A stretch of 20,000 nt of DNA from an uncultured virus (IMG/VR IMGVR_UViG_3300032233_002459) (lineage: Duplodnaviria; Heunggongvirae; Uroviricota; Caudoviricetes): the IMG/VR virus record IMGVR_UViG_3300032233_002459. One strand, written 5' to 3'. Position 1 is the first letter of the stretch; the number at the start of each line of letters is the position of its first letter. Shown piece after piece: positions 1-20,000 of the stretch. The position numbers were made by a program, and so were the translations under genes. The notes under the pieces were generated by a model. The model was not told the origin of the DNA, did no database searches, and was given only the letters and a program-made list of their open reading frames with translations.

Positions 1-576
1 AACATCGTACTTGTCTAAAATCTTTTGAGAATAACCTCTTTTTAAATAGTAGTTTGCTGGAATATCTAATGCTTTTCTTACCATTTGTCTTGTTGGTAAT
101 TTATCTAAACTATCAGGTATATGAGATATGCTTTGTATATTTTTAATAAAAGCCTTTTTCTCCATATTGGTATAATTAACTTTAATATCTTTTATATCTT
201 TATTTAAGATTTTAAGGGCCATTTGCATAGTATTATCAAAGCTATACATTTCATCACCATCTTTGATCCAATTATTAGTTCTAACTGATAATATACCTCT
301 TAAAAAACCAATAATAGATGGCTGAAAAATCCTTTCACAATGATGTGTTCGACAAACCCAATTGCCACGATATGAATCCCCCACATAATATAGATTAAGT
401 GCCGACTCATTATCTCCGCCGTGTATTGGACAAGCCATGGTGATCATTTTATTATTGTGTTTGCAATTAAGATCAAAGGTCTCGCACAATAAGTCTATAT
501 TATCACACAGCTCATCGCATACGGCCTTTATTTTAGCCTGACTAAACGAACGAGATTTCTTTGTCGTGTTGTTCAT
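1..576 (-). CDS. dnaG: DNA primase (DnaG-type), N-terminal part; runs off the left edge
   Basis: Not in the ORF track. Manual translation from ATG at 576 stays open to base 1: MNNTTKKSRSF...MACPIHGGDNESALNLY...GNWVCRTHHC...ANYYLKRGYSQKILDKYDV. It has a CPxH...C...C zinc-binding domain and the YLxxRG motif that opens the primase core, and it overlaps the 3' end of dnaB. Confidence 0.88.
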   Translation of the reverse strand, partial: MNNTTKKSRSFSQAKIKAVCDELCDNIDLLCETFDLNCKHNNKMITMACPIHGGDNESALNLYYVGDSYRGNWVCRTHHCERIFQPSIIGFLRGILSVRTNNWIKDGDEMYSFDNTMQMALKILNKDIKDIKVNYTNMEKKAFIKNIQSISHIPDSLDKLPTRQMVRKALDIPANYYLKRGYSQKILDKYDV

Positions 577-2023
577 TATCTTCATCTGTGGTTATTTGAA
601 ACGTATTTTTATTTTTACCAGAGCCATTATTTAGCTCTAATTTTGTTTGGCCCTCAGTAATTTTAGCACACCAGCCCTTCATATGACAATTAATATAATC
701 ATTATCATCTAAGCCTCCACCGTGTCTACTTACTAGTGGTATTAATTTTCTATTGCCTGCTGATGGGCCATCCTCTGCTATTTCTTCGTCAGACTTACGT
801 TTAAAAATTGAGAAATTACTACACAGCCATATAATTCTATCTGAACCAGAAGCTGTGTCAGTACTTTCTTTGGTGATGCCGTCACGATTTAATTGCACAA
901 ATGCTACTACTGGAATTTTATATTTTGTAGCAAAATTATGTAGAGATGTCATCATGAATCCTAAAACTTGGTATTCTTTTAGATCCTGAGACATACCAGC
1001 AGAATCCATGAGTTTAAGATAATCATAAAATATAACACAATCTTTTGCGCTTCCATCATCATTTAAACCAACCTCTTTTATAATCCATCTACGCATAATA
1101 GCTAGTTGTTCATCGAATGGTTTACCAGCTATAGATTTATAATAAAGTTTTATATCTTTTAATTTGGATTTGGCATCATAAATTTTACTTTTTAGATCAG
1201 AGGAGTCTCTAAATTTACCAGTTTCTATTGTGTTTAAGTCTATATCTGTCATCATACCAATAATACGATTAATATGATCGTCCGTTGTCATTTCTGTATC
1301 CATATTTAAAACTGGTATTTTATTATTGGCCAAGTAAAATCCCATGTTGTCTGCTAAAAGGGTTTTTCCGGTCTTAGGTCTTGCGGCAATAACATTAACA
1401 GTGCTTTTCCTTAAGCCCCCTCCTATAGCCTTATCATATATGGGAAATCCTGTGGATAAGCCTACTTGATCAACCGGATTATCTTCTAGATTTTGAATAT
1501 ATTCATCTATATTTTTACCAATAGCTTCAGGCTCGGTCTTATTATCACCAAGCAGCATACCTAAATCAAAAACCTTACTCTCCGCTATATTTAGAATATC
1601 GGAAATAGATTCTGATCCCGTAACCTCATGAAGCTCTTTTTGTGCAGAGCCTAGTTGATCACTAATATTTCTAGCTATTTCTAGCTTCTTTATTTTACTT
1701 GCAAATTTTCTTATGTTTGTTTGGTCTACTGGAAAATCTAAGATAGCTTTTATATGCATTGCCTCATCTTTTGATGATAATGCTTCTTTATATCCTAATT
1801 CCTGTGCTACGCTATATATGTATGCTAAATCTATAGTAGCATTATTATCGTTTGAATATATATGCTGTATACAATTATAGATTAAAGCATTACTGTCTAT
1901 AGTAAATACTGCGCTAGATATTAGATCGCTTACGTCTAAATAAGCATTTTCACCGTATTTACACAGTCCAGATAGAACTGCTCGCTCGGCAGATGGGTCA
2001 GCCAAATAGTCTTTATTTGCCAT
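542..2023 (-). CDS. dnaB: Replicative DNA helicase, DnaB family (SF4)
   Basis: N-terminal AERAVL motif, GLSTGFPIYD, Walker A AARPKTGKT, catalytic TEM, Walker B IFYDYL, QLNR and SRHG arginine-finger motifs; adjacent to primase. Confidence 0.95.
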   Translation of the reverse strand: MANKDYLADPSAERAVLSGLCKYGENAYLDVSDLISSAVFTIDSNALIYNCIQHIYSNDNNATIDLAYIYSVAQELGYKEALSSKDEAMHIKAILDFPVDQTNIRKFASKIKKLEIARNISDQLGSAQKELHEVTGSESISDILNIAESKVFDLGMLLGDNKTEPEAIGKNIDEYIQNLEDNPVDQVGLSTGFPIYDKAIGGGLRKSTVNVIAARPKTGKTLLADNMGFYLANNKIPVLNMDTEMTTDDHINRIIGMMTDIDLNTIETGKFRDSSDLKSKIYDAKSKLKDIKLYYKSIAGKPFDEQLAIMRRWIIKEVGLNDDGSAKDCVIFYDYLKLMDSAGMSQDLKEYQVLGFMMTSLHNFATKYKIPVVAFVQLNRDGITKESTDTASGSDRIIWLCSNFSIFKRKSDEEIAEDGPSAGNRKLIPLVSRHGGGLDDNDYINCHMKGWCAKITEGQTKLELNNGSGKNKNTFQITTDEDNEQHDKEISFV

Positions 2024-2055
2024 ATATTATATTAATTATAAGAATAGTTAGTTTT

Positions 2056-2457
2056 TTAACCAGGAGTTGTCGAACACTTATTGCACTTAAATCTTTCTAT
2101 ACCACCATACAGTAGAGACGATTGGATCTTCTCTTCTCTACCACATACCCTACACTTAGCCTTCATGGTTTGATTTTTTCTATTTCTGGCGATTGGCGGT
2201 TGTTTATATAGTTTTTGTGCTAATTCAGGATCTTCTTTATGCATCCTGGCTTCTGGCATAGAAATAAATTTATTTTCTCTTTGTATTTTAGTTTTTGTTT
2301 TTTTTATTTTGCTTACTGATCGTGTTGTTTTGGTTTCTGGCACTTTGTTATCGTCGGCTTGTTGGGCCGCGTCAAGCAAGCTAGACAGTACTCCGATAAT
2401 TTGTTTGATTTGGTCCGGATTTTTTAGTAATTCATTAAGATCAAAATTAGTTGACAT
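2056..2457 (-). CDS. Hypothetical protein with C-terminal zinc finger
   Basis: CRVC-x19-CNKC at the C-terminus and a basic linker; overlaps the upstream stop, suggesting translational coupling. Confidence 0.7.
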   Translation of the reverse strand: MSTNFDLNELLKNPDQIKQIIGVLSSLLDAAQQADDNKVPETKTTRSVSKIKKTKTKIQRENKFISMPEARMHKEDPELAQKLYKQPPIARNRKNQTMKAKCRVCGREEKIQSSLLYGGIERFKCNKCSTTPG

Positions 2458-2929
2458 TTCTCACCTTTGTTTTCTGAATAGATAACATAATATCCGATAA
2501 ATGTTTTATACTATTAGCTAAATATTGAAGTCTATCACTTCTTTGTTTAGCGTATTTTTTTATTTTATTTAATGCTGTAGCTTTTTCATTATTTTTTATG
2601 GCTTGTGAAGACTTTTCGATATAACCATACCCTTTATAATTATTAATTTCTTCGGCAATAGTTTCTTTAATCGTTTCTTCGGCCCAATTAACTCTCGATA
2701 GCTCCCTATTAAGAGATCTTTGCATATGAAAAGCAAACTGACCTAATCTATAAGCTATTTCTCCGCATACTTCTGGTGTTGTTTTTTCTAGTTCGTCTCG
2801 ACTCATTTGAAAATATCCGTTCAATTCTGTTTCAGAGAAAATATCGGATTTGTATACTCCTAATCCAAGTCCTTGTTCGTACTCGTCAAGAACACGGTCC
2901 CACTCATTTACTTGTTCTTTAGTGTTCAT
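2447..2929 (-). CDS. Helical/coiled-coil hypothetical protein (possible UvsY-like recombination mediator)
   Basis: 160 aa, appears all-helical, lies two genes downstream of the RecA-like gene. The function is inferred from context only. Confidence 0.55.
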   Translation of the reverse strand: MNTKEQVNEWDRVLDEYEQGLGLGVYKSDIFSETELNGYFQMSRDELEKTTPEVCGEIAYRLGQFAFHMQRSLNRELSRVNWAEETIKETIAEEINNYKGYGYIEKSSQAIKNNEKATALNKIKKYAKQRSDRLQYLANSIKHLSDIMLSIQKTKVRNVN

Positions 2930-3326
2930 TTTTAATCCTTATTTCCCATTGACTTATTTGATCAAATGGCAGTTCTATATGCTCAATACCATTTAGTTCA
3001 CACCACTCTTTTTTTTCTTGATCTCTCTTTTTATGTTTTATAAAACCGAGTGGAGTATTATGAAAAAATTTACTGAATTTATAATGTTGCTCTCCATGAA
3101 CCTCTATACATTTTTTAATAAGGGGTAAATAAAAGTCTAAATAAAGAGTTTCTGATCTTCTTATATTGACGGGAACTTCTTCCAATACTTGTAATGTAGG
3201 AAAACAAACATGGATTAAATCCCTGGCCTGTAAATGTAGGCTAGATTTATTTTGAATAGACCCATGTGATATATTACCGATTAATTGCCAATTATAAGAA
3301 TTACCATCCAGATCTTTTACTTGCAT
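2919..3326 (-). CDS. Vsr/DUF559-like PD-(D/E)XK endonuclease
   Basis: LYLDFYLP..K.CIEVHGEQHY...FF...RDQEKKEWC..NGI.HIEL matches the DF...IE.xG..H...RD..K...C pattern of this family. Confidence 0.82.
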   Translation of the reverse strand: MQVKDLDGNSYNWQLIGNISHGSIQNKSSLHLQARDLIHVCFPTLQVLEEVPVNIRRSETLYLDFYLPLIKKCIEVHGEQHYKFSKFFHNTPLGFIKHKKRDQEKKEWCELNGIEHIELPFDQISQWEIRIKNEH

Positions 3327-4336
3327 TTGATGCCCATCATGTCCTTAACTTTTATCCATAAATCGTCATAAACTTCTGGATGATCAACTAAATACTGTCT
3401 TGTTTTCTCAAGACCCTGGAATTTTGGCTTGTCCTCCACAGATGACATAGTATACCATGCACCCCCCTTAGATACAAGACCCAAATCTACAGCCAGTGTC
3501 AATAGTTCCATCTGTTTATCAATACCTTGTCCATATCTAATATAGCTTGTAATTTTACCACCAGGAGCACCTAGAGCAGAACACATTACTTGCCAATGTA
3601 CTTCTTGGCCAATCTGTGGACTGTCTGTACTTAAATTCCAAGGACTAAAATAGTTGGCTTTAATTTTAATATCTGTTTGATAAGCAATAGCCTGACCACT
3701 CTTTTCTTTCCACTCACTATGACCCATCCCTGGATTACCCATTTGATGAGTAATACCTATAACCACATTTCTATTAACAGGAATAACATTAGACACTTTC
3801 CTGCAAAACTTAGCCAATAGCTTGGCTCCGTCTGCTCTTTGCATCTTATCCATATCGCTAGTAATTTCAGCTTCTGTGCATAGAGCAGAGTAGGAGTCTA
3901 TGATAACTACTGATCCAGGAATTTCATTAATAATTCTTTCTCCAATTTGGAGATATTCTTCTGCATGTAAGATTTTACCTTCTTGAGATCCAATAATATT
4001 GAATTTTTCTAGATTTAATCCTGGTATTCCTTCTAGATCTCTTTTTTTCAATCTACCTTCAATATTTAGGTAGTACACTTCTCTGCCATCCTTAAACGAG
4101 CCGTGGGCATATTCTTTCTTTTGTGCAGTAGCGCAGAAGTCTAAGGATGTTGTGGTTTTCCCGCATTTGGGTTGACCGGTAAAAATAACAAAACTTCCTT
4201 CTGGTATACCACCATTTAGAACAATATCTAATGCTGGACTAACAGGGATTGTTATCAATGACTTGTCAATAACAGCGTTTGCTGTTAACATAACATTATC
4301 ACCAAAATTTTTCTTAACATCTTCTTTAAGTGTCAT
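3317..4336 (-). CDS. recA: RecA/UvsX-like recombinase
   Basis: LDIVLNGGIPEG, Walker A GQPKCGKTT, catalytic NIE, Walker B IIDSYSAL, and a RecA C-terminal domain (YGQGID...GLVSKGGAWY...KFQG). Start moved to ATG 4336, which overlaps the upstream gene end; the track's 4342 start is TTG. Confidence 0.93.
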   Translation of the reverse strand: MTLKEDVKKNFGDNVMLTANAVIDKSLITIPVSPALDIVLNGGIPEGSFVIFTGQPKCGKTTTSLDFCATAQKKEYAHGSFKDGREVYYLNIEGRLKKRDLEGIPGLNLEKFNIIGSQEGKILHAEEYLQIGERIINEIPGSVVIIDSYSALCTEAEITSDMDKMQRADGAKLLAKFCRKVSNVIPVNRNVVIGITHQMGNPGMGHSEWKEKSGQAIAYQTDIKIKANYFSPWNLSTDSPQIGQEVHWQVMCSALGAPGGKITSYIRYGQGIDKQMELLTLAVDLGLVSKGGAWYTMSSVEDKPKFQGLEKTRQYLVDHPEVYDDLWIKVKDMMGIKCK

Positions 4337-4760
4337 TATCAATCTCTCTTAATTTAGAAATAATATTTTGCGATTTATTGTTTTGACGAAATTTAATATT
4401 TTTAACCTGTCGGCTATCTTCATAATTTTTAGAAATATGAGACTGACTATCAATCAAAGCCTGTTCTTGCTCTATGATAGGTATCAGATGTGGCGCTCGC
4501 AACGAATAAATATTACGAGCCTTTGTATTCTTTAGGGCTTTAGCAATTGCATTAGCGGTATATGTTTTTAATAACTTATGTGCAGACGCAATCTGGCTCT
4601 TATAAAATTGTGCCCATTCCTTATTGGTCCAAAATTTATAATGAAGATCTTTCTTTTCTCTTATAGCTTTGTTTTCACAAATAATTTCTGTGATAAACTG
4701 AGCAGCAGAGACCATCTTCCCATTAGAATATTTGGATGGATATGAATTTAATTCAGTCAT
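4326..4760 (-). CDS. Hypothetical protein
   Basis: ORF 4326..4826 in the track; the likely start is ATG 4760 in an ATGACTGA overlap with the upstream stop (MTELNSYPSKYSNGK...). Confidence 0.7.
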   Translation of the reverse strand: MTELNSYPSKYSNGKMVSAAQFITEIICENKAIREKKDLHYKFWTNKEWAQFYKSQIASAHKLLKTYTANAIAKALKNTKARNIYSLRAPHLIPIIEQEQALIDSQSHISKNYEDSRQVKNIKFRQNNKSQNIISKLREIDNDT

Positions 4761-5091
4761 TTGGCTTAAAAATATATCCTTGACTATCACCCGACTTGCC
4801 ACGAAACTTCTTTTTGAGTTCATCATTAAGAGCAGATGCTTCTGGGGTCATTATGGCAACGCTTTTGTTTTTCTTTTCTGATGTTTGTGTAATCATTAAA
4901 GACTTAGACTTACTATTCTTTTTTGTGGAAGCCGATTCTGCTTTAACAGATTGCTTAGGTTCAGAATTAACTCGTATTGCGGCTTCGACCTTTTCTATAC
5001 CAATACCCAACTCATCCGCTATATCTCCTTGTTTATGATTTTGAGAATGAAGCCATAGTATCGCATATTCTTGCATTTTATTTTTTTTCAT
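4753..5091 (-). CDS. Small protein with N-terminal helix-turn-helix
   Basis: AILWLHSQNHKQGDIADELGIGIEKVEAAI fits an HTH pattern (IA.ELG.....V); ATGA overlap with the upstream gene. Confidence 0.65.
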   Translation of the reverse strand: MKKNKMQEYAILWLHSQNHKQGDIADELGIGIEKVEAAIRVNSEPKQSVKAESASTKKNSKSKSLMITQTSEKKNKSVAIMTPEASALNDELKKKFRGKSGDSQGYIFKPND

Positions 5092-5429
5092 ATTAGCGCC
5101 TCTCTTTGTACATTATATAGTAACGATAGGTTTTGTGAATTAAGAAATTTTATATACATATCAAAAATCTTTTGTGATACTTTAATAAATTTAAGCTCCT
5201 TATTATCGAATAAGCTTTTTGTTTTTTTATAGCCATAAATATCAAATGGATTAACTATCGTATTATTTTGTGATAAAATATAATACTTGATTCCACTATG
5301 ACTATAAACTTTTTTAGCATAAGTTTCTTTGGATTCTTGCAATGTTATTGCATTATTATCTTCATCTAATAAATGCTTAGATAAATAATTTGTATAAAAA
5401 ATACTATATGGTAATTTTATGTCGGCCAT
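5088..5429 (-). CDS. Hypothetical protein, paralog of 5765..6178
   Basis: 113 aa ORF sharing YAK..YY..NP..IFD.Y..FL..QNL.LL with the 137 aa protein. Confidence 0.75.
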   Translation of the reverse strand: MADIKLPYSIFYTNYLSKHLLDEDNNAITLQESKETYAKKVYSHSGIKYYILSQNNTIVNPFDIYGYKKTKSLFDNKELKFIKVSQKIFDMYIKFLNSQNLSLLYNVQREALI

Positions 5430-5764
5430 TTGGGTTTATTTGGTTTTTTGATCCTAGACATTCCACTTGGAAGTGGCTTATCAGATACAGTTTCCTTATA
5501 GTCGTTATGCTTTTTACTCAATTCTTGTTTTTGATCATCAGTCATTCTGTCTCTATTTCTATTAGCCAAATCCCCGATAGTTTTAAGTTCATTATCGCTC
5601 TTTTTTATAGATGTGGCTAGAGATGAAATGTCTGTAGTATAGCTTCTTGAGCATTGTCTCTTACACTCAGGACACTTTTGTTTAATATCTTTATATGTTC
5701 CAATAGTAAAAAATAATTCAAAAATATTTGAGCATTTTTCACAATAATATGAGTAGGTTGGCAA
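5417..5764 (-). CDS. FmdB-family zinc-ribbon protein (putative regulator)
   Basis: MPTYSYYCEKC..IFE...CPEC matches the MPxYxYxCxxC...CPxC signature; TTG start directly follows the upstream TAA. Confidence 0.85.
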   Translation of the reverse strand: MPTYSYYCEKCSNIFELFFTIGTYKDIKQKCPECKRQCSRSYTTDISSLATSIKKSDNELKTIGDLANRNRDRMTDDQKQELSKKHNDYKETVSDKPLPSGMSRIKKPNKPKWPT

Positions 5765-6178
5765 TTATTTTAAACTCCTGTTAGCCTTTTGTAAAAGTCT
5801 AAGATTTTGTGTTCTTAGAAAATCAACATAAGTATCAAATATTGATTTATCAACTTCTTTAAAAGACCATTCAGATTTACATACCTTATCTATAAAATTA
5901 GACTTATTTTTAATTGTAGAATGAATCTTTATTGGATTGTATAATTCATTTTTAGGATTAGCTATAACATAGTAGCTATAATATGTTTTTTTATCAGAAA
6001 TATGCTTTGTTTTTTTGTTGAGAATAGCTTTAGCATATACCTGATCGGATAGTTCTGATTTACATGGATTATTATCTGTATCTAGAAAATCATGATTATC
6101 TATTAAGGTATAATATTTATCACTAAAGGAATTTTCATTGGAATGAGATATATCAAAATCTTTAATATTAACTTTCAT
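5765..6178 (-). CDS. Hypothetical protein, paralog of 5088..5429
   Basis: 137 aa ORF with an ATGA overlap with the HNH stop; shares motifs with the 113 aa protein. Confidence 0.75.
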   Translation of the reverse strand: MKVNIKDFDISHSNENSFSDKYYTLIDNHDFLDTDNNPCKSELSDQVYAKAILNKKTKHISDKKTYYSYYVIANPKNELYNPIKIHSTIKNKSNFIDKVCKSEWSFKEVDKSIFDTYVDFLRTQNLRLLQKANRSLK

Positions 6179-6765
6179 TGAGGTAGGTAGTCCTTGTGCA
6201 AAAAGTCTTTCCAGGCCAAGTTATATTCTATATTAGACAATACGTTGAACCATGGCAAGTACTTGTGATTATATTGGGGTATCTGTGGGATATTAAGCAA
6301 AGTCATACCGGCTTCTTCTGGTGTTTTATTACCCTTTTTGCGATTACACCTACAACATGCAGTAACTATATTTTTCCAACATGTGGAAGATCCAGAATGG
6401 TTCCATTTAGATTTTGGTATAACGTGATCATAGGTTAATTTACTATAATGATATTTAATCCCACAATATTGACAAGTAAAATTATCTCTAATAAATATAT
6501 TTTTTCTAGAAAAATTAATATTTCTTTTATATACATCAAAATAATGACTCGTTTTAGCTACTGCTGGTATAGGATGCATTCTACCACCAGAACACTTAAT
6601 GAAGTCACTATTATAGTGAGCTAAAATTTCAATAGAGTACTCCGTATTAGTCTCATATCTTAATGACCATACTATAGCTCTTTGCCATGATATAATACGG
6701 AGTGGAGAAAAATCAGCATTAAGCAGAAGACATCTATGATTATTATATTTAGTTGTGTCTCTCAT
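6175..6765 (-). CDS. HNH endonuclease (McrA-like)
   Basis: LLLNADFSPL..ISWQRAI N-domain; FSRKNIFIRDNFTCQYCG...LTYDHVIPKS...WKNIVTACCRCNRKKGNKTPEEAGM. Confidence 0.92.
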   Translation of the reverse strand: MRDTTKYNNHRCLLLNADFSPLRIISWQRAIVWSLRYETNTEYSIEILAHYNSDFIKCSGGRMHPIPAVAKTSHYFDVYKRNINFSRKNIFIRDNFTCQYCGIKYHYSKLTYDHVIPKSKWNHSGSSTCWKNIVTACCRCNRKKGNKTPEEAGMTLLNIPQIPQYNHKYLPWFNVLSNIEYNLAWKDFLHKDYLPQ

Positions 6766-7474
6766 AAGATTCTAATCTAGAAATAATTGATGCTATAATC
6801 GGATTTCTGACTATATCAACAGATTCTAGAACAGAAAATCCTATATTCTCAATGCCATTAAGATACTCTATCATTTGTAAAAAACCACCACGAAGATGTT
6901 TAGCTAGATCTGATTGTCCTATATCTCCAGTTAAAATCATCTTACTATCTCTACCTAATCTAGTTAATAACATTTTAAGCTGATCATAAGAAGCATTTTG
7001 ACATTCATCAGCTACTATAAAACTTTCATGAAAATTTCTGCCTCTCATTAATCCCAATGGAACAACTTCTATCTTATTATGTAATTTTAAACTAGCATAT
7101 AATCCCGAGGATATAAAATGATTAATCTCGTCTAGGATTGGCAAAAGATATGGATGTAACTTTTCTTCTGCCGTTCCCGGTAAATATCCTATTTTTTCTC
7201 CTGCTTCTAGTACTGGTCTAGTGATAATAATTTTTTTAACTTTTTCCTCTAATAAATATTCTAAAGCCATACCGATAGCTATATGTGTTTTACCACTTCC
7301 TGCTAAACCCTGACAAAATGTAATAGCATTTTCTGCGGCTGTTCTGATGTATTCTCTTTGATTCTCTGTTCTTGGTCTTAATTTATTTCTATATGTTTGA
7401 GGACTTGGATTAATTTCATTTGTAGCATCAATAGTCTTATTTTTTTTTCTAGAATTTTTATTATTTTTTCTCAA
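6749..7474 (-). CDS. phoH: PhoH family ATPase
   Basis: PRTENQ, GLAGSGKT, ITRPVLEAGEKIGYLPG, MRGRNF, DECQN, LTRLG, TGDIGQSDL and DIVRNP motifs; TTG start with AAAGGG upstream. Confidence 0.96.
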   Translation of the reverse strand: MRKNNKNSRKKNKTIDATNEINPSPQTYRNKLRPRTENQREYIRTAAENAITFCQGLAGSGKTHIAIGMALEYLLEEKVKKIIITRPVLEAGEKIGYLPGTAEEKLHPYLLPILDEINHFISSGLYASLKLHNKIEVVPLGLMRGRNFHESFIVADECQNASYDQLKMLLTRLGRDSKMILTGDIGQSDLAKHLRGGFLQMIEYLNGIENIGFSVLESVDIVRNPIIASIISRLESYERHN

Positions 7475-7523
7475 TTGTTGCCCTTTATTATAGAATAATA
7501 TATATTAAATGCCAATTATGTTA

Positions 7524-7536
7524 TTAATATACACCA
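7524..7536 (-). promoter_or_regulatory. TGGTGTA motif copy (TGGTGTATATTAA) upstream of phoH
   Basis: Intergenic; begins 62 nt before the phoH start and recurs in other gaps. Confidence 0.6.
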
Positions 7537-7540
7537 TACA

Positions 7541-7906
7541 TTATAATACAAATGGTTTTAAATTGGGTGGTTGCCAATTATTTGGCTTTAAAACTTTTCC
7601 ATCTTCTCTTTTATTAACCTTACCAGTATTAGCGTCCACCTTAGCAAAATTAGTTTTCATAACTTCATTCCAAGCTCCCTGTCCATTTGCGCCCATACTA
7701 TTAATAGCGCCGACAGTGACTACTATAATATCTATAAGAGCATCTAAAATTTCTACACGATCATTATTATCGAATGCCTCTTGAAGCTCTTTTGTTTCTT
7801 CTTTAATCAATGTGTGATACATATTTAATTGATCTTGATTCCATTCGCATACAGTCTGATCACAAGCAACCATAAAATTAATTTGATCTAAAAATATATT
7901 TCCCAT
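7541..7906 (-). CDS. All-alpha NTP pyrophosphohydrolase (MazG/DR2231-like, probable dUTPase)
   Basis: LIKEETKELQEA...EILDALID (EExxE...ExxD metal motif), EVMKTNFAK and REDGKVLKP; AAGGA Shine-Dalgarno. Confidence 0.85.
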   Translation of the reverse strand: MGNIFLDQINFMVACDQTVCEWNQDQLNMYHTLIKEETKELQEAFDNNDRVEILDALIDIIVVTVGAINSMGANGQGAWNEVMKTNFAKVDANTGKVNKREDGKVLKPNNWQPPNLKPFVL

Positions 7907-7946
7907 TTAGTATTCCTTATTATTGTTTATTAAATAAAAATAATTA

Positions 7947-9599
7947 TCAAGACTCACAACTACTACAAGTTAATATGCTCCTAGCTAATTCTTGTGCTGG
8001 ATTAGAAGACCTTTGATAATAAAATGTTTTTATACCATTTTCCCAGCCATAAATTAATAACTCGCTTACCTCTTTTGCTGCACAGCTAGGAGGAATCATA
8101 AGATTTAAAGATACTGCTTGATCAATATATTTTTGTCTTTGAATATTTTGTATCACTATTTCTTTTTGGCTTATTTCTCCAAAAGTTTTAAAAATATCTT
8201 TTTCTTCTTGAGTTAAAAAATCTAAATGCTGAACACTACCTCCTCTAACCAGTATGTCTTTCCAAACATCTTCTTTATCTTGGTTTTTATCTTTTAATAA
8301 TTTTTTAAGATATGGATTTTTATATGTAAAACTTCCTTTGGCTAATTTTTTAACAAAATAATTACTATTGAGTGGCTCTATACTAGGACTAACTTGCCCC
8401 AAAATAAAACTACTAGATGTAGTTGGTGCAACAGCTAGGGTTGTTATATTTCTACGATTATATCCTTTTAAAAATTCTGGTTCTCCAAGTTTGGCGGCTA
8501 GTTCTATGGATGCCTTATCTGCTTTGGATCTAATTGTTTTCCAAATCTCAATATTTAAATGTTTTGCGGCCATTGATTCGAACGATATCAGTTTAGATTG
8601 TAATAAAGAATGCCAGCCTAATACGCCCATACCCAAAGCTCTTTGGTTTTTTGCAAAATTATGTGCCGCTTCCATAAACCTAGTATTTGATGTTTTACGA
8701 ATGAATTCCTCATTAACAGCATCTAGGAAAAACACTAGGGTTTCTACAGCATCAGTATCTTTAATTTCATCCCAATGCAATAAATTCAAAGAGGATAAAA
8801 CACACACAAAAGAATTTTGTTCATCAGAATAGAGGGTGATTTCTGAACATAAATTAGAATTTTTTATTTTTAGTCTTTTATCTTTATATGGTTGTGGAGC
8901 ACTGTTATTAATATTGTCAGTAAATACAAGATAAGGATATCCTGTTTGAAATCTTTTTTGAATAATTTTTGCCCAAACTTTTCTTTTATCTTTATCTCCA
9001 TCAACCATATCCTTCATCCATTCATCTGATATGGTTACTCCTATGCTCATATTCTGAATGTTGTGTCCTTCGGATCTAATTTGTAAAAACTCTTCAATAT
9101 CCGGATGTTCTACTGGTAGATATGCTGCGAAAGAACCTCTTCTTGCTGATCCTTGAGAAACAACTTCGGCTACTTTATCAAATAATTCCATAAAATGAAC
9201 AGGTCCACTACTTTCTCCACCAACACTAATTTTTTCTCCTCTTGCTCTTAAGTCACCAAAATATCCACTAGTTCCTCCACCAAGCTTACTCATCATTCCA
9301 ACTTCGGCCACTTTATTTAAAATGCCGTCCATGGTGTCTGGAACGTAAGAATTAAAACAAGAGACAGGCAGGCCCCTATCGTTGCCAAAATTAGTCCATA
9401 CTGGCGTTGCCAACGAATAGAAGCCACGACTCATATAGTCTTCAAATTTATCCGCAAAACCATCTATATTCAGAATGGCCTGTGCCGTTTCGGCTATTTG
9501 TCGTATTCTAGCCTCTGGAGTCATATCTTCTTTGAGGTATCCTCTTTCTAAGAAAATACGACTATGTGAATTCAGCCAATAGTATCTCTTATTAAGCAT
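7947..9599 (-). CDS. nrdA: Class I ribonucleotide reductase alpha subunit, short form without ATP-cone (NrdAi-like)
   Basis: PVSCF, GGGTSG, SARRGS, SNLCSEI (radical Cys), FVCVL, APTTSSS, DQAVSLN, FYYQR and C-terminal CSSC. Likely start is ATG 9599 (MLNKRYYWLN), about 550 aa; the track's 9665 start overlaps nrdB. Confidence 0.95.
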   Translation of the reverse strand: MLNKRYYWLNSHSRIFLERGYLKEDMTPEARIRQIAETAQAILNIDGFADKFEDYMSRGFYSLATPVWTNFGNDRGLPVSCFNSYVPDTMDGILNKVAEVGMMSKLGGGTSGYFGDLRARGEKISVGGESSGPVHFMELFDKVAEVVSQGSARRGSFAAYLPVEHPDIEEFLQIRSEGHNIQNMSIGVTISDEWMKDMVDGDKDKRKVWAKIIQKRFQTGYPYLVFTDNINNSAPQPYKDKRLKIKNSNLCSEITLYSDEQNSFVCVLSSLNLLHWDEIKDTDAVETLVFFLDAVNEEFIRKTSNTRFMEAAHNFAKNQRALGMGVLGWHSLLQSKLISFESMAAKHLNIEIWKTIRSKADKASIELAAKLGEPEFLKGYNRRNITTLAVAPTTSSSFILGQVSPSIEPLNSNYFVKKLAKGSFTYKNPYLKKLLKDKNQDKEDVWKDILVRGGSVQHLDFLTQEEKDIFKTFGEISQKEIVIQNIQRQKYIDQAVSLNLMIPPSCAAKEVSELLIYGWENGIKTFYYQRSSNPAQELARSILTCSSCES

Positions 9600-9621
9600 A
9601 TGTGTCTTATGATCCTTAATC

Positions 9622-10593
9622 TTAAAATAAATCTTCTGCGTTAAAACTTTGAGAGCATTTAGCATACTCTACTGGTCTGCTATGAAAAAAATCAGTCATA
9701 TTATTTCCCAAAACCTGTTCATCAAACCAAGAAGTTTTGGATATTATCTCCTGATTAACTTCAAAAATAGGATCATAGCCAATACTTTTTAATGATTCGT
9801 TCATTCTATTTTTAATAAATTCTTTTAATAATTCAGAACTTAACTTTTCATGAGAATATCCATTTACTATCCATTCTATAATTTGACACTCATATTTAAC
9901 AGCATCTTTTGCTTCGTGCTCTATTTTAGATTTAAGTTCTTCATCAAATAATTCTGGATATTCAGACCTTATTGTATTAATAATTTTTATACCAATCATA
10001 GCATGAAGATTTTCTTCACGACTAGTATATTCTACCTGTTTATTTGTGTCTTTTAATAAGTTTTTATATCGTCCAAAAAAACTAATAGTATAAAATTGAG
10101 AAAATAAAGCAATATTTTCTACAAATAGTGTGAATAGAATTAATGAATATATAAATTGTTTTTTATTATTCTCATGAAATTTATGTAAATGTTTTCTTAA
10201 GTAATTTACTCTGCCCTTAATTATGTCTAGTTGAAGAATATCTTCGAAAGCATCGTCAATTCCCAAAACCTCTAGAAGCCTTTCGTAAGCATCCCCGTGT
10301 ATAACTTCTACATTAGCCATAACATAGCCCATATCATTTATACTTGGGTGTGGCAAATTATCTCCTAGTTTAGCCCAAAACTTTTTAACGCTTATTTCTA
10401 ATTGGCCTATGGTAGATAATGCTCTTGTTATAATCTGTTGCTCTTGTTCTGTTAAATTAACTCTAAAATCCTGTATATCGCTACTAAAATTAAATTCTCT
10501 ATGTGTCCAAAATCCATTGTGCATAGCCTCTATAAAATCTTGAGTCCAAACATAGTGATCAGGTTTACGCCCAATTTGTTCATCAAATATCAT
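9622..10593 (-). CDS. nrdB: Class I ribonucleotide reductase beta subunit (class Id/NrdBi-like)
   Basis: Ferritin-like metal ligands E66, E96/H99, E159 and E194/H197; Y103; W29; C-terminal DFF...VEY; AGGGG Shine-Dalgarno. Confidence 0.94.
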   Translation of the reverse strand: MIFDEQIGRKPDHYVWTQDFIEAMHNGFWTHREFNFSSDIQDFRVNLTEQEQQIITRALSTIGQLEISVKKFWAKLGDNLPHPSINDMGYVMANVEVIHGDAYERLLEVLGIDDAFEDILQLDIIKGRVNYLRKHLHKFHENNKKQFIYSLILFTLFVENIALFSQFYTISFFGRYKNLLKDTNKQVEYTSREENLHAMIGIKIINTIRSEYPELFDEELKSKIEHEAKDAVKYECQIIEWIVNGYSHEKLSSELLKEFIKNRMNESLKSIGYDPIFEVNQEIISKTSWFDEQVLGNNMTDFFHSRPVEYAKCSQSFNAEDLF

Positions 10594-10649
10594 AATAATC
10601 CCCTATGTTTAGTTTATGAATAAGAAAGCTAACGCGACAACTGTATGGT

Positions 10650-11117
10650 TCATATTACACCATCAATATCTTTTATCCACGAAAGATCTGGATCTAACTT
10701 TTGTATTATCATTCCACTCATACTTACAAAAGTATCAAATCTTTTTTGAGCATCATTATCAAATAATAAAGTTCCATGATTATTAATCATATATACTGTT
10801 TTAATTCCTTCTTGCCACAAAGCAATAATACAATCATTACAACATTGTCCTGTGACATATGCTATTCCATTATCTGGCCTAATAACACAATTAGCCAATG
10901 CATTACGTTCACTATGAACCATCCAATGATATTTATCTGGACGAGTAATTGGTAGTTTATCGTCATCTAAACCTTTTGGAAAACCATTATATCCTACACC
11001 CAAAATTCTATGATTCTGGTCAGTGATTACGCATCCGTGTTGTGTATGAATATCGTGGCTGCGTTTAGATACAACCTTAGCCAGTCCTAAAAAATAATCA
11101 TTCCATGATGGTCTCAT
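10650..11117 (-). CDS. dCMP deaminase
   Basis: RPSWNDYF..LA..VSKRS.D...HGCVI...GVGYNGFPKG...KY..MVHSERNA...CCNDC..ALWQEGI; HxE and CxxC zinc motifs. Confidence 0.93.
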   Translation of the reverse strand: MRPSWNDYFLGLAKVVSKRSHDIHTQHGCVITDQNHRILGVGYNGFPKGLDDDKLPITRPDKYHWMVHSERNALANCVIRPDNGIAYVTGQCCNDCIIALWQEGIKTVYMINNHGTLLFDNDAQKRFDTFVSMSGMIIQKLDPDLSWIKDIDGVI

Positions 11118-11123
11118 GGAACT

Positions 11124-11151
11124 ATTATATCAGAGGTATCCTTTGAGTCAA
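11124..11151 (-). promoter_or_regulatory. Sigma70-type promoter TTGACT-N16-TATAAT, probably giving a leaderless mRNA
   Basis: Minus strand: TTGACT (11151-11146), 16-nt spacer, TATAAT (11129-11124), AGTTCC, then ATG at 11117; no Shine-Dalgarno. Confidence 0.72.
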
Positions 11152-11402
11152 GATGTCTTTGTTGTGAGTTTGTTGTACAAAACCAAGGATAAAACCCCAC
11201 CAGCAACGCCCATCATAAGACCAGCTGGTGAAACAGCATCATATTTACCCAATAGATAAAGCATTGCTCCACCCATATATGACCCTGCAATTCCTAGGGC
11301 AACAGTTTTGACAAAACCAAAATTTTCTTCGCCAGGAACTAGACTTTTAGCTATAGACCCAACAAATAATCCGTAAACACACCATACTAAAATATTAAAC
11401 AT
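11148..11402 (-). CDS. GlsB/YeaQ/YmgE-family (transglycosylase-associated) small membrane protein
   Basis: ILVWCVYGLFVGSIAKSLVPG...TVALGIAGSYMGG...GLMMGVAGGVLSL, three Gly-rich TM helices. Start at ATG 11402 with GGAG upstream. Confidence 0.88.
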   Translation of the reverse strand: MFNILVWCVYGLFVGSIAKSLVPGEENFGFVKTVALGIAGSYMGGAMLYLLGKYDAVSPAGLMMGVAGGVLSLVLYNKLTTKTS

Positions 11403-11793
11403 TTGCACTCTCCACTAAAGTAATAATTTCTTCTTCCGTGAGATTTTCTCCTATAGTTAATAACGCCATAACAACACTTAATCCATGTTGATTATAATCT
11501 TCTGGACTCATTTCTCTTCTGAGAACTTTTTTAATCCGCATCTTTGTAAACCAACCCTGACGATAACTATATGTTTTAATTTCTTCTCCATATAACTTAT
11601 ATTTGTCAGAAGTTGCACAATCAGCCGATAATTTATTTTTATTACATTCTTGTAAAATTCTAATACAGGTTAGTATTATACTGATCATCATTAGTATTGT
11701 GATAACAGCAAAACCATATTGGTCATCTTTATGTAATGATGTTTTATTTAAAACTTTGATTGCAATATTTTTAAGATTATCATTATTAGTCAC
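11395..11793 (-). CDS. Hypothetical membrane protein
   Basis: GTG start with AGGAG Shine-Dalgarno; hydrophobic segment FAVITILMMISIILTCI. Confidence 0.7.
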   Translation of the reverse strand: MTNNDNLKNIAIKVLNKTSLHKDDQYGFAVITILMMISIILTCIRILQECNKNKLSADCATSDKYKLYGEEIKTYSYRQGWFTKMRIKKVLRREMSPEDYNQHGLSVVMALLTIGENLTEEEIITLVESANV

Positions 11794-11800
11794 AATATTT

Positions 11801-12145
11801 TTATCTCCTAATAATTGAGCTTGGTTTACATGGGCTATTCTTGCAGTTGGGTTGTTGTGTTACTGGTGCTGTAGGATTGATAGATATAATTTCCCCAATT
11901 GAGATAGTGCCTTTATCAGCTTCACAATATGAGCACTCTATTTTTTTAATTTTATCTCCACTCATATACCAGCCGGTGCCTTTGCAAACAGGGCAATCTT
12001 TTCTTTTATATTTTTGGACAATTTCTACTGATTTAGCTTTAATAATACCGCCTGATATTGCCACAGGAGCCGTAGTAGAGCCGTAATACCCATAGGACAT
12101 AAAAATTGTGGAAGCCATCAACAAAGCCATTATTGCTTTATTCAT
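11801..12145 (-). CDS. Putative exported protein with DnaJ-like CxxCxGxG cysteine motif
   Basis: Likely start is ATG 12145 (ATGA overlap, GGAG Shine-Dalgarno). Signal-like MNKAIMALLMASTIFMS; CPVCKGTGW...CSYC. Confidence 0.7.
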   Translation of the reverse strand: MNKAIMALLMASTIFMSYGYYGSTTAPVAISGGIIKAKSVEIVQKYKRKDCPVCKGTGWYMSGDKIKKIECSYCEADKGTISIGEIISINPTAPVTQQPNCKNSPCKPSSIIRR

Positions 12146-12360
12146 TTTTTTCTCCAAGGTACAATATTGTCTATTGTATCTATAATTGTTTTAAGAGGTT
12201 TTGGTCTATGAGGCTTATTAGGTTCAGGAGATGGAGCAGGCTTTGGTTTATTTACGTCTTGTTTAGGTAAAAATTTTTCTATAATATTTACAAGTCTTTC
12301 AATAACTGAAATAATAAGATTAACTAAACCTCTGATCTCTAATCTCTCTCTAAGATTCAT
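12142..12360 (-). CDS. Small hypothetical protein with amphipathic helix and Pro-rich linker
   Basis: GAGG Shine-Dalgarno; KPKPAPSPEPNKPHRPKP linker; coupled to the next gene. Confidence 0.7.
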   Translation of the reverse strand: MNLRERLEIRGLVNLIISVIERLVNIIEKFLPKQDVNKPKPAPSPEPNKPHRPKPLKTIIDTIDNIVPWRKK

Positions 12361-12390
12361 ATATTACCTCATGATATATTATATATGTAA

Positions 12391-12403
12391 TTATAATACA
12401 CCA
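12391..12403 (-). promoter_or_regulatory. TGGTGTA motif copy (TGGTGTATTATAA)
   Basis: Intergenic; begins 43 nt before ATG 12360; these 13 nt are identical to the copy at 14733-14745. Confidence 0.62.
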
Positions 12404-12418
12404 CTAAACTATTAAAGA

Positions 12419-13345
12419 TTATAGATAGTCATCAAATCCATAATCTGGTAGTTTTTGTAGTGGAAAGCCATCGAAGTTACTAAACGCATAAGACCCATTT
12501 TGTTGTAGCATACCTTCGGCAACGGATGCTTTGATCAAAAAAGATCCGTCTGGTATTGGTCCCCATTCTGGATGACCTCCATCATTCCACTTTCCCCAGC
12601 TATTTTGTACTAAAAACGCTGGCTCGTCTCCGGTATCGTCACAGGCTATCCAGGCCATACAATGACCCCAGCTTCCAGATTGTTTAGCAAATCCTTTTTT
12701 ATCTCTTGTGCTACTAAATCCATAATTAGAACATACAGCTAAAGCATAACCATTAGCTAAAGCATCACGAGCTTCTTCTACTGTTCTAATTAATGATACA
12801 GTTTTAATTTGATGATCATTTGCTAAATCTAGTACTTTATCTGGTAATCCTCTGCCGCCCCAACCAGCACCAAGATGTCCGTTATATTTACTGAAATCAG
12901 CAACGCCAGGATAATTTTTACGCACAATAATACCGCCTATTTTACTTACAAATTCAGCAGCCCTACTGCAACTCATACCTTCTCCACTAAACCCTCTTGC
13001 TCCATATATAGCCTCGGTAGCGCCTCTAGCTACCCAACCCTCTCTTTCATTACCAACATCTATTTCTACTGCTCGACTAACATCACAAGCATTTCGTGTT
13101 CCATGGCTTACACAATCTCCAACCACCTGTCTTTCATTATAAGGATTCTTTTCAAATTTTAAAACGCTCTTGTATGGTATTGATAATTTACCTTTACCAG
13201 AGTTATTAATTTTTTTACTAGCATCACCAAATAAAGGATACTTTAAGGTATGCATCAAATGATCAAAATGATGTTCTTCCCACACGCATCCAGAGTATCC
13301 ATTACGATATTTATTGTACCAGTCTTGTGGAGTTAATCTTGGCAT
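12419..13345 (-). CDS. Papain-like (C1 family) cysteine peptidase
   Basis: Q-VVGD-C (oxyanion Gln and catalytic Cys), WGHCM (His) and LVQNSWG (Asn); no signal peptide. Confidence 0.88.
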   Translation of the reverse strand: MPRLTPQDWYNKYRNGYSGCVWEEHHFDHLMHTLKYPLFGDASKKINNSGKGKLSIPYKSVLKFEKNPYNERQVVGDCVSHGTRNACDVSRAVEIDVGNEREGWVARGATEAIYGARGFSGEGMSCSRAAEFVSKIGGIIVRKNYPGVADFSKYNGHLGAGWGGRGLPDKVLDLANDHQIKTVSLIRTVEEARDALANGYALAVCSNYGFSSTRDKKGFAKQSGSWGHCMAWIACDDTGDEPAFLVQNSWGKWNDGGHPEWGPIPDGSFLIKASVAEGMLQQNGSYAFSNFDGFPLQKLPDYGFDDYL

Positions 13346-13836
13346 TATTTACTAGCCTCATTATAAGCCCAGGCTAAAGAATTAAAACCATTTACGGCCT
13401 TTACTCTTAGTTCTGGTGATAGATTGATATTATCATCCCCAATAGCGGCTACTATAACTTCTTTTGCTTCTTTTGCTAATGAAGGATATTTTCCCTTAAT
13501 ATCCAACTTTAACATGACTCCGGCTATACTATTAGCTTGACGAATTTCTTCAGTATTTTTAATTACTAAATTTTCGCCATCTAACTCTACTAATTTCCCT
13601 AGATCAAGAGATAAATCTCTTAGTTTTTTAAAATCTGATTTAGAACCATTAGAAGACTTAAGAAGCTTAACAATATCATCAGCTTCTTTTTTAACATTAG
13701 AGTCTGATGGTTCCGTAAGTTCCATCACATCAATATTGCTTGGGCGATTTGGTAAAAAAGAACCAATATTGAATTTAGTTAATACTCCTAGTACAATTAA
13801 TATTGTTCCTATTAATAATAAAATATTTTTACTCAT
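13345..13836 (-). CDS. N-terminally membrane-anchored hypothetical protein
   Basis: MSKNILLLIGTILIVLGVL followed by a helical soluble domain; GAGG Shine-Dalgarno; coupled to both neighbours. Confidence 0.72.
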   Translation of the reverse strand: MSKNILLLIGTILIVLGVLTKFNIGSFLPNRPSNIDVMELTEPSDSNVKKEADDIVKLLKSSNGSKSDFKKLRDLSLDLGKLVELDGENLVIKNTEEIRQANSIAGVMLKLDIKGKYPSLAKEAKEVIVAAIGDDNINLSPELRVKAVNGFNSLAWAYNEASK

Positions 13837-14231
13837 ACTTTTTCCTCTAATTTACAAACATTGGGACTTAGAAATGGAAACATTTGATCAGCAACCTTTA
13901 CCGCCTCAGAACAGCCACTTTTTTCTGCTAAATCTCGTGTTTGCTTCCACGAAACAACCAGTTTAAAAAATATATCATCGTCTTTTGACACTACTATTTC
14001 TTTGGGTAGTGTTACAGGATCAATTTTTGGGATTGATACAACGGGTAATACAGAGCTATTATTTGAAGTCATATTTTTTACTTTATCAAATAATCCCAAT
14101 AGTAGTTTTTGTACTGGGCTGAGTTTATCCTTGAATAACACAAATAATACCAAGCCCACCCCTGCATATAGCGCCAAATCCATAGTTGTTAAACGACTAC
14201 TGAATTCTTGAAAACTTTCTGTAAAATTCAT
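13833..14231 (-). CDS. Membrane-anchored hypothetical protein
   Basis: LALYAGVGLVLFVLF TM segment; AAGGA Shine-Dalgarno. Confidence 0.72.
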   Translation of the reverse strand: MNFTESFQEFSSRLTTMDLALYAGVGLVLFVLFKDKLSPVQKLLLGLFDKVKNMTSNNSSVLPVVSIPKIDPVTLPKEIVVSKDDDIFFKLVVSWKQTRDLAEKSGCSEAVKVADQMFPFLSPNVCKLEEKV

Positions 14232-14244
14232 TTTATTTTTCCTT

Positions 14245-14697
14245 TTATTTGTCTGAAACTTTTGGAACCGTATCTATAGAACTATCAATTATTGAATTAG
14301 GATCAACAAAGACACCAGTACTTCTGAAGGTTGTAACCATGGCATCTATTGTTGAACTCACCAATGCCATTAAAAAAATTTTCACATACTTATGTATAAT
14401 AGGCTCTACCAAGTTTGGAACAAAGGGTATATTTATCACTAAGAAAACGCTATCATAAAATTTAGATAGCATATCCATAGCTATAACCTTTTTATCTGCT
14501 CCCGGTAAATTTGTGGCTTTATTTTCTATAACCTGAATAGTTGCAACAACAGCTAATTGTAGAATTTTCCACGCCTGATCTATAGCTACTTTTTCTACAG
14601 ACTTTAAAGACAACTTGGCTTGTTCAACCAGTTTATCTATTTCTGGCTTTATATCTTTGAGAGTGATATTCTGAGCATGTACCTCAGTATTTTGCAT
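14245..14697 (-). CDS. Hypothetical amphipathic/membrane-associated protein
   Basis: AAGGA Shine-Dalgarno; GADKK..A motif and hydrophobic stretches (VFLVINIPFVP, IFLMALVSS). Confidence 0.7.
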   Translation of the reverse strand: MQNTEVHAQNITLKDIKPEIDKLVEQAKLSLKSVEKVAIDQAWKILQLAVVATIQVIENKATNLPGADKKVIAMDMLSKFYDSVFLVINIPFVPNLVEPIIHKYVKIFLMALVSSTIDAMVTTFRSTGVFVDPNSIIDSSIDTVPKVSDK

Positions 14698-14732
14698 TAT
14701 TACTATCCTTATTATTAGAATTTAGCCTTATA

Positions 14733-14745
14733 TTATAATACACCA
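14733..14745 (-). promoter_or_regulatory. TGGTGTA motif copy (TGGTGTATTATAA)
   Basis: Intergenic; begins 48 nt before ATG 14697. Confidence 0.62.
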
Positions 14746-14755
14746 AATGCAGACA

Positions 14756-15076
14756 CTACTGTTCTATGATTGGTTTCTTTTTTGTCGTGATTTTTTTCTT
14801 TATTCTACTATTTTTACGATTAGCTTCTTTTCTTTCTGTCTCAGAAGCTGTACTCCACCAAGTTTGTTTAAGTTTTGTTCTACCATTAATATATTTAAAT
14901 AAGACCATAAGTTGTCCTATAATTAGAATTGTTGCTTCTAATCCTCTACTAGTTTCTTGGATTAAATTTTCTTTTTGACTATTATCTTCTAATAATCCAA
15001 CAAGATATAATCCACTAAAAATAAAACTTACTAAAGTAAACCAAAATTCACTTGTTCTATACCCAGGTTTTACCAT
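14756..15076 (-). CDS. Holin-like membrane protein (2 TM, highly basic C-tail)
   Basis: KPGYRTSEFW N-terminus, TM1 FWFTLVSFIFSGLYLVGLL, TM2 ATILIIGQLMVLF, C-tail RKNSRIKKKITTKKK; lies directly after the tail genes. Confidence 0.6.
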   Translation of the reverse strand: MVKPGYRTSEFWFTLVSFIFSGLYLVGLLEDNSQKENLIQETSRGLEATILIIGQLMVLFKYINGRTKLKQTWWSTASETERKEANRKNSRIKKKITTKKKPIIEQ

Positions 15077-15097
15077 ATTTATTACCTTTTTATATAG

Positions 15098-16432
15098 TTA
15101 AATTAAAGATACTAATATCTTAAATTCATCAATATTACCAATAAATCCAGCACCAGCACCAATATTATCTCCTTCGCCAATATTAAGTTGTGAACATTGG
15201 AAAGCATAAGAACTAGTACCGCTGGCCACTTCAACATCATTAGCAAAAATCTTCATAGTAGTGCCACTTCTGGTAATAACAACGCGCGTCCATGTATTGA
15301 TAGGAGCAACGCCATTGGAAGACCCAGCAATGTTTGAGGTTCCTATTCTACCAATATTTAAACTTCCAGAACCTAATTGTCCCCAAGTTAAAAATAACCC
15401 ATTTGTTGTTAAGGAGGTGGCGAATGGGAAACCAAATGTAGCAGAAGGAACCTCTGTTGGATAAATCCACAAATCTATTGTAAAATCTCCAGTAAGATCT
15501 ATATCAGAAGTATCTGTTGTGTAGAGATATCCATTTTGATCAACGGATAAAGATCCAGCACCAACTTGTTTATTTGTAGTATCTAGCGTAGCGGTTGGAC
15601 TAATACTAATAATTCTTTCAGTATCTATAGAATCAACGAACGGAGAAGAGTTCATATTCAAGTACATATTATAAGAAACAAGTACTGGAGTAACACTATC
15701 ACTAGAACCACTATATGGTCCTACATCAATATTATTTTGTGCAGCAACTCTAAAGATATAGGAAGTATCATTAACTAATCCAGTAACTGATACTGATGTA
15801 GACACACCAATACCATCGTTGAAAGTGCTCCATGTAGTTCCGCTATTTGCACTATACTGAATAATATAGTCTATGATAGCATCGCCACCATCTGATGGTT
15901 CGCTCCAAGATAGATTAACAAGACTATCTCCACCTGTGCCAGTCACTCCGCTGGGTGCTGAAGGTGCTATAGCTGGTAGGTTGGAGTATATTATACTGTC
16001 CCATCTATTTGAGATACTATCATAAATACTATCTATAAATGTTGTCGTATGATTTGCGTTATCTATTACTCCACTATTAATAATACGAAAATTACTATGC
16101 AGAGTTAAAACTTGTCCATTTGTTCTTTTTACTCTCCATAAACTTCTTTGACCATCAGATGAATTAGATGGAGCAGCTAGTGTTGCATCATCTGATAAAT
16201 TAATATTAAATACATTATATAAACTAACATCGGTACTAATTGTTCCACTAGCAGAATTAATATTTTGTATATTAGGCGTTATAGTATCCTGAGCAATTAT
16301 TGACGACAATACCGATAATGATACTTTACTTGTAACAGCAGATCCACTTGGATCGTCCATCATTAGAAAAAGATCATCACTACTTAATATGCCGCTACCG
16401 TCAGGAAGTTCATTAATCCTAATAATACCCAT
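15098..16432 (-). CDS. Virion protein with fibronectin type III and LamG/ConA-like domains
   Basis: FN3: APSAP.GVTG..GD..V.LSW.EP..GG..I.DY.IQYS...VTGL..DTSY.FRVAA.N. LamG-like: GDFTIDLWIYP...WTRVVITRSG...IFAN...FIGNIDEFKI. AGGAG Shine-Dalgarno. Confidence 0.85.
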   Translation of the reverse strand: MGIIRINELPDGSGILSSDDLFLMMDDPSGSAVTSKVSLSVLSSIIAQDTITPNIQNINSASGTISTDVSLYNVFNINLSDDATLAAPSNSSDGQRSLWRVKRTNGQVLTLHSNFRIINSGVIDNANHTTTFIDSIYDSISNRWDSIIYSNLPAIAPSAPSGVTGTGGDSLVNLSWSEPSDGGDAIIDYIIQYSANSGTTWSTFNDGIGVSTSVSVTGLVNDTSYIFRVAAQNNIDVGPYSGSSDSVTPVLVSYNMYLNMNSSPFVDSIDTERIISISPTATLDTTNKQVGAGSLSVDQNGYLYTTDTSDIDLTGDFTIDLWIYPTEVPSATFGFPFATSLTTNGLFLTWGQLGSGSLNIGRIGTSNIAGSSNGVAPINTWTRVVITRSGTTMKIFANDVEVASGTSSYAFQCSQLNIGEGDNIGAGAGFIGNIDEFKILVSLI

Positions 16433-16464
16433 ATATTTCTCCTGTAATTTTATTTATAATATTT

Positions 16465-16477
16465 TATATATACACCA
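16465..16477 (-). promoter_or_regulatory. TGGTGTA motif copy (TGGTGTATATATA)
   Basis: Intergenic; begins 45 nt before ATG 16432. Confidence 0.6.
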
Positions 16478-16485
16478 TACTAGTA

Positions 16486-16785
16486 TCACTGTTCGACCCA
16501 CTGATAAGTACTAGGATCTAAAGTAGCTTGTTCATTGGGTTGAGGAGCAATAAAAGCGTCTAAATTTTCATCATAATAATAACCAATACCAGCATAATTA
16601 CCCCTATAAGGAGTTCCACCAGTTTTGTGTTGATTAGCGTAAGTATTATAGCTGGTTCTTTTACAAACTTGTCCTCTAAAATCACCATAATATTTTTCCC
16701 AATCAATATCAAGTTCGCCCTCATCTCTACCAACAATAACTTCGGTTACAATATTATTTTCATCTAAAAATGCATAATGTGCCAT
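16486..16785 (-). CDS. Small protein associated with Gly-rich tail proteins (putative fibre assembly protein)
   Basis: MAHYAFLDENNIVTEVIVG...RTSYNT...RGNYAGIGYYYD..LDAFIAPQP...W, a pattern I recognise from genes following Gly-rich tail genes in aquatic phages. The function is inferred. Confidence 0.72.
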   Translation of the reverse strand: MAHYAFLDENNIVTEVIVGRDEGELDIDWEKYYGDFRGQVCKRTSYNTYANQHKTGGTPYRGNYAGIGYYYDENLDAFIAPQPNEQATLDPSTYQWVEQ

Positions 16786-16798
16786 AAAATTTTTCCTT

Positions 16799-17701
16799 TC
16801 AATTAAAAGTGACTGTTCCTGTGCCGCCGGTAATAGTTGTTATTCTGTCGGAGCCGGATGTTGTTGTACTACCAACAGTTAGACCTAATGAAGCAGTTAG
16901 TGTGAGAACCGAATTATATCTGATAATTACAATGCCAGAGCCGCCAGAGCCTGCTGTTATAAAACCCGTAGTCCCACCACCACCTCCTCCACCTCCTCCG
17001 GTATTTGCATCACCACTTGTAGCATTAGCGGTAGAACTACCGCCGTTACCACCGCCACCAATAACAGCATCTTTTCCACCAGTTCCTCCAGCATTACCGT
17101 TATTTCCTCCGCCGCCGCCACCGCCAGCATATGTTGTAGATGAGGAAACAGAAACCAAACTGGTTCTTCCGCTACCTCCGTTACCTCCAACCGACGCTGT
17201 GGCCGCACCACCGACAGATCCTGCTCCCCCACCGCCGCCGCCGCGTAAATTGCCATTAGTGGCTCCTCCGACATTCCCTTGCTGGGTAGCAACAATATTT
17301 GTAGCGGAAACCGTAGAAACAATTGCCCCGCCACCAGACCCACCGCGCCAAAAAGCGGCATTACCATCTTGATATCCGCCGCCAACACATATGATATTTT
17401 CAAATCTTGAATTAACACCAATATTTCCATTTGAAGCCCCGCCAGCACCAACGGTAACGCTGTAGGAAGTTCCTAAAGTTATACCAAAAGTTTGATCTAG
17501 CATACCTCCCGCCCCACCACCGCCTCTACCAAGACTAGCAGCACTTCCATTTAAAGGTGCGCCACCTCCCGCCACAACAAGTACTGATACAAAAAACGTA
17601 TCTGTATATAGTTCCCACGCATATCCACTCCATCGGTAAATACGATTATTTTGTTTTGAGAATTCATTAATTGTTGGACTACTTGGAAAACTGAATGGCA
17701 T
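16799..17701 (-). CDS. Glycine-rich tail fibre/adhesin-like protein
   Basis: LVVAGGG...GGGGAGG...VTVGAGG...YAGGGGGG...ANTGGGGGG...GSGIVIIRY glycine-rich domain; N-terminal FPSSP...YRWSGYAW module. Confidence 0.8.
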   Translation of the reverse strand: MPFSFPSSPTINEFSKQNNRIYRWSGYAWELYTDTFFVSVLVVAGGGAPLNGSAASLGRGGGGAGGMLDQTFGITLGTSYSVTVGAGGASNGNIGVNSRFENIICVGGGYQDGNAAFWRGGSGGGAIVSTVSATNIVATQQGNVGGATNGNLRGGGGGGAGSVGGAATASVGGNGGSGRTSLVSVSSSTTYAGGGGGGGNNGNAGGTGGKDAVIGGGGNGGSSTANATSGDANTGGGGGGGGGTTGFITAGSGGSGIVIIRYNSVLTLTASLGLTVGSTTTSGSDRITTITGGTGTVTFN

Positions 17702-17712
17702 AAATAAAATCC

Positions 17713-18597
17713 TTAACTAAATGAAACTGTTCCGGTTCCAGAGGTAATAGTTACAATGGTTTCGCTTCCCACAGAAGTACTGTTTGAAGTTAACCCTGCG
17801 GACAGACTGATTCGATAAGCGGAACTGAACCTCAATATGATGACGCCGCTACCGCCCGGTTGACCGGCTGGCGCACCTGTAGCAGAGCCTCCAATTCCGC
17901 CACCACCACCGCCGGTGTTTGGGCTTCCGGCAGCAACGCCGGTTGCCGCTGTCGTTGTCGCGCTTGTGCCGCCGCGACCACCACCGCCACTACCGCCAGC
18001 ACCAAAGACGCCGCCGCTGCCTGCTGCCACGTTTGTTCCACCACCGCCGCCACCCGCGTAGGTGACCGATGAACCAGTGATGGTGTTTTCAATTCCGTTG
18101 CCTCCCGCGCCTCCAGTACTTGCGGCTCCAACGCTGCCCGCCGCCGCAGCACCGCCACCTCCACCGCCGCCAGTTGCGTTTCCGTTGCCACCAGCGTTGC
18201 CCTGACCGGTCACGATAACAGCACCGCCAGTAGTCGCTGCTGTTCCACCTCCACCGCTGCCGCCACGACCATTAACGGTATTTGCTACTATTCCACCTCC
18301 ACCACCAACAGCGGCGATTGGCCCAAAACGAGTGGCTGTTGCAATCACGCTACTGGCCGCGCCCCCTGCGCCGATATCGGCAGTGAATGATGTGTTTATT
18401 GGCAGGATCAGATTTGCTGAAACGTACCCGCCCGCGCCGCCGCCACCCCCCGAGGAGTTAAATACGTTACTTCCGCCGCCACCGCCGCCAACCACCAGAG
18501 CCGTAACAGGCACTGTGGTAGCCGCCGACGATGGACTACTCGCGTAGGGCATCGCGCTGGTGATTAGCGAACCGAAGCCGTAGATACCGTTATTCAT
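17713..18597 (-). CDS. Glycine-rich tail fibre/adhesin-like protein (high-GC)
   Basis: LVVGGGGGG...GGGGAGG...IGAGG...TYAGGGGGG...NTGGGGGG...GGSGVIILRF; paralogous to the downstream gene; TAATG coupling with the upstream gene. Confidence 0.8.
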   Translation of the reverse strand: MNNGIYGFGSLITSAMPYASSPSSAATTVPVTALVVGGGGGGSNVFNSSGGGGGAGGYVSANLILPINTSFTADIGAGGAASSVIATATRFGPIAAVGGGGGIVANTVNGRGGSGGGGTAATTGGAVIVTGQGNAGGNGNATGGGGGGGAAAAGSVGAASTGGAGGNGIENTITGSSVTYAGGGGGGTNVAAGSGGVFGAGGSGGGGRGGTSATTTAATGVAAGSPNTGGGGGGIGGSATGAPAGQPGGSGVIILRFSSAYRISLSAGLTSNSTSVGSETIVTITSGTGTVSFS

Positions 18598-18980
18598 TAT
18601 AAATCTGCCCCTAATGCTGTAACGTGAGTTGTTTGACTAACACTTGTAGTAACTCTAACACTCCATGAAGCGGATGGTAGAATCAAATTGGTATATGTTG
18701 TGCTGACTCTAGTTTGCTGAACAGTGGATGATCCTGTTGCTGCGGCTATAGTAACTTCATCAAATAACCAGTATGTACTACCGTCATGTAAAAATATTCG
18801 TACAATAGCAGCAGCACTGGTAGCTGCATTTTTTACAACAATTTCTGCTATTCTTGTGCCTGTAGAAGCACCAGTAATAACTGTTCCAAAATTGGTTGGA
18901 GATGTATAAGATGCTTCTGCTGTTGCTATACTAACATTACCTATTCTTGGTGTTGCTGCGAAACTTGGACTAACGGCCAT
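18597..18980 (-). CDS. Small beta-rich virion protein (putative fibre adaptor)
   Basis: 127 aa, Thr/Ser/Ala-rich, ends in GADL; GGAG Shine-Dalgarno; lies between the fibre and Gly-rich genes. Confidence 0.68.
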   Translation of the reverse strand: MAVSPSFAATPRIGNVSIATAEASYTSPTNFGTVITGASTGTRIAEIVVKNAATSAAAIVRIFLHDGSTYWLFDEVTIAAATGSSTVQQTRVSTTYTNLILPSASWSVRVTTSVSQTTHVTALGADL

Positions 18981-18992
18981 AATATTCTCCCT

Positions 18993-20000
18993 TTATCTAA
19001 AGTTGCTCCATAAATATAAATTGATTGATGCTTGTGCGTTAACAAATCCCGTCATGGGTGGTCCCATTTCCACATATAATGAACCTGTCCATTGATATAG
19101 TCGGCTACTATCAGTTGCTAAATAATATGATGAAGTTGAGCCAGTAGCTGGAAAACTAGCTGTTGTAGCATAACTTAATATAGTAGTACTATTAACTGTA
19201 TAATTACCAGAACTAGAACTAACACTAATTCCAGAACCAGCAGAGATATTAGTTACCGGTAATAGTCCACTAACACTACTATTAAAATCACTAATATTTG
19301 AAGCTGTATGAGAATGACCACTAACACTAACATCAATATTATTAAGGGTTAAACTAGTAGTAAAATTACCACTAGGAGCAGTCAACAACGATCCATCAAA
19401 AGTTAAATTACTTTCAGCATTAATTCCTGTTGATGTTCCATCAGATGTTAATATTCTATTATCAGCATAATTAGTTATGCTAACTCCACCACCACCCGTT
19501 CCACTACTACTAATAGTTAAAGTATTAGCACTATCATTATAATCAAGAGTTATTCCACTACCAGCAATCAGAAACCCAGAAGCCCCAACAACATCTTGAA
19601 CAGATTCAGTAAAATCGGTTATATTAGAACTAGTGTGGGCATGACCACTAATACTAACTCCAGTTCCATTGACAAACGGAAGGTCACTAAAAGTTTTAAC
19701 TCCACTAATAGTCTGATTACCACTTGTATAAACAATATTGTCTGGAAATAATGCTAGTGATCCATCACCCTTTAGGTATTGAGAAGAGGTTCCCCCTTGA
19801 GTAATGAACTTATCTGCATTAATATATTGAAAATAATCGATAGAATTAGTAGATCCACCAGTTGCAGACAACGCTACTAGTGTTGAATTTGTTTTATCAT
19901 ATACGCAATTTAATATTGAATAAAATCCACTTAGTACAACTGGGGCGACATTACTTAATGCCGAAGTTAGCATTTGACAGTTGGCTAAAGTAATGATACT
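18993..20000 (-). CDS. Tail fibre protein, C-terminal part; starts beyond the right edge
   Basis: The frame stays open from 20000 (SIITLANCQ) into the track's ATG 19973. Fibre-type motifs: GGTSSQYLKGDGS, GNQTISGVKTF, two GHxHT..NI.DF repeats, AGSGI, FPATG...RLYQWTG. Confidence 0.82.
   Translation of the reverse strand, partial: SIITLANCQMLTSALSNVAPVVLSGFYSILNCVYDKTNSTLVALSATGGSTNSIDYFQYINADKFITQGGTSSQYLKGDGSLALFPDNIVYTSGNQTISGVKTFSDLPFVNGTGVSISGHAHTSSNITDFTESVQDVVGASGFLIAGSGITLDYNDSANTLTISSSGTGGGGVSITNYADNRILTSDGTSTGINAESNLTFDGSLLTAPSGNFTTSLTLNNIDVSVSGHSHTASNISDFNSSVSGLLPVTNISAGSGISVSSSSGNYTVNSTTILSYATTASFPATGSTSSYYLATDSSRLYQWTGSLYVEMGPPMTGFVNAQASINLYLWSNFR
19266..19658 (-). repeat. Two imperfect 66-nt intragenic repeats (19593-19658 and 19266-19331)
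   Basis: VSISGHAHTSSNITDFTESVQD versus VSVSGHSHTASNISDFNSSVSG; the DNA starts GTTAGTATTAGTGGTCAT versus GTTAGTGTTAGTGGTCAT. Confidence 0.8.

Follow-up and report, generated by a model that had tools for sequence, protein, structure and literature searches.

A conserved run of nine co-oriented genes, g1 to g9, which is read on the minus strand from position 15076 to 11148 of the window (the whole analysed stretch of 20,000 nucleotides), encodes a predicted papain-fold cysteine peptidase, g5, together with small membrane and exported proteins. Our best reading, with about an even chance, is that the nine genes together make up an envelope-directed module acting as the lysis cassette of this phage lineage. 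A novel lysis system with a papain-fold enzyme had been proposed in an earlier note; the cassette, the fold of the enzyme and the missing canonical endolysins speak for it, whereas the suggested host was not supported and the position after the tail genes is not conserved.

The ORFs were confirmed at the following coordinates, and all features previously described for them are present. The product of g1 (14756-15076; 106 aa), a holin candidate, has hydrophobic segments at 11-29 and 45-63 and ends in a Lys/Arg-rich tail, while g2 (14245-14697; 150 aa) contains a GADKK motif and is a second, holin-like candidate. Next come g3 (13833-14231; 132 aa), with one transmembrane segment (TM, 14-32) as a putative N-terminal membrane anchor and a two-Cys C-terminal domain, and g4 (13345-13836; 163 aa), a predicted TM anchor (4-22) plus helical bundle and the conserved partner of the peptidase gene g5 (12419-13345; 308 aa). 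The remaining genes are g6 (12142-12360; 72 aa), which is Pro-rich with a hydrophobic N-terminus and is the least conserved member; g7 (11801-12157; 118 aa), a candidate exported thiol-redox or zinc partner with a signal-like N-terminus and a CxxCxGxGW ... CxxC pattern; g8 (11395-11793; 132 aa), a single-pass membrane protein (TM 29-47); and g9 (11148-11408; 86 aa), a small membrane protein of the GlsB/YeaQ/YmgE (Transgly_assoc) type. The overlaps noted earlier among g3, g4 and g5 could be read directly from the sequence, ATGA at g3/g4 and TAATG at g4/g5. The cassette is flanked by a tail-fibre gene on one side and a promoter-preceded dCMP-deaminase gene on the other. In the gap before the latter gene, a sigma-70-type promoter-like site (11124..11151, minus strand; 11/12 matches, extended -10 TG) probably marks the downstream end of the cassette transcription unit; a second 11/12 site lies in the gap before PhoH (7515-7487), and both are consensus matches only. 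The source is an uncultured freshwater giant phage.

The AF2 model of g5 (pLDDT 94.3) matched xylellain (3ois) with a Foldseek E of 3.7e-10 and a VIA Z of 20.4 (rmsd 3.2 over 235 residues), about 50 C1A (pro)enzyme entries with VIA Z values of 17-19 and Cwp84 with a VIA Z of 16.7, at 11-17% identity to solved papain-family members. The family profile (47 homologs) matched 102 PDB sequences at E <= 1; among the matches listed, 60/60 were C1 enzymes, in alignments that fall on the His ... NSWG region (caricain, E 4.7e-5; xylellain, E 1.3e-4). Residues Gln73, Cys78 and His228 are invariant across the 47 diverse homologs and Asn248 only in a closer set of 8; Cys78 is the only general Cys, and no conserved disulfide pair was found in the family. 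Judged by the predicted structure and these alignments, g5 is a genuine papain-fold enzyme with an intact catalytic set. Its earlier designation as a C1 peptidase is borne out by fold and profile but not by Pfam, in which no model matched at E <= 10, PF00112 included. The intact Cys-His-Asn triad and the lack of a signal peptide were likewise described correctly, since the protein of this phage has no hydrophobic N-terminal segment or signal. Insertions of more than 100 aa occur in 41/150 distant g5 representatives, at sites just before Cys78 (27) and near residues 215-250 (19), and intein or LAGLIDADG families were found in 10 of the 16 long homologs tested.

These data raise an important question: on which side of the cytoplasmic membrane does the enzyme act? 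The g5 family most likely works outside it, because relatives carry anchor fusions and twin-arginine signals, in line with the envelope-directed enzyme suggested earlier. In 14 of the 150 representatives, a TM helix comes first, then at least 200 residues and then the peptidase domain, whose start falls between g5 residues 18 and 57 (about 46-57 in 10/14). These fused proteins have Lys/Arg-rich N-flanks and, in 10/14, an acidic or Pro/Gly-rich stretch behind the helix; the g4 domain itself is detectable in seven of them (7/150 representatives). The VIA comparison aligns residue 1 of mature papain to g5 residues about 48-51 and g5 residues 5-47 to the C-terminal part of propeptides, and the fusions therefore have the classical pre-pro-enzyme layout. 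Twin-arginine-type signals are present in 8/150 representatives, and the g5 copies of two related loci, L093 and L094, carry them as well. As for g4 as a separate gene, its TM was found at 4-22 in 65/65 family members, its model (pLDDT 89.6) is all-helical and it gave no PDB match at E <= 0.001 (Foldseek). It adjoins g5 in 79/80 close loci and was detected in 14/21 distant ones, and the coupling of the two genes is kept down to 35% identity.

A redox-type gene follows g5 in four clades, g7 being that of this phage, with Cys55, 58, 75 and 78 invariant in 50 sequences. In L098, the gene after g5 combines a signal, a CxGxGW motif and a thioredoxin/DsbD-like domain (PDB E 6e-7; PHROG thioredoxin 1.2e-5); in L093 it encodes a WCxxC protein (thioredoxin E 0.0065); and in L103 and L105 a lipobox-bearing CxxC protein, related to g7 by HMM, stands directly after g5.

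The synteny of the nine genes was checked in 80 related IMG/VR loci searched by tblastn. Genes g1-g5 and g7-g9 were each found in 74-80 of the loci (g1 74, g2 76, g3 78, g7 76, g8 74, g9 74) and g6 in 36; order and orientation are the same in 68/80. The remaining 12 comprise 11 loci cut by contig ends and one (L002) in which g5 is followed by other genes, not g6-g9. Conservation of the cassette is far beyond chance. Median identity is 81% for g5 vs 52-70% for g1-g4 (g1 70%), and 79% for g9; weak HMM matches to g8 were also seen near g5 in L097, L098 and L099. The most deeply conserved unit consists of g4 and g5 with, after them, a protein of the exported CxxC or thioredoxin type.

The statement that the cassette comes directly after the tail genes is true of the window but not of its relatives, in which the position varies: the upstream tail-fibre gene was detected in only 28/80 loci, with a median coverage of 0.12. 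G006, a complete relative, carries the cassette amid non-structural genes, with ORFs of 677, 527 and 1247 aa breaking up the run. On the small contig L093, the g4-g5 pair stands just before TerL and portal, and after it comes a spanin-like neighbour, a protein of 127 aa whose start resembles a lipobox and whose C-terminus holds a TM; in G011:C24, the pair has replication genes on one side and TerL on the other. On two Planctomycetota contigs (L108 and G012:C302), the pair is found between the genes for capsid and head decoration or where the head module ends, and integrase and transposase genes lie close by. Distant copies of the pair (36-41% identity) occur on contigs of Planctomycetota MAGs, including one of 922 kb; for this phage, a Planctomycetota/PVC host, as guessed earlier, is not supported, given the GC content of the window (about 33%) and the strong sigma-70-type sites in two intergenic gaps.

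No Pfam or PHROG family, holin families included, matched any of 15 g1 sequences (the window protein and 14 relatives), and the only Atlas lead is a Phage_holin_1 cluster at 0.82. For g2, weak matches to PF09682 (Holin_LLH) were obtained in 2/14 relatives (E 1.3e-3 and 2.8e-3, below cut-off) and none for the window protein; the Atlas lead is a cluster at 0.82 with PF09682 on 23% of its members. Cys107 and Cys126 of g3 are invariant in 63 sequences, and the TM of g8 stands at 29-47 in 62/62 family members. Neither g3 (window protein and relatives) nor g6 matched a Pfam or PHROG family, and family searches with g8 gave no match. The assignment of g9 is supported by its relatives, all 14 of which matched PF04226 at E <= 0.01 and 11 above the cut-off, the window protein itself staying under it (E 3e-4; 21.4 vs 25.3 bits). 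As the earlier note had it, no lipobox of an o-spanin is present: a loose scan of every frame of at least 35 aa in 11100-15100 gave 0.

Another important question is whether a conventional endolysin is encoded elsewhere. None of the window proteins matched a muralytic family of Pfam or PHROGs, in agreement with the reported absence of lysozyme, amidase, M15/M23 and CHAP. The search was extended to G006 (201,067 bp, terminal repeats), with Pfam applied to all 211 ORFs of at least 75 aa and PHROGs to 135; endolysin, holin and spanin families were not found, only rIIA and rIIB. About half of its ORFs match no family, and as other candidate lytic enzymes it encodes a subtilase of family S8, a trypsin-like protease and many proteins without an assigned function. 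A panel of 17 relatives, rated 100% complete by CheckV, gave 0/17 for Phage_lysozyme, Amidase_2, Amidase_3, SLT, M23 and CHAP, and there was no true match to the seven common muralytic families with a working control; the control for GH19 was silent, and the small contigs scanned for endolysins are incomplete. Weak M15_4 matches in two of the 17 were rejected as located in DnaE, and a weak NlpC/P60 match in one as a Cys-free tail-fibre segment. Among the families searched, no canonical endolysin was found in G006 or in the 17 relatives rated complete.

From these observations we infer the following topology, redox control, holin-dependent release, substrate and lytic role. As an active papain-family cysteine peptidase, g5 would have its working site outside the cytoplasmic membrane. 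Translated in a coupled manner just ahead of it, g4 would be an N-in/C-out anchor whose helical periplasmic domain holds or controls g5 and occupies the pre-pro position of a papain precursor. The g7 protein, with its thioredoxin-domain counterparts in other clades, may keep or switch the catalytic thiol in the oxidising periplasm. Lacking a signal, g5 would enter the periplasm once the membrane has been opened by a holin-like protein, g1 and perhaps g2; there it would cleave peptide bonds, either in the wall itself or in the tethers between wall and outer membrane, with g3, g6, g8 and g9 as putative membrane accessories. If this reading is true, the cassette may be how these giant phages, which show no ordinary endolysin, burst their hosts.

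The position of the pair in L093 and G011:C24, where lysis genes often sit, favours lysis. Counted against it are the assumed exit route of g5, which has no export signal in this phage; the lack of a holin family for g1 and the sub-threshold similarity of g2; the literature searched, which yielded no C1-family enzyme that acts on peptidoglycan; the conservation of g5, unusual for a lysis gene; the moron-like, capsid-side location in L108 and G012:C302, which is not a lysis slot; the interrupted cassette of G006 and the L002 locus without g6-g9 after g5; and the possibility of a muralytic enzyme of unrecognised fold, with the two G006 proteases as further candidates.

Some of these points suit a non-lytic role, which we regard as unlikely: g4, g5 and g7 would be an envelope unit that trims proteins of the host surface or of the periplasm in the course of infection or lysogeny, which may serve superinfection exclusion, receptor destruction freeing the progeny or processing of exported phage proteins. 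All evidence for periplasmic action fits this equally well. Moron-like spots often house lysogenic-conversion genes, and the two Planctomycetota contigs, where the pair has capsid and decoration genes as neighbours and an integrase and transposase close by, show a location of this kind. The high conservation of g5 suits an enzyme with a fixed protein substrate, and the structural matches include Cwp84, a C1A enzyme with which bacteria process a surface-layer protein. However, envelope trimming would leave the 17 relatives rated complete without a detectable lytic enzyme, and it would explain neither why the holin-like g1 and g2 and another four membrane proteins constantly accompany the unit nor the pre-terminase position and spanin-like neighbour in L093.

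Does g5 itself have to cut the wall? It is unlikely, in our judgement, that the cassette is lytic while the wall cutter is an unrecognised muralytic protein encoded elsewhere or among g2-g4 and g8, in which case g5 may be a spanin-like accessory that cuts protein tethers between wall and outer membrane or activates the other enzyme. C1 enzymes are known to hydrolyse proteins and peptides, and none acting on peptidoglycan was found in the literature searched. Moreover, the window has no spanin-like lipoprotein, so another step must breach the outer membrane; the family-less half of the G006 ORFs and the unmatched fold of g4 also leave room for such an enzyme. On the other hand, no scan returned a candidate muralytic fold, g2, g3, g4 and g8 are small proteins, g4 with an all-helical model, and the deep core of g4, g5 and CxxC protein holds no further enzyme. 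That g5 works inside the cell or virion, as a maturation protease for very large structural proteins or a host-takeover protease whose membrane-gene surroundings may be unrelated neighbours, is highly improbable: its missing signal, the inteins and strong conservation often seen in core replication and morphogenesis genes, the two capsid-side pairs and the G006 ORFs of 5679 and 4112 aa that might require processing are outweighed by the anchor fusions and twin-arginine signals that put relatives outside the cytoplasm, the recurring exported redox partners, the ClpP-type head protease already encoded by G006 and the long-held g4-g5 coupling.

Among known systems, baculovirus V-CATH, the C1A cathepsin by which the insect host is liquefied at a late stage of infection, is also a virus-encoded papain-family protease, made as a precursor, that breaks open the host at the end of infection; this comparison is one of family fold alone, and V-CATH belongs to a eukaryotic virus, acts on tissue instead of a bacterial envelope and has no membrane-protein cassette. 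Canonical lysis cassettes comprise holin, endolysin and spanin, as in lambda S-R-Rz/Rz1, and exported or SAR endolysins such as P1 Lyz have a thiol-caged catalytic Cys. Like these, the nine genes group small membrane proteins with one soluble hydrolase, the g5 family mixes signal-less, signal-bearing and membrane-tethered forms as exported endolysins do, and g5 may be under thiol-based control as in P1 Lyz. The nine genes differ in that g5 belongs neither to the glycosidases nor to the amidases or LAS/M23 peptidases and that none of their products matches a recognised holin or spanin family; five additional partners, membrane-bound or exported, are conserved alongside, and the lytic function is putative.

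CHAP, NlpC/P60, Amidase_5 and the pseudomurein endoisopeptidases PeiW/PeiP are clan CA cell-wall peptidase domains of endolysins (PMC10318531); they share with g5 the papain-like Cys-His hydrolase superfamily and cut wall peptides for phages. They are, however, other families with smaller, simpler folds, whereas g5 is a full C1-type enzyme, and in the complete relatives CHAP gave 0/17 and NlpC/P60 one false match in 17. Closest is the papain family itself (MEROPS C1, clan CA; xylellain, cathepsins B/K/L, papain and Cwp84), which has in common with the g5 model a fold of two lobes (Z 20.4 to 16.7), a catalytic arrangement of Gln, Cys, His and Asn-Ser-Trp and, at the N-terminus, a short segment matching the propeptide end; the fused relatives have the pre-pro-enzyme layout. 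The g5 protein departs from this family in its low identity, the absence of a PF00112 match and of a conserved disulfide pair, and the active-site inteins of its relatives; in this phage, the pre-pro part appears to be split off as a separate membrane-anchored gene, g4, and the enzyme is embedded in a phage membrane-gene cassette.

The nine minus-strand genes (g1-g9, 15076 down to 11148) that the earlier note proposed as a non-canonical lysis cassette form a real unit, beyond chance. Among 80 IMG/VR loci, selected by the papain-fold peptidase gene g5 and searched by tblastn, we detected the holin candidate g1 in 74, the GADKK protein g2 in 76, the single-TM proteins g3 and g8 in 78 and 74, the membrane-anchored helical protein g4 in 79, the CxxC protein g7 in 76 and the GlsB/YeaQ/YmgE-type protein g9 in 74; the Pro-rich g6 was detected in only 36 and the dCMP deaminase gene in 68. 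Order and strand were identical in 68 of the 80 loci, and 11 of the remaining 12 end at contig edges. In locus L002, a 471-aa Pro/Thr-rich protein follows g5 in place of g6-g9. The sequence details reported for the window were all recovered, namely the membrane segments of g1, g3, g4 and g8, the GADKK, Pro-rich and CxxCxGxG features and the ATGA and TAATG overlaps, and a loose scan of every frame of 35 aa or more within 11100-15100 found no lipobox, as had been stated. The position directly after the tail genes holds for the window but not as a conserved feature: the flanks are variable, with the upstream tail-fibre gene found in 28 of the 80 loci (over a small part of its length) and reductase genes in 7-8, and in G006, a complete 201-kb relative, the cassette is located within a block of non-structural genes. 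In that genome a 677-aa ORF separates g7 from g8, and two more, of 527 and 1247 aa, stand ahead of the deaminase gene. The 527-aa protein between g9 and the deaminase gene (L088:15984-17567) matches Peptidase_C39_2 below the cut-off (E 2.3e-4) and might represent another papain-like enzyme next to the cassette; the window lacks it.

Every long ORF of the window lies on the minus strand. Two paralogous Gly_rich_2 tail-fibre-like genes, assigned by family match (16799-17701 and 17713-18597, minus), and the gene of a 444-aa tail-fibre-type protein with FN3 and laminin-G domains (15098-16432, minus) precede the cassette, which is located between the latter gene and the dCMP deaminase gene. Downstream follow, in order, dCMP deaminase, both ribonucleotide reductase subunits, MazG, PhoH, an HNH protein, RecA and DnaB; the gene after DnaB, which has no family match of its own, is taken as a primase because its syntenic counterpart in G006 is a Toprim gene. 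The replication block also contains two small proteins of 113 and 137 aa (5088-5429 and 5765-6178) whose C-terminal stretches look similar by eye, in the manner of paralogs. The GC content is ~27-38% across the window, except for 45-57% within 16.5-19 kb; this rise from ~33% falls inside the two Gly_rich_2 paralogs and may stem either from the biased composition of Gly-rich repeats or from recent acquisition of the DNA at 16500-19000. Neither the whole window (megablast) nor g5 (tblastn) matched any of 50,697 phage records. The best sigma-70-type promoter-like site of the region (11124-11151, minus, 11/12 consensus matches plus TG) sits in the 30-base gap from g9 to the dCMP deaminase gene, and a second near-consensus site (7487-7515, minus, 11/12 matches) lies in the gap before the PhoH gene. 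Because a promoter-like site follows g9 and the gap between the fibre gene and g1 is only 21 bases, the cassette is probably the end of a transcription unit common with the tail-fibre genes, and on account of this apparently shared unit it would be expressed late in the window phage.

A key question is whether the 308-aa product of g5 (12419-13345) is a papain-family enzyme. The term C1 peptidase, used in the earlier note, is upheld by fold, family profile and catalytic residues, but not by the Pfam model: g5 matched nothing in Pfam, Peptidase_C1 (PF00112) included, even at E <= 10, the Pfam annotation of its 120 closest homologs is empty, and phmmer of g5 alone against the PDB returned just two chance-level matches (E ~0.095). 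Across 47 homologs with 32-89% identity, Gln73, Cys78 and His228 never vary, and conservation of Ser249 and Trp250 is 90% or higher; Asn248 is kept in all 8 closer sequences and substituted in some distant homologs. The oxyanion-hole Gln before the Cys and the Asn-Ser-Trp block after the His complete the C1 catalytic layout; the family profile pairs the His ... NSWG block with caricain residues 157-189. The model built from the 47-homolog alignment (pLDDT 94.3) has a two-lobed papain fold. With this model, Foldseek found xylellain (PDB 3ois) at E 3.7e-10 among 258 matches at E <= 0.001, and VIA placed xylellain at Z 20.4, and cathepsins, papain, falcipains and the precursors of these enzymes at Z 17-19; all 50 VIA entries listed have Z of at least 16.7, and every one placeable by its title is a C1 enzyme. 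The family profile searched against the PDB likewise yielded C1 chains only among the matches listed, with caricain at 4.7e-5 and xylellain at 1.3e-4 over 225 residues. We therefore assign g5 to papain family C1 by fold, profile and catalytic residues, with a predicted peptidase activity.

The family is large: 2031 close homologs were found in public data, with 1465 representatives at E <= 0.001, and the 120 homologs listed share 79-93% identity and are located on contigs of up to 236 kb. Insertions of more than 100 aa split 41 of 150 representatives (P0121-P0270): 27 have one immediately ahead of the catalytic Cys, 19 have one close to the His, and 5 have both. Among 16 long homologs tested, 10 were recognised as carrying intein or LAGLIDADG domains. 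Because inteins home to sites under strong constraint, the active-site insertions fit an active enzyme that is indispensable to the phages.

Another important question concerns the relation of g5 to g4, the 163-aa protein encoded immediately ahead of it. The two genes are coupled by a one-base overlap (TAATG); a frameshift fusing them was considered and dropped, as no slippery site was noticed when the junction was read by eye. The g4 model is a confident helical bundle for which Foldseek found nothing in the PDB at E <= 0.001 (best 0.59), so that a likeness to the cathepsin propeptide domain did not emerge from this search. Mature papain starts at approximately g5 residue 48-51, and residues 5-47 align in VIA with the propeptide ends of procathepsins and propapain. 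Natural fusions were found in 14 of the 150 g5 representatives, in which a single N-terminal TM helix is followed by 200 or more residues and then by the peptidase domain. This domain begins at g5 residue 18 to 57 (~46-57 in 10 of the 14), and the intervening stretch is recognisably g4 in 7. The short N-termini of the fusions are Lys/Arg-rich, and in 10 of them acidic or Pro/Gly-rich sequence follows the helix. Because Lys/Arg-rich N-termini precede the TM helix, the positive-inside rule would place the fused peptidase region outside the membrane. A twin-arginine-type signal starts 8 further representatives and the copies in the related loci L093 and L094.

To follow the cassette over larger distances, 21 loci (g5 identity 33-89%), gathered with an 8-sequence g5 alignment, were searched with profiles of the nine proteins. 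A g4-type protein was present in 14 of them: it abuts the start of g5 in 9, occupies the matching place in 2 in which g5 is cut by the contig end, and lies within 1.7 kb downstream of g5 in 3. Redox-type proteins were the other recurrent company. In L103 and L105, a g7-type CxxC protein directly follows g5 and bears a lipobox; g7 itself has four invariant Cys. The gene after g5 encodes a protein with a signal, CxGxGW and a thioredoxin/DsbD-like domain in L098 and a WCxxC protein with a weak thioredoxin match in L093, and the putative exported domain of g3 has two invariant Cys. The gene after g5 repeatedly appears, across clades, to specify an exported protein of the thiol-redox type.

These data are best read as a lysis cassette whose central enzyme is a papain-family peptidase acting in the periplasm, accompanied by a redox partner and by an anchor/pro-region that has been split off, a reading that we consider evenly balanced between true and false. 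The 106-aa g1 has hydrophobic segments at 11-29 and 45-63 and a Lys/Arg-rich tail, so its size, two segments and charged tail agree with the holin-like character ascribed to it, but neither g1 nor 14 relatives matched a described holin family in Pfam or PHROG, and Atlas offered a lead only (0.82). Among 58 g1 relatives at the threshold used, two segments were found in 20 and one in 37. The g2 protein of the window had no match to Holin_LLH (PF09682) at E <= 10; 2 of 14 relatives reached 19.5 and 18.5 bits, below the cut-off of 24.9, and the Atlas lead (0.82) points to a cluster with PF09682 on 23% of its members. For g9, the match to Transgly_assoc (PF04226) is 21.4 bits, below the 25.3 cut-off, and all 14 relatives match, 11 of them above it; g9 is therefore assigned to the GlsB/YeaQ/YmgE family on the basis of its relatives.

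A non-lytic envelope function of the cassette is unlikely in our view, and the gene neighbourhoods in small phages bear on it in both directions. In L108 and in contig G012:C302, the g4-g5 pair stands after the capsid gene, which speaks against a lysis slot; L108 is located within a 922-kb Thermoguttaceae contig, with an integrase, a capsid-protease fusion, a head-decoration gene and a transposase as neighbours. In L093 and L094, the order is an exported 206-aa protein, signal-bearing g5, a thioredoxin-like protein, a 127-aa protein, large terminase and portal. The 127-aa protein (L093:8578-8961, L094:4259-4642) starts with a twin-arginine/lipobox-like sequence and carries a TM helix at its C-terminus, an architecture that recalls a unimolecular spanin. 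In contig G011:C24, the trio is flanked by the primase and terminase genes, and in G010:C12 an S8 subtilase is ahead of the g4-g5 pair. On the Planctomycetota-MAG phage contig G012:C302, the large terminase is 1101 aa long (L131:2918-6223) with a LAGLIDADG match, probably an intein. The distant loci lie on contigs of MAGs labelled Flavobacteriales (three labels), Chitinophagales, several Planctomycetota and others, labels that are weak and unreliable for phage contigs. A Bacteroidota host came into consideration through the three Flavobacteriales labels, but the two -35/-10-type sites of the window, by their consensus matches, give a hint of a host with ordinary promoters rather than of the Bacteroidota type.

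If the cassette serves lysis, is a conventional lysis enzyme encoded elsewhere? The window proteins matched no lysozyme, transglycosylase, amidase, M15, M23, CHAP or NlpC/P60 family in Pfam or PHROG. In G006 (201,067 bp, terminal repeats), all 211 ORFs of at least 75 aa were searched with Pfam and the 135 without an informative Pfam match with PHROGs; none of these families, and no holin or spanin family, was found, and the only matches of the 'lysis' class were rIIA and rIIB. GH25, GH108 and M15_3 were covered by this G006 Pfam scan only. Six-frame family searches were also applied to 17 relatives, each with a CheckV completeness of 100% and 4 with terminal repeats; 0 of the 17 matched Amidase_2, Phage_lysozyme, SLT, M23, CHAP or Amidase_3, and GH19 likewise gave 0 of 17, but its control was silent. 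Weak M15_4 matches in 2 relatives were rejected, as they are located in the DnaE polymerase, and so was a weak NlpC/P60 match in 1, which falls in a Cys-free tail-fibre segment. Three small phage/MAG contigs carrying the g4-g5 pair (113 ORFs) yielded no normal endolysin, a result of little weight because the contigs are fragments. The observation that no conventional muralytic family is visible, made originally for the window, extends to the 211 ORFs of G006 and, for 7 families, to the 17 complete-rated relatives, in none of which a true match was found; this falls short of proving absence. Further features of G006 are ORFs of 5679 aa (tape-measure-like) and 4112 aa, DnaE split in two genes, a volactin-type actin homolog, two SET-domain proteins and many glycosyltransferases. 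That g5 is a lysis accessory beside an unrecognised muralytic enzyme seems quite unlikely to us; it draws support from G006, in which about half of the proteins have no family. G006 also encodes an S8 subtilase and a trypsin-like protease, adjacent to each other. An intracellular or virion protease is very improbable for g5, whose redox company makes sense in the periplasm and not in the cytoplasm, because in the oxidising periplasm a cysteine protease needs its thiol kept or released.

The lysis reading can be widened, tentatively and with clearly less confidence than for the cassette itself, into a general proposal: a widespread lineage of aquatic giant phages and smaller temperate phages of Planctomycetota and Bacteroidota-type hosts would lyse by a membrane-tethered periplasmic papain-family protease, with no muralytic glycosidase or amidase. 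The pre-pro part would be a separate anchor gene, a dedicated exported CxxC or thioredoxin protein would switch the catalytic thiol, and the C1 enzyme would cut wall peptides or wall-tethering proteins. If lysis is indeed the function, the apparent lack of an endolysin in a very abundant group of uncultured freshwater phages would be explained; if it is not, the cassette would still be a conserved system by which phages deliver a protease to the host periplasm.

How does this compare with known systems? To our knowledge, all double-stranded DNA phages studied so far open the wall with a glycosidase, an amidase or a small endopeptidase. Under the lysis reading, a true enzyme of the papain family, served by an anchor and a redox partner of its own, would bring to phage lysis an enzyme class and a control logic that are both new, as well as a new type of envelope-active enzyme. 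In the portion of the literature at hand, no report of a C1-family phage lysis enzyme was found, and the nearest cases described in the available part are the clan CA domains of the CHAP, NlpC/P60 and Pei types (PMC10318531). The layout of the natural fusions is exactly that of the classical papain precursor, in which a signal or anchor, a pro-region and the mature enzyme follow one another, whereas in the window phage the same parts are divided between g4 and g5; the series of split and fused forms offers a clean case of a zymogen pre-pro region becoming a separate gene.
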